Under the pieces are notes generated by a model. That model ran no database searches and had not been told where the DNA came from. It was given only the letters and a program-made list of their open reading frames with translations. A DNA stretch of 64,000 bases, from IMG/VR virus record IMGVR_UViG_3300025276_000020; one strand, written 5' to 3'. The stretch comes from a virus. Made by a program: the position numbers and the translations under genes. Positions 1-64,000 of the stretch are shown one piece after another (position 1 is the first letter of the stretch; each line of letters begins with the position of its first letter).

Positions 1-41
1 ATTTAATGTAACGCATTGAGCGTTTGAATTGGAGATGTTAA

Positions 42-578
42 TTGAATTTAAAAGAACTAACGTGGGATAACCACAGAGATGCTGAACGCAAGAAGTTTGC
101 ATCAATCCTAATGAGTGGCAAGATAGACCCAGCCCTCTATCATCGATACCTCGTAAATCAATTTTATAACTACGTTTCACTAGAGTACAAGTTACCTCTA
201 ACGGAACTTGGTCTGACCGATATTGCCAGGTCTCAATTGATAGGAGAAGATATTCGTGAACTCGAAGACTTATATGGATTTGATAGAATGGATATTACAA
301 TCGCACAATGTACTAAGGATTATACCGAGTACTGCGAGAACTTATATGAGAATGATAAAGATGGTCTAGTGGCACATATGTATGTCCGACACTTTGGAGA
401 TATGTACGGCGGAGCTATGATCGCTAAACGTATTCCTGGTAGTGGCAAGATGTACCAGTTTGAGAAAGTAGAAGAACTAAAAACGAATGTTCGTAATCTG
501 TTGAGTGACAGTATGGCACCAGAGGCTAATAGATGTTTTAAATTTGCAATAAGGCTATTTGAGGAGTTATTACAATGA
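42..578 (+). CDS. hemO: Heme oxygenase (biliverdin-producing, HemO/Ho1-like)
   Basis: N-terminal LKELTWDNHRDAE with the proximal His; distal-helix motif YVRHFGDMYGG; C-terminal EANRCF; lies next to a bilin reductase; GGAG SD upstream of the TTG start. Confidence 0.92.
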   Translation: MNLKELTWDNHRDAERKKFASILMSGKIDPALYHRYLVNQFYNYVSLEYKLPLTELGLTDIARSQLIGEDIRELEDLYGFDRMDITIAQCTKDYTEYCENLYENDKDGLVAHMYVRHFGDMYGGAMIAKRIPGSGKMYQFEKVEELKTNVRNLLSDSMAPEANRCFKFAIRLFEELLQ

Positions 579-727
579 AAGAAAGTAAGAGCGAACTTGA
601 CGCAACATACGAGAAAGTCATGGAAGCATTCGATAGGCGAGAACATCGCCAAAAACGAATGAACCTGATGATCTTAGGTCTATATGCAGTAATAGTGATT
701 ACTATGTTTGTGGGAGCATGGTTATGA
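575..727 (+). CDS. 50-aa single-pass membrane peptide (MKESKSELDATYEKVMEAFDRREHRQKRMNLMILGLYAVIVITMFVGAWL); not in the ORF track
   Basis: Translated by hand; GAGGAG SD upstream; ATGA overlaps with the hemO stop and with the pcyX start; C-terminal hydrophobic helix. Confidence 0.75.
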   Translation: MKESKSELDATYEKVMEAFDRREHRQKRMNLMILGLYAVIVITMFVGAWL

Positions 728-1407
728 GTATAGTATGGAAAAGTCTCATCGATCTACAAGATCACTTCATAGAGGAGTTTTCTGGCAGTGGAATCGAAGT
801 ACAAGAACCTGGTATGGAGCAGTTCAACAAACCTGGTTGGGTAAATAGAGTTTGGACATCCCAAGACTATCGTAGGGCACACGTTGATGTTGTCGATATG
901 CGTGAAGAGAAGAAGATGTGGATGATGCACGTCTGTGTGTTTCCTCACACCGATAGTGATGCACCTATCTATGGATTTGATGTAATAGCTGGTGCTAATA
1001 AGATGACTGGCGCATTCCACGATTTCTCTGCTACGACTAATATAGAACACCCAATGATTGATTGGTTTGGTACGGTCGCATCTGCACTATCATGGAAGAG
1101 AGAGCGAGAGTTACCTGAATGGGCTAAAGCTATATTCACTGATCATATGATTGCCGCAGGTATGGTTAAAGATCCTATAGAGATTGCACAGATAACTGGC
1201 ACGGCAATGGAAACACTATCATATTATCTCAAAGAAATCGGTAACTATAACGGATACTCTTCACAAGAATTGGGCATAGCCACACAGAATAACTATGCAC
1301 ATTATCAGAAACAGAATCCTCACACACCTAACGTAATGAAGAGCCTAGGCATCGATCCTGATGACGTAGACTTATTCATTCAGAAGTGTCTTTTTCCAGA
1401 GCTTTAA
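724..1407 (+). CDS. pcyX: Ferredoxin-dependent bilin reductase, PcyX type (PcyA-like fold)
   Basis: Motifs RRAHVDVVD, WMMHVCVFP, PIYGFDVIAG, RELPEWAKAIF and QKQNPHT. From Met at 724, Asp55/His69/Asp86 align with PcyA Glu76/His88/Asp105; Asp in place of Glu76 is PcyX-like. Confidence 0.85.
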   Translation: MSIVWKSLIDLQDHFIEEFSGSGIEVQEPGMEQFNKPGWVNRVWTSQDYRRAHVDVVDMREEKKMWMMHVCVFPHTDSDAPIYGFDVIAGANKMTGAFHDFSATTNIEHPMIDWFGTVASALSWKRERELPEWAKAIFTDHMIAAGMVKDPIEIAQITGTAMETLSYYLKEIGNYNGYSSQELGIATQNNYAHYQKQNPHTPNVMKSLGIDPDDVDLFIQKCLFPEL

Positions 1408-1411
1408 TAGT

Positions 1412-1490
1412 CTTTCGTATACATAGAAAGTAGGGTAATTCTGCCCTACATTTTGTGAGCGACAGGGTAAAGCTGTCAAACAAGGAGAAA
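1412..1490 (+). promoter_or_regulatory. Structured 5' leader with tandem hairpins next to the SD
   Basis: gtagggta-attc-tgccctac (1430-1449); gacag-ggtaaag-ctgtc (1461-1477), extendable with ttgt/acaa into AAGGAG; TATACATA late-promoter-like box at 1418-1425. Confidence 0.45.
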
Positions 1491-1493
1491 GAT

Positions 1494-1808
1494 ATGAAAT
1501 CATTACTAGTTGTAATACTAGCAGTACTGTCTACGAGCGCATTCGCCGCACCATACGTAGAATATTCGAATCAACAACGATACACAGACCTGGACTACTC
1601 AGGTAAGTACAATCATGTACGCATTGGATACAAAGCAGACAATGGAATATACCTCGAAGCAGGTAGAGATCAAGACGGCAACGCTTTTGAGACTGGATAT
1701 AGTTTCAATTTTAACGAGCGACTGAGCATTAATGGTAAGTGGGAAGGTTCCAATACCGATAAGCTGAGACACACTGTTGAGACTGAGATCAGGTACACAT
1801 TTAAGTAA
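1494..1808 (+). CDS. Small secreted outer-membrane beta-barrel/porin-like protein
   Basis: AAGGAG SD before ATG 1494; signal peptide MKSLLVVILAVLSTSAFA; alternating beta-strands; C-terminal EIRYTF(K) beta-signal. Confidence 0.65.
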   Translation: MKSLLVVILAVLSTSAFAAPYVEYSNQQRYTDLDYSGKYNHVRIGYKADNGIYLEAGRDQDGNAFETGYSFNFNERLSINGKWEGSNTDKLRHTVETEIRYTFK

Positions 1809-1817
1809 GGATATATT

Positions 1818-2777
1818 ATGGAACTACTAACTATCTGGAGCCTTATTGGGTTTCTTTTTGCCGCTTATGCAGTAATTGCAAATGATTCAGTGCAGACGCT
1901 CGGCACTTGGATGGCATCAAACAATGAGCGATTCAACTACAAGACTATGTGGGCAGCCGCAAGTGCTGTGCTACTAGCAACACTGTGGTATGGTTGGACT
2001 GTAAATGGTGGAGACATCAGTTATGGTCGATTGAATAAGATTCCCTGGCAAGAAGTTCAGTGGTATCATGCCGCCGCACCAGGAATACTCGTACTACTTA
2101 CAAGACTAGGTGTACCGGTATCAACATCCTTTCTAGTGTTGAGTGCTTTTGCAAGTACTTTTGTGCTAGAAAAGATGTTGATGAAGAGCATCATGGGTTA
2201 TGGTATTGCCGCTCTGTTTGCATACGGTGTGTGGTACGTTGTATCACGTACACTTGATGAGGCAGAACCAGTACAAGAAAAGAACAAAAACTATTGGCGA
2301 ATAGCGCAGTGGTTTGCAACAGGCGGATTATGGTGGACTTGGTTGTCGCATGATATGGCTAATATTGCTGTGTTCTTACCTCGTGTTGTGCCAGTCGATC
2401 TAATGTTCTTGATATCATCTGTTTTCGTGATTGGTCTATTCTTTATGTTTAAAGAACGAGGTGGTAAGATTCAACAGATTGTACTAGAGAAGCACAACAC
2501 AAGATATGTCCGTAGTGCAACTCTGATCGATTTGTTCTATTGGTTATGTCTGTACTTCTTCAAAGAACTTAATGATATTCCTATGTCAACTACGTGGGTC
2601 TTTGTTGGTATGCTTGCTGGTCGTGAACTTGCTATCGCAACGTTTACAGGTAAGATGAAAATAAAATCTGTATTCCCTTTAGTGGGAAGAGACTTTATGA
2701 AGATGATGATTGGACTCGGTGCTTCAGTTGCTATCGTCTTAACAATACATTATGTACTGATACCAAACGGACTATAA
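1818..2777 (+). CDS. PiT/PHO4-like inorganic anion (phosphate/sulfate) permease
   Basis: Multi-TM protein with two PiT-like repeats: ANDSVQTLGT...GVPVSTS and HDMAN...IPMSTT. Confidence 0.65.
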   Translation: MELLTIWSLIGFLFAAYAVIANDSVQTLGTWMASNNERFNYKTMWAAASAVLLATLWYGWTVNGGDISYGRLNKIPWQEVQWYHAAAPGILVLLTRLGVPVSTSFLVLSAFASTFVLEKMLMKSIMGYGIAALFAYGVWYVVSRTLDEAEPVQEKNKNYWRIAQWFATGGLWWTWLSHDMANIAVFLPRVVPVDLMFLISSVFVIGLFFMFKERGGKIQQIVLEKHNTRYVRSATLIDLFYWLCLYFFKELNDIPMSTTWVFVGMLAGRELAIATFTGKMKIKSVFPLVGRDFMKMMIGLGASVAIVLTIHYVLIPNGL

Positions 2778-2778
2778 A

Positions 2779-2925
2779 ATGATAGATAGGGTCAGGAAAG
2801 CATTGACAGGTAAAAGATCACGTGTTATACTGATCCTATCCTTCACATTCTTCTTAGTGAAGGGTCTCGCATGGTTAGCTCTATGGGCATATGCGATGTA
2901 TTTTGGTTACACATTTTTTGATTAA
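2779..2925 (+). CDS. 48-aa membrane peptide (MIDRVRKALTGKRSRVILILSFTFFLVKGLAWLALWAYAMYFGYTFFD); not in the ORF track
   Basis: Translated by hand; starts 1 nt after the permease stop; basic N-terminus followed by a TM segment. Confidence 0.6.
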   Translation: MIDRVRKALTGKRSRVILILSFTFFLVKGLAWLALWAYAMYFGYTFFD

Positions 2926-2929
2926 TGTC

Positions 2930-2967
2930 TTGACAAGTGCGTCAAAATGGTGTAAACTGTATAAATA
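2930..2967 (+). promoter_or_regulatory. Tandem sigma70-type promoter and T4 late promoter upstream of the tmRNA
   Basis: TTGACA (2930)-17 nt-TAAACT (2953); TATAAATA at 2960-2967. Confidence 0.8.
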
Positions 2968-2971
2968 AGAC

Positions 2972-3272
2972 GTAGGTTGACAGTTGTTAATCTACAATTT
3001 GATTTGTTGAAGCAGATTGATACTGAACAGGACTCGGGTTCGAATCCCGACAGCTCCACCAAAAGCATACTGAATATGGCTAGTATGTTTTTGATGGGGC
3101 TGAACTGGGAATCGACTGGCAGGGTAGAAAAGTGGAGAATCCGGGTACGAGCTCCGTTAACGCAAGAAACTAAAGTAAACGCAAACGATAATTTTGCTCC
3201 TGTAGACTACGCCCTAGCGGCATAGTTGTACGGGGTTCGCCAGTACCTGTCAACAGAAACTGGCACCTTTTT
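2972..3272 (+). ncRNA. ssrA: Circularly permuted two-piece tmRNA; tag (A)ANDNFAPVDYALAA
   Basis: Acceptor piece has the T-arm GGGTTCGAATCCC and ends CAGCTCC-A-CCA at 3061. A hairpin intervening segment spans 3062-3095. The coding piece starts GGGGCTG at 3096 and pairs to give a G3:U70 alanine stem. Tag frame 3181-3225; 3' hairpin followed by a U-run. Outer ends are approximate. Confidence 0.93.
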
Positions 3273-3298
3273 ACGAAACAAACAAAGAAAGAAAACAG

Positions 3299-3661
3299 AT
3301 GAAAAACGTAATTTTGGCTACGGCCGCACTAGTAGCCTCAGCATCAGCAGTCGCCGCATTCGATGTGACTGACACATTTAGTATTGACAGCGAAGTAAAA
3401 ACGTGGTATAATACAAGTCAATCAACATGGACTGCACACTACGAAGTTAAACCAACTTACTCACCCTCGGCTCTACCAGGTATGGCTGTATATGTGATGA
3501 ACGATGGCGATCTACGTGATGTAAAGTATGATGGCGTTGAACTTGGAATGGAATACAAAATGGATAACTCAATGGTTAGCCCAGTATTGAAAGCCAAGGT
3601 AGGATATGATGAAGATTGGAATCGTGGTGACATTTTTGTCGGTGCAACTTTCAACTTCTAA
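3299..3661 (+). CDS. Second small outer-membrane beta-barrel-like protein
   Basis: Ala-rich signal peptide; amphipathic strands; ends IFVGATFNF with a terminal Phe. Confidence 0.65.
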   Translation: MKNVILATAALVASASAVAAFDVTDTFSIDSEVKTWYNTSQSTWTAHYEVKPTYSPSALPGMAVYVMNDGDLRDVKYDGVELGMEYKMDNSMVSPVLKAKVGYDEDWNRGDIFVGATFNF

Positions 3662-3670
3662 AGTATAGGC

Positions 3671-3697
3671 TTGGTGCACCTTAACGCACCAACTTTT
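3671..3697 (+). terminator. Rho-independent terminator
   Basis: ttggtgc-N8-gcaccaa followed by tttt. Confidence 0.6.
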
Positions 3698-3725
3698 AAC
3701 ATTAACTACAACACGGTGAAAAATT

Positions 3726-3983
3726 ATGACAGGTATTATTATCCCCTCAAGCGATCACGACAAAAAGCGTATCAAAGAATGTATGCAAGAGATAAGTAAC
3801 TCTTATCTACGACAGGAAGCTGAACGTGAGTTTGTCAAAGAAGCCCTAATCTCTCTAGAAGACGATGTAGGCATCCCCAAAAAATATCTAGGTAAAATGG
3901 CTCGTATCTATCATAAGCAGAACATGAGCGAATTGCTGTCCGAAATCTGTGAGATCGAAGCTTTATTGGAAAGTGTTCAATAA
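3726..3983 (+). CDS. dsbA: T4 DsbA-like double-stranded DNA-binding protein
   Basis: 85-aa helical protein with ...IPKKYLGKMARIYHKQ...; T4 dsbA-33-59-32 synteny. Confidence 0.7.
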   Translation: MTGIIIPSSDHDKKRIKECMQEISNSYLRQEAEREFVKEALISLEDDVGIPKKYLGKMARIYHKQNMSELLSEICEIEALLESVQ

Positions 3984-3987
3984 ACAC

Positions 3988-4016
3988 TTGACACGAGCCC
4001 AATTCGATGTTATACT
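3988..4016 (+). promoter_or_regulatory. sigma70-type early promoter
   Basis: TTGACA-17 nt-TATACT. Confidence 0.8.
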
Positions 4017-4047
4017 ATACAAGTATAAACAATAGAGGAGTATCTTA

Positions 4048-4257
4048 ATGAATCATATCAAGACATATTTCAAAGAAGGCACCGATGGTGCGAGAGCAGA
4101 AGTCTTCTTAGAAGAAGGGGTCTACTGTATTCGATATTACATGGGTATTGGAGATACTGAGTTTTTCCGTAGAGAGGAGTTTGAAGACAAGTCTAGGCAA
4201 TATGTCGAAGATGCGGCTGAGAATTGGGCTTTAGGAATTAAGGTACTAAATGGCTAG
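4048..4257 (+). CDS. Hypothetical phage protein
   Basis: GAGGAG SD; ends YVEDAAENWALG. Confidence 0.7.
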   Translation: MNHIKTYFKEGTDGARAEVFLEEGVYCIRYYMGIGDTEFFRREEFEDKSRQYVEDAAENWALGIKVLNG

Positions 4258-4438
4258 AGTTACATATAACGAGCCAACACTCTATAACGTTGATATAGAC
4301 CCTAAAGAAGGCAAAGTAATCTTAGGTGGTGAAGAGTATATTATTAATAATAAACGTGAAGCAAGCGTTTTTAAAACAGCCTATTTACTGGGCAGGGAGC
4401 ATAAAAAATCGCAAATACTAAAGACATTGGGCTTATAG
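4250..4438 (+). CDS. Hypothetical phage protein
   Basis: Overlaps the upstream stop and fills the operon. Confidence 0.6.
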   Translation: MARVTYNEPTLYNVDIDPKEGKVILGGEEYIINNKREASVFKTAYLLGREHKKSQILKTLGL

Positions 4439-4461
4439 CACAACTAAATTCTGAAACGATA

Positions 4462-4656
4462 ATGAAAGAAATTTCAGCAAATATCGCTAAGGGTGTACCA
4501 TACATTGATGCAGTGATTGTATACGCAGAATCGTATGGACTGGAAGTAGAGGTAGTTGGAGAGATCATTCGAAGATCACCTGTACTTAAGGCAAAGATTT
4601 ATAGAGAAGCAGAAGAACTAAATATGGTAGAGAAGTTAACAAGGCTGCCAGTGTGA
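4462..4656 (+). CDS. 33: gp33 late-promoter transcription co-activator (start may be slightly upstream)
   Basis: YIDAVIVYAE...LKAKIYREAEELNM..RLPV; immediately upstream of gp59. Confidence 0.85.
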   Translation: MKEISANIAKGVPYIDAVIVYAESYGLEVEVVGEIIRRSPVLKAKIYREAEELNMVEKLTRLPV

Positions 4657-5258
4657 CAGACCGATCAATGTACTCAACTAGAGAGGCGTTTGAACTCTAT
4701 AGCTACTACATTGCTCTGAAGAAGCACTTTACCACTTCGTATGATTTTCACAAATATGGTGGTAAGATGAGGTTGTCTGTAGATAGTTTTGAACGCAGAA
4801 AAGATAAGTTCTTCTTCTATAAGTTGGGAAAGCGTAAGGACTCTAAAGAGTTTCTACTCGCTAATGTGATTGATAATCCAGAAATATGGATTGGCAATTT
4901 GATAGATAACAAGACCGCTGATGAGATATTCAGAGAGTGGTCAAAGAGACAACAGTCTTTGGGATACGTGTTTGGCAATGAGCTAGATGAATTGAACGAA
5001 GACTTTAACTCTAACTTTATTGTTGAAGACGGACAGTACTCTAGGGTATTACAACTCTACAACATGAAGCGACTGAGCATCGAAACTCTAGTCATCTTAG
5101 ATGATCTGACAGGATGCTTTAAATATTGGGATAAGAATATCAACGATACCATCGTTTATCCTAATATAAATAAGATTGTTAAGAAATATCGACCTTTTTT
5201 AAATTATGATAAAGTGAAAATGAAGAAAATATGTCTTGACAAATACACCGCGGTCTAG
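4653..5258 (+). CDS. 59: gp59 loader of the gp41 helicase
   Basis: YIALKKHFT..YDFHKYGGK...FERRKDKFFFYKL, ISIETLVILD-like segment, KYRPFL. Confidence 0.9.
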   Translation: MTDRSMYSTREAFELYSYYIALKKHFTTSYDFHKYGGKMRLSVDSFERRKDKFFFYKLGKRKDSKEFLLANVIDNPEIWIGNLIDNKTADEIFREWSKRQQSLGYVFGNELDELNEDFNSNFIVEDGQYSRVLQLYNMKRLSIETLVILDDLTGCFKYWDKNINDTIVYPNINKIVKKYRPFLNYDKVKMKKICLDKYTAV

Positions 5259-5264
5259 TATAAT
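5236..5264 (+). promoter_or_regulatory. Perfect-consensus sigma70 promoter for gp32
   Basis: TTGACA-17 nt-TATAAT. Confidence 0.85.
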
Positions 5265-5331
5265 AGACCAATACAACGATATACATCGTAACATAAACCG
5301 CTATATATAGCATAATACAGGAAATACTAAT

Positions 5332-6270
5332 ATGACAACATCATTCTCTGCCTTAAAGAAGGCACGTACTTCATCTTTCGATAAACTGAATTCTCAGTTA
5401 CAGAAGATGGGATCACCCAATAACAACAAAGGCGATGATCGCTTCTGGAAACCAGAAGTAGACAAAGCTGGCAATGGTTATGCCGTGATTCGCTTTTTAC
5501 CAGCACCGTCAGGTGAAGATATGCCATTCGTTCGTGCGTGGGACCATGGCTTTCAAGGACCAGGTGGTTGGTACATTGAAAACTCTCTTACAACTTTAGG
5601 TCAAGACGATCCAGTCTCTGAGTACAACTCAAAGCTTTGGAACTCTGGTCATGACGAAGATAAAGAAACTGCTCGTAAGCAGAAGCGCAGGTTATCATAC
5701 ACTGCTAACATCTATATCGTGAAGGATAGTGCTAACCCATCACGTGAAGGTCAAGTTTATCTTTATAAGTTTGGTAAGAAAATCTTCGACAAGCTGAACG
5801 ATGCAATGAATCCTCAGTTTCAAGACGAAGATCCGATCAACCCATTTGACTTTTGGGAAGGTGCAGATTTCAAATTGAAGATCCGTCAAGTAGAAGGCTA
5901 TCGTAACTACGATAAGTCTGAGTTTGACTCGATTTCTCCTATCAGTGATTCATCTGGTACAGCGTTATCAGACGAAGCCATGGAAGAAAATTGGAATAAG
6001 CAACATTCTCTAGCAGATATTGTCGATCCTAAAAACTTCAAGTCTTATAATGAACTGAAAGCTAAATTGTATAAGGTTCTAGGTCTTGATGGCAGTAAAC
6101 ACGCACCCACAACAACTGCTGAGGACGATAGTACGGGTATGAACTTTGCTCCTAACTTTAAAGAGCGTGAAGCTCCTGAAGTGAGCGAGGCTTCATCCCC
6201 AACTCTTGCGAGTGACGACGGAGACGGAGAGTCTCTAGATTTCTTCAAGAGTCTAGCTGAAGATAGTTAA
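5332..6270 (+). CDS. 32: gp32 single-stranded DNA-binding protein
   Basis: DDRFWKPEVDKAGNGYAVIRFLP, HGFQGPGGWYIENSLTT, FWEGADFKLKIRQVEGYRNYDKSEF; acidic tail. Confidence 0.97.
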   Translation: MTTSFSALKKARTSSFDKLNSQLQKMGSPNNNKGDDRFWKPEVDKAGNGYAVIRFLPAPSGEDMPFVRAWDHGFQGPGGWYIENSLTTLGQDDPVSEYNSKLWNSGHDEDKETARKQKRRLSYTANIYIVKDSANPSREGQVYLYKFGKKIFDKLNDAMNPQFQDEDPINPFDFWEGADFKLKIRQVEGYRNYDKSEFDSISPISDSSGTALSDEAMEENWNKQHSLADIVDPKNFKSYNELKAKLYKVLGLDGSKHAPTTTAEDDSTGMNFAPNFKEREAPEVSEASSPTLASDDGDGESLDFFKSLAEDS

Positions 6271-6288
6271 GCTATCTAGTTAGGGGAG

Positions 6289-6325
6289 AAAGGCGGCTTA
6301 CATGGATGTGAGTCGCCTTTTTTTT
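6289..6325. terminator. Terminator between convergent gp32 and tail genes
   Basis: aaaggcggcttacat-gg-atgtgagtcgcc followed by T8. Confidence 0.85.
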
Positions 6326-6346
6326 GTTTAAGAATTGGGATTCTAA

Positions 6347-8122
6347 TTAGAAGCCCATGGCGTTTGATAGATTACCAGGCATTCCTAATGTCGTGTTTTG
6401 ATTTCTCACATTAACGTTATTTACAGGTGCAATAACAGGTGCGGCAACACTCACTTGAGAGCCTTTAGAATCTGCTCTGCCCATGGCGTCTGCTTCTACA
6501 GCAAGAGCGGTTATCGCATCTCCCCTACTAGAGGCTGCGCCCGGCAACAATTCACCTGTCTTTGCGTCTAATCCTGCATATGTATACACTGAGTTTGGTA
6601 TCGCTTTCGCAACGAGGCGGGAGGGATCATACCATGCTCTATCTGAGTCAGGATCAGGCAATATCATTCGTAAAATACTTTTGATGAAGTTTTCACCCAT
6701 CTCACCTGCACCCTTTGCGATGCCCATTACAGTACCACCTGGATCAGTAAACATTTTCTTAAAGAAGTTTTTAACTGCTTCCCATGCAGGATCGACTAAT
6801 GCAGTAAGACTGAAGCTTTTAAGTGTCTCAGCGATACCGTCAAAACCTAGTTTCTCCATCAACCAAGCAGGGAGCTTGATAAAGATTAGATCGATTGCTT
6901 CAGTGAAGCCTTTGATAATTCCTTTAATACCACCTTCTATACCAGCTTTAAGCTTATCGCCAAAACTACCATCTTCGCTAGTGAAGCCTTGATAGAATCC
7001 AGTAACAAAGTCGATGATGCTTAACAGTACTTGCGTGAATGGTCTCATAACTGTCTTAAGAATGATCTCGAAAGGCGCAAGTAGAGGCTTAAGAAACCCG
7101 CCAACTTTGCCTAAGAATCCTAATATACCGCCACCGTCAATGGCACCGAATGCTGTCTTCACGCTATCTGTTATACCAGCTAAGCCTACAGGCATAGTTA
7201 ATTTAATTCTAGGTATTCCATCGAAGAACTTTCCGACACCATCCTTAATACTAGTAAGTTTATCTCCAAATGCTGTAGCTGGTCCAGCAAACTTCTCAGT
7301 CATTCCCAACTTGACTCCATCGAAGAATCCATTGATACTGTTCTTAATCGCAGTTATCTTTCCACCGAATGCTTCTATTGGGCTTGCAAACTTCTCAGTC
7401 ATTCCTAGCTTAATTCCATCAAAGAATGTGTTAGCGGCTGTTTTAATGCCAGTTATCTTTCCACCAAATGCTTCGGCAGCCATAGTCCATTTCGTGTTTA
7501 TACTAGCCTGTATGCTGTCAAAGAATGCGTTAGTTCCAGTTTTGATTAAATCTATTTTAGGACCAACAGATATGCTGAGTTTAGTTTTGGTAAAATCATA
7601 CGGCATACCCTTAGCATCTACAAATGATATTTTAGGTATATCGGGGAATCTAGGTTTAAAGGCTTTAACTTTTTTCCCGAACTCTTCAATGCGAATGCCC
7701 ATGTAAACAATCTCATCAGTAAATTTTGTCCAACCCATGTTGAAAGTTTTGAACTTTCCTGGTAGCGCCATAGCTTTAATAGCCGCATCGAATCCAGTCA
7801 AAGATGCGGCAATTGCCACAATTCCAGATCCTAAACCCATCATTCCCATACCCATACCGCCGGATCCACCATCTCCGCCATCCATACCTTTACTAGCAAC
7901 TGATTCTGTTACAGCTTGCTTAGTAATTTTAGCCGTTGCTTTTGATTGAGCTAGATTGGCAGCCATTTGAGCTTTTCTTGCGGCATTAGCCGTCAGGTCA
8001 AAAGTAGCTTGTAGTATCTTAGTCTGGTTATCCATAGAATCACGCATAGACTTCAGATGTGGTGCTATCTGGTCTGTAGTGTCACTTGATAAATTGACTG
8101 TGGGCAGAGACGTGGTTGCCAT
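6347..8122 (-). CDS. Tape-measure / gp29-like baseplate hub protein
   Basis: Helical G/A/K/F-rich protein with 33-aa repeats; downstream of gp26-gp51; PVNNVNVRNQNTT tail. Confidence 0.65.
   Translation of the reverse strand: MATTSLPTVNLSSDTTDQIAPHLKSMRDSMDNQTKILQATFDLTANAARKAQMAANLAQSKATAKITKQAVTESVASKGMDGGDGGSGGMGMGMMGLGSGIVAIAASLTGFDAAIKAMALPGKFKTFNMGWTKFTDEIVYMGIRIEEFGKKVKAFKPRFPDIPKISFVDAKGMPYDFTKTKLSISVGPKIDLIKTGTNAFFDSIQASINTKWTMAAEAFGGKITGIKTAANTFFDGIKLGMTEKFASPIEAFGGKITAIKNSINGFFDGVKLGMTEKFAGPATAFGDKLTSIKDGVGKFFDGIPRIKLTMPVGLAGITDSVKTAFGAIDGGGILGFLGKVGGFLKPLLAPFEIILKTVMRPFTQVLLSIIDFVTGFYQGFTSEDGSFGDKLKAGIEGGIKGIIKGFTEAIDLIFIKLPAWLMEKLGFDGIAETLKSFSLTALVDPAWEAVKNFFKKMFTDPGGTVMGIAKGAGEMGENFIKSILRMILPDPDSDRAWYDPSRLVAKAIPNSVYTYAGLDAKTGELLPGAASSRGDAITALAVEADAMGRADSKGSQVSVAAPVIAPVNNVNVRNQNTTLGMPGNLSNAMGF
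7215..7570 (-). repeat. About 3.6 copies of a 99-bp (33-aa) tandem repeat
   Basis: FGGKITxIKxxxNxFFDGxKLGMTEKFAxPxxA; caaacttctcagtcattcc recurs 99 bp apart. Confidence 0.85.
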
Positions 8123-8132
8123 TTAAACTATC

Positions 8133-8459
8133 CTATTGAGACTTATTTGAGTAAGCTTGAGTTGTGTAAAATGCCGCAACGATAGCCGCTACTGACACAA
8201 AGTACGTTGGTGCGATATCGCCCAATGTTTTAGATGCCTGATCTAGTCCCATAAGAACGGCAAGTACTACTGCAAACGGGTATAAGAGCATGCCGAATAG
8301 TGCAAACCAAGCCATGTTACGCTGTGCGTCTTCACGCTTATCAGCATTTTCGATTTGTATCATTCGTTCGTGTTTAGATAGCTCTTCGTTTGATACGATT
8401 CCATCACCGTCTAGATCAGCGTCATTTAACATGCTGTCTACTGGTAGTTTTTTAGCCAT
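8133..8459 (-). CDS. Two-TM membrane protein with an N-terminal EF-hand-like loop (holin-like?)
   Basis: DADLDGDGIVSNEEL followed by two hydrophobic helices. Confidence 0.6.
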   Translation of the reverse strand: MAKKLPVDSMLNDADLDGDGIVSNEELSKHERMIQIENADKREDAQRNMAWFALFGMLLYPFAVVLAVLMGLDQASKTLGDIAPTYFVSVAAIVAAFYTTQAYSNKSQ

Positions 8460-8468
8460 GTCTTTCTC

Positions 8469-8636
8469 CTAGCTTTGTTGTTGATTCGTTGTTTCTATAA
8501 AGTCCACTAACATATCCATATAAAGATCACGCTCATACGGTATTAAGTTTTCTATATCACTTATACTATATTTATGATGTTGAGCCACTGCGAAGATATT
8601 TTTATAGTATGCCATAAGGTTATTATGGCTCAACAT
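8469..8636 (-). CDS. 51: gp51-like baseplate hub assembly catalyst (55 aa; not in the ORF track)
   Basis: Hand translation MLSHNNLMAYYKNIFAVAQHHKYSISDIENLIPYERDLYMDML...; TAATG overlap with the gp26 stop. Confidence 0.85.
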   Translation of the reverse strand: MLSHNNLMAYYKNIFAVAQHHKYSISDIENLIPYERDLYMDMLVDFIETTNQQQS

Positions 8637-9349
8637 TATGTAAAAAAAGAGTCCATACCCTCCACAACAAATTCTTTATCCTTATCATTCTTATCTTTAT
8701 ACTGGATCGTGTGCGTAAGCTTAGGCATAGTGTCAAAGAATGTCTTAATATCTCCAATAACAGCGCCATTAAATCCATCTACGAAATCACTAATTTCAAC
8801 TTTACTGAAGTCTTCTAGCTTGAATATCTCATCAGTATTATTATCCACCAATATATCAATACATCCAGTCATAGTCGAGAACATTTGATCGGTCTGAGAA
8901 AGATTATCATCAACCTCTTGTAACATTTTAACTTCGGATAAAGTTGGATATTTCATCATAATATGGTATTGATCATTCAGTACAATTTTCTTGTTATGAC
9001 CCTCAGGAGTCTTTACGCTAATGTCATTTATGTCAATTTCGACATTCACATTCTCTTCAGTTTCTTCGTCTACGAATCCAAACTTCATCATATTGTCTAC
9101 TGACTTGCCACGAATCATTAGAATAAGATACTCTAAATCAAATGTAGCAAGCTTATCTACGTCAACGCCTGTTGTACAGTTGTTAATGATCTGTTTTACT
9201 GCTAGAAAGATTTGATTCTGATCTTCTGATTCTTGTGCTATCAGAAGAATTTTCTCTTCTTTAACCGTAAATGGTCGAAATTTTGCCTTTTTGTCTGTAG
9301 ACGGAACAGTAACCTCAAATAAAGGTTGGTCAATTTTAGGTAAACCCAT
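8636..9349 (-). CDS. 26: gp26 baseplate hub subunit
   Basis: LPKI..P.....PS....KFRPFTVKEEKILL; FDLEYL...IRGKSV; FFDTMPKL. Confidence 0.9.
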   Translation of the reverse strand: MGLPKIDQPLFEVTVPSTDKKAKFRPFTVKEEKILLIAQESEDQNQIFLAVKQIINNCTTGVDVDKLATFDLEYLILMIRGKSVDNMMKFGFVDEETEENVNVEIDINDISVKTPEGHNKKIVLNDQYHIMMKYPTLSEVKMLQEVDDNLSQTDQMFSTMTGCIDILVDNNTDEIFKLEDFSKVEISDFVDGFNGAVIGDIKTFFDTMPKLTHTIQYKDKNDKDKEFVVEGMDSFFT

Positions 9350-9378
9350 AGTGTTATACTCCTATTGTATAGTAATAA

Positions 9379-10119
9379 TTAAAAAGATTTCAAAATAGTA
9401 GAGACATTAGATGCTTGGTTAATAGCATCTTGAATGCTTCTAGGTCGCTTCAATCCTCGAATCGCTTGTGTGAAAGTATTTATTGTAGATAGATAGCTTA
9501 ATAATCCATTAACTCCACCTCTGCCATCTATCATAGAACCTGTGTCTGCGCCTGTAACTTTAATTTCATCGTATGTGAATCCTACAGGCAGTGTCATTAT
9601 CTCAGTGTTTCCCCAAGATTCTGTTACATTACCCACTTGAACTGGGTATGCGCCACTCATCGTGTATGTGTATGTGATACTTTCTGACGCATAAGAATAT
9701 ACTACAACCTCTACAGTAGAGGCATAATCAGACTTGTATCCTAATTCGTACGGTAGTTGTCCGTCAACTGCTGACATTGGTCCACCAGACGTGTCGTAGT
9801 TAATCTGCAACTGCATCCATCTGTGAAAGAATTTCATAATTTCGAAATTGCTATCTACCATAAAAACTGTAGGCAGAATAGGAAATAACATAGAAGTTGG
9901 TCGTCTAGTAGTCGCACCAAATCCTTGAACTTGATAATCAGTTGTTACTACGTCAAACTCTGGAAGTGTAACAGTTCGGCAGAAGAAGCGTAGATCAGGA
10001 ATAATACCCTCATCGTTTCTTAGGGATTTAGGGGGTGTTATATTGACCATAAACAGGTTATCTTTAGCTAAACCGTGTCTACTAATAGTTGAATTAAATT
10101 CTTGAATGTTAAACGCCAT
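9379..10119 (-). CDS. Tail-tube-fold protein, gp54-like tail tube initiator
   Basis: GLAKDNLFMV, CRTVTLP, AYPVQV..LPVGFTY; position between gp2 and gp26. Confidence 0.7.
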   Translation of the reverse strand: MAFNIQEFNSTISRHGLAKDNLFMVNITPPKSLRNDEGIIPDLRFFCRTVTLPEFDVVTTDYQVQGFGATTRRPTSMLFPILPTVFMVDSNFEIMKFFHRWMQLQINYDTSGGPMSAVDGQLPYELGYKSDYASTVEVVVYSYASESITYTYTMSGAYPVQVGNVTESWGNTEIMTLPVGFTYDEIKVTGADTGSMIDGRGGVNGLLSYLSTINTFTQAIRGLKRPRSIQDAINQASNVSTILKSF

Positions 10120-10123
10120 TGCC

Positions 10124-10714
10124 TTATCCTATTTTTCTTTTTGAGTCTGACCAGACTTGAGTCTTCGATGCACCCTGGAATCTTTCTAGTGGTAAGAACA
10201 GTGCAACGTCCCATTCTGAGGGATATATGTACATGAACTTGCTACGTACCTGTGTAGTAAGATAGCGTTTAATGCATGGTTGAAATTCTTTATACTTAGC
10301 CGCACTCTCTAACATCTGATAGCTAATTTTAAGTCTAGTAGACTCATCAAATCGAGTGTTGCTTGCCGTGTCATATAGTGCGTCCATCAACTTAGCACGT
10401 AATGGCAAAGGAAGATAGTGCATATTTAATCCGTAGAACCCACCCTTTACTTTCTTAAAAGGAAATACTAACGGGAATCTATCAAAATATGGTAGAGTTG
10501 CTTTACCCTTTGCGTCATAATAATACATGTACATCTGTCCAACGAGAGGTCTAGCTGTTAAACGATCTGCATCGCCTTTTAACAGTTTACCATCGTTGAT
10601 TCTCTTATAGTCACTAGCACTTTTTCTATACCAGTCACGTGCCTTTGCTGTACGAGCTGGTATTTGTCCAGCCCGAACACCTTTGGTGAGAATTTCGTCA
10701 AACAGAATTGCCAT
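10124..10714 (-). CDS. 2: gp2 DNA end protector
   Basis: YDAKGKATLPYFDRFPLV, GFYGLNMHYLP, PCIKRYL, EWDVALFLP. Confidence 0.93.
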   Translation of the reverse strand: MAILFDEILTKGVRAGQIPARTAKARDWYRKSASDYKRINDGKLLKGDADRLTARPLVGQMYMYYYDAKGKATLPYFDRFPLVFPFKKVKGGFYGLNMHYLPLPLRAKLMDALYDTASNTRFDESTRLKISYQMLESAAKYKEFQPCIKRYLTTQVRSKFMYIYPSEWDVALFLPLERFQGASKTQVWSDSKRKIG

Positions 10715-11142
10715 TAGAGTACAACCACACCTTCGTTAATTAAACGCTCACGGTTGACTAGGTGAGCCGCATCGACATCATCTTTACTACCACCAAAATA
10801 TGCAACAGCATGACCCTCATCAATAAGAACCTCTGTTACTTTACGACCATCTTCTAGTATAAAATCGCCTAGAATACGACCAAATTTGCCCTTCATGTCT
10901 TCGCCCTTCTTAGACACTTGAGTCTTTAGAATAGAGCCATTCTTTAATAATTCTTTTAGCTTGGCTTTAGACGCTAGACCGAACTTCTTCTCGACTTTAT
11001 CACGTGTCCGTGACTCAGGAGTATCGATGCCCATAATTCTAACACGCTCTTTTCTCAGCCAAACGCCAAACCCTAGATCGATGTCTACATCTACTGTATC
11101 ACCGTCTATTACTCTTACTACTTTACATTTATATTCATACAT
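10714..11142 (-). CDS. Thermonuclease (SNase-like) family nuclease
   Basis: RVIDGDTVD, RIMGIDTPE, GKFGRILG, GHAVAY. Confidence 0.9.
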   Translation of the reverse strand: MYEYKCKVVRVIDGDTVDVDIDLGFGVWLRKERVRIMGIDTPESRTRDKVEKKFGLASKAKLKELLKNGSILKTQVSKKGEDMKGKFGRILGDFILEDGRKVTEVLIDEGHAVAYFGGSKDDVDAAHLVNRERLINEGVVVL

Positions 11143-11162
11143 ATTGTTGTCCTTTAACTTAA

Positions 11163-11606
11163 TTATTTTATCCCTAAATGATCTTCATGCATTATCTGCC
11201 AGATGAATCCATGATCTTTACAATACTCTTCTGCCGCCGCCCATTTCGCTTGGTTAACACCCCAAGTCTTTACTTCATTAATATATCTTTTAGTAGGCTT
11301 CTTACCTCTCTGAACTGTGGGTGGTACAGTTTGATACTTAGGTTTGACTTCTATTAAAATCTTTTCTTTCTTCTTACTTCTATTTATCTGTTCCACATAG
11401 AAGTCTGGGAAATATCTGTGCCATCTCCCATCAATAGGACTTTTATACGGTATAACAATTTCTTCACTACACCACTTAATAACGTGTGGATGTTTGTCTA
11501 AATAAGACATAAGCTTCAATTCCCAATGCGATCTGTAAATCACATTAGTTGGATCACCTAGATACTTATTTGGATTTCTAGGTCTAAAACTTCCCTGATA
11601 CGCCAT
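11163..11606 (-). CDS. 4: gp4 head completion nuclease (TnsA-like)
   Basis: YQGSFRPRNPNKYLGDP..YRSHWE, HRYFPDF, IEVKP, NQAKW. Confidence 0.95.
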   Translation of the reverse strand: MAYQGSFRPRNPNKYLGDPTNVIYRSHWELKLMSYLDKHPHVIKWCSEEIVIPYKSPIDGRWHRYFPDFYVEQINRSKKKEKILIEVKPKYQTVPPTVQRGKKPTKRYINEVKTWGVNQAKWAAAEEYCKDHGFIWQIMHEDHLGIK

Positions 11607-11615
11607 CTGATCTCA

Positions 11616-11651
11616 TATAAATAATTGTAGTTGTATTAACTAATATTTATA
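11616..11651. promoter_or_regulatory. Divergent pair of T4 late promoters
   Basis: TATAAATA on + at 11616-11623 and on - at 11644-11651. Confidence 0.85.
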
Positions 11652-11664
11652 AAGGTCGAAAACC

Positions 11665-12732
11665 ATGTCTACAGGCAGAATAACACCAGCGGAAACTGTA
11701 ATAGATCAGAGAATGAAGAAGCGTAATAGCTCTACTCTGACTTTCCCGCACACGCTTGGTCACCATGCCATGATATTTAACTTTAAAGAGTATAGCTACG
11801 GCAATTCTGCTCACGCTACAGTAGTAAATACCGAGAGCATCGTTTTACCTTTGCCTAAAAATCTTCAAGACAATATGAATATCAAAGTCGGCGCTGATGA
11901 GATTGGAGTAGCTGGATCAATGGCAGCAAATGCCGCTAAAGGCATGAAGAATATTGGCGGTATAGGAGGGTTAGCGACAAAGATATCAGGTATGTTTAAT
12001 ACGACTCTAGATGCGGCTAAAGGAGCGTCTGCGGCTGATATTAATGTCGCAAATGCACAAGCAGTTGTATCAGGAGCGACAGACACTGCCTTATTTCTTG
12101 CGAGTGCAGGACTAGGTGCTATCGGACCAGACCTTGCGAAAGGTATTGGAGCAGGAACAGGAACTGCTGTTAACCCGTATGCAACATTAGTATTCAGCGG
12201 AGTCGATCTAAAAGTACACACATTCGAATGGACATTATCACCTGATAGTCCTGAAGAAGCAGATACGTTAAGACGAATTATTGGCACTATTCAAAATCAG
12301 ATCACTCCCGAGATGTCTGGAGTTGGTGGAGTTAAAGTAGAAGAATCTCTTAGTTCTGTAGGAGAGACTACACTATCAAGAGGTCTATTAAAATATCCTT
12401 CGATGGTTGATTGCTTCTTTTACGGTATTGATAGCAATTTCTTCTATAAAATGAAGACGTGTATGATCAGTCAGTTTAATGTTGACTATGCACCTAACGG
12501 TATTGCATTAAATAGAGGTGGTAAGCCAAGCGCAGTGAGAATTAATATGGTTATGACAGAGGCAGCTATTCATACGAAAGCTGACTACGGTGCTGAACTG
12601 TTTCTACCACCTGCTGTAGCAGAAGAAGAGAGCGAAGAGACCGCAACAAACGAGACACAAGACGGATCAGGAGATAAATTAGACAGCAATGGTGTTCCGA
12701 TACCTGCAAATCAAGGAGGAGCAACACCATGA
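11665..12732 (+). CDS. 48: gp48 baseplate tail-tube cap
   Basis: IVLPLPKNLQD, NPYATLVFSGVDLKVHTFEWTLSPDSPEEA, VDYAPNG. Confidence 0.85.
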   Translation: MSTGRITPAETVIDQRMKKRNSSTLTFPHTLGHHAMIFNFKEYSYGNSAHATVVNTESIVLPLPKNLQDNMNIKVGADEIGVAGSMAANAAKGMKNIGGIGGLATKISGMFNTTLDAAKGASAADINVANAQAVVSGATDTALFLASAGLGAIGPDLAKGIGAGTGTAVNPYATLVFSGVDLKVHTFEWTLSPDSPEEADTLRRIIGTIQNQITPEMSGVGGVKVEESLSSVGETTLSRGLLKYPSMVDCFFYGIDSNFFYKMKTCMISQFNVDYAPNGIALNRGGKPSAVRINMVMTEAAIHTKADYGAELFLPPAVAEEESEETATNETQDGSGDKLDSNGVPIPANQGGATP

Positions 12733-13277
12733 GTTACTTCAGCAAATTCCCGCTAGTATTAAGAGATAAAGAATATGTGGTCGATATCACGAGAAGAGCA
12801 AAGCTATCAGACTCTATCGCTAACACGAATTATCTTCCCTACACAGTTAAAGAAGGCATGAGACCAGAAGATGTTGCCTACTTATACTATGGAGATGCAG
12901 AGTTAGCATGGTTGGTGCTATTAGCTAATAATATACTTGATCCATATACTCAATGGCCTAAGTCACAAGCCAATTTAGACGCATTTATTATAAAAGAATA
13001 CGCTACACAATCAGGTACAACTAATGAAGCAGTCCTCACGTGGGCACAGAACACATCATTAACAAATAATATCAAATACTATAAGAGTAAATACGTACCT
13101 GAAATACAAATCAATCACGCAACATACTCAGCTAATCCAACGTCAGAATGGTTACCAGTAAGAGTATATGACTACGAGTTCGAATTAAATGAGAAGCGTA
13201 GAATCATATCACTATTTAATGCGAACTATGTCGGTGAGATAGGTAAGTTGCTAGAGAAGAGATTAAATGGAAAGTAA
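12729..13277 (+). CDS. 53: gp53 baseplate wedge (LysM-like)
   Basis: MSYFSKFP, YTVKEGMRPEDVAYLYYGD...WLVLLANNILDP..QWP, NEKRRII. Confidence 0.9.
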   Translation: MSYFSKFPLVLRDKEYVVDITRRAKLSDSIANTNYLPYTVKEGMRPEDVAYLYYGDAELAWLVLLANNILDPYTQWPKSQANLDAFIIKEYATQSGTTNEAVLTWAQNTSLTNNIKYYKSKYVPEIQINHATYSANPTSEWLPVRVYDYEFELNEKRRIISLFNANYVGEIGKLLEKRLNGK

Positions 13278-14625
13278 TAATGTAAATGTCGCTGAAGCAG
13301 GTTACTATGAACTGATCAGCTTTAAGATACGCACACTCAAATCAAAGCCAGATGAGGGTATTGAATTAAATCAAATCGTCACTAACTGGCTTATAACTGA
13401 AGGTATCGATAGTCCTAATATAATGGGATCGTGTATCGTAGTAGACTCAGAAGGACTCTTAAGAAAACTTCCTATATTAGGCGAAGAATACATTACTATC
13501 GAATATAAAGACTTCTTTGGTAAGACAAGCAAGAAAGAATTCTATTGCTTCTCGGTACGTGACGTTAAACCCTATGATGAGAGCAAAGATAACCTATTGA
13601 GCTACAGCTTAGACTTCACATCAATCGAGAACTTCAACGCTAATCAACAAGAAGTCGCTAAATCATACAGTAATATGCTTGTATCAGATATGGTAAAGAA
13701 TGTCTATGAGGAATTCTTTCTTAGACAAGAGAACACCTCTAGTGCAAAGCCGATTGAAATCGAACCTACAGTAGGCAACCAATCGTTCTGTATCCCAACG
13801 CTGTCGCCCGCCAGAGCGATAGACTTCCTCGCCAGAAGAGCATACGGCGGTGATAAGTCAACAAACAATTATAAGTTCTTTGAGACAAGAGAAAGCTTTT
13901 ATTTCTGTACACCTAACTACCTGGCTGAGAAGTATAAGGACATGACATCAACACCTCAGGCGATAAGTGATAATAATCTTTTATTTAATACAAATAAGGT
14001 GTATGATAACAATACTCCCGAAGGACAACTCTCGGCACAACAAACAATCATGCAGATGAGCTATGGTAATCCCACTAATACTATAGAAGAGATAGGATCA
14101 GGTCAATATAAGAGATCAGTATTCGAAGTAGATATATTAAATAGAACCACATCAAGAACAGCATTCGATTATAGAGAGTATGCAGACAGAAACAATCTAG
14201 GTGATATCAAGATCAATCATAGCGAAGACTTTATTAGCGATAAAATGCCTCGTATTGCAGAGACATTCGTTATAAAGGACTATAATACACCTGGTCAGAT
14301 AGAGAGAAGCGATAGAAGTTATCCCTTTTACGCAGAGGTAATTAATTCACGCAGGGTATTTAATTCTCACCTTGCTAAGTATGCAATTAATTGCGGCATA
14401 AACGGTCGAATTGCACTGGTTCCAGGAATGGTTATATTTATAATGGTTGATCGAATCGAAGTGGCTAAGAATCCACAGGCAGACAAAGAGCGAGACGGCT
14501 TCTATATGATCACAAACATAACGAATGTACACGAAGACGATAACTATATGCAGATGATAACGATGACCAAAGGCGGTCTATCACAGTCCTATGATAGAGT
14601 CTTGTTCAGTGAGGGAGGAGAATAG
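13267..14625 (+). CDS. gp27-like baseplate hub protein
   Basis: LPILGEEYITI, YKFFETRESFYF, GFYMITNITNV; between gp53 and gp5. Confidence 0.7.
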   Translation: MESNNVNVAEAGYYELISFKIRTLKSKPDEGIELNQIVTNWLITEGIDSPNIMGSCIVVDSEGLLRKLPILGEEYITIEYKDFFGKTSKKEFYCFSVRDVKPYDESKDNLLSYSLDFTSIENFNANQQEVAKSYSNMLVSDMVKNVYEEFFLRQENTSSAKPIEIEPTVGNQSFCIPTLSPARAIDFLARRAYGGDKSTNNYKFFETRESFYFCTPNYLAEKYKDMTSTPQAISDNNLLFNTNKVYDNNTPEGQLSAQQTIMQMSYGNPTNTIEEIGSGQYKRSVFEVDILNRTTSRTAFDYREYADRNNLGDIKINHSEDFISDKMPRIAETFVIKDYNTPGQIERSDRSYPFYAEVINSRRVFNSHLAKYAINCGINGRIALVPGMVIFIMVDRIEVAKNPQADKERDGFYMITNITNVHEDDNYMQMITMTKGGLSQSYDRVLFSEGGE

Positions 14626-14626
14626 T

Positions 14627-16708
14627 ATGAGCGGAGGGTTTAGAAATCCATTGTGGTTCGTTGGTGTTGTAGAGTATCGTCACGATGCCACTAATGATGG
14701 TCGTGTGAAAGTGAGAGCATTTGGTATTCATAGCGAAGACAAAGAAGCAATGCCTACTGAAGCCTTACCATGGGCTATTGTTATTGATGGGTCATACGGA
14801 GCCTCTTCTAGCATACCTGATACTGGTGAATGGGTGTTTGGTTTCTTTATGGACGGACGAGACGCACAGCATCCTATGATACTAGGCAGGATACCAGGCA
14901 TTAACTTGCAATTACCACCAGAAGCAGGTGCGCCTAATGAAGTGTCTATGATACCAATGGCGTCTATAGATAAGTATGGTAAGCCTCCTTTGCATCGAGC
15001 GATGGGTGGTGAAGACGCAGAGATAGGTCAAGCAACTATACAAGCCGCATCACAGAAGAACGATATCGAATCAGCTACAGGCGAAACATGGTCTGAGCCA
15101 CCTATTATAACACCAGAAAAGAATCTTGACAATAGAATTTATACCAGTAAGAATGACAATAACTTTGTAGTCCTATCTGATAGTGAAGACGGAGATGGTA
15201 CATATATCTTAGTATCACATAGTAGTGGTTCTGCTATACAGATAGATGGTAACGGTACTGTCTTTATTAAGTCCTTTGGTGACACATACAATAGCTCTGA
15301 AGGGTTTACTATGAACCGTACTGAGAACGATCACGTGACCAATGTTGGTGGTGATTATCTTCTTAAGGTAGAGCGTGGATCAGGTAAGGTATGGATTAAT
15401 GGCGACTTAGATATCGAGTGCGAGAACTTTAATGTTACAGCCCGTGGTACCGCCAATATTAATGCCGCTGTCTCTACGAACATATCTGGTGGTAAAGTAG
15501 GAATCTTTGGTACTAGTGATGATATTAACTTAGCCGCTCAAGCAAACATTAAGATGAAAGCGGGTACTGCCTTGAACTTTGGTGGTATATATGGACAAGC
15601 ATTATATGGTGATATACATCTTGACAGTTATAAGATGAATCTGTATAGTAGTGCTTATACTAAGATACACAGCTTAGGTACTCCTGCTGTCTCTACACAG
15701 ACATTACCGTTTCCTGATGTGGGTCATCTGGGGATCGATATCAATAGTACGACATCATTGCGTATGAATTCTCTCCTTACTATGGACATTAATGCTGTTG
15801 GTGCGCTTGGTATTAACGCAGGAGCTGCCCTAGGAGTCAAGTCTGTTGGTACTATGGACTTATCAGCGGGTGCACAGCTAGGCATAGGCGCTGGTGGACT
15901 CGTTAATATGGACGGATCATTAGTGCTTATTGGTAATGGTACTGCAAGTGCTACAGCAGGCGTAGCGACAAGCACAATCACAGCATCTAAGGCAGCACAG
16001 CTAGTTCAGTCTGGTACGGCTGCAATACCTCCTTTAAGTATAACAGAAGTTGCCGCTGTTGTCAACCCCGGAGATATCCCTGCTTCACGTATTGGTGTAG
16101 GGTATTCGACAGGTGCTAATAAGCGAACAAGGAAGCCTGTACACTTGACAAGTCGCATGACTGATGATACAACAGACGGAGCATCCATACCAGGTGCAGT
16201 TACCTCTGCGGCGAATGCCGCTACTGCTGTCACTAAGGCAGGTACGTATGAGTCGAAAGAAGAACTAGAAGCAGACGTGTCGTTCCAAGATAAGTTAAAG
16301 TCTATGATAGAGAAGTTCCCTGGTCTTACGAAAGATGAACTGTATAGAGTTGTACAAGGCGAAAGTAATTTCAACACATCTGCACTAAATAGTGATAGTG
16401 GTGCAACTGGTCTATTCCAATTTATACCAGGCACTGCTGATTTCTTGGGCTATACGACAGGCAAGATACAGAATATGAATGCTACAGAACAGCTAGGCGT
16501 CTATGATGAATACCTCACTAAGTTTGATTATCGTGGGGGTGATCTAGGAATCATGCAAGCCGCACCAGCATATGCTAACAAGCCTAAAGACTATGAGGTT
16601 TATGCATACGGCACTAAAGCATGGGAACAGAATAAAGGATGGAGAGATACCTCTGGTAAGATAACAGTGTCGAGTATCAATGACTATTATAAAAATCAAA
16701 ACGTTTAG
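14627..16708 (+). CDS. 5: gp5 baseplate spike (OB fold and beta-helix) with a C-terminal lytic transglycosylase-like domain
   Basis: WFVGVVE..GRVKVRAFGIH..LPWA..GEWVFGFFMDG..QHPMILG; C-terminal ESNFN..A.N..SGATGLFQFIP.TA; GGAGGAG SD before 14627. Confidence 0.88.
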   Translation: MSGGFRNPLWFVGVVEYRHDATNDGRVKVRAFGIHSEDKEAMPTEALPWAIVIDGSYGASSSIPDTGEWVFGFFMDGRDAQHPMILGRIPGINLQLPPEAGAPNEVSMIPMASIDKYGKPPLHRAMGGEDAEIGQATIQAASQKNDIESATGETWSEPPIITPEKNLDNRIYTSKNDNNFVVLSDSEDGDGTYILVSHSSGSAIQIDGNGTVFIKSFGDTYNSSEGFTMNRTENDHVTNVGGDYLLKVERGSGKVWINGDLDIECENFNVTARGTANINAAVSTNISGGKVGIFGTSDDINLAAQANIKMKAGTALNFGGIYGQALYGDIHLDSYKMNLYSSAYTKIHSLGTPAVSTQTLPFPDVGHLGIDINSTTSLRMNSLLTMDINAVGALGINAGAALGVKSVGTMDLSAGAQLGIGAGGLVNMDGSLVLIGNGTASATAGVATSTITASKAAQLVQSGTAAIPPLSITEVAAVVNPGDIPASRIGVGYSTGANKRTRKPVHLTSRMTDDTTDGASIPGAVTSAANAATAVTKAGTYESKEELEADVSFQDKLKSMIEKFPGLTKDELYRVVQGESNFNTSALNSDSGATGLFQFIPGTADFLGYTTGKIQNMNATEQLGVYDEYLTKFDYRGGDLGIMQAAPAYANKPKDYEVYAYGTKAWEQNKGWRDTSGKITVSSINDYYKNQNV

Positions 16709-16716
16709 GACATAAC

Positions 16717-18390
16717 ATGAGTGCGATTTGCGAAAATACAACACCACTAGCATCTAGATTCGATTCTTCGATATTAAGACTTGACAGTGGAGCCTTTTCT
16801 GATATAATAGATATAACTAAGCTGGCAGATACTAACCCTGTTGAGAAAGTCAATAGGCAATCATTAGTAGATGTTACGAAGAAGACTAACGCTATATTAG
16901 GTGGTCTTGATCTATCTAACTATGATACACTAAGGGACCGATACGAGCAAGCACCATTAAGCTTTGTTGACATCGCTGACTTTGTGGTAGATAATAACTA
17001 TAGTATAACAGACCTTGACGATGATATCAAGAACTATAATCCATTTAATCCAACAGAAGTCGTACCCGTACCTGTCGATTCATACTTAACTGACTTAGAC
17101 TATCACCTGAATAAGAACTTAGGCAAGTCGATCTCATCTGGTATGTGTGGTGCATTCGCTAATGTATTCGGACAACTCACTGCCTTATTCATTCTTATTG
17201 ATACTGCTAGTGAATTAATGGGTGACATTAAGAACTTATTAGAGAAAGATCCCTTAAAAAAGGTCAAAGCTATCACTCTGAACCAAGTTATTACGAAGAT
17301 AAAGGACTTGGTGCTTGAGATTATAGACAAAGTTGTAGAACAATTACTTAAACAGATAGAGAAAGCAGTGACTGCCACCGTTGGAGCACTCAATGATATA
17401 CACGGTACTGGTCAAAAAGCATTCAAAAAGATACAAGAGATAGCAGAAGACATCAAAGAACTATTCTCCGAAGAAGGTATTAAGGACTTTAAGAAGAAAG
17501 TAGAAGCCTTTCTAGCTAAGACTTCAGCACAGTTCGAACGCCTTACTGTAGAGAACGTTGCTCTATTGATGTTTAGATTCTGTCAACTGACTGAAGTGAT
17601 TCAAGGCTTACTCAAGGGACCTGTTGATGGACTCAAAGCTCTCTCTAGTGCTATGATCGCAGAACATGCTGTACTGAGTGCCCTGAGTCTACGAGAGACA
17701 GAGAAGGCAGTCAAAGCAGGTGCTATACGTATTGATCCTAAAGAACGTAGAGACGCTAAGACTAAAGCTCAAGAGACAGTGAATGCATCAGCACCAACTA
17801 TTAAAGAAGTAGTAGCTGACGCTTCAATACAATCTAATTATATCACACCTTCTGAACTAAGTCAAGTAGAAATTAAAACTATTTCCGATAATCGTACAGA
17901 AGCAGGCGTACCAGGGAAGTTCACATACACAAGTGCTGTTATTAATCAGAACGACTACGAAGGTAAAGAGCTTAAGGGTGCGGGATATAAGAAGATAGAT
18001 CCAGTAGTACTAGGTAAGCTACTACGCATATGTGAGCAGACAGGACAGTCATACGTTATTAACTCTGGCTATAGATCGCCTAAGAAGAATAAGAAAGTTG
18101 GTGGTGCTAAATTGTCACAGCACATGACAGGTAAAGCCATTGACGTACAAGTAAAAGGATCGTATGAAGACAGAGCAGAGTTTGTTGTGGCAGCGAGTCG
18201 AGCAGGCTTTACTGGCATTGGTGTATACTCATCATTCATACATCTAGACATACGTGACTATAGAGTCAGTTGGGTCGGGGGTGAGAGATATACTCCTAGC
18301 GATTACCCTGTACCAGATAGTCAACTCAGTAAATGGGTCGCTCATGTAGATAAGCATGATAAAGATTTATTCCGTACGAAAACAGCATAA
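16717..18390 (+). CDS. Coiled-coil protein with a C-terminal peptidase M15A (Zn D-Ala-D-Ala peptidase-like) domain
   Basis: INSGYRSPKKNKKVGGAKLSQHMTGKAIDV...GIGVYSSFIHLDIR. Confidence 0.88.
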   Translation: MSAICENTTPLASRFDSSILRLDSGAFSDIIDITKLADTNPVEKVNRQSLVDVTKKTNAILGGLDLSNYDTLRDRYEQAPLSFVDIADFVVDNNYSITDLDDDIKNYNPFNPTEVVPVPVDSYLTDLDYHLNKNLGKSISSGMCGAFANVFGQLTALFILIDTASELMGDIKNLLEKDPLKKVKAITLNQVITKIKDLVLEIIDKVVEQLLKQIEKAVTATVGALNDIHGTGQKAFKKIQEIAEDIKELFSEEGIKDFKKKVEAFLAKTSAQFERLTVENVALLMFRFCQLTEVIQGLLKGPVDGLKALSSAMIAEHAVLSALSLRETEKAVKAGAIRIDPKERRDAKTKAQETVNASAPTIKEVVADASIQSNYITPSELSQVEIKTISDNRTEAGVPGKFTYTSAVINQNDYEGKELKGAGYKKIDPVVLGKLLRICEQTGQSYVINSGYRSPKKNKKVGGAKLSQHMTGKAIDVQVKGSYEDRAEFVVAASRAGFTGIGVYSSFIHLDIRDYRVSWVGGERYTPSDYPVPDSQLSKWVAHVDKHDKDLFRTKTA

Positions 18391-18417
18391 ATAGATATAA
18401 CACAAAGGTAATTACTA

Positions 18418-18831
18418 ATGGCAGAGACGATCACACCACGCACTAGATTCAAAGCTGTATACTCAGACTTCCATAAGGATCTTTCGCCTATTCCAGGCAG
18501 GGGTGATATAGCACGTAGACTGAATGAGAACTCTGTACGAGAAGCTATTAAGAACCTCATACTATTAGACAAAGGAGAGCGACTGTTTCAGCCTAACTTA
18601 GGCAGCGATATTCGTGCATCGTTATTCGAGAACGTTACACCTACTACTATCATTCTACTCAAAGACAAAGTACGTGAGGCACTTAACGCATATGAACCAC
18701 GCTGTAATCTATTAGATGTAGAAGTACTAGGTGACATAGACGAGAATGCGATAACAGTCAACGTTGTTTTCAACGTCATAAATAGTGAAGCACCACAATC
18801 AATTTCAATAGGCATCGACAGGGTAAGATAA
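18418..18831 (+). CDS. 25: gp25 baseplate wedge subunit
   Basis: IKNLILLDKGERLFQPNLGSDI..LFE..YEPR. Confidence 0.93.
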   Translation: MAETITPRTRFKAVYSDFHKDLSPIPGRGDIARRLNENSVREAIKNLILLDKGERLFQPNLGSDIRASLFENVTPTTIILLKDKVREALNAYEPRCNLLDVEVLGDIDENAITVNVVFNVINSEAPQSISIGIDRVR

Positions 18832-20589
18832 ATGGCAAACATATCACCAGTAACTAACTTAGATTTCTTCGCTACGAAGACAGCACTTAAGACGTTTCTT
18901 AAGAATCAGGATAGGTTTGCTGACTACGACTTCGAAGGATCGAACATGAATGTTCTCCTAGATGTACTATCATATAATACGTTCTATAACAACTACTATT
19001 ATAACATGGCTATTAGCGAGATGTTTCTCGACTCAGCACAAGAACGTAATAGTATTATATCACATGCCAAGGAATTAAACTACCTACCACGTTCACGTAG
19101 ATCCTCGATGGCTACTGTTACGTTGAATATCACTGCTACACAAGACTCGAACTACTTTACTATTCCTGCTAATACATCACTGTCAGGTAAGTGTGGTAAT
19201 ACTACATTTTCTTTCTTGACAGACAAGACAAATACTGCTATACGTAATGCTAACACAAACACGTTTACTATCACAGGCATGCAAGCATTTCAAGGGCGTC
19301 TTATGAGTGAGACGCTATCTGTATCAGACTCTATTCTATCTAACTCATGGATTGACACACGCTCATTGTATGTTACAGTGAATGGTGTAGAGTACGTACA
19401 GAAGAGCGACATCTTTGGCATTAGTGCTACACAGAAAGTATTCTATCTCCAGCCCGAAGAAGATGGCAAGTATAGCCTACAGTTTGGTCAGAACACGTTT
19501 GGTGCTCAGCCAGAGACTGCTGACGTTATCGTTGCTACGTATAGGATATGTAATGGTGGTGATGCTGATGGTGTCAAGTCGTTTACGATAGCACAGAACA
19601 TTGGCGGCGCCTCATCTATATCAACAAACGTTACAGTACCTTCTACTGGTGGATTTCTTTCTGAGACTATCGAGTCTATACGAACATTCGCACCTAAGGC
19701 ATTACAAGTACAAGATCGTGCTGTTACAAAGAGTGACTATGAAGTACTACTGAGAAATCGATTTCCTAACATTCAAGCTATATCTGTATACGGTGGTGAT
19801 GAAGTTATACCACCACAATATGGTAAAGTGATTATCTCTGTAGACGTTACTGGTGGACAGGGAGCGGCAGACTTTGAGATCGCTGACTTTAAAGAGTATC
19901 TGAAAGACAAGACACCACTGACTATCGAACCAGTATTCGTAGCGGCTAAGTTCTTATTCATTGACACAGTAGTCAATGTAGTGTATGATGCAAACATCAC
20001 TACGAAGAGTGCGGCTCAGATACGAAGCGAAGTTATTGCTTCTATTGTAGCATACCAGACTACGAATCTCAATGACTTTAATAAGACATTGCGCCAGTCT
20101 AGGTTATCTGCTACACTTGATGCTCTCGATAACTCTATCATCTCTACTGATATCTTTGCACAGCCTATCATTGAGATCAAGCCTACATTGTCTATTGTCC
20201 AGAATCCCGCATTCTCTTATGAGTCTACGCTAGTACAGCCGTATCCATTTGATGCTGTTACTGGCTTCTCATCATTCACACCAGCTATTAAGACTACTAA
20301 GTTCACGATAGAAGGATCTCTTGTCACACTACAAGACGACGGTAAGGGCTCTATCATGGCTGTGACAGCAGGTACTACTATAGAAGGTGTATTCAAACGT
20401 AACGTTGGTACAGTTGATTATAGCACAGGTGCTGTTAAGTTGTCAAATCTTATTGTTGATTCATATGAAGGCGATGCTATTAAGTTCACTGCTAACACAA
20501 TTAATAAAGATGTCAAGTCTCCTAAGGACAGAATCATCTCTATACGCAACCAAGACATTACAGTTAACGTAACACAATTAACGGAATAA
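18832..20589 (+). CDS. 6: gp6 baseplate wedge subunit
   Basis: LDF..K..L..F.DYDFEGSNMNVLLDVLSYNT, EMFLDSA, QDRAVTKSDY, PPQYGKV. Confidence 0.95.
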   Translation: MANISPVTNLDFFATKTALKTFLKNQDRFADYDFEGSNMNVLLDVLSYNTFYNNYYYNMAISEMFLDSAQERNSIISHAKELNYLPRSRRSSMATVTLNITATQDSNYFTIPANTSLSGKCGNTTFSFLTDKTNTAIRNANTNTFTITGMQAFQGRLMSETLSVSDSILSNSWIDTRSLYVTVNGVEYVQKSDIFGISATQKVFYLQPEEDGKYSLQFGQNTFGAQPETADVIVATYRICNGGDADGVKSFTIAQNIGGASSISTNVTVPSTGGFLSETIESIRTFAPKALQVQDRAVTKSDYEVLLRNRFPNIQAISVYGGDEVIPPQYGKVIISVDVTGGQGAADFEIADFKEYLKDKTPLTIEPVFVAAKFLFIDTVVNVVYDANITTKSAAQIRSEVIASIVAYQTTNLNDFNKTLRQSRLSATLDALDNSIISTDIFAQPIIEIKPTLSIVQNPAFSYESTLVQPYPFDAVTGFSSFTPAIKTTKFTIEGSLVTLQDDGKGSIMAVTAGTTIEGVFKRNVGTVDYSTGAVKLSNLIVDSYEGDAIKFTANTINKDVKSPKDRIISIRNQDITVNVTQLTE

Positions 20590-20592
20590 AAC

Positions 20593-23289
20593 ATGCTAGA
20601 CGTTTCAAGTAATATTTCGACATTCATCGAAGAACAGTATCCTGCTCTCTATAGGGAAGAGGGTAACTTTCTTGTTGAGTTCACGAAAGCATACTACGAC
20701 TTCAACGACTCTACTATGGATAGAAATATTCCAAAGCTACGAGACCTTGATACGACACTAGCTAATTTTCTCATCTTCTTTAAGAAGAAGTTTCTGCATG
20801 AGTTACCTCTTGATACGATAATCGATACTAAGTTTATTATAAAACATATTCAAGACTTATACAAGAGAAAAGGTTCTGAAGAATCACTCCGCTTGCTATT
20901 TCAAATGTTCTATGATACAGAGATCGAAGTCTTCTATCCTAGTCAGAACATATTAAAGCCTTCGGACTCAGTATGGGGTGGGGCAATCTATCTAGAACTC
21001 CAAGCTGTTGCGACTGTGATAGGATATCCTATTCAACGTGGTGACAAGCTGAACGGAGACATCTCTGGTGCTGTAGGCTTTGTAGATGAGATCGTCTTCA
21101 TTAACTTCACTGGTTCATTAATACCTATTGCATATATCTCTAATGTATCAGGAACATTTACTTCAGACGATGGCATACTAGTTACACGTGGTACAGCATC
21201 GCCTGTTAATCGTGGTAAGCTAATACAGGGTTCTGTTAGTACAGTTACAGTAGACTCAAGTAGTAGAATAGCTGGACAGCAAGTCGGTGATAAACTAAAG
21301 CTACAATCAAACGAGAGTGGTACCTCTGCTACAGCATCAGTTAAATCAGTATCTACTGTAAGCACTGGTCAGATAGACTTCGCTATATCAGATACTGGAT
21401 ATGGATACGCTTTACCTACTACTAATAACGATATCTTAATATCTAATCAAGTTGTTGTGCTTCAGCAGTCCTTAACGCCTACGGTCAATGTCGGTGATTG
21501 GATCTATGCAGAAGGGCATTCCTCTGCTGTGACTCAGATCAGTACTGCGTCTGGAGCGGCTTCTGTATCTGGTAATATCACAGGTGGCGGGCGAATCGTT
21601 GGATATGAACACCCCCTCATCTATGTGAATACCATAGATAGAACACGTACCGAGTTTCTTACCTATGTTCATGCTCAGATTACTTTAGCGGCAAACAAAG
21701 ACTCATCGATTGATCCTAAGATGAGTGCGGTATTTAATCGCAATCATAGTACAGGTTATAGACTAGGTGATATCAGCAACTCAGGATACGTTGCGGCTCA
21801 AGATAGACATATCACTCAAACTGATGTTAATGCTATGAATTCATATAAGAATGGCACAACTCTCTCAGCGGCTAAGACTGCTTGGATAGAAAACATATTA
21901 TTACCTAACATCTTTGCTACTGGATACGGACACGACTTTAACGTATTACCTACTAATGGTCAAGCTGATTTTATTGTGGGCACACAAACATTAAACGCTG
22001 TGAGTATCGGAGCCTTTAATGCCACTGCTTCTTATACTATCGACTCTATCTCTGCGACTGATCGAGAAAATGTAGATATCATTGTTGACTTGATTGGAGA
22101 CTTTACTAACACACCACTTCAAGTTACTGTCAATGCTACAGCAATGGTTAATCCTAAAGTGTATGAGATCAATGTTGTAGGCAACACTAACTTTACATTA
22201 GTCGGTGCGGCTGATAACAATGTAGGTACTCGATTCACAGCGACAGCCGCTGGAACTGGAACTGGTACTGTTGTTGATGTTGTAGAGACTAACTATAGGA
22301 TGAGTGGTGCTACAGAAGAGACGTTGAATACTAAATTCAAAGACGCATTTATTCCTCTTAATGTTACAATAGGCTCTATCGATAATATTATTAATGGTAA
22401 CTCGGGCAGTCGATACACTAGTGATGTATTTACTGAGGCAAACTTTGCTGACGTATCACGATTTGATAAGAAAGATCCTATTCTGACATTTAATACTCCT
22501 GACTTCTTACTAGAAGTAGGTGATACTGTGACTCAAAATCTTACTATCGAGAACCCTGATCTCAGTTCTGCTACAGCTACTATAGCTTATGTCGCTAAGG
22601 GAAGGTTCTTGAAGCGAGAGGGCAACGACTTCTACTTTAAGCAACTCAGCTTCTATGACTTCCAAGTTGGTGTAGGAGTTAATATACGAGGTAACTTAGA
22701 AACTCTATCAGCGATTACTCGTGATAACACATCTTTACCTATGGGACGCAATGCAGTCATTGATGGTCCAGCTAGTTTTCAGACTGGTCAGATTGAATCA
22801 GTTGATATATTAAACACTGGCTATAGATACGCTGACAACGAAAGAGTTGAGTTACTCGACACAGATGATATAGTTGTTGCTACAGCAAAGATAAGAACAC
22901 AGGGACCTGGCTTGACTGAGGGTAGATGGAGAACCACTACTTCATTCTTAAGCGAGAACACTAAGAAGCTTGCAGACAACTATTACTATCAAGAGTATTC
23001 ATATGACATCGGATCTATTGTTGATCCTGATAAGTACAAGTCGCTCATCGATAATGTAGTAGGAGTTGCTGGCACAAAACTCTTCAGTTCCCCTCTCATA
23101 AATAGTAATAACGATCTATCATCAAAGCTTGATGTCGAGTTTGAGGTTTGGGATATAACAGAAAATGGACTTCAGAACGAAGAAGGTACACAGACTATTA
23201 ACACTGAACAGAATACAGGACTAGTAGCTACAATAATAACACTTGACACTTCAACGAGTGCTTCAATAACAACATCGATAGGAACTTAA
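20593..23289 (+). CDS. 7: gp7-like baseplate wedge initiator
   Basis: FIEEQYP, IKHIQDLYKRKGSEESLRLLF, DNYYYQEYSYDI. Confidence 0.8.
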   Translation: MLDVSSNISTFIEEQYPALYREEGNFLVEFTKAYYDFNDSTMDRNIPKLRDLDTTLANFLIFFKKKFLHELPLDTIIDTKFIIKHIQDLYKRKGSEESLRLLFQMFYDTEIEVFYPSQNILKPSDSVWGGAIYLELQAVATVIGYPIQRGDKLNGDISGAVGFVDEIVFINFTGSLIPIAYISNVSGTFTSDDGILVTRGTASPVNRGKLIQGSVSTVTVDSSSRIAGQQVGDKLKLQSNESGTSATASVKSVSTVSTGQIDFAISDTGYGYALPTTNNDILISNQVVVLQQSLTPTVNVGDWIYAEGHSSAVTQISTASGAASVSGNITGGGRIVGYEHPLIYVNTIDRTRTEFLTYVHAQITLAANKDSSIDPKMSAVFNRNHSTGYRLGDISNSGYVAAQDRHITQTDVNAMNSYKNGTTLSAAKTAWIENILLPNIFATGYGHDFNVLPTNGQADFIVGTQTLNAVSIGAFNATASYTIDSISATDRENVDIIVDLIGDFTNTPLQVTVNATAMVNPKVYEINVVGNTNFTLVGAADNNVGTRFTATAAGTGTGTVVDVVETNYRMSGATEETLNTKFKDAFIPLNVTIGSIDNIINGNSGSRYTSDVFTEANFADVSRFDKKDPILTFNTPDFLLEVGDTVTQNLTIENPDLSSATATIAYVAKGRFLKREGNDFYFKQLSFYDFQVGVGVNIRGNLETLSAITRDNTSLPMGRNAVIDGPASFQTGQIESVDILNTGYRYADNERVELLDTDDIVVATAKIRTQGPGLTEGRWRTTTSFLSENTKKLADNYYYQEYSYDIGSIVDPDKYKSLIDNVVGVAGTKLFSSPLINSNNDLSSKLDVEFEVWDITENGLQNEEGTQTINTEQNTGLVATIITLDTSTSASITTSIGT

Positions 23290-23300
23290 CGGGTACAATA

Positions 23301-25163
23301 ATGGCAAAAATTATTACTGAAAATTTTAAAGTAGAGACTACGAATGAGTTGTTTAACTCTTTCCTTAGTACTAATGCAACCGTTGGGTCTAACTTTGCAA
23401 CATCTTTGGCAGCGTACAACACCACCAGCAGTTTAAGTCTTTCTTCTGGCAACCAGACTGCTATAACTGGATTTGTTAATACGCAACTAGCATCATTAAA
23501 ACCAGAGTCTGATTATTATATCATGGGCTCTAGTGTCGATAAAGCTAATGATATATTAAACACTCAATTCGAAAAGCGAGAGTTTCAACGAAGAGTTATA
23601 TTCGGTAACAAGGTTACTGATGACGATGTTAGATATATGTTTATGCTGAATGATTGGACATCTGGTACTATCTATGATGACTTCGATGACACTCAAGATT
23701 CAAGTCTTCTTAACATGTTCGTCACTATCACTAATGACGAAGGAAACTATTACGTCTATAAGTGTATCAGCAATAGTAACGCAACGGCTTCTACAGTAGC
23801 ACCAAGTATTAATGTTGGAGTTGATGGAGGAGTGAGCGCAAGCACATACGAGACAGTAACATCTAGTGATGGATACGTATGGAAATATATGTTCTCAGTA
23901 ACTAACTCAGATGCTAAGGTATTTGCCACGACCGATAGTTTACCTCTACCTTATCCTGCTTATGGAGATGCGGCAGTTAAGGCTGCGGCAAAAGAAGACG
24001 TATCACAAGTTATAATCACCAATACTCCTAATAGTTTATTCGCTTCATGCACATTCGGACCAGGCACAGTTGAAGAGACTGATCCTACTGGGATAGCCTC
24101 AGCCTCTACAGTAACACTAGACTCAGTTGTGGTAGATGGCACTGACACTAATAAGAAAAGTATTAGAGTTAAAATATCTCCTAAGTCTGGAAACTTTCTA
24201 GCTACTGCAAATAACTTCTATACGAATTTGTATCTATGGAGAAGTGATGGTAAAGTGTTTGATATCTTAACATCTGTTGTGCCTTCTGCTAGTGGAGTTT
24301 TTATTGACGTTGTTATATCTACGACAGAGACTAAAGCTTCTTTCGATGATGGGGCAAAGACATATAAACTTCTGCCTAAAATTTCTGTGAGTAGAAGTGT
24401 AAGCACTGGTATACCTTGTATTGCATATGGCATTATAGATAGATTCGGAACTCTTGTAAATGTTGAATTTCAAAATAAGGGTACTAAGTATAAACATGCC
24501 ACAGCAACTCTTCTTTTACCACCTGGAGTAGCAGAGGCAGCTAGTACAGCTAGTTTAACACCTACGTCACTGAGAGCAGTAGTGTCGCCTAAAGGTGGTC
24601 ACGGATCAAACCCGATTAATGAAATGTCGATGAGTAGATTAGCAGTCATCACAAACTTCTCGGGTGAAGACGTGCTGATACCAGACTCTAACAACTACAC
24701 CAAAGTAGCACTGTTAAAGAATCCTACATTCAGTGATGGAACAAACCCAACACAGTTCGACAATAGAACAGTGATAACAATAGCGGGTAATGTAACATCC
24801 ACTGCTGTTGTCGGTAGTTATATAACACAATCAGTTACATTGTCAGGAGGTACTGGCACAGAGAGCGAGACTGTAATAGGCAGAATACATGAGAGCGTTT
24901 ATGATGGTAGCACCAATACGCTAATATATTTGGTTGACTATTCTGGAGATTTTCAGAATATATATCAGACGGGCGATGTTTATGTAAGAACTACCCCAAC
25001 CTCATCAGATGCTAATGTATTGAGTATAAATAATGCTAGTAATGATGTTGTTTATGGGAAGTATTCTCCATACACTGGAGAGATTCTACACTTCGTAGAT
25101 TTTGATCCTATTGAACGGCAAGCAGATCGTAAAGAAAAAATAAAGTTTATCTTCGACTTTTAA
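23301..25163 (+). CDS. 8: gp8-like baseplate wedge subunit
   Basis: WTSGTIYD, VYKCISN, SDGYVWKYMF, SPKGGHGSNP, DRKEKIKFIFDF. Confidence 0.85.
   Translation: MAKIITENFKVETTNELFNSFLSTNATVGSNFATSLAAYNTTSSLSLSSGNQTAITGFVNTQLASLKPESDYYIMGSSVDKANDILNTQFEKREFQRRVIFGNKVTDDDVRYMFMLNDWTSGTIYDDFDDTQDSSLLNMFVTITNDEGNYYVYKCISNSNATASTVAPSINVGVDGGVSASTYETVTSSDGYVWKYMFSVTNSDAKVFATTDSLPLPYPAYGDAAVKAAAKEDVSQVIITNTPNSLFASCTFGPGTVEETDPTGIASASTVTLDSVVVDGTDTNKKSIRVKISPKSGNFLATANNFYTNLYLWRSDGKVFDILTSVVPSASGVFIDVVISTTETKASFDDGAKTYKLLPKISVSRSVSTGIPCIAYGIIDRFGTLVNVEFQNKGTKYKHATATLLLPPGVAEAASTASLTPTSLRAVVSPKGGHGSNPINEMSMSRLAVITNFSGEDVLIPDSNNYTKVALLKNPTFSDGTNPTQFDNRTVITIAGNVTSTAVVGSYITQSVTLSGGTGTESETVIGRIHESVYDGSTNTLIYLVDYSGDFQNIYQTGDVYVRTTPTSSDANVLSINNASNDVVYGKYSPYTGEILHFVDFDPIERQADRKEKIKFIFDF
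25025..25032 (+). promoter_or_regulatory. T4 late promoter inside the gp8 3' end
   Basis: TATAAATA about 150 nt before the next gene. Confidence 0.6.
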
Positions 25164-25180
25164 GGAAAAGAGTATAATAC

Positions 25181-28100
25181 ATGGGCATTAACACAGACTT
25201 AAACGTTGATCCGTACTATGATGACTTTGCTGAAGCAAAACAGTTTAACCGTATTCTGTTTAAACCAGCGAAGGCAGTTCAAGCACGTGAATTAACACAA
25301 TTACAAACTATTCTCCAAAAGCAGGTTGAACGCTTTGGCTCAAACATCTATAAGGAAGGTACGATTGTTACCGGTATTAATATTACCGCTCGTCCTGACA
25401 TCTTCTATGTTAAGCTAAATGACCAAGCAGACTTTACGGATCCTACAATCTTTGATCAGACTGGTAAAGTGACATACACTGTTACCGGCGGAACATCTAA
25501 GCTTGTTGCTAATATCTTTAAAGGCGAGAATGGTTTTCAAACTCAAGATCCTAATCTTAAAACTTTTTATGTCAACTACATCGGCTATGATGGAACTCAG
25601 TCTGCAACAACAGACGTTAAAGAGTTTCAGCAAGGTGAAGTTCTAACTGTCAAGGTTGCTAGTGTAGCTGATTCAGCGTCAGCAACTCTTTACGGTGCTG
25701 TAGGCACAACTGTCAAAACCGTTACTGTCGCTACTGTGTCTGCCCACGCAGGAAGATCGTTCGGTGTTACTTGTGAAGAAGGTGTTCTATATCAGAAGGG
25801 TCACTTCATCTTTGTTACTGCACAGTCAATCATTGTTTCTAAGTACTCGACTATTCCTGGTAATGTGTCTGTTGGTTTTACAATCAATGAAAACATTATC
25901 ACATCTGGTCTAGACTCAACTCTATTAGACAATGCCGCTGGATTCAATAACGAGAATGCTCCTGGTGCTGATAGACTTAAATTAGTTCCTACTCTCATCG
26001 TATACACAACTGCTACAGAGCCTGAAGAATTCTTTGCACTCATTAGATATGTTGATGGTAACCCTGTACGTATTCGTACTGAGACACAGTTCAACTCTAT
26101 CTCTGATGAAATGGCACGTAGAACATATGATGAATCTGGAAACTATATCACGAACGGATTGAATGTCACAGTAGAGCAAATAGCAGGCAGTGCATACGCT
26201 GTTGTTGCTCCTGGTAAAGCATACGTATTCGGTAACGAAGTACGAAACATTTCTTCTAGAAAGATTTTAATTAATCCTACAACTCTAACACAGTCTAAGA
26301 CGAATCAACATACTGGCGTATCTTACGGACAATATCATACCTATAATCATACAACTGGTCAAATAGTAGATAAGTTTGCCACAGACGGCACAAGATATGC
26401 GCTGTATAACGGCTCAACTAATATTGGATCATGTTCAGTATCTAACATTACTCCTGGTAAAATCTTTGTCTACGCTGTAGTAAAAGCTTCGACAAAAGAG
26501 AATACTGTTATTACTAAAATTGCTAACACCACTCTGACAAACTCTGGAGAATTATTCGGCGCTAATAGTGGTGGTAAAATATTCGATGCTGGTAAATCGA
26601 ATCTGGCTTCTACATCTGCCGTTAAGTTCACACAGAGAATAAGACTTGCAGTTGCTGATAGCACCACTCACACAATCAGCGCAACAAGCACACACAGCCC
26701 TATATCAAACTCATCAATATTTGCTGTAAAATCTGACAACACTGTGATAGCACTTCAATCATCAGGTTATACAGGAAGCGATGTTGATGTAGTGTTAGCC
26801 GCTTCTGGATCCGAGTTCTTATATTACGATGCAATAGTATCTGGTACAAGCGAAGATGGTTTACAAGAACTAGACGTTTACGTGAAGTCAACTTGGTCTA
26901 ACGGTCAAGCAACTATAGGTCTACCCAATGCGATCAAGCTATTAGAAGTTATAGATGATGATGGCGCAGGCGCTGACGTAACAGGAAAGTTTAGACTTGT
27001 AAATAACCAAAATGATAACTTCTACGGAATATCATATATCACAACTAAGTCGGGTGCAACTGTATCCAACAACAATCTCAGGATTAAAGTTAAGGTACTG
27101 AAGAGAACTTCTAACTTGGGTAGTGGATACATTTCAAGTTCAAGCTACAATACTGTTTCTAGTAAAAATCTTATACAGAATTATGTGGGTAAGAACGGCG
27201 TTACTTATACTTTAATAGACAGCTTTGACTTCAGACCATATCTCAGCCCAGTTGTATCGTATGCTGTAGGCATCTCGGGTGCACCTTCGGCTTCTGTCGT
27301 AGCGACAACAGTAGTTTTAGGAGTTCAGCCATCTAACGATAGCTCGATTACATCAACCCAGTCTTACTACATGTCTAGAATGGATAGCGTGGTAATAGAT
27401 GAGTTGGGAGACATCACGCTATATGAAGGCGGTGAAGCAGAGAATCCTAGTATACCTAAACTTCAAGGGTTATATGCAATTAACAATATATTTGTGCCTG
27501 GAAATATAACGACAGTATCAGGTAACAATAGAATAAAACTTTCAGACGTATCGAATAAAAACTATACGATGAAACAGATAGGAGCTATTGAAGATAAGAT
27601 TGATAGGCTTGTCGATCTAGTATCATTGAGTTTGCTAGAGACAAACGCTAAAGACTTTTATATCGATGATGGATCAGGTAGTAATAGATTTAAGAATGGA
27701 ATATTGGTAGATGCATTCAAAGGAATGCAGAACGCCGCTCTAGCTGACCCAGAATTTAAGGCAGCGGTTGATAAGACAAGAACAATTGCCTCTCCTTCTG
27801 TGATGCAATTCCCAGTTGATCTAAAGGTTGGAGCATCTAGTGGTGCTAACAGCTTTAAAGATATCGTAACTTTAGCAGATACTGGCACAAGGGTCACGAT
27901 GATCTCACAGCCATATGCAACTAACTTTAGAAACTGTGTATCAAACTACTACAGCTATGATGGCAAGGCTGCGATCAGTCCTCCTTTTGACGCAGGGTAT
28001 GACGTAGTTCAGAATCCAGCGATCAATATAGAGATAGACGTTGCTGGACCAATATTAGACTTGATTGATAATCTTCAAGAGTTTGTTCCTCTGACAAACG

Positions 28101-30367
28101 AGACTTCTACGTCTAGTTCTAGTGGCGTTACAACTCGAAATCCTGCTGGCGGTCTGACACAGACTACTACTACAAACACTACTACACAAACAAGTGTCTT
28201 AACAAGCGCCACCTCTTCGTTGACCGAAACCGTAGGTAATTTCGTCACTGACATTTCAATGACTCCTTATATACAGTCTAGAGAAATGAAGATACTGGTA
28301 ACAGGTCTACGTCCTAACGTCAGACACTACTTTTATTTTGAAGAGCAAGACATCAATGCCCACGTTTTTCCTGCATCAGTCAATTCTACAGTAGTAGGAT
28401 CTGGCACAGAGTACAACGTAGAAGATGTTGAGATTAATGGAATTCTAGGCGCATCTGTGCGAACTGATTCAGAGGGTACGCTATCAGCAGTCTTCGTTAT
28501 TCCTGAAGGAAAGTTCTTCGTAGGCGAATCAACTCTAGAGATAGCAGATGTTAGTCAATACAGTAGTATAACTTCAGCTAAGACTTCTTACAGTAAAGCA
28601 ATATACAGAGCTTACAACTTCTCTATAGGCAAGTCCGAGTTAAGTACGACTACTCGTACAATTGATTTTGATGTTGAGACTAGTATTTCACGTAGAAGTA
28701 TTCAGAGAGACAGAAATTTTGATCCGATTGCACAGACCTTTGTAGTTCGTGCATCTCAAACATCTGGAGCATCAGTCGCTTTCATTAGTGACCTAGACTT
28801 ATTCTTTAATACCAAGTCTACGACCACAGGCATCACTGTTGATATTCGAGAAGTTATTAATGGATATCCTTCTAGCGTAGTTTTACCTTTTGGTAGAAAA
28901 CATCTTAGATCGGATCAGGTAGCAGTATCGGCAGACGGATCTGCTGTAACAACTGTTACATTCAAAAATCCTGTTAAGCTTCAAGTAGAAAAAGAATATT
29001 GCTTTGTTGTTATTCCAGATCAGAATTCTCCCGACTACTTAATCTACACGTCTAAGGTTGGTGGTAATGACTTAGCTTCAGGATCTGCAATCACAAACGA
29101 TTGGGGTGATGGAGTACTATTCACATCTACTAATGACAGCGCATGGAAATCTTATCAAGACGAAGATATTAAATTCAAGTTGAAAAGATATCAATTCCAA
29201 TCAGCGGCAGGTTACGTAGACTTAGAACCTAACGATATGGAATTCTTATCTATAACTGGAACAACTCTTTCTTTCAGAAATGACGAATTGGCATATGTTC
29301 AGAAAACAACACAGTACTCAGCTGGAGTCACAGCAAGAGCATTGACCATTACCGGCGGAAGCGCATTCTCTATAGGAGATTATGTTCTTCTCGTAGACGG
29401 CTCTAACAAGTTCTTATCTGAAATTGTGGGAGCTACTAATAGTGGAGCAAACTTGACATTGAGAACTCCTTATAATTTAACAGCGACTACTTCAGCGACA
29501 GCATACTTTGCGGTAGCTGGCAGAGTTTCTTACTTCAACAGTAGAGATGATGCAAGATTATTCTTACGCAAGAGTTCTGCGACAGCAACAAATTTCATTG
29601 TACCTACTGATGTTATAAGAGGATACTCAACTGGAGCATATGCAACTGTGGGAACTATTGACAATGAAGATATCTCATATTTTCAACCACAGGTATTTAC
29701 CAATAACTCTATCAAGACATCTACTAGTCTTACTCTATATAATGGATCAGTAATCGATAAGAGTATAGAAGATAATGGAAACGTCTACACGACAAATCTG
29801 CCTAGAAGTCTAAAGAGCTTGAGTAATATTGTTAATCCAAGTCTAAGTGTCACTCAAGATTTTAAGATTAGAGTTGCCATGAAGAACAATGGTTTTCAAA
29901 CGGCTTCTCCTATAGTTGACTCTGACATATCTCTACTCAATGTGTATAAGTATAACATAACAAACACTGCAACAACATCGTCTAATTGGGTAACAAACGA
30001 AGTAATTCTTGCTGAGAAACTTGATGCCGCAGGGTTGAAGGTTCTAGTAAGTGCATTCAGACCAGCTGGCACAATGATCGATGTTTATGCGAGATTTGTT
30101 TATCCTACAAACGTTGATACCCAGAGTGCTTGGATCCAGTTAGTGAATGCTTATCCTGAAATGTATTCTAACCCGTCTAACACTAAAGACTATAGAGAGT
30201 TCGAATATAATCTTTCTGATGAGACTAATGAGTACAGCACTTTTCAAGTGAAGTTTGTGCTAAGACATGCAACTAGTACGGAGATAAACGCAAGTGACCT
30301 AACAGTCACTCCGGCAATTAATATCTTTCCGCACTTGTATGACTACAGAGCGATTGCACTGACATGA
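25181..30367 (+). CDS. VrlC-like / DUF4815 large virion structural protein
   Basis: LNVDPYYDDF..ILFKP..VQARELTQLQ, APGADRLK, ARRTYDESGNY, NRFKNGILVD, DPIAQTF, QDEDIKF. Confidence 0.85.
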   Translation: MGINTDLNVDPYYDDFAEAKQFNRILFKPAKAVQARELTQLQTILQKQVERFGSNIYKEGTIVTGINITARPDIFYVKLNDQADFTDPTIFDQTGKVTYTVTGGTSKLVANIFKGENGFQTQDPNLKTFYVNYIGYDGTQSATTDVKEFQQGEVLTVKVASVADSASATLYGAVGTTVKTVTVATVSAHAGRSFGVTCEEGVLYQKGHFIFVTAQSIIVSKYSTIPGNVSVGFTINENIITSGLDSTLLDNAAGFNNENAPGADRLKLVPTLIVYTTATEPEEFFALIRYVDGNPVRIRTETQFNSISDEMARRTYDESGNYITNGLNVTVEQIAGSAYAVVAPGKAYVFGNEVRNISSRKILINPTTLTQSKTNQHTGVSYGQYHTYNHTTGQIVDKFATDGTRYALYNGSTNIGSCSVSNITPGKIFVYAVVKASTKENTVITKIANTTLTNSGELFGANSGGKIFDAGKSNLASTSAVKFTQRIRLAVADSTTHTISATSTHSPISNSSIFAVKSDNTVIALQSSGYTGSDVDVVLAASGSEFLYYDAIVSGTSEDGLQELDVYVKSTWSNGQATIGLPNAIKLLEVIDDDGAGADVTGKFRLVNNQNDNFYGISYITTKSGATVSNNNLRIKVKVLKRTSNLGSGYISSSSYNTVSSKNLIQNYVGKNGVTYTLIDSFDFRPYLSPVVSYAVGISGAPSASVVATTVVLGVQPSNDSSITSTQSYYMSRMDSVVIDELGDITLYEGGEAENPSIPKLQGLYAINNIFVPGNITTVSGNNRIKLSDVSNKNYTMKQIGAIEDKIDRLVDLVSLSLLETNAKDFYIDDGSGSNRFKNGILVDAFKGMQNAALADPEFKAAVDKTRTIASPSVMQFPVDLKVGASSGANSFKDIVTLADTGTRVTMISQPYATNFRNCVSNYYSYDGKAAISPPFDAGYDVVQNPAINIEIDVAGPILDLIDNLQEFVPLTNETSTSSSSGVTTRNPAGGLTQTTTTNTTTQTSVLTSATSSLTETVGNFVTDISMTPYIQSREMKILVTGLRPNVRHYFYFEEQDINAHVFPASVNSTVVGSGTEYNVEDVEINGILGASVRTDSEGTLSAVFVIPEGKFFVGESTLEIADVSQYSSITSAKTSYSKAIYRAYNFSIGKSELSTTTRTIDFDVETSISRRSIQRDRNFDPIAQTFVVRASQTSGASVAFISDLDLFFNTKSTTTGITVDIREVINGYPSSVVLPFGRKHLRSDQVAVSADGSAVTTVTFKNPVKLQVEKEYCFVVIPDQNSPDYLIYTSKVGGNDLASGSAITNDWGDGVLFTSTNDSAWKSYQDEDIKFKLKRYQFQSAAGYVDLEPNDMEFLSITGTTLSFRNDELAYVQKTTQYSAGVTARALTITGGSAFSIGDYVLLVDGSNKFLSEIVGATNSGANLTLRTPYNLTATTSATAYFAVAGRVSYFNSRDDARLFLRKSSATATNFIVPTDVIRGYSTGAYATVGTIDNEDISYFQPQVFTNNSIKTSTSLTLYNGSVIDKSIEDNGNVYTTNLPRSLKSLSNIVNPSLSVTQDFKIRVAMKNNGFQTASPIVDSDISLLNVYKYNITNTATTSSNWVTNEVILAEKLDAAGLKVLVSAFRPAGTMIDVYARFVYPTNVDTQSAWIQLVNAYPEMYSNPSNTKDYREFEYNLSDETNEYSTFQVKFVLRHATSTEINASDLTVTPAINIFPHLYDYRAIALT

Positions 30368-30549
30368 GTATGGAAGCAACATTCGAAAGACGTGAATCAG
30401 GAATAGTCAACACTGATGTTTCTGCATTTCGTTCAGCTAAAGCCAGAATAGAACAGACCAAGTTTATCAAATCTATGGAGCAACGCATATATAAATTAGA
30501 GTGTGCGGTAGAATCGCTACAACAAACATGTAAAGAGAAATCGAAATGA
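30364..30549 (+). CDS. Small hypothetical coiled-coil protein
   Basis: ATGA-coupled on both sides. Confidence 0.7.
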   Translation: MSMEATFERRESGIVNTDVSAFRSAKARIEQTKFIKSMEQRIYKLECAVESLQQTCKEKSK

Positions 30550-31835
30550 GCATAACATTATCCCAAATCACAAACGAAAATACTTTTGGTATCTGGAAAG
30601 ATAGAACAAACGCTATCATCACCGGTCTAGGAACTGTTGTAACTCTCGGAGATACTGCCGCAAACAATACAGGCAATATCGCTTTGACTGGTAATGTAAC
30701 TGCTGGAGGCAAACTTGTCTCAAACACTATAGACTCGGTGAACGGCACTTTGATAACAGTTGACGATAACGTTCATATTAAAGGCTACCTAGACCTAAAC
30801 TCCCAGTCTTCTGGCACAGCTTCAGCATTGAACATGAAGAATAACGGAACACTTACTTGGGTAATGACAACTAGTGCCAATCACGCAGATTTATTATTTA
30901 AAAATGGACTAAAAGTTCTTCAAATTGATGGCGATGGAGTGGACGCTTCTACTGCAAGCTTGACTGGTACGAATATCAAAATAGATAACTCTATTTTACC
31001 AACTACCCTTACACAAAACACAAGTGGTAATGCCGCAACAGCATCACAATGGGCAACAGGAAGATTAGTAACTTTTGCAGGTGGCGATGTCACTGGATCA
31101 TTTACTATCGATGGATCCGCTGCCGTTCCTGACATTGCATTGACTGTAGCAAATAATAGCCACACTCACCTAGCCGCTAACATCACAGACTTAAGTACAG
31201 CTTTATCTGGTTATGCTCTTAAATCTGGAGCCAGTTTTGTAGGTGCAAACGGAGTTATCAAAGTAGGATACAACGATTACATTCAACTCGGTGGGATCGC
31301 TGGATCAGGCGGCGCAGGCAGTGGGATCGGTGAAGCTTATATTAAATATGGATCAAGTATAGGTGGTAGTCCCAGGTTACTAACAATAGGTCTAACCCCA
31401 ACTGGCACTCCTAGTACTACACCAGCTGGTATGATACTTGAGTTACAGGGTAAGAGTTTGAGTATTAGAAATAATGATGCTATTGTGATTGCTATGGATG
31501 GAACAGCTGGCAGCATCACAACGATTGGCGACATCACAGCATTCGGCTCTTTCTCCGATCGAAGACTGAAAGAAAATATTGTTAAGATTGAAAATCCTTT
31601 AGATAAAATATTGCAGATTTCTGGATACACATTTAACTATATTGGTGATGATAAGCCTATGACTGGTGTGATCGCACAAGAAATCGAAGAAGTTTTACCT
31701 GAGGTTGTTTATGAGACAGAAGCAATCGATGGCACGTCAGCTAAAGCTGTAAGACATGGAAACATAGTTGGACTTCTCATAGAGGCAATTAAAGAACTTA
31801 AGGCGGAAGTCGAAGAACTCAAGAAGGATAAGTAG
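30546..31835 (+). CDS. Tail fibre with a C-terminal intramolecular chaperone (peptidase S74)
   Basis: NTFGIWKDRTN N-terminus; SDRRLKENI...GYTFNY...GVIAQEIEEVLPE...LLIEAIKEL. Confidence 0.9.
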   Translation: MSITLSQITNENTFGIWKDRTNAIITGLGTVVTLGDTAANNTGNIALTGNVTAGGKLVSNTIDSVNGTLITVDDNVHIKGYLDLNSQSSGTASALNMKNNGTLTWVMTTSANHADLLFKNGLKVLQIDGDGVDASTASLTGTNIKIDNSILPTTLTQNTSGNAATASQWATGRLVTFAGGDVTGSFTIDGSAAVPDIALTVANNSHTHLAANITDLSTALSGYALKSGASFVGANGVIKVGYNDYIQLGGIAGSGGAGSGIGEAYIKYGSSIGGSPRLLTIGLTPTGTPSTTPAGMILELQGKSLSIRNNDAIVIAMDGTAGSITTIGDITAFGSFSDRRLKENIVKIENPLDKILQISGYTFNYIGDDKPMTGVIAQEIEEVLPEVVYETEAIDGTSAKAVRHGNIVGLLIEAIKELKAEVEELKKDK

Positions 31836-31837
31836 AG

Positions 31838-33124
31838 ATGGCTGTAAAGTCTTTTGATCCAGATAACAATCCAGCAACAGCTCCGCCTTCATTAGCACTA
31901 TCTGAAGTTGCATCCGAGTTTGGAGATCCTATAAAGGATTCCGGAGCCGCATCTAATACTGGGCATAAGATGAGCGAGTTCTATAGAGACGGCGCCTACG
32001 TTCCATCAAATTCGCCTTCTACCAATGCAGGCGTTTATGTAACAGAATCCTTAAGAGTACCTAATACTGTTCTATTAGCAGGCAGTCCAGCGTATGCCTA
32101 TCCTGGTGGATATCCACGTGATGAAATTATTGTCATTGATGTTGGCAATGAAGGCGGACAAGGTGGTGGCGTCACAACAGAATTGTATCAGCCTTCACTT
32201 AATGGCGACCCATTCTACGTTAGAGTTTTGAATATAAATCGTTATAGAGCAGGGTTCCCAAATAATGGCGAAGTGAAATTTGTTTGGGGCACAAACATAG
32301 AAATAAATGTGACAGGTTTAGGGTTTGCAGGGCATTTGATTACACGTCCAGAGTATGAGGGGTTTATTTACTCAATATCATTTGAAATGTCACAGATCCC
32401 TGAGCTTGGAAATACAGGTTATAATACAGAATACTTATACCACCCGATTATGAGGAAACCAGTTGCGGCAGATGCAGAAGTTAATGATGATGTTCCCACA
32501 AGTGGTCCAATAAGCTTCTCTCAACTATATAGTAGTCAACAAGCAATAGTACGAACAATTACTGTACCTGCATTAGAGGTCAATAATCTTGAGAGTCAAA
32601 GAGGAGTCGAGGCTGGTGGGCTAGAGGGCGATCTATTCGGATCAGGAAAAAGGGGTAGTTGGCCAGGAATAGCGTCAGGCGCACCCAACGCTGTATTGAA
32701 AAGAGTTAGTTTTAATATAGGATTTAATTCTAAGATGACTGTTACGGCAAGTGGCGGTGTTGTGCCTGTTGAAATTAGAGGAAGTAGGCTTCAAAATAAT
32801 GGAAACATGCAATCTCTTTCTATACGAGCTCCAGGCTGGAGAATAATTAGTCCTACTGGAGGTGTAGTTCTAGAAAGCAAAGCCGAAACTCTTACAAGCA
32901 TCGGGACATACACGTCAGCAAATGGAGGCCAAAATGCCTCACCATTGGCTACTGGTAATATTCCAACAGCAACAGTGGATAATCTAACAGAAAAAGGCGT
33001 ATATTATTTAGAGTTCGTTGCTCAAGTGCAAAATGACCAAACTGTCGGTCCCACACCAGAATTTTTAAATGTTGGAATTTACTGGAAAACACCAGCATTT
33101 GATATAAAGATAGAGACAACTTAA
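31838..33124 (+). CDS. Fibre-associated tip/adhesin-like protein
   Basis: LALSEVASEFG..MSEFYRDGAYVP and VPTSGPISFSQLY motifs typical of genes following S74 fibres. Confidence 0.55.
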   Translation: MAVKSFDPDNNPATAPPSLALSEVASEFGDPIKDSGAASNTGHKMSEFYRDGAYVPSNSPSTNAGVYVTESLRVPNTVLLAGSPAYAYPGGYPRDEIIVIDVGNEGGQGGGVTTELYQPSLNGDPFYVRVLNINRYRAGFPNNGEVKFVWGTNIEINVTGLGFAGHLITRPEYEGFIYSISFEMSQIPELGNTGYNTEYLYHPIMRKPVAADAEVNDDVPTSGPISFSQLYSSQQAIVRTITVPALEVNNLESQRGVEAGGLEGDLFGSGKRGSWPGIASGAPNAVLKRVSFNIGFNSKMTVTASGGVVPVEIRGSRLQNNGNMQSLSIRAPGWRIISPTGGVVLESKAETLTSIGTYTSANGGQNASPLATGNIPTATVDNLTEKGVYYLEFVAQVQNDQTVGPTPEFLNVGIYWKTPAFDIKIETT

Positions 33125-33142
33125 TATCCGTCTAGCAATAAC

Positions 33143-33150
33143 TATAAATA
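33143..33150 (+). promoter_or_regulatory. T4 late promoter
   Basis: Intergenic TATAAATA. Confidence 0.8.
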
Positions 33151-33183
33151 AGATTAGATAACAAACATTAAAGGCAACAGAAG

Positions 33184-36100
33184 ATGACCATAAAATTTAG
33201 CGGATTAGATGCGATTACGATACCAGCAAATGCTGATCTCTTTGCCTTGTCCGATACTTCAGAAACAGCAACTAAGAAGATTACGTTTGCTAATCTTAAA
33301 ACGTCTATCATCGATGCTAGTACGTTCTCAGCCTCTGGTCCTAATATACCTCTAATCATCACTGGATTAAATGCTTACGATGCTGGTACGGGTAACTCAC
33401 TTAAAGCTTCACAGTTATACTCTGGTGGTGCATATAGAGATGCTTCATACTTCTTAACATACGCTAACATTGCTGGAACACCTACTGTACCATCAGATGT
33501 AAAAGATTTAACCAACACTACCGGATACGTAAGATTTCAAGGAGCTGTAGCAAACTCGGGCAATGGACTTGTTTGGAGTGGCGCAGGGGCTAATAATACT
33601 GGTAACTCATCAACGATATCTACTAGTAATATACCAGAAGGTACAAATCAATATTACACTCTTGCTAGAGGAGCTGAAGCTGTAGTAGCTAATTTCGGCA
33701 CACAGTTCAATATCTATAACAGCACTTTTGACAAAGGTGATGTGAGAGATAGTCTCGATGCAGAGGCAGCAACATTCATAAACACTCAAGTCACTGACGG
33801 ACAGAATCAATCTAAGACTTTGCGCTTTGCCGCTGGTAGCTATGCTAAGAAAGCCAACTACGCTAAAGATCAAGTTCTAAGACTTTACGGAGCATCTACA
33901 CTGTTTGCCTCTGACGCAATAGCAACATCATTCTCTGTTACTGTTACAGGCTTTGCAACAACTAGCGGCACTTCTAAGCCTGGCACAGGCGGTGTGATCA
34001 GCTATAGTTATAAGATTGCAGAGTTTGATGTAGTCACTGGAGAAATATCAGCGGCTTCTGCGGCGATTGTTAAGCCTATAGGAGTTCCAACAACTTCTGG
34101 AGCAAGTACAGTTGCTGGAGCATTCAATGCATCAGTGTTTAACAAATTATTATTCTCTAGTGTACCTGCTGATAAAGGTGTACTCGTATACAGACAGATA
34201 GCGTCTGGTGGATACGAACTCACAGCAGTTCTTGGAAGAAAAGAAATGGACGCTGGATATTGGATAGACTATCAAGCATTCGATTTCACAGCGTGGTCTG
34301 GAAAAGATGTTGTCACAAACACATATACTAGCATTACTCATTTCCCACTAACACCTCCTAGCACTTCTAGAAGAGGTTGGGTAGACAAAACTATAACGTC
34401 TGTAGTAGATAACGGTGGAACATTCGATGTTATCGTAGACGATTTTGTATTCGTCAATACAGGCAATACCGTTCAAGTGTCACATAATGATACACAAATT
34501 ATACAATCAGCTATCAACTCAAACGCCGCTGTCGGTAAAAAGAGTATCGTGCTTAACGCAAAAACTTATAACTCTTCACAAATATCTATGCCTAATAACT
34601 TTGGACTAGTGGGTACATCATACATCACTAAGCTTAAGAAGTTAGCTTGGTCAGGAGGAGAAGCTGGTGCGGTAAACGCTAAGTTCATCAGATCAGCGGC
34701 AGCAACTGGAGCTACTTCACTGTCTATAGTGGGATTAGATATCGAAGGTAATGCTCCTAATCAATTTTTATTCCCAGATGATACTACAAAAAACGCTAAC
34801 TATCTCTTAGATTTTGGAATTAACTGTAGCTCACTATTATTAGACAGAGTTCGTATTAATAATGCAGTAGCTGGTGGAGTCTGGGCAACATCACCTATTG
34901 AGATGAAGATGAATACCAGTGAGATCATAAACAGTGGGACATCAGATAGATACAGCTATTCTCCTCTAGTTGCTGACTTCGGTCAAGACACTATGATCGT
35001 GGGTAATAGATTTCAGAACTACACAAACTATCTCGATACTTCTGTAACCAATAAAGGTATTGTTGCCAACAACGTCATCAATAACTGTGGTAGTGGATTG
35101 TTTGTTTACGGATCAGTATTCTTTATATCATCGCCCAATGTTTTAATGGGACCAGCACAAGAGTTCTTACCAACTCCAGATATCCTCAACTCAGAGTACG
35201 ACTTGATTAACATCGATCTAAGCTCTGCGGCAGGATCAAACTCTGTATACAATAGTCCTATACACGTCTATCAAGAAGACGGCGCAATATTTGACCTGTC
35301 TACAACGGCAGGATCAATAGTGAATGTAGAATATAGAGCATTCTATCTATCGAAGACTGCCGGAGGTGTTGAAGAGATTTACGGCACTACAACAAATTCA
35401 GGTTCGTTCGTTATCGGTAAGAGATACACAATTCTTACTGAAGGAAACACAACTCAGGCTAACTGGAATAAAGCCGCAGGCACAGGTGGTTCTAATGGCA
35501 CCACAACGACAGGAATACCTTTGCCAGCAAGAACTTACTCTGTAGGAGATGATTTCATAGCGGCTACAGTAGGCACAGGTGGATCAGGTATGGGTACAGC
35601 AACTAGTGGCGGTGTTGATACTATAGTAATCAACGATAGACCAGGCGATGCAACTAGAGCTAACGGAGAATTTGCCTTTCAGATTCCATCAGCAACGGTG
35701 CAAGCAATTAAAACAGCAAATGGAGCATACTCGTACTCTACACTGAAAGCGGCTAACACTCTACATGTAGGAATAGGTTGGACAGCATCTCAGAGAACAG
35801 AAGTTGCCGCCGGCACTATAAGTACTGCTGCCGGGGCTTGGTTTGTCGATTCTAATAATGGGGTAAACAACAACCCTCTAACAACAAGTAACGACGGGAC
35901 TAGTCCAACATACAGAATTAGTGTTACGAATCTTAAGTACCTAGCTATAGGACAGAAGGTTAAATTCAAAGATCATACAGGTTTCGCTAATCCTGGAGGT
36001 ATAACAACAGGAACAGTAAAAACAATAACTACCAATAGCGCAGGTATTTCGGTTATAGAAATTCAATTCGTGGGTGCCGGTGGTGGAGAAGTCAACTCAG

Positions 36101-36192
36101 CATCTTTGAGTGCGGGTTTAGTTCCAAGCACAGCAGGCGGAACAATAAATATAATCGATACCTTTGTGATGGCACAAGGAAGGATAATCTAA
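33184..36192 (+). CDS. Virion structural protein with a right-handed beta-helix (pectin-lyase-like) region
   Basis: HNDTQIIQSAIN..., IVGNRFQN, IVANNVINNCGSG; TSNIPEGTNQYYT fibre motif. Confidence 0.65.
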   Translation: MTIKFSGLDAITIPANADLFALSDTSETATKKITFANLKTSIIDASTFSASGPNIPLIITGLNAYDAGTGNSLKASQLYSGGAYRDASYFLTYANIAGTPTVPSDVKDLTNTTGYVRFQGAVANSGNGLVWSGAGANNTGNSSTISTSNIPEGTNQYYTLARGAEAVVANFGTQFNIYNSTFDKGDVRDSLDAEAATFINTQVTDGQNQSKTLRFAAGSYAKKANYAKDQVLRLYGASTLFASDAIATSFSVTVTGFATTSGTSKPGTGGVISYSYKIAEFDVVTGEISAASAAIVKPIGVPTTSGASTVAGAFNASVFNKLLFSSVPADKGVLVYRQIASGGYELTAVLGRKEMDAGYWIDYQAFDFTAWSGKDVVTNTYTSITHFPLTPPSTSRRGWVDKTITSVVDNGGTFDVIVDDFVFVNTGNTVQVSHNDTQIIQSAINSNAAVGKKSIVLNAKTYNSSQISMPNNFGLVGTSYITKLKKLAWSGGEAGAVNAKFIRSAAATGATSLSIVGLDIEGNAPNQFLFPDDTTKNANYLLDFGINCSSLLLDRVRINNAVAGGVWATSPIEMKMNTSEIINSGTSDRYSYSPLVADFGQDTMIVGNRFQNYTNYLDTSVTNKGIVANNVINNCGSGLFVYGSVFFISSPNVLMGPAQEFLPTPDILNSEYDLINIDLSSAAGSNSVYNSPIHVYQEDGAIFDLSTTAGSIVNVEYRAFYLSKTAGGVEEIYGTTTNSGSFVIGKRYTILTEGNTTQANWNKAAGTGGSNGTTTTGIPLPARTYSVGDDFIAATVGTGGSGMGTATSGGVDTIVINDRPGDATRANGEFAFQIPSATVQAIKTANGAYSYSTLKAANTLHVGIGWTASQRTEVAAGTISTAAGAWFVDSNNGVNNNPLTTSNDGTSPTYRISVTNLKYLAIGQKVKFKDHTGFANPGGITTGTVKTITTNSAGISVIEIQFVGAGGGEVNSASLSAGLVPSTAGGTINIIDTFVMAQGRII

Positions 36193-36193
36193 T

Positions 36194-39100
36194 ATGTCAA
36201 GTATAACAAATGTTAATAATAATGCCAGCGTAGTAAACGTAGGAAGAACAACTCCGGTATCACCGGGAGTTCAACCAGCGGCCAAATCTATTCCTGTCGT
36301 AGTCGCATCTGATCAGGTAGCAATTCCTGTAGAAGAGCAAAACAAAGTACAGTCTGAAGTAGCACTGTCGCTTCTAGGTATTCCACGTGCTGAAGTCGCT
36401 TTAGGTATCTTTGCAGACGTTAACACATATGATGTTAACCCAACAGAGTGGTCATCTAGTCCTCAATATCACATTACTGGTTACGGTATTAAGCATCTTC
36501 CAAACGAAGCTGGTGCATTAGTAGAAGCTCCTAGAAATAAGACATCAGTCTTGACCTCTAAGCGTTTCTTCAGATATCAGCCTGGTCGTGTATCAGCCGC
36601 AACATTCGGCGTTAAGAGTACTACGAGTTCAGCCAACTTCTGTCAGAATCCGTCTATCAAAAAGTTTGGAATCTATGATAACTTTGATGGATACTTCTGG
36701 GAAACTAGAAACGATTCTCAAGAAGATAACTTCTCTGTAGTAAGACGCTCACAATCAATGATTAAAGCTCCTACTTCACCAACAGGTATTGCAGGTCAAT
36801 ACTTAAAAGGCGGATCACCTGGGAACGACACATTAGGCACAACACAGAACGATGACTATAGAGTTATCGGTCAAGGTCAGAAAGAAACTGTTACAGAAAG
36901 CACAGTTCTCGTAAAAGACAGAAAACTAATCACAGATAATAGATTTTCAATTGTCGATACCGCACTCGCAGCCGCAGTATCAGCTTACAGTACTACGGGC
37001 AATGTTAATGTCACATCGCCTAAAAATGGTACCACTGTAAACGGATACACTATTACATCAGGAAGCTATACTGCAAGTGGAAACTTCTATGCTGACCTAG
37101 CAGTATCGATTAACACTGTTACCAATGCTCCTGATATTACAGCCGCACAAGTTGAGCTAAAGTGTAAACGTGACATGGATTACTGGATAGAAAACTATCT
37201 ACTAGATATGGAATACGGTGGAACTGCACATACTAATCTAAACGTGAGTAACTATGCAACTGGTTTGTTCCCACAGATTGCTACATTTGAAAAAGCTATT
37301 CACGCACAACTTAAAAGTGTTCTAGATGGATATGCTGGAATTACTTCTGCAGGTGATACTAAAATCACAGCACTTACTACTATCACTCAAACAGCATTTA
37401 ACCGTAATAATGGCCAGTCTGTACTAGTACCTTCTGTGCCCACTTCTGGAGCATATGGAACAAGAAACAAACTAGAAACGGTCTTCGCAGTCAAGAAAGA
37501 GTATTGGGCATATGTTGTATCTGTATCAACAGGTGCCAATGCCGCTATCACATACACAGTTCCAGCTGATGGATTGAGTTCTGGACTTACTGCACTTGAT
37601 ATTAAATATAAGTGTCAGCGAGACGTTGGATACATCATCGATGGATACTCAAATGACATATCTGGTGGAGGTGATGCTGAGACAAAGTACAACATGACTA
37701 TGTACTTCAAGAATGGTCGACCTTCTTCTTCTACAAATGGTGCAGGAATGTCTATCTATTCACAGACAGCCGGCGGTGTTTTAGCGGAGATCGAAAGACA
37801 CACGCACCTTAGAGATAAGATTAAAGCAGATTTAGTAACATATGGCTTTGCTACAACAACAGCAGAATACAAAAAGCTTGTAATTCTTGCAGACAGAGTT
37901 ATATCTAACTTCTCTATCGAGAATCAGCAAAGCATGGATTTAGGAGAAAAAGGATTTGCAGGTAACTTAGTTGCTTTACGTGACGGACTAGTTGTAACTC
38001 ACGCCGCAGTCTTTGACCCTACACTTCTCAAGACTGCTGAAAGCATCGTTACAGTTGCTATTGGATCAAATGCAGAAGCTAATCTGGGCACACCTAATTC
38101 GTTCAAGCTATCTAAAGGACACGTAACATTCGGACAACATGTTAGAGTTAAGACTTGGGCAAATGCAGAATCAGTAGCGGCTTGCGGTACATTAGTGCCA
38201 GGCACAGTATACAAAGTTGTTAAAGTATATGGTCCTAAAGGTAACGAGTTTACGTTGCAGGATGAAAGTGGTACCGCACAGGCATTCACTGTAGCTCAAG
38301 CAACAGCGGCTGGCACAATGTATCTTGAGACAGTCGTACCGTTCATCTTCCCTAAAGTGTATCAGCCTGCAACAGGAGCAGGATATTGGGATAACTTTAC
38401 GCCTAACTTAGATATTAACTCAGACGTATTCCCTAAAGGAATGGTATTCCCATACATGTATGCAAGTGACTATAATCTTCTCAGCGATGATGTATCTTCT
38501 CTGAAAGTTGGATACATCAATACTGCATTAGATTTATCCAATGGCACAAACCTTAATACAGTGTGTACACAAATGGATACTGTAAACTTTGAGCCAGAAT
38601 ATATCAACTGGATTAAGAATAATGTTAAGCCAGAGTACTACGGCGTTTATGATTATCGTGTTCCTAGATCACGCTTCAGTCATGACACTTTAGATGGAAA
38701 GAGTTCTGCCGCAGGCACATCTAAGAATAGAGTATACAGTGATCTCGCAACTGGAGAAAATGGTATTGCTCGACCTGGTCAGAGATATACAATAGGAACA
38801 TCTCCAAACGAAGTGGCACAGTTCACAGATAGTCTTTACAGCTTTGACTTCACTAAAGTTACCATGCTTAAGATTGAATTCTCTTGGTACGGTGCTGTTG
38901 GTGCATTGTTCTTAGCATATGTTCCAGTAGCGAACGGAGAAGCAAGATGGGTAAGAGTACATCATCTTCGTGCATCGAATCAGTTGAAAATTGCCTCTTT
39001 AGGTAATGCGACACTTCCTATTACGTACACGACATTTGGTGGAGGAGATGCTAAGTCTCTAGGTGATGGAGAAGATGCTAACTTTACTGATAGAGGATAC

Positions 39101-40267
39101 GGAGCCGATTCACACTCTATCGTTAAGTATGGTGCTTCTTACTATATTGATGGTGGAGATAGAGGTACTGTTCGTCTATACAGTCATAATAACGAAGATA
39201 CTGCAACTGCATACGGTAAGCAATGGACTATTAAGAACGGTAGTTATGTATCAAGTGGTAATAAAGTTGCAATCAACTCTACATCACTTGAGGCAGGTAA
39301 CCCTACAGTTAACGTTGACCCTAGATTCTTTATGGGCGCAAGACTTAAAACATCTAACAAGACTGACCAAAACATTAAAGTCGTTTGGGCAGATTCTACT
39401 CATGTGTACTTGTCTTCAGCACCTAGCTCAACTACTAGTCTTAAGTTACTTGTAGATCGTGCTAACTCCACATTCGGTCTAGAGACTAAGAAAGTTATTC
39501 TAAGCACACGAGAGTCTAATGCTGTACGTAACAGAGTACAAGTTTATCCTACTAAACTGTCTACATCTAACTTAGGCGACAATCCAGTTAGAATGAGATT
39601 TAAGAAAACTCCATTATTCCAAACAGACACAGTTTACTTAGGAAGCATTTCTACTTCAGCAGAATACACGATTACGGCAGCAAATCTTCCGTTAGCTGTG
39701 ACAGAATCGGGTGGAGCAGGTACGTTCATGGATAATGCAGACAGCCTATATGGATGGTTTCAAGCTACAGTCGGTGTTGACAACATCACAGTCTTTGGTA
39801 GATTATATAAAGAAGCGGATCTATATTACTATGAACTTCTCGAATCTTACAATGCAGAGGTTATTATTAAGGTAGGAATATTCTTACCAGATGTAAGATT
39901 TAGCGCAGATGGTGTATATGCAACCGGTACTGCTTATAGCACAAGCGGAAGTAACTATTTGTTACGCCCTCCACTAGCGCAATCAACGGTAACTAAAGTA
40001 ACATCAGAGAAAGAAGGATTAAGTTCAGTAAAAATTGCTAACGATACTGTAGTTCCTATTCCAGGAACTGGTATAAACGTAGCGACTATATACTTACAGG
40101 CGGGAACAGAACAACTTGACCTTGCACCTTATTTCGATTACAATAAAGAGTATCTATCATTCCCGTTGACAGATCAAGCAGATAGTCTTTATTTTACAGT
40201 AGACTCCGATACAGCGGCGAATACTTCAGATGAAATAAGTTTGGGTTGTACGTGGGAAGAGCAGTAA
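36194..40267 (+). CDS. Large virion structural protein (paralog of 40271-43801)
   Basis: SEVALSLLGIPRAE, FFRYQPGR, TMLKIEFSWYGAVGA; two KCxRD(M/V)xY repeats. Confidence 0.7.
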   Translation: MSSITNVNNNASVVNVGRTTPVSPGVQPAAKSIPVVVASDQVAIPVEEQNKVQSEVALSLLGIPRAEVALGIFADVNTYDVNPTEWSSSPQYHITGYGIKHLPNEAGALVEAPRNKTSVLTSKRFFRYQPGRVSAATFGVKSTTSSANFCQNPSIKKFGIYDNFDGYFWETRNDSQEDNFSVVRRSQSMIKAPTSPTGIAGQYLKGGSPGNDTLGTTQNDDYRVIGQGQKETVTESTVLVKDRKLITDNRFSIVDTALAAAVSAYSTTGNVNVTSPKNGTTVNGYTITSGSYTASGNFYADLAVSINTVTNAPDITAAQVELKCKRDMDYWIENYLLDMEYGGTAHTNLNVSNYATGLFPQIATFEKAIHAQLKSVLDGYAGITSAGDTKITALTTITQTAFNRNNGQSVLVPSVPTSGAYGTRNKLETVFAVKKEYWAYVVSVSTGANAAITYTVPADGLSSGLTALDIKYKCQRDVGYIIDGYSNDISGGGDAETKYNMTMYFKNGRPSSSTNGAGMSIYSQTAGGVLAEIERHTHLRDKIKADLVTYGFATTTAEYKKLVILADRVISNFSIENQQSMDLGEKGFAGNLVALRDGLVVTHAAVFDPTLLKTAESIVTVAIGSNAEANLGTPNSFKLSKGHVTFGQHVRVKTWANAESVAACGTLVPGTVYKVVKVYGPKGNEFTLQDESGTAQAFTVAQATAAGTMYLETVVPFIFPKVYQPATGAGYWDNFTPNLDINSDVFPKGMVFPYMYASDYNLLSDDVSSLKVGYINTALDLSNGTNLNTVCTQMDTVNFEPEYINWIKNNVKPEYYGVYDYRVPRSRFSHDTLDGKSSAAGTSKNRVYSDLATGENGIARPGQRYTIGTSPNEVAQFTDSLYSFDFTKVTMLKIEFSWYGAVGALFLAYVPVANGEARWVRVHHLRASNQLKIASLGNATLPITYTTFGGGDAKSLGDGEDANFTDRGYGADSHSIVKYGASYYIDGGDRGTVRLYSHNNEDTATAYGKQWTIKNGSYVSSGNKVAINSTSLEAGNPTVNVDPRFFMGARLKTSNKTDQNIKVVWADSTHVYLSSAPSSTTSLKLLVDRANSTFGLETKKVILSTRESNAVRNRVQVYPTKLSTSNLGDNPVRMRFKKTPLFQTDTVYLGSISTSAEYTITAANLPLAVTESGGAGTFMDNADSLYGWFQATVGVDNITVFGRLYKEADLYYYELLESYNAEVIIKVGIFLPDVRFSADGVYATGTAYSTSGSNYLLRPPLAQSTVTKVTSEKEGLSSVKIANDTVVPIPGTGINVATIYLQAGTEQLDLAPYFDYNKEYLSFPLTDQADSLYFTVDSDTAANTSDEISLGCTWEEQ

Positions 40268-40270
40268 CTC

Positions 40271-43200
40271 ATGCCAAAGCAGATAAAACTTGGACTGGAT
40301 AAAGTACCAGCTCCAGTTACGAAGCAGTTTACCCAGTTAATAGATATTGAAGGCAACCTGCTTTACGATGCGGCTGGTAATCCTGTAATAACTGAAGACG
40401 AAGCTACGCTAGGGTCATTCTCGACCTCAGCTGGCTCGACTTCTGTCTATATTAATAATAGGGATAATAATCCTATTATTTCTATACCTATAGCAGAACA
40501 ATTCTCTGAAACGTCAGAGGTGAGTAGTTCACTACTAGGTATTCCAAGAGCAGAAGAACAACTCAGTCTATTCTCAGATGTTTCAACGTATGGCTTAGAC
40601 GAAGATAACTGGAACTATTATACATTTAGCGGTGCTACTTCACCAGGAGAATGGTACAATAAAGAAAATCCTATATTCGGCAGTAGACAAAATCCTGAAT
40701 TCTATGAAGGATCAGAAGAGCAAGCATTATATCTAAAATCTTTTCCATCACAATATGCCTTTCCAGGAAGTACAATAGCAGAGAACTCGGCTACTCCATC
40801 AGAGACGATGAAGCAGTACATGAACTTCATTGCTATGGGTCGATACCTTTACGGATATTTTTATCCAATCAATCCGGTATTCGCAGAAAGCAATTTTTTA
40901 AATGCCAATATTGAAGTTGTGAATTCTACAGGCACAACAGTTACTACTAGCACAAGTGGATCATTCTTAACTATCGCACTAACTTTTAATGGAGACGGTA
41001 ACTTCTTTGATGTCGAATACGGAAGTGACTTTCAAGATTCTTGTAATCAAATAGAAAGATTTACATATATATTTGGAAGAATAGTTGACGGAGATGCATC
41101 ATTTCCAGATTTAGTTGGTTCTGCTACAACAGATTTTAAACTTACCGCAGAATTTCCTGCAATACGTAGCTTCTTATCTACAAGATGTAGACCTGGTGGA
41201 AGTTCTACATCAGAAAAATTTGCGATTCTTCAGAGTAATAAGACCTTTAGGTATCAGCCAGGTAGAGCTAGTGGGTTCACATTCGGAGTTAGACAGCAGA
41301 CAGATACGGCTTCTAGCGCAAGCTTTATTGAGTGGGGTTGCTCAAACGACACAGATGAGTACATGTTTCAGTTAAGAGGATCTAGCTTTAATATTATTCG
41401 AAGAAGTACCATTAAAATGCCAGACGCATTACTAGTGCGACAGGGACTAGAAGTAACTGATCAGGGTTCTTCAGCAGTTCAGCCTAAAGGAGTTGGCGTT
41501 GGCGATGCTCTATGGGAAACAACTATACCTAGAACGAAGTTCAATGGCGATAGCATGTTGGGCAGTGGTAAATCTGGGTACATTCTATCGTTTGAAGACG
41601 TTACTATGTACAAGATCGAATTCTCTTGGTATGGTGCTATTGGTGCCAAGTTCTACGCATATGCTCCTGCTGATGTAGGTGAAGCAAGATGGATACTTAT
41701 GCACACATTCGTAATTGAGAATGGATTGGGCAAACCAGTGCTAAATAATCCAGACTTTAAATTTAAGTATCTAATATATACTGCTGATACCTCAACTCTC
41801 AAATACCCTATATATCTTTACAAGTACGGAAGCAGTTATTATGTTGACGGCGGTGATGAAGGTACTATTAATCTAACAAGTGTGACAGCAGATAGTAAAG
41901 AGTTCACGCAAAGAACCCCTATCATAGGAGTTTTACCTAAACAAGAAATTAGAAATACTGATGGAGTTGGGATAAAAAACTTTAAGAAAGCTTACCCAAC
42001 AACACTATCAGTATCAAGCGATATAGCGAGTAGAGTAGATATAGAAACTATATCAGGATCTCCAGACGGAGTGCATTATAGTTTTGCACCTTCTCTTCAT
42101 AACGGAGTACATGCATTATCTAGAAACTTGAATTTCAAGTTTAATGGCACATCTGGACTAACCTTAGACCTTCCGACTGGAAATACTGTATCAGGTGGTA
42201 GTTTTGTCGTAGGCACATTATATAAAATAACAAGTCTTGGAAACACAACTCAAGCACAGTGGAATACTGCCGCTGGCACAAGTGGTGTAGCGTATACAGT
42301 TAACGGTACATACAATTGCTTTACTGCCGCAACAACTGGAACAGGAACAGGAACAGTTGTCGATAATATATTCGCAGTTACAGATGATGGTGGCAAGATT
42401 ATTGCAGATGGAATATATAACGCATATGTTCAATACAATGAGAACGACAAAAGTAGTGCTAATATTAGACGAAAGAATGGATACAATCTAACTTCACCCA
42501 ACTCTGCAGGCTCTAAGATCAGTAAATCGATGAAGCTCGATGGCACTGTTATTGATACGTCTACTTCTCCTACGTTTACCGGAAAGGTAACAAACTTTCA
42601 TTCGATCTCCACTTCGACAGTACCCATTCAATCTAATAATTTTAGAGTACATTGGCTAGATCCAAACAGTTACTCAGCCATCACTGGTAGACATTTTACA
42701 GATTACGCTATATGCATAGGAACTAATTTAGGATTTGTAGACGGTACGGATAGTAATAAGCTTAAGTTCACTAAAGACGATAGTAGTACTGTACCATTTA
42801 GCTTCGATGACGTGCTTTCAGTTAAAGGATCTCAGGTTGGCACAGCAATAAACTATTCTACTAAGGCTGAATACGTTGAGTGGGATCCATCCTACGGAGA
42901 TAGATTTGACGTTGATGTTCGTTTGCCTGCGCCATCAGGTGCTGACACCGGAACTATCAGTGCCCTCAAGGGCGAAGTCAGAGTAGTTACTTATGATGTC
43001 GCCTCAGTAGAAGCAGGAACAGGAACCTTTGCAGGTAAATTTAAAATAACTTTTAGTAGTTCTGCTCCCTCTGCATCTATGTTTCCAGTAGACTCAAACG
43101 GAGATGTTATCGCAGGAGCATCTGAAGTGGGCGTAAACGGTATAGGACTAGGATTATATTACGTGACTGCTCCGGCATTCAACTCTAGTAACCAATATTT

Positions 43201-43801
43201 CGTCTACGTTGATCAGAATCCAAATACGTTTGGAGGTACAAGAGACATAACAGCCACTGGTGTACAAACTAAAACAATTACTCTAACTGATGATTGGCAA
43301 CTGGCGGACAGATTTGCGTCTGCACAGTTTACTGTATCGAAGGCAGTTAAGTTTAACGCACAGCCATTATATCTCACTATTGCAATGCACGATGACGCTA
43401 AAATAAATAGCATTGTCGTTGAAGAAATCACAGAAGATAATGTACAAGTAAAGACTCCTAAGTTTATTAAAGGCGATGAGTGTCCTAACTTGTCTATTGT
43501 AGCAAGTGGACTATCTAGTAACATATTATCTCCATCTGCTTTTCAGTCAGACGATAGAACTTCTAGTATCAGGTTCGATACACAGACATTGAATCCTCTT
43601 AGACCAGGAGTTAAGATATACTCTTTCTACATTGCGCCTAATAAGCCAGCACAGTTCGACCTATCTAACATATTCGGCAGAGACAGAAAAGGATTAGCTA
43701 GAGGTTTGCTAAATAATCAAGCACTATTCTTAACTGCATCAGCAGTTGACGGAGTATCTACGGGTAATATTGAAATGACTCTTACGGCGAAGGAACAATA
43801 A
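40271..43801 (+). CDS. Large virion structural protein (paralog of 36194-40267)
   Basis: SEVSSSLLGIPRAE, FRYQPGR, TMYKIEFSWYGAIGA, KYGSSYYVDGGDEG. Confidence 0.7.
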   Translation: MPKQIKLGLDKVPAPVTKQFTQLIDIEGNLLYDAAGNPVITEDEATLGSFSTSAGSTSVYINNRDNNPIISIPIAEQFSETSEVSSSLLGIPRAEEQLSLFSDVSTYGLDEDNWNYYTFSGATSPGEWYNKENPIFGSRQNPEFYEGSEEQALYLKSFPSQYAFPGSTIAENSATPSETMKQYMNFIAMGRYLYGYFYPINPVFAESNFLNANIEVVNSTGTTVTTSTSGSFLTIALTFNGDGNFFDVEYGSDFQDSCNQIERFTYIFGRIVDGDASFPDLVGSATTDFKLTAEFPAIRSFLSTRCRPGGSSTSEKFAILQSNKTFRYQPGRASGFTFGVRQQTDTASSASFIEWGCSNDTDEYMFQLRGSSFNIIRRSTIKMPDALLVRQGLEVTDQGSSAVQPKGVGVGDALWETTIPRTKFNGDSMLGSGKSGYILSFEDVTMYKIEFSWYGAIGAKFYAYAPADVGEARWILMHTFVIENGLGKPVLNNPDFKFKYLIYTADTSTLKYPIYLYKYGSSYYVDGGDEGTINLTSVTADSKEFTQRTPIIGVLPKQEIRNTDGVGIKNFKKAYPTTLSVSSDIASRVDIETISGSPDGVHYSFAPSLHNGVHALSRNLNFKFNGTSGLTLDLPTGNTVSGGSFVVGTLYKITSLGNTTQAQWNTAAGTSGVAYTVNGTYNCFTAATTGTGTGTVVDNIFAVTDDGGKIIADGIYNAYVQYNENDKSSANIRRKNGYNLTSPNSAGSKISKSMKLDGTVIDTSTSPTFTGKVTNFHSISTSTVPIQSNNFRVHWLDPNSYSAITGRHFTDYAICIGTNLGFVDGTDSNKLKFTKDDSSTVPFSFDDVLSVKGSQVGTAINYSTKAEYVEWDPSYGDRFDVDVRLPAPSGADTGTISALKGEVRVVTYDVASVEAGTGTFAGKFKITFSSSAPSASMFPVDSNGDVIAGASEVGVNGIGLGLYYVTAPAFNSSNQYFVYVDQNPNTFGGTRDITATGVQTKTITLTDDWQLADRFASAQFTVSKAVKFNAQPLYLTIAMHDDAKINSIVVEEITEDNVQVKTPKFIKGDECPNLSIVASGLSSNILSPSAFQSDDRTSSIRFDTQTLNPLRPGVKIYSFYIAPNKPAQFDLSNIFGRDRKGLARGLLNNQALFLTASAVDGVSTGNIEMTLTAKEQ

Positions 43802-46290
43802 TGGCTAGTTTTAGAGGATTAAATGTCCAGAAAGCGATGAACGATGTCGATAATAAGGCACAATCGCTAGTCAATCTAGGTCTAGACCAACGAGATTTGG
43901 CTTTAATAAGTGGAATTGCTGCCGCTGGAATAACGACTAACGAACTACACACTCTAGCAGGTTTAGTAGTAGATCAGAAGAAATCTCTGTATTCTTTAGG
44001 CGAATCTGCTGAAACTCTTGGAGGCATATTAACGGGCTTGCAAGATATTCAAGTACCTCAGGCATATAATATACAGTACGATGATCAAGTGCGAGCCTCT
44101 GCAATCAAGTATAACTATTTAGATTTTGCCCGTTATGGCGCACTTGATGAAACACAAAGCGCAGACATATCAACATCACGAGTATCTTCTTGGTCAACTA
44201 TTGGCACAACAATACTATACGGCGGTGAGATTAAAGTCACTGGCTCACAGATCGAGCTATCTTCTTTGAAAGCAACGACGGCTCCAGTAACGAAACTATT
44301 CAGATCAGAAATACCTACACATACGTTAAAATTAAATATTAATGGTTCACCGCAAACTTTTCTTGCGATGAAAGGCATACCGATGGAACTTCAAGGGTTC
44401 TTTAGAAACGCTAATTTTAGTCATGCAGTTACGGCAGTGACCGACAGTCTTGGTCAAGTCCCAGGCACATGGAGAATAGTTAATAACGATAACGGACAAA
44501 CATATAACTCAGGCGATGGCACTGCGGCACCAAACAACGGTAACCTTGGAGTTGGAGCATTGGGTAGTCCAGCAACTTATGCATTCAGAGATAGTTCTAA
44601 TAGATCGAGAACAGTACAGTTCTACTATGATCCATCTAAGATACTTGAACTACGTACACCTGGAATAAACATCACTAACTGGACAACATCTAAGTTGCCC
44701 GCTTTGCGGAGACTAGACATAAACAATAATGACTTATACGTTCTACCCAGTTTCAGAGGAGATGCCACCAGTAAAGACGGCATATTGACTCCTGGAGGTC
44801 TAGCTCCAGTTCTAGAGCAAATAGTATTAACTGCTAACAACTTATCGAGAGCAATACACGCTGATGGCACCCAAATTGTTGCCACTCATCAGCTAAACAC
44901 TTTACCCACAACTCTTACACATTTGACTATGAATGGAGTCTTTTCTGATAGCACAGATATCGATCTTTTAGACTATCAAAATCTATCTGTTCTCAATTTT
45001 CACACGTACTATTCACGTAATGCACAGAGAAGAATGACTGGAGGCACAGTATCTCCAAAAGTTTACACTAATGTTGCGGCAGGAAAAGGCATAGCATCTT
45101 ACAGCATGTATCATCAGCCGTATTCCCAGTTGGCTGACGGAGTATGCACAAGTAATAATTTAGCATATCTATACTTTCCTTGGTGTGGTACTAGTGCTAA
45201 AGAAGGCGGTGGTGATATCACTATTGCCAGCCCAGTGATAGGCAGTTTTCTGTCTTATGGTAATGGTCATAACGTAGTCGATATGAATAGTAAGAGTAGT
45301 CTGATCACTTACATTCAACAATATTCGAGTGGCGGTTCAACTGCCGCTCAAAAAGCTATAGGTAGTAAGTTCGCTGGATGTTCATCATTAGGACAGCTAA
45401 ACTTTTACTCATCTGCTGTTACTGGCAATATAGAGACTGCGTTTTCATCACTACAATCTTTAACTTATCTGGAACTTAGATGGACAGGGGTCAGTGGAAG
45501 ACTAGATGATAATAGTTTTGCGAATACCAATTCACTACAATATCTGCTTCTTGCAGGATCTGGTTATAACACTTCAGACTTTTTCGGCACACAAGATTCG
45601 ATTGACAATAACTCTGGTAGCGGAGAAGTATTTAAAAACACACTCGATCTTAGGTGGATGTATCTTTATAATAATGGTAGCGCCGCAGGCAAGTTGCCAG
45701 ACTTCAGCTCTAACGTTAATCTAACTGGATTATATTTTCACAGCACAGGAATTAATGGACCACTTCAAACCTTTGCGAATAACACAAGTCTCTACTATTT
45801 AAGAATAAGTAATTGTCAAGTTAGCGGTACTGTTCCTGCATTCACAGGCAACGGTCTTAAGTACATATACTTGTACTCTAATCAGCTTGCCGGTCAAGTT
45901 CCTAAATTTACTACTCCATATCTCTACCAGTTATACTTACAGTACAACAATCTTACTGGCAATATTCCAGACCTGTCTGGGTGTACTCGATTGCAGAGAG
46001 TTTATCTAAATAATAATAGTATAAATGGATATACTCCAGGTGCGTTGCAGTACAACTCATCACTGTCTGTCATAGATTTCAGTAATAATCAGTTATCTAA
46101 TACTGCGGGGTCAAATATTATAGCGGATCTATATGAGAACCTAAGTCTTAATCCCAGAACTGGTGTATCTGTTAACTTACTGGGTAATTCAATGACTAGG
46201 GAAGGCATACAAAACGATGGCACAACAGGAGACACAAGCACAGCTAATAAACTAAGCTTCTTGGAAAACTTCTGGACTATTCTAATATAA
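43801..46290 (+). CDS. Leucine-rich repeat protein
   Basis: Many LxxLxLxxNxLxGxIP units, e.g. LYQLYLQYNNLTGNIPDLSGCTRLQRVYLNNNSING. Confidence 0.88.
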   Translation: MASFRGLNVQKAMNDVDNKAQSLVNLGLDQRDLALISGIAAAGITTNELHTLAGLVVDQKKSLYSLGESAETLGGILTGLQDIQVPQAYNIQYDDQVRASAIKYNYLDFARYGALDETQSADISTSRVSSWSTIGTTILYGGEIKVTGSQIELSSLKATTAPVTKLFRSEIPTHTLKLNINGSPQTFLAMKGIPMELQGFFRNANFSHAVTAVTDSLGQVPGTWRIVNNDNGQTYNSGDGTAAPNNGNLGVGALGSPATYAFRDSSNRSRTVQFYYDPSKILELRTPGINITNWTTSKLPALRRLDINNNDLYVLPSFRGDATSKDGILTPGGLAPVLEQIVLTANNLSRAIHADGTQIVATHQLNTLPTTLTHLTMNGVFSDSTDIDLLDYQNLSVLNFHTYYSRNAQRRMTGGTVSPKVYTNVAAGKGIASYSMYHQPYSQLADGVCTSNNLAYLYFPWCGTSAKEGGGDITIASPVIGSFLSYGNGHNVVDMNSKSSLITYIQQYSSGGSTAAQKAIGSKFAGCSSLGQLNFYSSAVTGNIETAFSSLQSLTYLELRWTGVSGRLDDNSFANTNSLQYLLLAGSGYNTSDFFGTQDSIDNNSGSGEVFKNTLDLRWMYLYNNGSAAGKLPDFSSNVNLTGLYFHSTGINGPLQTFANNTSLYYLRISNCQVSGTVPAFTGNGLKYIYLYSNQLAGQVPKFTTPYLYQLYLQYNNLTGNIPDLSGCTRLQRVYLNNNSINGYTPGALQYNSSLSVIDFSNNQLSNTAGSNIIADLYENLSLNPRTGVSVNLLGNSMTREGIQNDGTTGDTSTANKLSFLENFWTILI

Positions 46291-46300
46291 GGGCTGAGAG

Positions 46301-47254
46301 ATGGCACAAGGATTTGTAAGAACATTAAATTTCCAAGAAAGTGATACTGGTGCGCTAGATAGAGGCATACTAGATAACTTGGGAGGACTAAACATAACAA
46401 ATGATTTGCTACTCTTTGATGGCAACTCCAAATTTGTATCTAAACTTGTTGCCGCTGACTATAGTGTCGCAAATAATATCGTAACTGTTACAGGTGAAGG
46501 TAAGGTCGCTTTCTCTGACGGAACTAAGCTGTCTTTTAACTCAGCGCCAGCATCTTTCATATACACTGTATTTAATTCTAATGGCATTGATAAGTTCCAA
46601 GTAAAGAATGGTGGAGGCTCAACAGTAACTCCATCTGGTACTTTGCGTAGAAGTGACTATATCACTCAAGCAAATTTAGCCAATCTCAGTGTTAAGAGAC
46701 TGGAGACTAATGGAGGAATTAGCTCTGGAATATCAGTAGACAGTGATGGAGGAGGAGATGTATTCAACTCTTTCACGTCCAACGCACAGGTTGCGTATAT
46801 TGAAGATTTACTAGGACTGTTCTACTATAAAAGGTCTAGAATACCTCGTAACTACGAACTGAGTACTTTCAGCATTCCTGTTAAATTTTCTGGTGCAATC
46901 ACAATAATGAACAGTGTAGCTACGTCTAGCACTGTACCTAGTGCCACTAGTCCAGGTTTGTTTATTGTAGATGCGTCAAATCCTTCAGCCACTGCTGTAC
47001 GTGCATTCAGCGATTCATCAAATCCCTGGTCTACAGTTTCTGGCGCTCTTCATACAGACGAAGATAACGCTCAAGCTAACAGACTATTCTTTGATCCAGC
47101 CTCACAGCCTACTACTCCAAATATTAAAACTGTGAATGCTTCAGGAACTCAAGTCACCTTAGTGACAACTGAGACAAACGTAGTATCAACAGCGACTCAT
47201 AAATTGCCTGTAGAAGTTAACGGTGAAACGTACTTTCTACTTCTTAAAGTTTAA
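46301..47254 (+). CDS. Hypothetical virion protein
   Basis: Ends THKLPVEVNGETYFLLL; lies in the late structural cluster. Confidence 0.65.
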   Translation: MAQGFVRTLNFQESDTGALDRGILDNLGGLNITNDLLLFDGNSKFVSKLVAADYSVANNIVTVTGEGKVAFSDGTKLSFNSAPASFIYTVFNSNGIDKFQVKNGGGSTVTPSGTLRRSDYITQANLANLSVKRLETNGGISSGISVDSDGGGDVFNSFTSNAQVAYIEDLLGLFYYKRSRIPRNYELSTFSIPVKFSGAITIMNSVATSSTVPSATSPGLFIVDASNPSATAVRAFSDSSNPWSTVSGALHTDEDNAQANRLFFDPASQPTTPNIKTVNASGTQVTLVTTETNVVSTATHKLPVEVNGETYFLLLKV

Positions 47255-49668
47255 GTCATTAATATCTTATAAGTGGTTCCCGATGAAGTCTGAAGTGGAA
47301 AATACTTGCCCGCATTTGTTGGTGGAGATATTGCCACAATATGATTAGTGGGTAAAGTAATTGCCATTTCACCGAAAGCTAAACCCTCTACTTCTAAATT
47401 TGCATTAGAAGCAGGCGTAGCAAGACCCAAGGCTGTACCAGCAAATGGCGGTGCAGTGTTCAGAGGAATAATACAGAACTCTTTGTTTGTACTGCCTGGA
47501 TTATTAGCGTTTTTAATAAAGACTAACGTTGAGGCAGCATTTAACGCACTATTGACGGGAGCTGAAAGTGTGATAGTAGTTGCATTAACAACAGACAAAA
47601 CAGTTGTGCCGTAAGTAATAACTGGACTTCCAGAGTTTGATCCTACGAACTGTACAAAGTCATTTTGTGCAACTCCACTAGTGGTTGTTAACACGACTGA
47701 ATTGCCACTAGATGTAGTCGATGCAACTTCTCTACCATAAACTCCTGCACACGAAAGAACTGAAGACTTATCATCTAATCCACGACTAGCGTATACAGCA
47801 ACTATAGAGCCTCCGGCAGGTCCTGATAGGTTTCCTCCAGATACAGTAATGTTGTTTTGTGATCCAGCTATAGTCGATACAGTAGTTCTTCTTCTTGTTG
47901 TAGAATTCGATGTTCCGTTATCAGCAACGCCAAATAATAACATATCTTCATACACTTTAGCGGGTAAAGCTCCTTCTCCAGACATTTTATATAAAGAACC
48001 TGCTGTAGTGCCGCCAGCACTGGATAGTTTGTAGACTCCCACCAGTCCAAGGTTCTTCCATATCATTGCACTGAACGTACCATTAATAGCTATGCCAGTA
48101 TCTGACTCGATAGTATCTTTCAGATATGCAAACTGGACTGTGTTGTCAACATTCGCACCACTTATCTCTAATATCTGATAAGTGTAGTACGTAGATCCGT
48201 TTTTAAATGTTACCCAGTCTCCTACTGAACATCCGTCCCAGTTTGCTGCCCCAACTTTACCGAACGTGTCGATTATTGTCACTGCTTTCATAGTCACCGC
48301 AGTGTTGTTTCCTGTGACAGACACAAGTTTCTCACTGTGAAGTTTTGGTATAGTATATGGCATAGACAAAGTATTGTTAACTCTAATCGGGCTAGTAGAT
48401 AGCTGGTTTAGAGGACTAGCTTTAAAGTCTTCAAAGTATTTGTACGTGTATGGTCCAAATACCTGATTTCTATCAAAGGAAGAATACAATCTATTGAACG
48501 GTAGTTTGTCGCTATTCTCAGAAGTTTCAGAAAACATTTTAGTCTGATAGTTAGATCCATCGCCTGGATTTGGATACCAAACAGTGAATCTAACTCTCAG
48601 TCTATTTCCTCTTTTCTGAGGAGTGAACACTATTGGACTTTCTGCAGGGTCTACACCGCCTACATGATCAAACGTTAATGTGCCCGAGAATCCTGTTCCT
48701 GGAACTGTACAGGTCTTGCCTGTTATGCTCATATTTTCTACAATTTGACCAGCCGATTTGGCAGCGGCATAACTCTGACCAGGCTTTCTAACTATCATGC
48801 CATTACACACATACTTTTCAACACCTAATGTAGTTCCAATTTTACCTGGAGCTAAGTTTATAGTTGTTGTTGATCCGTCATCTGTAAAAGTCAATAGCGT
48901 TATTGCTTGACTGAAATTGAATACACTCTTTAGCTTTACCCAATTATTTTCATTTCCTGCATCAACCACGTCCTCCTCGATCATAAATAACCCAGTAGAC
49001 TCCCACACTTGTGAGTAGTCTCCAGATAAGTATCCTATCCATTGAATAAGACCGTATGTGTCCGGCATAGATGGGTGTAACTTAGCGGCAAAATCGAATA
49101 CACCGTCGTTCCAAAAATCGACGGGATACACCATGGCTTGATAGTCGTTAACAAGAGAAGTGGAGAATAGATTGGTACCTAAAGAGCCTATCGCACTAGA
49201 ACTTAAATTACCGGTTGTGGCAAAAGATATAGTTGCGTTGATTCTATCGGCAGTAACGAATCTAGCTATAGGACCATCACCGCCGTCTATCCATGGAGGA
49301 TCGCCTAAGACTGATTTAAAATTGCTGATATGGTCTTGTAGAGTTCTTCTAGGCTGTACTTCTAGAATAGTACCAGGAGAGACTCCACTTAGACTTGTTC
49401 CTACGCCTACAGTGAACTCAACTAGACTGTTATTGAGAGCAACTAAGTCTAAGGATTGTCCGTTATCGTTTACGCTATCAGATAGCCCAGTGTTTCTCAG
49501 TCCTTGCGTAGGCTTTATATCGTCTACAGAGAATCCAGTGGGTGCACTGTTTTCATCTAGGGCTGAAGATAAATTATCTAGTACGTTAGATAATGCTGAA
49601 TTTGGATTGGTTAGATCCGCTAAATTTTTATCTGCTCTTAGGCCGAATTTTAAGTATTTTGTGGTCAT
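47251..49668 (-). CDS. Hypothetical virion protein, lone reverse-strand gene
   Basis: Long ORF; start MTTKYLKFGLRADKNLADL lies downstream of the minus-strand late promoter. Confidence 0.7.
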   Translation of the reverse strand: MTTKYLKFGLRADKNLADLTNPNSALSNVLDNLSSALDENSAPTGFSVDDIKPTQGLRNTGLSDSVNDNGQSLDLVALNNSLVEFTVGVGTSLSGVSPGTILEVQPRRTLQDHISNFKSVLGDPPWIDGGDGPIARFVTADRINATISFATTGNLSSSAIGSLGTNLFSTSLVNDYQAMVYPVDFWNDGVFDFAAKLHPSMPDTYGLIQWIGYLSGDYSQVWESTGLFMIEEDVVDAGNENNWVKLKSVFNFSQAITLLTFTDDGSTTTINLAPGKIGTTLGVEKYVCNGMIVRKPGQSYAAAKSAGQIVENMSITGKTCTVPGTGFSGTLTFDHVGGVDPAESPIVFTPQKRGNRLRVRFTVWYPNPGDGSNYQTKMFSETSENSDKLPFNRLYSSFDRNQVFGPYTYKYFEDFKASPLNQLSTSPIRVNNTLSMPYTIPKLHSEKLVSVTGNNTAVTMKAVTIIDTFGKVGAANWDGCSVGDWVTFKNGSTYYTYQILEISGANVDNTVQFAYLKDTIESDTGIAINGTFSAMIWKNLGLVGVYKLSSAGGTTAGSLYKMSGEGALPAKVYEDMLLFGVADNGTSNSTTRRRTTVSTIAGSQNNITVSGGNLSGPAGGSIVAVYASRGLDDKSSVLSCAGVYGREVASTTSSGNSVVLTTTSGVAQNDFVQFVGSNSGSPVITYGTTVLSVVNATTITLSAPVNSALNAASTLVFIKNANNPGSTNKEFCIIPLNTAPPFAGTALGLATPASNANLEVEGLAFGEMAITLPTNHIVAISPPTNAGKYFPLQTSSGTTYKILMT

Positions 49669-49703
49669 TTTAAATCCAATGTTGTTAATGGCTCTGTTCT
49701 TAT

Positions 49704-49715
49704 TATTTATAAATA
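49704..49715. promoter_or_regulatory. Palindromic bidirectional late promoter
   Basis: TATTTATAAATA contains TATAAATA on both strands, between divergent genes. Confidence 0.85.
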
Positions 49716-49741
49716 CATGTAGCATACATTAGGGAAAAATC

Positions 49742-50083
49742 ATGGCAATTAAAGCAAATATTGTAATAGATCAAGGCACTGATTTCTCAGCTTTGATTGA
49801 TGTAGAATCATCAGCCGGAGGCTCCATCGGGGTTTACGATTTAACGGGTTTCACAGTAGCCTCTCAGATGAGAAAAACTTACGCATCTGCATCACCAGCG
49901 GCAACTTTTGGTTGTTCACACAATGGAGCTCTTGGACAGATATCTATAACTCTGGCTAATTCAGTAACAAATGCATTAGAACCAGGAAGATATATGTACG
50001 ATATAGAGATCACTTCTAGCGGAGGCGCAAAACAGCGAGTCGTAGAAGGAGTCGTAACAGTAACAGCAGGAATGACGAGATAA
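49742..50083 (+). CDS. Small Ig-like virion protein
   Basis: ANIVIDQGTDF..DLTGFT..SQMRK..GRYMYDIEI..RVVEGVVTV. Confidence 0.7.
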   Translation: MAIKANIVIDQGTDFSALIDVESSAGGSIGVYDLTGFTVASQMRKTYASASPAATFGCSHNGALGQISITLANSVTNALEPGRYMYDIEITSSGGAKQRVVEGVVTVTAGMTR

Positions 50084-50089
50084 AGCAAA

Positions 50090-50308
50090 ATGGCAAATAT
50101 AAAAGCGAAGCTTACTCCGCAACAGAATTTTTTAGTAACCAATTACCAGATCAATGCCGCCACTATCAGACTCGGTGACCTCTTTGACGTAGACGGAACT
50201 GGGCAAACAGACGGGGCTATCATTGTCTACAATGGTACCAGTACGAAGTGGGAAGCTTCTACTGAACTCGATAATATAAATACAATTATAAATGGAGGCA
50301 ACTTTTAA
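50090..50308 (+). CDS. Small fibre-repeat protein
   Basis: LGDLFDVD..DGAIIVYNG..KW..INGGNF. Confidence 0.65.
   Translation: MANIKAKLTPQQNFLVTNYQINAATIRLGDLFDVDGTGQTDGAIIVYNGTSTKWEASTELDNINTIINGGNF
50275..50282 (+). promoter_or_regulatory. T4 late promoter
   Basis: TATAAATA 25 nt before the fibre gene. Confidence 0.65.
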
Positions 50309-52581
50309 TGTCTATAATTAAGATCAGAAGATCCACCGGTACGGCCGCACCATCTAGCGTTCTCGCATTAGGCGAGATGGGATATGCGTACGGCAGTGGT
50401 ACACAAGCAAACGGCGGTGATAGACTATTTATCGGTACCGGCGGCGAAACAGACAACATAGCGAATGTCGTTGATGTTATTGGCGGTAAGTATTTTACAA
50501 ACTTACTAGATCACGTTCACGGAACTAGAACCGCTAGTTCTGCGTTAATCGTAGACTCTAACGGTAAACTAGACGTATTAGATGTAGATAACTTAAAGTT
50601 AGACACAAACACTCTATCATCTACTAACACTAACGGAAACATTATACTTAATCCTGCCGGCACAGGTACGATTGAGATGGATGCTATTACCAACTTTGCG
50701 TCTAGTGCAACATTCACTGGATTAGTCAATGCAAACGCTGGTATAGCCGTAGACACAAATAAATTTACTGTAGCAGATACAACTGGTAACACGTTAATCG
50801 CAGGCACATTAGGTGTCACGGGTGAGACTACATTATCATCCGCAATCGTTAGTGACTTAACAGATAACAGGATCACAATCGCTGGCACATCAGGCGCACT
50901 AGAAGATGATGCTAAATTCCGCTTTGATGGAACTAACTTCCATATTGGCGTTAGTGGCAGTGAAGTATTCGATGTAACTGTCGCAAATGGTAACACTCAA
51001 ATCACTGGCACAATAAATGTTGACGGCGAGTCAACACTAGCAAGTGCAGTTGTCGAAGACCTGACCAACAATCGAATTGTTATTGCAGGCGCAGGCGGCG
51101 CAATAGAAGATGATGCCAATCTAACATTCGATGGAACAACATTCACAGTTGCGGCTGCCACACAACTTACTGGCGTAGCTACTGTAACAGGTCAATTGAA
51201 CGTAGACAGCGTTCGCACTGATGGCAATACTATATCAACACTAGGCACAAACACTAACCTAGTATTAGATCCAATTGGCACAGGATACGTGTCAATTACT
51301 GGAACAAATGGGTTTGTTATTCCAGTTGGTACAAATGCTCAACAGGGACCTAATGTTGCTGGTGCTATTAGATATAACAGTGAGAATACTCAATTCGAAG
51401 GATACTCAGGAGCTAACTGGTCATCCTTAGGTGGAGTAAGATCGGTTGATGGTCAAACATTCATCATTGCTGAAACTAGTCCTGGTAACTCAGACGATAC
51501 ACTACACTTCTATACTGCAACAGGGGCTGCCTCTAATAAGAGAGCAATGTTCCTTGATGAAGATCAGCTAAGTATTTTAAACACAACAACTTCTACGTCT
51601 AATGGAACTGGATCTCTTATCACTGCTGGTGGTGTGGGTATCGCAGAAAATCTATATGTAGGCGGAAACACTGTACTCACTGGAGACTTATTGGTTAAAG
51701 GTGGTGACATCACTACCGACCAAACAACATTCAATCTAGTTAACACTACAGCGACCACTCTTAATATTGGTGGAGCAGGTACTGCAATTAGTATCGGTGC
51801 TTCTACTGGTAAGACAACGATTAATAACCCAACTGATGTAACTGGTAGCTTTAGAGTAGGAACGACTAACTTTACCGTAGATGCATCAAACGGTAATCTC
51901 GAAACTGCTGGTAACGCAATCATCGGTGGCGACTTAACTGTTAACGGTACAACCACATCAGTAAACACAAATACATTAGATGTTGAAGATGCTCTTATTA
52001 GACTTGCATCAGGCAATACATCAGATAGTGTTGATATTGGTTTTGTAGGTAGATACAATGATGGCGCAGATAAGTTTGCTGGTATATACAGAGATGCTAC
52101 ATCGAATGAATTCTATATCTTTGATGAACTTGTAGATAGTAACTTAACCGATAACGTCATCACACAAGATGGAACTTTTGTTCTAGCTGATACAAATGTA
52201 AAAGCTATTAAGTTTGCTCAGAAGTCATTCGCTTTAACTGGTGATGTAACTGGTACTATCAACATGTCTGACATGGGTGATACTAACCACTCTATGGCAG
52301 TTACGATTCAAGCTAACTCAGTTGCTCTTGGTACTGATACGACTGGTAATTATATTGCTACTATCGTACAAGCTACAGGCGGTGCTACAGACAACAATAG
52401 CACAACAAACAACGGACTAGTAATAACAGGAAATGGCACAGAAACTGCCGCAGTAACTCTAAAGAACAACTTAGCAGATGCGGCAGGTGGAATCGGTACA
52501 TCTACATTTAACGCAACAAACTTTGACGTTAGTTCTGGAGGTGTTGTTACAGTAGACACCATAGATGGTGGAACGTTCTAA
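50308..52581 (+). CDS. Long tail-fibre-like protein
   Basis: IKIRRSTGTAAP..LGEMGY N-terminus; duplicated DLTxNRI.IAG..GA.EDDA; GDLTVNGTTT; ends IDGGTF. Confidence 0.8.
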   Translation: MSIIKIRRSTGTAAPSSVLALGEMGYAYGSGTQANGGDRLFIGTGGETDNIANVVDVIGGKYFTNLLDHVHGTRTASSALIVDSNGKLDVLDVDNLKLDTNTLSSTNTNGNIILNPAGTGTIEMDAITNFASSATFTGLVNANAGIAVDTNKFTVADTTGNTLIAGTLGVTGETTLSSAIVSDLTDNRITIAGTSGALEDDAKFRFDGTNFHIGVSGSEVFDVTVANGNTQITGTINVDGESTLASAVVEDLTNNRIVIAGAGGAIEDDANLTFDGTTFTVAAATQLTGVATVTGQLNVDSVRTDGNTISTLGTNTNLVLDPIGTGYVSITGTNGFVIPVGTNAQQGPNVAGAIRYNSENTQFEGYSGANWSSLGGVRSVDGQTFIIAETSPGNSDDTLHFYTATGAASNKRAMFLDEDQLSILNTTTSTSNGTGSLITAGGVGIAENLYVGGNTVLTGDLLVKGGDITTDQTTFNLVNTTATTLNIGGAGTAISIGASTGKTTINNPTDVTGSFRVGTTNFTVDASNGNLETAGNAIIGGDLTVNGTTTSVNTNTLDVEDALIRLASGNTSDSVDIGFVGRYNDGADKFAGIYRDATSNEFYIFDELVDSNLTDNVITQDGTFVLADTNVKAIKFAQKSFALTGDVTGTINMSDMGDTNHSMAVTIQANSVALGTDTTGNYIATIVQATGGATDNNSTTNNGLVITGNGTETAAVTLKNNLADAAGGIGTSTFNATNFDVSSGGVVTVDTIDGGTF

Positions 52582-52680
52582 ATACAATTATTAATGAGAT
52601 GAAGATGTTCGGTATATACCATTAAGCATCTTTATTCTAACTTAGAAGCTATATAGCTATTATATCAGGTGTGAGGACAG

Positions 52681-53637
52681 ATGTCAACTATTAAATTAAA
52701 AAGAAGTGCGGTCGCAGGTAAAGTTCCTGCTACTTCCGATCTTGGCTTAGGCGAGGTAGCACTCAATACCTACGACGGTAGGATATATGTTAAGAAGTCG
52801 GTAGGTGGAACAGATTCCATCGTCACGTTTAGCGGTAGTAGCGCAAGTGAAAATAATGTTCATGTAGTAGCATATACCGGCAATGGCTCCCTAAGAGTTT
52901 ACTCGATGCCTGCTATTCCTAAAGGCGATCAATACATTTCAGTATATCTTAACGGTGTACTTCAGCACATCACTGAATATAGCTTCAGTGGTCAATCTCT
53001 GACATTCAATGACGCTCCTCTAGCGAGTGATGCAATTGAAATCAGAATATACGATGCTCTAGTGGCTAGCGTCACTCTAAGAGACTTTAAAACATTCACA
53101 TACACATTTAACTCATCGCAGACCACATTCTCTGGTGCTGATGATAATAACCAAACTCTAGCATATGACCCAACAAAGATATCGGTCTATGCAAACGGTG
53201 TTAAGTTAGTAGACGGACTCGATTTCACTGCAAGCAACGGAACGTCTATCGTTCTAGATCAAGCAATTGGCGCAGGCACTGTAGAGATTTCAACGATGTC
53301 TCTTGCATCTTTTGTAGACCACGATGTGTTAAAGCCCATACATACTCCTCTTACAGCAAGCACATTAAACCAAGTTGTTGACACGTTCTCTGGAGCACAA
53401 TATCGTACTGCTAAATATCTAGTGCAGATGACACAAGGAACTAATTATCATGCAACAGAAGTGCTACTAATTCACGATGGGACAACAGTTTACATGACAG
53501 AATACGGAACAATATTTTCAAATGCGAGTTTGGGAACAATAGATGGCGACATCAACGCAGACAATGTTCGATTGCTGGTATCTCCCACTACAACCAACAC
53601 GACAATCAAAGCGCAACGTATACAGGTAGGGGTGTAA
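52681..53637 (+). CDS. Fibre/virion structural protein
   Basis: IKLKRSAVAGKVP..LGEVALNTYDG; VYLNGVLQ repeats; YRTAKYLVQ..HATEVLLIHDGT..MTEYG. Confidence 0.75.
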   Translation: MSTIKLKRSAVAGKVPATSDLGLGEVALNTYDGRIYVKKSVGGTDSIVTFSGSSASENNVHVVAYTGNGSLRVYSMPAIPKGDQYISVYLNGVLQHITEYSFSGQSLTFNDAPLASDAIEIRIYDALVASVTLRDFKTFTYTFNSSQTTFSGADDNNQTLAYDPTKISVYANGVKLVDGLDFTASNGTSIVLDQAIGAGTVEISTMSLASFVDHDVLKPIHTPLTASTLNQVVDTFSGAQYRTAKYLVQMTQGTNYHATEVLLIHDGTTVYMTEYGTIFSNASLGTIDGDINADNVRLLVSPTTTNTTIKAQRIQVGV

Positions 53638-53638
53638 C

Positions 53639-56600
53639 ATGGCAACTAGAGTAAAATCATCCCAGATACTAGACGGAACTATAGTAGGATCTGACCTACA
53701 TTCAGCAGTTGTTATTAATACGACAGCCGCAGGTACATTCGGCTCAGTCATTGTAGATAATTTCACACTTGACGGAACCACATTAGCGTTATCAAGTGGT
53801 AATATGACACTGGATTCAGTAGCGGGCGACATTGTCCTTGATGCTCATGGCAATCAAATACTATTTAAAGGTAGTTCAGGGCAGATAGGGTTTATTGACT
53901 TAGCTACTGGCAGAATGGATATTAAAGCATCTAATGCAGATGCGGATATGAGATTCCAAGGTAATGATGGTGGCGTTGCTATTAACGCCCTCACCCTTGA
54001 TATGTCAGCGGCAGGTGCGGCTACGTTTAATGCTGGAATTAATGTAGACGGTACTATCACCGGCGTAACAGATTTCAACTCTAGTGGTGATATGATCGTT
54101 GGCGGTGACTTGTCTGTCACTGGCGATCTTACCGTACAAGGCACTCAAGTAACACTCAACACTACTGCCCTTGATGTCGAAGATAAGAACATCACGCTCA
54201 ACTACCATGCAAGCAACGACACATCCGCTAGTGCAGATGGCGCTGGTATCACAATACAAGATGCAGTTAATGCATCTACTAACGCAAGTATTCTATGGAA
54301 TGCTACGAATGATGCATTCGACTTTTCACATGAGATAACTGCTCCAAGTGCCCTGACTCTTACTAGCAGTGCACCAAGAATTTACCTATATGAATCAGAC
54401 ACTACAGACCTGAATACTGCTTTATTTTCGAGTGGCGGTGCATTTACCATTCGAACTACTACAGACAATGACTCTACACGAACTCCAAGACTTCAAGTTT
54501 CTCATAGTACTGGTGATATCAGCTTCTACAATACCGGAGGTAACGCCGTCAAGATGTTCTGGGACGCAAGCGGCGAATCATTGAGCATCGGCACTACTGG
54601 ATCTGGAACTGACAGAAGATTTCAGATTTCGGGTACTGGCACAAGTACTAGTACAACTCAATATGGTATTGTTGCTAATCCTACAATGTCAAATAATGTT
54701 ACTGGTAGCATCTATAACATATATTCTCAGGCTAACGTAGCTTCTGGAGCCACTCTCACTAATTTATACAGTGTGTATATAGGAACAAATGGGTTAAATA
54801 GCTCTACTGTTACCAACAACTATGGTCTATATCAAGCCGGAGCAAGTGAGAAAAACTACTTTGCAGGTAACGTTGGCATCGGAACATCTACTCCACAACA
54901 CAAACTTGATACTGTAGGTACAATCAGACACACATCGAATATAGTGTCTAACACTGTATATAAAGCTTTCAGTATTGGCAGTGACAGATCAATCAATGAT
55001 TACGGTGGAGTTAATAAAGATTACTGGGCTATTCAATTAGCAACACCTGGCGCTAGTACAGACGGACAAAGTAGCGCCCATGCATATGGATCATTAAAGT
55101 TTAGCGGAGTATCTGGTTCTGACGCAACATTAGATGATGTATTAGTTTTAAAATACAATGGCTACGTTGGTATCGGAACACCTTCTCCTGATGCATTACT
55201 TCATATAAGTGCAACTAGTCCTCATATTGATATAGGACCTCAAGGTGGTAATAGAGGTAAGATTGGTTATCATAGCAACGATGTCATTATAGGATCTACG
55301 TCAAGCACTGGTAATATCATATTCAAAAATAATATATCATCTACAGACTCTCCACAAACTAGTGGTGATGTTAAGATGACCATTGCTGATGTAGGCTTGA
55401 CTATACACAGCGACACTTATAATATCTTAAATCTTCAAACGGACTCTAATAACGATGAGACAAGCACCGATGGTATTATCAAGATTACTAATAATAATGG
55501 CAGTTCCAATGTAACTAAAGCAGAGTTTAGATGGGACGAAAGTGAAGACTTAGTACACGTCAGCTATGGTGATCATGGTAGACATATTTCGATCAACTCA
55601 TCTGGTAACGTTGGTATCGGCACAGGCTCAGTAAGCCCTGTTCACACTTTAGACGTAGACGGCGCTATTGCTACAAGTCAAGTACGACACTCTGTTCGAC
55701 CTACGCTTAACTTAGACTTCGCTAACTCAAAAGAACTCGATTCACGTATTACATTCTACCGTGATTCTATTGCGACATACTATGATAGCAAAGGTACACT
55801 AAGATACGCTAATGTGAATGAACCACGCTTTGATCACGATCCTGCGACTGGTGAAAGTAAAGGCTTGTTGATTGAAGAGAGTAGAACAAATACATTCACA
55901 TACTCAAATAATCCAGAAAGATGGCCGTTGATGTCTAATAGTAGCAGTGATCCTGATGCATCAGGTGCTATTTCTCCAGACGGTACAGCAAATGCGACAA
56001 AATTAGTTGCTACTGGAAGCGATCCATACTTTTATCAGAACAACTTAACATTAAACGGCACATACACATTTTCATATTGGATTAAAGGATTTGGTAGCAC
56101 TGTTGGTAAACACTATACAGCGAGAATGGTAAACGTATCAACTAATCAAACCACTGCTGGAACAATACCGGCTGAGTGGACTAGATATAGTCACACGTTT
56201 ACAACAGGAAATACTACTACTGCGTATATTGGAATAGAAGCTCCTGATAGTAGTCCCGCAGATGGAGACACTTTTAGTATATGGGGTGCACAATTAGAGT
56301 ATGGCTCATTCGTAACATCTTTGATTCCATCTGACACACGCTTTACTTCACGTTCAAGTGTAGCAACATATTACGATGAGAACGGTATTCTCAGAACAGC
56401 ACCTGCTAATGGAGCGAGATACGGTTACAAGTATGATGGTCGTAAATGGGTAGAGACTGGGTTGATACTAGAAGAGGCTTCTACTAACTTACTGTACAAT
56501 AATCCAAAAGGAAGTGATTTATATGGAGATGTAATGGGCGCAGAAGCTATATGGACTATAACGGATAGTTCAATTGATGTGACTGCTCCTGATGGCTCTT

Positions 56601-57526
56601 CGAAAACAACTAAAGGCGTGTCTGGCACCACGGGCAATTCGTTCTTTTGGACAACAGGTGCGCCCGTAACATATGTAAATGGGAATTTCTACACACACTC
56701 AGTATGGATGAGAACAGCGACTGGGACAACAGCGACACTACAAACATCAGTATATCCCCAAATAGCAGTCACCGGAGGTCATGGTCCATCAGTAACGGTC
56801 ACTGACCAATGGCAAAGATTTCCAGTAACATTCAAGTTTAATAGCAGTCTTGCTAAACCATATCTAGCTGTAGTATCTCCACAGCACAGTAAAACATTTT
56901 ACTTTTGGGGCTGGCAAGTCGAACAAAAAGCGACAGCCACATCGTATATAAAAACTGTTGGTTCGGCTGTAACTCGTGCCGCAGATGTTGCTTCAAGTGT
57001 TGCGTATACTAGAAGAGGCGATAATGCATATATTGACGGTAAAGACTTCGAGGATTTTTATAATCCTAATGAAGGCACTATACACCTAGACTATCAATTG
57101 GGAGTAAAGTTGGCTCAAATGCGAGTCGCATCTTTCGCTAAACACGGTACAAATACCGACTTTATAGATATTATAGCGGGTTGGGGCACAGCGGGCGCAA
57201 CTACTGGTGGCATATACATGTTCGGACCAAATTCAACTGGATCCGGAATAAATACCGCAGGCTCCACTATAACAAATGTTGCTCACCAAAGAAGAAAATT
57301 TGCAGGAAGAATTAGTCACAACGATTTTTATTCAGTAACGCAGAACAGTACAACAATCGCTCAAGCAGGCGATACAGATGCAGGAATTCCTATATTGGAT
57401 AGACTGAATTTTGGTGATCACGCACTGACAGATTCGCAGAAGTTGTGCGGTCATATAAGAAAGGTCGTGTATTATCCTGAAGGTTTGACTAATGCAGAAC
57501 TGATAGCACTTACGGAGAATAACTAA
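53639..57526 (+). CDS. Tail/head-spike fibre with NVGIGT modules and a duplicated carbohydrate-binding-like domain
   Basis: NVGIGT repeats; RPTLNLDFAN, EPRFDHDP..GLLIEESRTN, WGAQLE, TRAAD. Confidence 0.75.
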   Translation: MATRVKSSQILDGTIVGSDLHSAVVINTTAAGTFGSVIVDNFTLDGTTLALSSGNMTLDSVAGDIVLDAHGNQILFKGSSGQIGFIDLATGRMDIKASNADADMRFQGNDGGVAINALTLDMSAAGAATFNAGINVDGTITGVTDFNSSGDMIVGGDLSVTGDLTVQGTQVTLNTTALDVEDKNITLNYHASNDTSASADGAGITIQDAVNASTNASILWNATNDAFDFSHEITAPSALTLTSSAPRIYLYESDTTDLNTALFSSGGAFTIRTTTDNDSTRTPRLQVSHSTGDISFYNTGGNAVKMFWDASGESLSIGTTGSGTDRRFQISGTGTSTSTTQYGIVANPTMSNNVTGSIYNIYSQANVASGATLTNLYSVYIGTNGLNSSTVTNNYGLYQAGASEKNYFAGNVGIGTSTPQHKLDTVGTIRHTSNIVSNTVYKAFSIGSDRSINDYGGVNKDYWAIQLATPGASTDGQSSAHAYGSLKFSGVSGSDATLDDVLVLKYNGYVGIGTPSPDALLHISATSPHIDIGPQGGNRGKIGYHSNDVIIGSTSSTGNIIFKNNISSTDSPQTSGDVKMTIADVGLTIHSDTYNILNLQTDSNNDETSTDGIIKITNNNGSSNVTKAEFRWDESEDLVHVSYGDHGRHISINSSGNVGIGTGSVSPVHTLDVDGAIATSQVRHSVRPTLNLDFANSKELDSRITFYRDSIATYYDSKGTLRYANVNEPRFDHDPATGESKGLLIEESRTNTFTYSNNPERWPLMSNSSSDPDASGAISPDGTANATKLVATGSDPYFYQNNLTLNGTYTFSYWIKGFGSTVGKHYTARMVNVSTNQTTAGTIPAEWTRYSHTFTTGNTTTAYIGIEAPDSSPADGDTFSIWGAQLEYGSFVTSLIPSDTRFTSRSSVATYYDENGILRTAPANGARYGYKYDGRKWVETGLILEEASTNLLYNNPKGSDLYGDVMGAEAIWTITDSSIDVTAPDGSSKTTKGVSGTTGNSFFWTTGAPVTYVNGNFYTHSVWMRTATGTTATLQTSVYPQIAVTGGHGPSVTVTDQWQRFPVTFKFNSSLAKPYLAVVSPQHSKTFYFWGWQVEQKATATSYIKTVGSAVTRAADVASSVAYTRRGDNAYIDGKDFEDFYNPNEGTIHLDYQLGVKLAQMRVASFAKHGTNTDFIDIIAGWGTAGATTGGIYMFGPNSTGSGINTAGSTITNVAHQRRKFAGRISHNDFYSVTQNSTTIAQAGDTDAGIPILDRLNFGDHALTDSQKLCGHIRKVVYYPEGLTNAELIALTENN

Positions 57527-59853
57527 TGAGTAAACTAATAGGAACTAATCCGAATCAAGTGCCTAGTAACGCAGACTTAGGTACTGCCGCATTCATGGAT
57601 AAGAAAGAATTTCTACTCTCAAAGGGTAGTGAAATGTCTGCAATCGATGCTGTTATTCCTAAGACTGCTGTTGACGTATTTGTGTACGACACATCCAAAG
57701 ATAGCGATGGTGGTGCTTGGAGAAAACGAACTCAGCATACATCATGGTATAACGAAAGACTCAACACGACAACACGTGGTAGTCGTAAAGAGTTTCCAGC
57801 GGTTGCTGTGTTTGTAGCAGAAGCCGCAAGAGTTACAATTTATGATGGCGATTCTCCCAGCTTGCCTATGTGGATGCAGTGGAACACAACTGGTGCGTTA
57901 GGATGGGCTTCTGGTACAAGTTCAGTATGGATAGCACTAACTGCACTAAATGGTATATTTGCTTGGGGTAGCGATAATAGGGGGCTAGGGTTTGCTAATT
58001 TTATAAAAGATAAAATAGAAATAATACACGGTGCCCAAAGATATGTATTAAAAGATCAAAGTATTGCACTGAGAGAAACAAATGTTGGAACTACAACGAG
58101 TTCGAGTGATGCAGAAGGTGGGTATTCTTTTCCAGCGCAGAACGATGAAATTTACGATGTAGCGGCAACAGTACTTCCTAATGCACCTATAGATCCTGAT
58201 TCAGGACTACCTAGACCAACCCTAGCATATGCAGGGCCGGGTGGACTTAGTATTATTACCGATGCTGGAACAACAGTTCTTATCTCAGCGTCGGCCGGAT
58301 CTTCTTACAATGGAGTATCTTGGGTCGATTTTACAAAAAACCACAATCTTATTTTTGAGCAAGATAACTCATCAAATCCTAGAGCAGTGTTTTGTATCCC
58401 AGTTCCAAAAGCTAATAGAACTACAGCAACAAATGATGGATCAATTGTTGATAAAGTTGTCATGAAGTGGTATAACAATGGTGCCCACGAACCTTACCCA
58501 GTGTTTAATGGAGGAGGTGTCAATGAAGGAATTAGACTGTCAGGAGATAATCAAGCACTTAAAAGTTTTTACGGCGATCTTACAATATTAGAACCCAATT
58601 TAGTAGAGCCCGAAAAAGGTAAAGTTGCATACATAGGATCAGATTATAACACAGGTTGGATGTCAGGCAATACTCAGTTATGCGCCCTGAGTGACACTAG
58701 TTCTGTTGATATTAGCGGTTACAATCTAAATCCTTATACTCAAGCAACTGGCAGTTACGGCTCTATCACACTTGATCCTAAAAAGACATATAAGATAACC
58801 ATAACAGGTTATGGAGACATCGATGGATCGTGGCCAGGATATGGTGGTCCAATCGATACTGTCCATGTATTCACCGGAAGTGCTACATCTCCTGGTGTGA
58901 TTCAAGCTAACCTTAATATTCAAAACGGTGGTTCGTCTGGCTCACCAATTAGTACTACTGTTTATGTGACAAACTTTAGTAGCTGGAACTTCAATACATG
59001 GAGTACTGGTACTGTAACAGCATATACTGTTGTTGAGTGTGACTATAATAGAAGCGAGTATAATAAACCGCTTGTTGCATATGGAATTGTAAATAAAACT
59101 CCTGTAATGCCAGGTGCTGATCTTGTGGCTTACAACGCTTCTAACACAACTTCTTATCTGGAACAGCCCTATAATAGTAATTTAAACTTTGGAACAGCAG
59201 GAGATTTTCACTATAGCTTTTGGGTCTATAGTGATAGTAGTGCCACGTATAGTGGTGCCACATATATTTTTGAAAGAACCAGTGTAGGCGACTCTAGCAA
59301 TAGAAGAATAGAGGCTAGGTTAGCTACAAGTACTAGTCTACAAGTATATGCTACAGCCGCCGAATTTGTAACAGGATCAACTGCTATAACTGTAGCGAGT
59401 AATAGCTGGAGTAAGGTAGATATTATCCGATCTGGTAATATAGGATCTGTTTGGGTAAATGGAGTACAAAAAGCTTCGGGAAGTCATTCTGGAAATATGA
59501 CCGATACTTCTGCAACACTTACTGTTTGTAATAGAGGATACTTCAGCCCACATGCCCAAGGATTTCCCACAGGAATAGCACTCTTTAGGGTATCAGGAAC
59601 AGCACCAACTCCAGAACAAATTAAAAAGATGTATAGCGATGAGAGACATCTCTTTGCACCAAATGCAAAGGCTACTCTTTACGGCACTTCAGATGCAGTC
59701 ACAGCACTAGCATACGATGATGATACAGAATTACTACACGCAGGCACTTCAGCAGGTCGCTCAGACTTTCAAGGGCTACGCAGAATAAATAACACTACAA
59801 AGGCTATTGGAACCGCAATATCAGCCGTAGACGGCTTTGTGGTAGAGGAATAA
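57526..59853 (+). CDS. LamG/concanavalin-A-like domain virion protein
   Basis: LIGTNPNQVPSNADLG; VFVYDTSKDSDGGAWRKR; C-terminal FGT.GDF..SFWV...VWVNGVQ. Confidence 0.75.
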   Translation: MSKLIGTNPNQVPSNADLGTAAFMDKKEFLLSKGSEMSAIDAVIPKTAVDVFVYDTSKDSDGGAWRKRTQHTSWYNERLNTTTRGSRKEFPAVAVFVAEAARVTIYDGDSPSLPMWMQWNTTGALGWASGTSSVWIALTALNGIFAWGSDNRGLGFANFIKDKIEIIHGAQRYVLKDQSIALRETNVGTTTSSSDAEGGYSFPAQNDEIYDVAATVLPNAPIDPDSGLPRPTLAYAGPGGLSIITDAGTTVLISASAGSSYNGVSWVDFTKNHNLIFEQDNSSNPRAVFCIPVPKANRTTATNDGSIVDKVVMKWYNNGAHEPYPVFNGGGVNEGIRLSGDNQALKSFYGDLTILEPNLVEPEKGKVAYIGSDYNTGWMSGNTQLCALSDTSSVDISGYNLNPYTQATGSYGSITLDPKKTYKITITGYGDIDGSWPGYGGPIDTVHVFTGSATSPGVIQANLNIQNGGSSGSPISTTVYVTNFSSWNFNTWSTGTVTAYTVVECDYNRSEYNKPLVAYGIVNKTPVMPGADLVAYNASNTTSYLEQPYNSNLNFGTAGDFHYSFWVYSDSSATYSGATYIFERTSVGDSSNRRIEARLATSTSLQVYATAAEFVTGSTAITVASNSWSKVDIIRSGNIGSVWVNGVQKASGSHSGNMTDTSATLTVCNRGYFSPHAQGFPTGIALFRVSGTAPTPEQIKKMYSDERHLFAPNAKATLYGTSDAVTALAYDDDTELLHAGTSAGRSDFQGLRRINNTTKAIGTAISAVDGFVVEE

Positions 59854-59857
59854 GAAT

Positions 59858-60553
59858 ATGACAGTATATGCAAACAAGCCGGAATTTAATGTAAGAGAAA
59901 AGCTAAAAGAGTTGGATCGTAAACCTGGTGACTTTGGTAATAAAGTGTACAAAACCAACTCATCAGAAGATTGGAATAAAATTTCAAACTTAGAAGTATC
60001 TCCTCTCCCATATTGGACAGGGTTTTATCCCAGCAATACGAACGCTATAGGCCAAACAAGCCAAACGCACACATTTTTAGATTCTGGAAACCAAAGATAC
60101 TATACTCTTAATAACGGAAATAACGGTCCCAATGCAAGATTTAGAATGCACGGAACATTGCGTGGAGAGTTTGAGTTAGGATTTACTCTTGGTTATGCTT
60201 GGGGATGGTCAGGTATCTGGGTAGCACCAAGAAGTAATTTTGATCCGTGTATTAATTATCATAGAGATAGTAATGGTCCTCACGTTAGAATCTTTAATAA
60301 TAGTTCCAATAACTTATGCTATGCTTCTTATAAAGATTACGGGCAAGCTAGTTATACAAATACCACTCAATTAACTGGATTTTCATCTGGAATGTTTAAG
60401 TTGTGGAGAGATTCGAGTGGTATGATGTATTTTAGACCTCCTAATAACACTGATTATAGTTTGTTTAAAACTGATGAGGATATCTATATAGCAAACGAGA
60501 CTCAACCGCCAAACTTTGTAAAACTAGAATATGTTTTATGTGCATCTCATTAA
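59858..60553 (+). CDS. Hypothetical fibre-associated protein
   Basis: KPEFNVREKLKELD N-terminus; aromatic/Asn-rich C-terminal domain. Confidence 0.65.
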   Translation: MTVYANKPEFNVREKLKELDRKPGDFGNKVYKTNSSEDWNKISNLEVSPLPYWTGFYPSNTNAIGQTSQTHTFLDSGNQRYYTLNNGNNGPNARFRMHGTLRGEFELGFTLGYAWGWSGIWVAPRSNFDPCINYHRDSNGPHVRIFNNSSNNLCYASYKDYGQASYTNTTQLTGFSSGMFKLWRDSSGMMYFRPPNNTDYSLFKTDEDIYIANETQPPNFVKLEYVLCASH

Positions 60554-60574
60554 TAGCGTATCGGAGATAATAAT

Positions 60575-61069
60575 ATGAATTTTTTAAATATAGACATCAT
60601 GGTACTAACCCAAGCAGTTATAAATGCTGGATGGGAAAAGTCAATGAACGTTAATGATGACGGTAGTATAGAATGGCACGGAGAATCGGGATACCCTACA
60701 AATCAAGAGATATATACTGAAATTGATGAACTAGTGACAGACTGGACATATCTTCAAGCTAAAGCTAGATTAGCAGAATATCAAGTAGCACTCGGTCGTG
60801 AAGAGGTGATCGAAAGTCAAGCTACAGGCGAACAGGGCTGGAATGAAGAAACGAGCGAATATGATGATGTAATGGCTGATGTCGTTACAGTTACGGCGAT
60901 TGATCCAGTAGATGCGACTATCGAACAAACAACTTACGATGATGAAGGTGTTGCAACCACAACTACAGTTGAAAATCCTATCATTACACAAGACAACGCT
61001 GAACGTGCAGAAGCACAAGCGGTCGTTGATGCAACACCTTCGGCTGTGGTCGATACTTACAACGCATAA
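60575..61069 (+). CDS. Acidic tail-fibre assembly chaperone-like protein
   Basis: IEWH..YPT.QEI; very acidic; follows the fibre genes. Confidence 0.55.
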   Translation: MNFLNIDIMVLTQAVINAGWEKSMNVNDDGSIEWHGESGYPTNQEIYTEIDELVTDWTYLQAKARLAEYQVALGREEVIESQATGEQGWNEETSEYDDVMADVVTVTAIDPVDATIEQTTYDDEGVATTTTVENPIITQDNAERAEAQAVVDATPSAVVDTYNA

Positions 61070-61095
61070 ATACTATCAATATAGGAGAGTAACAC

Positions 61096-61719
61096 GTGGC
61101 AACGACTAAAGCATTAGAACTAGCACAATTTGGTACGGGTTTAGTAGTAGACTCCGCCACTAGTTCACAGACATCTACCGGTAATACAATACTGACTGGT
61201 GAGTTGCATGGTCCTTCCACCTTTGTGATCGATCCTGCTGTTCACGGTAACAACTCTGGCTTAGTTCAGATTAAGGGAGATTTACAAGTATTAGGTAATA
61301 CTGTAACGCTATCTTCATCGACAATGACTGTCGCAGACTTAAACATCACTGTCGCTCAGGGTGCCGCAAATGCTGCCGCAGCCAATGGGGCAGGACTTAC
61401 AGTAGATGGAGCGAGTGCTACGTTCACTTACTCATCTTCTGGTGATCAGTGGAACATGAATAAGTCACTAGCCGCTAATCTGATTGGTAATGTTACGGGT
61501 ACAGTTTCTAGTCTATCTAACTTAGATACTGATAACTTATCAGAAGGTAGCTCCAATTTATATTACACAGCCGCACGATCTAATAGTGCGATTGACACAA
61601 GAGTAGATAAGAGTTTTGTAGATAACCTAAATGTAGATGCAGATACATTAGACGGAGTAGACTCTACAGGATTTGACGCCGCTGGGACTGCACTAGCACT
61701 AGCCATAGCTTTGGGATAA
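61096..61719 (+). CDS. Short fibre protein
   Basis: GPSTFVIDP, GDLQVLG, TDNLSEGSSNLYYT; ends ALAIALG. Confidence 0.7.
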   Translation: MATTKALELAQFGTGLVVDSATSSQTSTGNTILTGELHGPSTFVIDPAVHGNNSGLVQIKGDLQVLGNTVTLSSSTMTVADLNITVAQGAANAAAANGAGLTVDGASATFTYSSSGDQWNMNKSLAANLIGNVTGTVSSLSNLDTDNLSEGSSNLYYTAARSNSAIDTRVDKSFVDNLNVDADTLDGVDSTGFDAAGTALALAIALG

Positions 61720-61723
61720 AAAC

Positions 61724-62032
61724 ATGCCGAATACATTTAAAAATTATACTAGCACATCAGTTGGAACGGGTGCAACAACAGTTTATACAGTTCCAAGCGC
61801 AACAGTAGCCGTTACGGTCGGACTCAACATCGCTAACGTAACTGCGAATCAGATTACAGTCGATGTTCAAGCCGCTGGTGCTTATCTCATTAAAGATACT
61901 CCTATACCTGCAGGTGCTGGACTATCTGTACTAGACGGGAAGATAATACTGGAGACTACAGACACGCTTGTCGTTACGACAAACACTGCATCTAGTGCAG
62001 ATGTTATACTTAGTGTTCTGGAGCAGAGCTAA
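61724..62032 (+). CDS. Small beta-sandwich virion protein
   Basis: NTFKN..TVYTVPS..IANV..KIILETTD..DVILSVLE. Confidence 0.7.
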   Translation: MPNTFKNYTSTSVGTGATTVYTVPSATVAVTVGLNIANVTANQITVDVQAAGAYLIKDTPIPAGAGLSVLDGKIILETTDTLVVTTNTASSADVILSVLEQS

Positions 62033-64000
62033 TGAGTAAGCAAAGTGAGTTAGTCGATCTTACACAGATAGGCGAAGGAAACGTATCTGCTGTCAACGCA
62101 ACTCTTACTGGATATCTCAGAGGACCAGCTACATTCACTATCGACCCTGCGGCACACGCTGATAATACGGGGTTAGTAGTAATCGCTGGCAACTTACAAG
62201 TTGACGGCACTACGACAACTATCAATTCTACTACTCTTACTGTAGACGATAAGAATATTACTCTTGCCAGTGGTTCAGCCAATGCTTCCGCGGCGAGTGG
62301 TGCCGGATTTACAGTTGATATTGGATCTGGAACTCTTCCTTCGATTACTTACGATGGCACAAACGATGAGTGGGACTTTAATAAGCCTTTGAACGTTACT
62401 GGTACAGGCAAATTTTCTGGAGATGTTGGTGTTGGTGCCACTCCAACTGCTCGACTTGATGTAAGACGTGCAGGTGCGTCTGGTAAAATTGCAGAGTTTC
62501 ATCAAAATGCAGGATACGGTATTGATATAGGATCAAGCCAAGAAGTTGCTTATATTTCTAGTGGTTATAATCAAAGATTAGATTTTAAAACAGACCCTGC
62601 CACTGGACAAATAGAGAGAATGTCTATATTAGCAAACGGCAAAGTTGGTATCGGAACATCTTCTCCTAATGATATACTAGATATTAGAAAAGCAAACTCA
62701 CAACTAAGGCTAACTGATTCGGATGATAATAAATTTGTTCAGTTTAGTTATTCTGGTGGAAAATTAATAACTAGAAATAATTCCACTAGTACTACGGTAA
62801 ATCAAACCACATTAACCGAAGATGGAAAGTTTGGTATCGGAACAATATCTCCAGATTATAAGTTAGATGTAAGAGACGGTATAATATTTGCAGGTAGACA
62901 AGTAAGTGATCAGGGCAGTATATCGTATGCCAATACTGCAGCCGCATTTAGTTCCGTAGGTGTAGCTCACACTGATGCAAGATCCAATGTGTTAAGATTA
63001 CTAAGAGATGGAACGAGCGCCGTTAAATACGCAGGTGTTGCTGACTTTGACCTAGAATCTTGGGAGACATCTGGTGTTACTAGTAGAACAGCTATGATAC
63101 TTAAACTTGGCCATAATAATCTTCCCGATACTACAGATGTTATGACATGGCGATCTAATGGCAACGTTGGTATCGGAACAACAGCTCCAGCATACAAGTT
63201 AGATGTTTATGAAGCAACTGGTAACGGATTAAGAATAAAAGCTGGTGACCAAATAGTTGATGTAGCGTTAAGCGTTGGTTCGGCAGGCACAGCAGATAAA
63301 TTTGTAATACAATCTGGTGGCAACGTGGGTATTGGAACAGCAACTCCTAAAACTACTCTTGATTTAGGAACCTCTAGTCAAGGAAGAAGACTAACTTTTA
63401 CTAACTATTCTAATCTTACTTCTGAATATAGTAATGCTTCTCTATGGCTTAGTAGTAATTTTTATCCGAATGCAGGTGCCACAGGGTATAAAACAGGCGC
63501 AACAGGTAATTATGGCGCATCAGCAGTACGTGTACATGGAACTGGAGGTGGTAGTAATAGTGGAATAATACAATTCTATACAGATGCCAATAGTAGCAAA
63601 ACAGCAGATACGGCTTTTACTCCTACTGAACGCTTACGTCTAGGAGCGACAGGCGCATTAGAATTAGGTTATGGCGGTGCGGCACGACAACAAGCAGACG
63701 GCCAAGCATTTACTATTACAACTCCCGCTAGTGGCGGTGGTCAAGGTATCGCCTTTAAGAGATTAGATACTAATAATGATCAACAATTAGGAGAAATATC
63801 TTGGTCTAATAATACTCAAGATGGACAAGCAAATATACGAGTAAAAACAGAAGGAGCTGTAAATACCACAGACATGCATTTTGATGTTAATAACGCAGGT
63901 ACTCTTGTAACTGCTTTATCTATAGATGGAAGTGCAGGAGGTGACGTGCTGATCGGTAGTACTACTAACCTAAATGTTTTATCAGGAACTCCCAAAATAC
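62032..64000 (+). CDS. Tail fibre protein, truncated by the window end (not in the ORF track)
   Basis: TAATG overlap; MSKQSELVDL...GPATFTIDP..GNLQVDGTTTT..; several (N/K)VGIGT modules; no stop seen before the end. Confidence 0.8.
   Translation, partial: MSKQSELVDLTQIGEGNVSAVNATLTGYLRGPATFTIDPAAHADNTGLVVIAGNLQVDGTTTTINSTTLTVDDKNITLASGSANASAASGAGFTVDIGSGTLPSITYDGTNDEWDFNKPLNVTGTGKFSGDVGVGATPTARLDVRRAGASGKIAEFHQNAGYGIDIGSSQEVAYISSGYNQRLDFKTDPATGQIERMSILANGKVGIGTSSPNDILDIRKANSQLRLTDSDDNKFVQFSYSGGKLITRNNSTSTTVNQTTLTEDGKFGIGTISPDYKLDVRDGIIFAGRQVSDQGSISYANTAAAFSSVGVAHTDARSNVLRLLRDGTSAVKYAGVADFDLESWETSGVTSRTAMILKLGHNNLPDTTDVMTWRSNGNVGIGTTAPAYKLDVYEATGNGLRIKAGDQIVDVALSVGSAGTADKFVIQSGGNVGIGTATPKTTLDLGTSSQGRRLTFTNYSNLTSEYSNASLWLSSNFYPNAGATGYKTGATGNYGASAVRVHGTGGGSNSGIIQFYTDANSSKTADTAFTPTERLRLGATGALELGYGGAARQQADGQAFTITTPASGGGQGIAFKRLDTNNDQQLGEISWSNNTQDGQANIRVKTEGAVNTTDMHFDVNNAGTLVTALSIDGSAGGDVLIGSTTNLNVLSGTPKI

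Follow-up and report, generated by a model that had tools for sequence, protein, structure and literature searches.

Organization of the locus

The window, i.e. the whole 64,000-nucleotide stretch of viral DNA analysed here (IMG/VR record IMGVR_UViG_3300025276_000020), belongs to a T4-like marine myophage (gp32, gp59, hemO and a bilin reductase gene are present), and contigs related to it reach about 250 kb. Three genes, g1 to g3, stand behind a leader region and are followed by two neighbours that lie outside the cassette:

1430..1449, plus strand: first leader hairpin, GTAGGG-loop-CCCTAC, then a T-run
1453..1493, plus strand: conserved cassette leader, with GTGAGC at 1455-1460, a 5-bp stem formed by 1461-1465 with 1473-1477, the loop GGTAAAG at 1466-1472 and the Shine-Dalgarno sequence AAGGAG at 1482-1487
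1494-1808, plus strand: g1, 104 aa (84 aa mature), secreted Phage_OMP-family protein
1818-2777, plus strand: g2, 319 aa, predicted minimal PiT/SLC20-fold secondary transporter
2779-2925, plus strand: g3, 48-aa single-helix membrane peptide
2946..3267, plus strand: two-piece (permuted) tmRNA gene with the tag ANDNFAPVDYALAA, located with ARAGORN; neighbour
3299..3661, plus strand: g4, 120 aa, with a signal peptide and the C-terminus GATFNF, no leader hairpin; neighbour

All three open reading frames of the cassette are real and, as the initial annotation had stated, they are tightly spaced. The signs of an operon are a single leader placed before g1, a 9-nt gap between g1 and g2 that contains the AAGGA ribosome-binding site of g2, and a gap of 1 nt between the stop codon of g2 and the start of g3. 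The tmRNA gene is matched by the Rfam models alpha_tmRNA (83 bits) and tmRNA_permuted (99 bits); since it is of the alphaproteobacterial two-piece type, the phage need not be a cyanophage. In PHROGs, NCBIfam and Pfam, g4 had chance-level matches only.

The PiT-like permease

The product of g2 had initially been described as a divergent permease with both PiT signature repeats, and this description has held up. The AF2 model (pLDDT 92.7) has the TmPiT structure 6L85 as its sole significant Foldseek match (E = 2.2e-4, probability 1.00), and structure comparison with VIA gave Z = 21.2 and an rmsd of 3.9 Å over 291 of the 319 residues, the next chain being at Z = 6.8. As is characteristic of the PiT fold, the model has a pair of inverted repeats and a re-entrant hairpin in each of them. 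Profile-profile alignment with canonical PiT proteins using hhalign (E = 3.6e-5) covered both repeats. The sequence identity to TmPiT is only about 16%. The Pfam PHO4 threshold (PF01384) is not reached by g2 (10.5 bits vs. a cut-off of 33.7, E = 0.29), and PHO4 matches at E <= 0.01 were obtained for 13 of 46 diverse g2 homologues (best E = 5.2e-7). Sequence searches of the solved structures, using g2 alone or a 46-sequence profile, gave no match, and hhalign of g2 against E. coli PitA alone gave a probability of 3%. The link to PiT thus comes from the fold comparison and the profile-profile alignment only.

The features shared with the PiT/SLC20/PHO4 family (TC 2.A.20) are the inverted repeats, one Asp each in TM1 and the equivalent of TM6, and the PxSxT hairpin tips. 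The two conserved Asp residues are D23 and D179. In the profile-profile alignment I20-A21-N22-D23-S24 falls on the N-terminal signature GaND, so that D23 corresponds to TmPiT D22 and the Gly is lost; N22 and D23 are kept in at least 90% of the homologues. The C-terminal S177-H178-D179-M-A-N182 is aligned to GaNDvAN, with D179 at the position of TmPiT D258; His or Gln stands in place of the Asn, and a few very distant homologues have lost the Asp. In other words, where PiT signatures read G-x-N-D, g2 has the divergent forms A-N-D and H-D. Both hairpin tips are there (P100-V-S-T-S104 and P255-M-S-T-T259), P100, S102, P255 and T258 being at least 90% conserved and T259 invariant. An acidic residue, D238, is spaced as one would expect of the third Na+ site. 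The roles of D22, D258, D327, S105-T107 and S345-T347 in TmPiT have been described (PMC7413737), and all eight of the phosphate-contacting TmPiT positions stay Asp, Ser or Thr in g2. The g2 counterparts of the acidic and Ser/Thr ligands of phosphate and Na+ in TmPiT are D23, D179, S102-S104 and S257-T259, together with D238.

There are also conspicuous differences. Four residues before D179, g2 has the invariant W175 in place of a signature His near the C-terminal Asp (H254 in TmPiT, H502 in human PiT2) that transport critically depends on (PMC7413737, PMC3126765). In comparison to TmPiT, about 80 residues are missing from g2, namely the central loop and the scaffold/dimerisation helices (TM4, TM5): D179 follows W139 by 40 residues, whereas in TmPiT the step from W139 to D258 is 119, and the model helices 114-145 and 154-184 are only 8 residues apart. 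What is left are the two inverted PD001131 repeats, each made up of a helix pair, a re-entrant hairpin and a further helix. An elevator mechanism as in TmPiT is not assured without the scaffold and dimerisation helices. Human PiT2 deprived of two transmembrane helices and the large loop retains weak phosphate transport (PMC3126765). The g2 protein is probably a Na+- or H+-coupled phosphate symporter.

Distribution and genomic context of the permease

The g2 gene was found on at least 576 IMG/VR contigs and in no INPHARED phage record, i.e. a tblastn search of 50,697 phage records gave no match. The phage copies are far better conserved (82-98%) than the genes around them. Many Pelagibacteraceae, Flavobacteriales and other bacteria have homologues at 53-64% identity. 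The g2 gene appears to be a phage copy of an unannotated SAR11 'pitA-like' family (OG0001433; pitA of Tucker et al. 2025): it is 53-62% identical to Pelagibacteraceae genes and equal to them in length, and for the SAR11 gene the same TmPiT match has been reported. We infer the identity of the g2 family with OG0001433 of the SAR11 Genome Atlas preprint from shared properties. The SAR11 gene is missed by Pfam profiles and matches 6L85 at about 17% identity (10.64898/2026.08.15.744057, PMC12636525), it is mutually exclusive with Pst (10.64898/2026.08.15.744057), and it has been labelled a permease of 'phosphate or sulfur' (PMC12636525). In two SAR11 genomes our own PHO4 search gave no match at E = 0.01 or better. 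Many offshore SAR11 genomes have no other recognisable phosphate permease than a member of this family. The phage copies differ from the SAR11 genes in that they group in a clade of their own with 100/100 support, which is set off by a long stem and joined, with weak support, to the Flavobacteriales, and in that the leader found in the phages is absent upstream of the cellular genes.

The context of the homologues points to phosphate, in good agreement with the substrate proposed at the outset. In Pelagibacter Uisw_116 the g2 homologue and a group made up of a phoR-like kinase gene, pstS and pstC point away from each other, and pstB is within 6 kb. In phages related to the window, pstS lies directly upstream of the PiT-like gene under the same leader, and the order PstS, PiT-like gene was seen in all six uncut loci. 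In Flavobacteriales a histidine kinase gene is found directly upstream of the g2 homologue, and some cellular homologues are neighbours of genes for a MIP channel, for Fur-family proteins or ZnuA, or for an SBF/ACR3-like permease.

Outer-membrane-protein-like genes as candidate partners

The product of g1 carries the signal peptide MKSLLVVILAVLSTSAFA, followed by AP, and its residues 1-103 match positions 2-122 of the Pfam model PF24653 Phage_OMP (E = 1.4e-11, 45.1 bits vs. a cut-off of 27); phrog_417 is matched as well. The AF2 model (pLDDT 80.6) has six beta strands, and its closest structural matches, none above Z = 8.9, are to pieces of outer-membrane barrels. The C-terminus is RYTFK, and RYTF or RFSF in the relatives, of which only seven close ones were found. 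The term 'mini-porin' that had been given to this gene is an interpretation: porins are closed barrels of at least eight strands, or 16 in the trimeric ones, and carry an aromatic signal at the C-terminus, and the g1 monomer, with six strands and 84 mature residues, is too small.

The slot between leader and PiT-like gene can be occupied by an OMP-like gene, either of the Phage_OMP family or of a DUF2490-like family of 180 aa. When loci were found via the 180-aa OMP itself, the next gene was PiT-like in 14 of 14 cases, apparently in several different flanking contexts; in uncut loci this was so for 30 of 31. As to the co-occurrence of the three genes, an OMP-like gene lies upstream of the viral g2 in 13 of 65 loci and is missing from the other 52, the viral loci being redundant metagenomic contigs, many of them retrieved via g2 itself. 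Natural variants keep g2 and g3 without g1 (L088-093) or g1 and g3 without g2 (L195-198). We consider g1 a candidate outer-membrane accessory protein, for which the role of an outer-membrane partner is plausible.

Among 80 cellular genome loci no member of the 180-aa OMP family was found beside the PiT-like gene; in isolated cases a Porin_4 gene or a gene for a signal-peptide protein was found there. A 412-aa protein (P0001) that looked like a fusion of g1 and g2 turned out to be an internal duplication and is probably an assembly artefact.

The small membrane peptide

The g3 peptide contains the motif FFLVKGLAWL and one hydrophobic helix, in accordance with the first description. Searches of PHROGs, NCBIfam, Pfam and the protein atlas did not reveal a family for it. 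In all five places checked with ARAGORN (the window, L088, L147, L195 and L199) g3 is directly upstream of the tmRNA gene. It is missing from most PiT loci and stays in loci without a PiT-like gene, so the idea that it forms part of an uptake route is not borne out. We think that g3 is probably translationally coupled to the preceding gene and co-transcribed with the cassette without being specific to it, its role probably being a separate one.

The leader hairpin

Counted from the g1 ATG, the first stem base of the conserved hairpin (1461) stands 34 nt away, at position -33. The leader occurs in a single copy in the 64 kb (53 bits with the model R1) and matches no Rfam family. The stem covaries: nine to twelve variants were found, all perfectly paired, in a count that we repeated with anchoring on the flanks and the loop only, given that the initial set had been chosen for full pairing and its 100% was circular. 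The twin-hairpin fold of the leader region has -24.3 kcal/mol and z = -4.96. The first hairpin (1430..1449) differs in sequence between loci, and variable hairpins are found at the same place in related loci; it is terminator-like or could be PeSL-like.

Two scans of IMG/VR yielded 128 instances of the conserved leader. In 107 of these it lies directly before the PiT-like gene, and the remaining ones precede PstS (8), the 180-aa OMP family (8), Phage_OMP (3), a cut PiT-like gene (1) and a 55-aa ORF (1). The first gene is therefore PiT-like, PstS or OMP-like in 127 of 128 instances, and in the lone exception, the 55-aa ORF, the same operon also holds a PiT-like gene. Where the sequence continues behind a leader-headed PstS or OMP-like gene, the next gene is almost always the PiT-like one. 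In L195, which has no PiT-like gene, the hairpin is decayed, i.e. three of five pairs are left and the model score is 18 bits.

A DNA site of the PhoB type (Pho box) was considered and rejected, since the stem sequence varies freely and the asymmetric loop is conserved, as expected of a folded single strand rather than a half-site repeat. The GGUAAAG-loop hairpin is a candidate cis-element that is dedicated to the cassette and probably recognised by an RNA-binding regulator; it could also be a feature of a mobile cassette instead of a regulator. A covarying leader common to PiT-like genes, pstS and OMP-like genes would be a new candidate regulatory RNA element in phages.

A probable phage phosphate-acquisition cassette and alternative readings

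The growth of marine bacteria and the replication of their phages are often limited by phosphate. We favour, with some confidence, the view that positions 1453-2925 are a phage phosphate-acquisition cassette, i.e. one transcription unit composed of the leader hairpin, g1, g2 and g3. The working part would be g2, which could be inserted into the host inner membrane during infection and import phosphate with Na+ or H+, and this phosphate may feed phage DNA synthesis. The g1 protein would be exported by means of its signal peptide and probably forms an oligomer in the outer membrane; it fills the slot that in related phages is taken by PstS or a DUF2490-like barrel, and most likely helps to deliver phosphate to the transporter. 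The hairpin beside the ribosome-binding site would probably be bound by an RNA-binding regulator. As to the complete outer- plus inner-membrane import route that was originally suggested, its inner part is upheld by the fold and the binding-site residues of g2 and its outer partner is plausible, whereas the word 'complete' is an overstatement.

A quite different view, which we find unlikely but worth serious consideration, is that the phosphate function belongs to g2 only, and that g1 and g3 are unrelated cassettes placed side by side in a hyperplastic region shuffled by PeSL-type elements. The g1 protein would then have some other envelope function, e.g. receptor masking, superinfection exclusion or outer-membrane remodelling. 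The natural variants lacking g1 or g2 are what one would expect from such shuffling, as are the majority of g2 loci without an upstream OMP-like gene, the breadth of Phage_OMP as a cyanophage family, and the variable hairpin and promoter-like sequences ahead of the conserved hairpin; PeSL elements are known to mediate shuffling of this kind in T4-like phages (PMC2839356, PMC4122927). It is difficult to reconcile with a conserved hairpin that is present once in 64 kb and leads almost exclusively into PiT-like, PstS and OMP-like genes, with the invariable succession of 180-aa OMP and PiT-like gene in the loci found via the OMP, or with the decay of the hairpin in L195. Another suggestion is that the hairpin is a general leader of exported or membrane proteins (serving e.g. 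mRNA targeting or stability) which is not specific for phosphate and says nothing of a common function. The PiT-like gene, PstS and both OMP-like families do all encode Sec-dependent envelope proteins; yet g4, which encodes a signal-peptide protein 1.5 kb away, has no such hairpin, a T4-like segment of 64 kb is expected to encode more membrane proteins than the single copy would serve, and the instances examined nearly always lead into an operon holding a PiT-like gene. We therefore consider the general leader very improbable.

As for the substrate, members of the PiT family may carry sulfate (B. subtilis CysP) and arsenate. The protein could thus have the PiT fold and transport another substrate (sulfate, arsenate or a metal-phosphate complex), or it could be a sensor, or an ion leak by which the membrane potential is manipulated. 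The strong divergence from PHO4, the loss of the signature His and of the scaffold helices, the MIP, Fur/ZnuA and SBF/ACR3-like neighbours of cellular homologues and the label 'phosphate or sulfur' (PMC12636525) are in line with this. All the same we hold it to be improbable, given the retention of the phosphate-contacting positions, the pstS gene directly upstream under the same leader, the phoR and pstSC genes next to the SAR11 gene and the mutual exclusion of that gene and Pst (10.64898/2026.08.15.744057).

The phosphate-acquisition cassette could be part of something larger, and we put this forward tentatively as a possibility that is more doubtful than the cassette itself: a self-contained Pho-regulon-like module that extends over three envelope compartments and tunes phosphate uptake during infection under the control of a dedicated GGUAAAG-loop RNA hairpin. 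The components of such a module would be a beta protein of the Phage_OMP or DUF2490-like type in the outer membrane, PstS in the periplasm and the minimal, scaffold-less PiT in the inner membrane, and its hairpin might be read by an RNA-binding factor of the phage or the host.

Relation to known systems

The pstS and phoH auxiliary genes of marine T4-like phages have the same presumed purpose, i.e. more phosphate during infection. To our knowledge, the known phage tactics (pstS, phoH, phoA) all depend on the host's own transporter. A phage-borne, ATP-independent permease of the PiT type would be a different tactic, and its gene is present on hundreds of viral contigs; a PiT-type gene behind an OMP-like gene and a hairpin leader looks like an undescribed way in which phages boost the phosphate uptake of the host. 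PstS is a binding protein that needs the host PstCAB, whereas g2 is predicted to be a complete secondary transporter and would take, independently of ATP, the part that pstS has in other marine phages. In some relatives pstS and the PiT-like gene stand behind one leader and even belong to one operon. The region upstream of pstS in Pelagibacter phage Mosig, with TGTTAA repeats and a different hairpin, is unlike the cassette leader.

Prasinoviruses reportedly carry PHO4-type phosphate transporter genes (Monier et al. 2012), another case of a virus-encoded transporter of the PiT/PHO4 superfamily in the marine plankton. Those viruses infect eukaryotic algae and their PHO4 is canonical, whereas here we have a bacteriophage with a minimal, divergent subfamily. 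The phage copies are a compact and testable model of a minimal PiT protein without the scaffold domain.

PhoE and OprP are outer-membrane porins of the Pho regulon and form 16-strand trimers. The logic of the cassette is similar, in that an outer-membrane protein is co-regulated with PstS and an inner-membrane phosphate transporter, but g1, with its 6 predicted strands and 84 mature residues, matches these porins neither in sequence nor in fold.

The PeSL cassettes of T4-like phages resemble the present one in having a promoter-like sequence and a stem-loop before variable genes, and in the clean gain or loss of single genes at the junctions. PeSLs are present in many copies per genome and lie ahead of diverse ORFans (PMC2839356, PMC4122927), whereas the cassette hairpin is single-copy, has a conserved loop and a covarying stem, and precedes one functional class of operon only.

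Genomic context

The three open reading frames of the initial annotation are tightly packed on the + strand as claimed. The features of the region are:

42-578: hemO, the first gene of the window
between hemO and the reductase: a 50-aa ORF
718-1407: ferredoxin-dependent bilin reductase
1494-1808, + strand: g1, secreted 104-aa Phage_OMP protein
1818-2777, + strand: g2, 319-aa PiT-like transporter, after a 9-nt gap
2779-2925, + strand: g3, 48-aa single-helix membrane peptide, after a 1-nt gap
2930-2958: sigma-70-like promoter, by the tmRNA gene
2946-3267 (ARAGORN: 2969-3316), + strand: two-piece (permuted) tmRNA gene of alphaproteobacterial type, tag ANDNFAPVDYALAA
3299-3661: g4, 120-aa signal-peptide beta-rich protein ending in GATFNF, after the tmRNA gene, with no leader hairpin
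downstream of g4: DsbA-like co-activator, gp59 and gp32

By gp32 DNA, the cultured phages nearest to the window are S-SSM4 (74%) and Pelagibacter phage HTVC008M (73%). Pelagimyophage-like and Melnitz-like phages are known to carry permuted tmRNA genes of the alphaproteobacterial type (PMC9004378). Taken together, the gp32 relatives and the tmRNA gene indicate a T4-like marine myophage that is uncultured and more likely infects an alphaproteobacterium than a cyanobacterium. The tmRNA tag varies among related loci (ANDNFAHGQYAVAA, ANENFAPSGLFALAA).

The segment directly 5' of the cassette (42-1407) is a hemO/pcyX-type pair, i.e. hemO, the 50-aa ORF and a reductase that may be PcyX or PebS; such pairs were described in uncultured marine phages (PMC11480375). 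Within the 64 kb, g1 and g4 are the only small signal-peptide beta-rich proteins. In the related locus L101 a 259-aa protein ending in GASFNF sits where g4 does, after the tmRNA and before a PiT-like gene.

Predicted fold and binding-site residues of g2

The Pfam match of g2 to PHO4 (PF01384) is below threshold (E 0.29), and PDB sequence searches with g2 gave no match. The family is large, with 7951 clusters at 90% identity among 8000 candidates scored and 820 representatives at 50% identity, and its members in those searches are unnamed or merely "hypothetical protein". PHO4 matches were found in 13 of 46 diverse members (best E 5e-7). An AF2 model built on the alignment of these 46 (pLDDT 92.7, pTM 0.90) retrieved a single significant structure with Foldseek, the Thermotoga Na+/phosphate transporter TmPiT (6L85, E 2e-4). 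VIA-align superposed 291 of the 319 residues on 6L85 (Z 21.2, rmsd 3.9 Å), the next chain reaching Z 6.8.

Profile-profile alignment of the g2 family with 15 canonical PiT proteins covered both repeats (E 3.6e-5, 250 columns). The N-terminal repeat pairs A-N22-D23-S with GaNDxAN and P100-VSTS with PVSTTh, the C-terminal repeat H178-D179-MAN with GaNDvAN and P255-MSTT with PVSSTh. In other words, both conserved Asp residues that the initial annotation proposed to check, D23 and D179, are present and aligned to the PiT signatures. In TmPiT, D22, D258, S105-T107 and S345-T347 hold phosphate and two Na+, and D327 a third Na+ (PMC7413737); g2 D238 has the same spacing as D327. The fold and both signature repeats bear out the permease identification, i.e. 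g2 is a predicted PiT-fold transporter.

It is not a canonical one: an invariant Trp (W175) replaces the conserved His of the C-terminal signature. Moreover, the scaffold/dimerisation helices TM4 and TM5 of TmPiT are missing, since W139 and D179 of g2 lie 40 residues apart whereas TmPiT has 119 residues from W139 to D258, i.e. g2 has about 79 residues fewer between the equivalents of TM3 and TM6. Human PiT2 without two helices and the large loop retains weak phosphate transport (PMC3126765). In P0001 (412 aa), a g2 homologue, about 95 residues are duplicated internally, which is probably an assembly artefact and not a fusion.

A conserved leader hairpin

The upstream translations look alike, which prompted a comparison of the 5' regions. 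These share a leader of fixed spacing: GTGAGC, a 5-bp stem, the loop GGTAAAG, the second stem arm, AAGCAAAGGAG, 7-8 nt and ATG. In the window the leader precedes g1, not g2 (hairpin at 1461-1477), and is found once in the 64 kb (covariance model, 53 bits); with the variable upstream hairpin it folds at -24.3 kcal/mol (z -4.96).

The stem occurs in 9-12 variants, e.g. GACGG/CCGTC, GACAG/CTGTC, GATGG/CCATC, GCAGG/CCTGC, GCCGT/ACGGC, GCAGT/ACTGC, GGTGT/GCACC and AACGT/GCGTT, with changes on both sides at all five pairs. Since the first hairpin set had been selected for pairing, the count was redone anchored on the flanks and the loop only, and 92 of 100 instances were fully paired. The other eight look like random hits to the permissive anchor: six differ from the conserved loop, and all have mismatched stems. 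The stem thus varies freely while the asymmetric loop is conserved, a pattern that suggests a folded RNA and not a site for DNA binding. An Rfam search of the leader gave no match, and a covariance model search found no leader in the cellular homologues. In L195, a locus lacking the PiT-like gene, the hairpin has decayed to 3 of 5 pairs.

In some loci (L141, L112, L001) the first, terminator-like hairpin too has a GGTAAAG-like or GGTCAAAG-like loop, so the loop motif may be recognised in more than one hairpin.

Genes behind the leader

IMG/VR was scanned twice with exact patterns for differing stem variants. In the first scan (n=82) the leader preceded a PiT-like gene 70 times (one cut), PstS 8 times (PF12849, E 5e-47), a 180-aa OMP 3 times and a 55-aa ORF once. 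The second (n=46) gave 37 PiT-like genes, 5 cases of the 180-aa OMP and 2 of Phage_OMP followed by a PiT-like gene, 1 Phage_OMP alone and 1 cut PiT-like gene. Among uncut loci, PstS has a PiT-like gene behind it in all 6 and the 180-aa OMP in 30 of 31; the 55-aa ORF leads into one as well. Some loci have two leader copies, one 5' of the OMP or PstS gene and one 5' of the PiT-like gene. The operon marked by the leader has the PiT-like gene as its invariable component, while the slot upstream of that gene varies and is filled by PstS, a DUF2490-like barrel or a Phage_OMP protein, g1 being of the last kind.

The strongest case for phosphate as the g2 substrate comes from PstS in this leader-headed slot. 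The sharing of the slot by the OMP-like proteins makes an accessory function, delivery of phosphate to the transporter, more likely but does not prove it. Of the proposed two-membrane import route, the phosphate reading of the PiT-fold permease is well supported and the outer-membrane partner is plausible; a part for g3 in it is unsupported.

Single genes are gained and lost cleanly here, and promoter-like sequences and a variable hairpin lie upstream; both features are reminiscent of the PeSL elements (promoter/stem-loop mobile cassettes) of T4-like phages. PeSLs, however, are multi-copy and not gene-class specific, whereas this leader is present once in the 64 kb and specific to one operon class.

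Alternative operons behind the leader, i.e. PstS, or a 55-aa Cys-rich ORF and a 69-aa ORF, before the PiT-like gene, are seen in L224 (3048-5102), L247 and L252 (3560-4964).

Association of g1, g2 and g3

Natural variants of the window's lineage carry every combination:

reductase, g1, g2, g3: window, L199-201
reductase, g2, g3: L088-093 (g2 at 97-98%)
reductase, g1, g3 (g1 stop and g3 start overlap): L195-198
reductase, 180-aa OMP, g2, g3: L147-149, L156, L202-207

Compared with window positions 1453-2925, L195 (3999-4509) lacks precisely g2, and its stop/start overlap reads TAATG.

Of the 80 best viral g2 loci, 65 extend far enough upstream to be scored, and 13 of these have an OMP-like gene next to g2 on that side (3 Phage_OMP, 6 of the 180-aa family, 4 of a 259-aa family); a g3-like peptide occurs in 11 of the 80. 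The 180-aa family is DUF2490-like, an outer-membrane barrel type; searched on its own, it has a PiT-like gene next in 14 of 14 loci with downstream sequence, apparently in several flanking contexts. g1 and g3 each also occur without g2.

g1 has 7 close relatives. Its AF2 model (pLDDT 80.6) comprises a signal helix and six strands and matches outer-membrane barrel fragments with middling scores (Z <= 8.9). By this model the "mini-porin" of the initial annotation cannot form a porin as a monomer, and an oligomer would therefore be needed. In each of the five places checked (window, L088, L147, L195, L199), the tmRNA gene came immediately after g3. Because it persists without g2, is absent from most PiT loci and adjoins the tmRNA gene in these five places, we regard g3 as probably co-transcribed and do not count it in the uptake route in which it had been placed.

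Phage copies of g2

At least 576 IMG/VR contigs carry a g2-like gene (best 80 at 83-98% identity), the contigs being metagenomic and redundant and part of the locus set having been retrieved via g2; none was found in the 50,697 INPHARED records. In a tree all phage copies group together (100/100), separated by short internal branches; the sister link of this clade to Flavobacteriales is weak (86/58). The copies lie in many different genomic contexts and are much more conserved than the genes around them: g2 of L001, for instance, is 91% identical to that of the window, versus 49% for hemO, 34% for the bilin reductase and 36% for gp59. Across viral loci L001-L004 and L088-L167 the PiT-like gene is 82-98% identical, and hemO, reductase, gp59 and gp32 31-92%. 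This suggests a cassette spreading between phages under strong purifying selection, the conservation reflecting either recent lateral spread or unusually strong constraint. PHO4 genes are known in prasinoviruses; for bacteriophages, the searchable literature yielded no description of a PiT-type transporter, and the pelagimyophage papers are silent on one.

Cellular relatives

The genome collection holds at least 596 g2 relatives, the best cellular matches (53-64% identity) being many Pelagibacteraceae (HTCC9565 and complete genomes included), Flavobacteriales, Micavibrio and Bdellovibrionota, and Patescibacteria. A 2026 preprint (10.64898/2026.08.15.744057) describes OG0001433 as unannotated by profiles, resembling TmPiT by Foldseek and mutually exclusive with Pst/Pho, and Tucker et al. 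(PMC12636525) describe pitA as the sole phosphate permease of many offshore SAR11. Judged by properties shared with these descriptions, the cellular g2 relatives appear to be OG0001433/pitA. PHO4 had no match at E <= 0.01 in two SAR11 genomes searched. Two complete genomes encode pstB as well, within 6 kb of the PiT-like gene. The Uisw_116 copy diverges from a gene for a phoR-like kinase, after which come pstS and pstC; in Flavobacteriales the gene next upstream encodes a histidine kinase.

Many SAR11 genomes (Pelagibacteraceae, L027, L030-L059) encode a MIP-family channel of 215 aa upstream of the PiT-like gene, and other loci among them Fur-family or ZnuA neighbours; in Flavobacteriales L010, L016, L018 and L020 an SBF/ACR3-like permease lies downstream. 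These neighbours could hint at arsenic or metal links. Finally, the region upstream of pstS in Pelagibacter phage Mosig (L373, 1390-1494) has three TGTTAA copies, of which the first two are spaced 11 bp as in a Pho box, followed by a GGCC-loop-GGCC hairpin that differs from the GGTAAAG hairpin.

Follow-up and report, generated by a model that had tools for sequence, protein, structure and literature searches.

A two-piece, circularly permuted tmRNA gene of the alpha type on an uncultured marine T4-like phage

The uncultured marine T4-like phage to which the window (the whole stretch of DNA analysed, 64,000 nucleotides) belongs possesses a two-piece, circularly permuted tmRNA gene of the alpha type. 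A phage-borne gene of this kind had been claimed in the initial annotation, which had proposed ARAGORN and the Rfam alpha_tmRNA model as checks, and both of these as well as a second Rfam model agree in placing such a gene at about 2946-3267. In the whole window, ARAGORN recognizes a single permuted tmRNA, to which it assigns the tag ANDNFAPVDYALAA. Model RF04321 (tmRNA_permuted) matches over its full length (model positions 1-213) with 99.2 bits (cut-off 47, E=4e-18 over the whole window), and RF01849 (alpha_tmRNA), likewise over its full length (model positions 1-355), with 83.4 bits (cut-off 50, E=4e-21 over the whole window); alpha is the top-scoring tmRNA family of its Rfam clan for this gene, and no other RNA family reached the threshold in the Rfam scan of the window. 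Judged from its sequence features, the gene is very probably functional, and we consider it highly likely that it represents a functional two-piece tmRNA gene of a marine T4-like myophage and the positional counterpart of the ssrA gene of the Pelagibacter phages (pelagimyophages) Mosig and HTVC008M.

All elements of the gene are situated on the + strand, and sequence reading and programs found those listed in the initial annotation where it had placed them. A promoter of the sigma70 (early) type (2930..2958), matching the consensus at 10 of 12 positions in a scan, consists of TTGACA (2930-2935), a spacer of 17 nt, and TAAACT (2953-2958), and one base past this -10 hexamer follows TATAAATA (2960..2967), a motif of the T4 late-promoter type with a putative promoter function. 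The acceptor piece (2972..3061), as delimited by the Rfam alignments and ARAGORN, comprises a leader hairpin, the 3' strands of P2, the T-arm, the 3' strand of the acceptor stem, and ACCA; its 5' end, at 2972, is predicted from the promoter position. The leader hairpin (2972..2995) has a 10-bp stem and the loop AGTT and includes GTTGACAG at 2976-2983. The T-arm (3034-3050), with a 5-bp stem and the loop TTCGAAT, passes directly into the acceptor 3' strand CAGCTCC (3051-3057), the discriminator A (3058), and an encoded CCA (3059-3061). Between the two pieces lies a spacer of 34 nt (3062..3095), which according to its sequence and to the fold of the precursor forms a hairpin of 11 bp, including one G-U pair, that extends the acceptor stem; it would be removed on maturation.

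The coding piece (3096..3267) begins with the acceptor 5' strand GGGGCTG (3096-3102), which forms all 7 of 7 pairs with CAGCTCC, including the G3:U70 pair of alanine identity, and continues in the RF01849 and RF04321 alignments with a D-loop analogue, the 5' strands of P2, the PK1 region, the tag frame, and a 3' hairpin. The tag frame called by ARAGORN (3181..3225) reads from GCA at 3181 through GCA at 3222 and ends with the stop codon TAG (3223-3225), such that the tag has an Ala resume codon at its start and a hydrophobic degron of the ALAA type at its end. The 3' hairpin (3239..3272) consists of the stem GCCAGT (3239-3244) / ACTGGC (3259-3264) with a 14-nt loop, ACCTGTCAACAGAA, and is followed by TTTTT (3268-3272); together they probably constitute the 3' end or the terminator of the tmRNA gene. 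This hairpin is aligned to the 3' end of RF01849 at high posterior probability, and its stem covaries among the window, HTVC008M, and Mosig. Having a loop of more than 8 nt, it escaped the terminator scan.

Concerning the fit to the alpha model, the gene has no counterpart of around 43 positions of RF01849 that follow the stop codon and precede the 3' hairpin. P2 and PK1 were placed by the Rfam model alignment, in which several P2 pairs are non-canonical, and one P2 pair is, as judged by eye, A-U in one and U-A in the other of the window and the IMG/VR contig L238. The minimum-energy cofold contained neither a canonical T-arm nor P2; it was relied on for the leader and spacer hairpins only.

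The window is part of a T4-like marine myophage with structural genes for the baseplate hub, wedge, and tail-tube-cap and with the replication genes gp32 and gp59. Its tmRNA gene is followed by small genes, by the gene of a gp33-like late-transcription factor (4462-4656), by gp59, and by gp32, in this order; a dsbA gene is found at 3726-3983. The gp32 of the window is around 55% identical to that of cyanomyophages and of an uncultured marine virus. In Mosig (GenBank MT647606), SsrA is annotated directly before a gp33-like gene, with gp59 further downstream; HTVC008M contains an unannotated permuted tmRNA (90.6 bits on RF04321) upstream of its gp33-like gene; and in the IMG/VR contig L003, a permuted tmRNA at the same locus is followed by gp59 and gp32. 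Since the locus is the same in these three, the tmRNA gene has evidently belonged to this group of phages for long and was not captured recently. A heme oxygenase gene (42-578), a ferredoxin-dependent bilin reductase gene (718-1407), and a gene similar to that of a cyanophage outer-membrane protein (1455-1808) are situated in the window just upstream of the tmRNA region. No connection of PcyX phages with tmRNA was found in the literature.

A blastn search with positions 2700-3500 against 50,697 GenBank phages yielded nothing; the RNA is too diverged for a DNA search, so that a covariance model was needed to find the copies of Mosig and HTVC008M. An exact 26-mer of the tRNA-like domain is found in six IMG/VR contigs, four of which (L001, L002, L004, and L006) have the same tag, and the closest further relative, L238, has the tag ANDDFAPVDYALAA. 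A degenerate scan of IMG/VR with the 3' loop revealed at least 49 further contigs with permuted tmRNAs of the alpha type. The acceptor stem with 7 of 7 pairs, including G3:U70, is kept in all 43 phage versions that were parsed (out of around 49 unique ones among the matches listed in one IMG/VR scan), and the T-stem has 5 of 5 pairs in all of them but one. As pairing is kept in 9 acceptor-stem and 19 T-stem variants, compensatory changes are abundant. The base of the spacer hairpin likewise exhibits compensatory changes and changes from G-U to G-C in L001, L003, and L238, where the hairpin loops range from 32 to 133 nt. The tags of the divergent phage versions examined differ from each other, and all of them end in ALAA.

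Some of these phage genes exhibit peculiarities of their own. The IMG/VR contigs L003 (80 kb; tmRNA at 1715-2078) and L005 (64.5 kb; tmRNA at 5424-5787) agree exactly with the window in the T-arm, in the acceptor strand, and at the base of the spacer hairpin; the remainder of the tmRNA is different (beta_tmRNA with 88.5 bits, cut-off 84; tag ANANDYALAA), and gp32 of the phage is only 60% identical to the window's. To judge from these sequences, it looks as if a cassette of tRNA-like domain plus spacer had been exchanged between phage tmRNA genes with alpha or beta bodies. The spacer of another related phage tmRNA (L198:1886-2045) is 160 nt long, starts with AAGGAG and ATG, and contains a frame of 48 codons with a hydrophobic C-terminus; the 34-nt spacer of the window is devoid of any gene. 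A different permuted phage tmRNA (L007:3111-3486 and L008:2771-3146; 68.8 bits on RF04321) overlaps with its 3' end a tRNA-Phe gene, and its ARAGORN tag, DKVMQLNPIMKLEAAA, is possibly mis-called.

Concerning the origin of the gene, the phage versions score between 68 and 89 bits on RF01849, whereas 160-313 bits are reached by the cellular alpha tmRNAs of 146 of the 151 genomes sampled. A phylogeny together with host ssrA had been suggested along with the initial annotation; in a tree with 43 alphaproteobacterial tmRNAs, the tmRNA of the window falls into an all-phage clade (support 0.94), and a distance of at least 1.07 substitutions per site separates it from even the nearest of these 43. This midpoint-rooted tree, based on around 300 positions of high divergence, is weakly supported at its deep nodes; it is used solely for the statement that, by sequence, no sampled bacterium is close to the tmRNA of the window. 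The exact 26-mer of the tRNA-like domain had no match in 185,579 bacterial species genomes. Matches to a 16-mer of the 3' loop were mostly due to chance, real tmRNAs being present at three of ten alphaproteobacterial loci checked, i.e., in a Loktanella MAG (tag ANDNRAPVALAA), a Novosphingobium MAG, and a Sphingomonadales MAG, and in a BLAST search of the tmRNA against these three genomes the 30-nt loop region alone was matched. Naming a host from this 16-mer was rejected, three real matches being too few. The type of tmRNA is also unsafe as a guide to the host, because the phage Melnitz has an alpha-type tmRNA yet infects OM43 (PMC9004378). One alphaproteobacterial genome contains a second match to RF01849 (G118:C5:288509-288849), which with 72.8 bits lies within the range of the phage versions; this copy may be prophage-borne or degenerate and was left out of the tree.

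The ORF caller had drawn an 82-aa reading frame (2977..3225) across the locus, which the initial annotation regarded as a miscall. As a protein gene this ORF was rejected: the open frame merely runs into the tag, has no PHROG match, and is disrupted in L001 by indels (-2 and +1 nt), in agreement with that judgement. It would be hardly credible that the locus is a non-functional passenger, be it a recently captured host ssrA, a remnant of an integration site, or this very protein gene. Although the ORF can be drawn and temperate phages often have ssrA fragments (PMC9004378), both halves of the tmRNA are complete, their stems covary across phages, synteny of the locus is retained between phages that share no more than 55-60% identity in gp32, and no close bacterial donor was found, such that this explanation is largely refuted.

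The organization of the gene corresponds to that of a class already published. A two-piece tmRNA with an early promoter was described by Buchholz et al. 2022 (PMC9004378) for the Methylophilales phage Melnitz, whose ssrA lies directly upstream of its transcription coactivator gene. Of the 133 unique phage tmRNAs counted in the same study, 53 were of the two-piece form, 50 of these coming from marine or aquatic samples, and of 47 Melnitz-like contigs, 17 contained a permuted tmRNA; those permuted phage tmRNAs cluster with alphaproteobacterial ones, and a glutamine riboswitch in the 3' part is a common but not a defining feature (PMC9004378). The premise of the initial annotation that phage tmRNAs are mostly one-piece is outdated in view of these 53 of 133 and of the SsrA annotated in Mosig. 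A tmRNA database of 2025 holds 79 bacteriophage sequences (PMC11915505). The tmRNA of the window is thus no new kind of phage cargo but a new example of a class already published for marine phages; what it adds is small, namely a conserved promoter tandem, an optional leader hairpin, and the finding of no close bacterial source.

With the ssrA genes of Melnitz, Mosig, and HTVC008M, the gene shares the two-piece tmRNA of the alpha type, the location on a marine T4-like myophage, and the sigma70-type promoter upstream, and with Mosig and HTVC008M also the position upstream of a gp33-like gene (with gp59 also in Mosig) and the finding of no smpB. Despite this general similarity, there are some differences among them: The tag is ANDNFAPVDYALAA in the window, ANFNEYALAA in HTVC008M, and GEDNFALAA in Mosig. 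The T-loop of the window is the tRNA-like TTCGAAT, whereas Melnitz and ssrA genes of the pelagimyophage type possess TGCAAyw. The glutamine riboswitch is present in Melnitz and Mosig but not in the window, where no match was obtained at the gathering threshold nor at E<=1. Compared with all three, the window has an additional 5' leader hairpin and an explicit TATAAATA right after the -10 box, and its RNA sequence is beyond the reach of blastn from those of Mosig and HTVC008M.

Alphaproteobacteria possess a cellular two-piece tmRNA of the Caulobacter type, reportedly described by Keiler, Shapiro, and Williams in 2000. The gene of the window has in common with these tmRNAs (RF01849) the permuted order, the G3:U70 pair, a tag that starts with ANDN and ends with ALAA, the conserved loop of the 3' hairpin (...CAACAGAA...), and a promoter that immediately precedes the acceptor piece. 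It differs from them in its lower score (83 bits as against 160-313), in the stretch of around 43 model positions lacking after the stop codon, and in the T-loop, which is GGCRGTA in the alphaproteobacterial tmRNAs; furthermore, it is situated on a phage for which no smpB was found in the window, unlike the cellular alphaproteobacterial tmRNA. The tmRNAs of mycobacteriophages of the Bxz1 group and of Bacillus phage G are ribosome-rescue RNAs borne by phages as well, for which no phage smpB is reported, but they are one-piece, have the standard gene order, and belong to unrelated phage groups and hosts (PMC4131195). Knowledge of tmRNA and of these phages is left unchanged by the gene of the window. 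It constitutes one more well-resolved example of a recurrent trait of marine T4-like phages, i.e., a ribosome-rescue RNA of their own that would work with the SmpB of the host, and tests of function in the cultured phages Mosig, HTVC008M, and Melnitz could profit from three of its details: the conserved tandem of promoters, the likewise conserved base of the spacer hairpin, and the finding of no close bacterial donor.

A search for smpB, suggested with the initial annotation, did not reveal such a gene: an HMM from five alphaproteobacterial SmpB proteins gave a best E of 0.38 against all six-frame ORFs of the 64-kb window, and PF01668 (SmpB) is absent from the complete genomes of HTVC008M and Mosig and from three IMG/VR contigs. 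As no smpB was found in the window or in these relatives, the tmRNA would have to use the SmpB of the host, and its activity would depend on SmpB and AlaRS of the host. From the arrangement of the gene, the following course of events is conceivable. Host RNA polymerase would produce one precursor of around 300 nt from the sigma70-type promoter, with the adjacent TATAAATA as a probable second source through the polymerase modified by gp55/gp33. In this precursor, GGGGCUG (3096-3102) would pair with CAGCUCC (3051-3057), and the 34-nt spacer hairpin would stack on the stem thus formed. RNase P of the host would then cut before G3096, and 3'-end enzymes of the host would trim up to the encoded CCA at 3061, leaving pieces of around 90 nt and around 170 nt held together by the helices P1 and P2. 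Charged by host AlaRS via G3:U70, the RNA would be delivered by host SmpB and EF-Tu to ribosomes stalled on broken mRNAs, where translation would resume at the GCA at 3181 and add ANDNFAPVDYALAA as a degradation tag for host proteases. The likely benefit for the phage is that ribosomes are kept available and amino acids recycled while nucleic acids of the host are degraded.

A phage RNA that has to compete for the SmpB of the host might, on the other hand, act mainly as a decoy, soaking up SmpB (or AlaRS or EF-Tu) and thereby inhibiting or redirecting trans-translation of the host. Besides the lack of smpB in the window and the complete relatives, this would agree with the RNA of mycobacteriophage DS6A, which consists of the tRNA-like domain only, and with the inhibitory effect described for such molecules (PMC4131195). 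A pure decoy, however, would have no need of a tag, whereas the tag frame is intact and the ALAA end is present in every divergent phage version examined, and the elements on the message side fit the Rfam models; we consider this explanation quite improbable. Still less can be said for the proposal of the initial annotation that the phage tmRNA replaces a host tmRNA destroyed during infection by a toxin or a defence RNase, for which the window provides no supporting evidence. Early-plus-late promoter motifs are compatible with such a replacement, as is the occurrence of the tRNA-like-domain sequence in none of the 185,579 bacterial species genomes; but no nuclease or defence gene was identified adjoining the tmRNA gene, and many marine T4-like phages share the trait, which is widespread and has been inherited vertically at a single locus, as would be equally expected of a general housekeeping benefit. 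Replacement is accordingly rated as very improbable, and a tmRNA that rescues ribosomes with the help of host factors is preferred.

Concerning contacts between the two pieces, GTTGACAG of the leader (2976-2983) is the exact reverse complement of CTGTCAAC (3247-3254) within the 14-nt loop of the 3' hairpin, and the initial annotation had taken this as a clasp by which the pieces could hold each other. The complementarity is real and unusual in comparison with shuffled sequences: leader and 3' loop form 8 bp with -12.3 kcal/mol, a value that 0.75% of shuffled leaders reach. In L001, a pairing of -12.2 kcal/mol (0.65% of shuffles) exists in another register; in L002, the pairing is not significant (-6.6 kcal/mol, 14% of shuffles). 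The bases concerned also form the local 10-bp hairpin at 2972-2995, with similar energy, and this leader hairpin is kept with altered stem sequence in both L001 and L002. The pairing is, however, not a general feature, as none of 28 bacterial alpha tmRNAs exhibits a significant one, and the Loktanella tmRNA possesses the identical 3' loop without a matching leader. Neither is it required, since L238, in which the acceptor piece begins a few bases past TATAAATA, lacks any leader hairpin at the 5' end although its 3' loop is the same. Furthermore, the loop core ...AACAGAA is invariant in the bacterial and phage versions examined, such that its conservation has a cause other than the clasp; we suspect, on our own reading, that the 3' element is a pseudoknot with an A-rich loop. 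A clasp as an extra of this particular clade is possible, although we think it unlikely.

The sequence of promoter motifs, a sigma70-type promoter and then TATAAATA, which the initial annotation had pointed out, is conserved in relatives. The arrangement CTTGACA-N17-TAwwyT-N-[T/G]ATAAATAAGA is kept in L001, L002, and L238, with differing sequence of the 17-nt spacer, and the tandem TTGACA-N17-(-10)-N-TATAAATA is thus found in four sequence variants of the window's clade; the late motif is intact in L001 and L238, and L002 has GATAAATA. In the window, TATAAATA also lies 26-42 nt upstream of the starts of the large structural genes at 11665, 33184, and 50308; overall it is not enriched there (10 observed vs 7 expected). 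Among the matches listed, 11 of 50 unique phage tmRNAs have TATAAATA at a fixed place, 35-47 nt before the T-arm or around 70 nt where a leader hairpin is present, and in five of these 11, outside the window's clade, TTGAC lies 23 nt ahead of the motif. By our own estimate, chance would place TATAAATA within an AT-rich stretch of 128 nt in roughly one of 100 sequences. An early-plus-late promoter is, on these motifs, a reasonable reading, which would somewhat extend the published remark on an early promoter; the claim that the RNA is supplied throughout infection was drawn from promoter motifs and goes further than these.

A more far-reaching scenario can be sketched, in which the tandem of early and late promoter would cause the precursor to be made all through infection, the lineage-specific leader hairpin would alternate with a pairing of 8-10 bp between leader and 3' pseudoknot loop, either as an inter-piece lock or as a switch of stability or activity, and, separately, the cassette would have been exchanged in L003 and L005; we regard it as doubtful and would give it little weight. 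Two further, near-perfect promoters of the sigma70 type lie less than 600 bp from that of the tmRNA gene. The one at 2803-2831 (TTGACA-17-TATACT, 11/12, with TG) is located inside a predicted small ORF (2779-2925), and the one at 3384-3412 (TTGACA-17-TATAAT, 12/12, with TG) inside another (3299-3661); either strong early promoters are clustered here, or the starts of these ORFs have been called wrongly.
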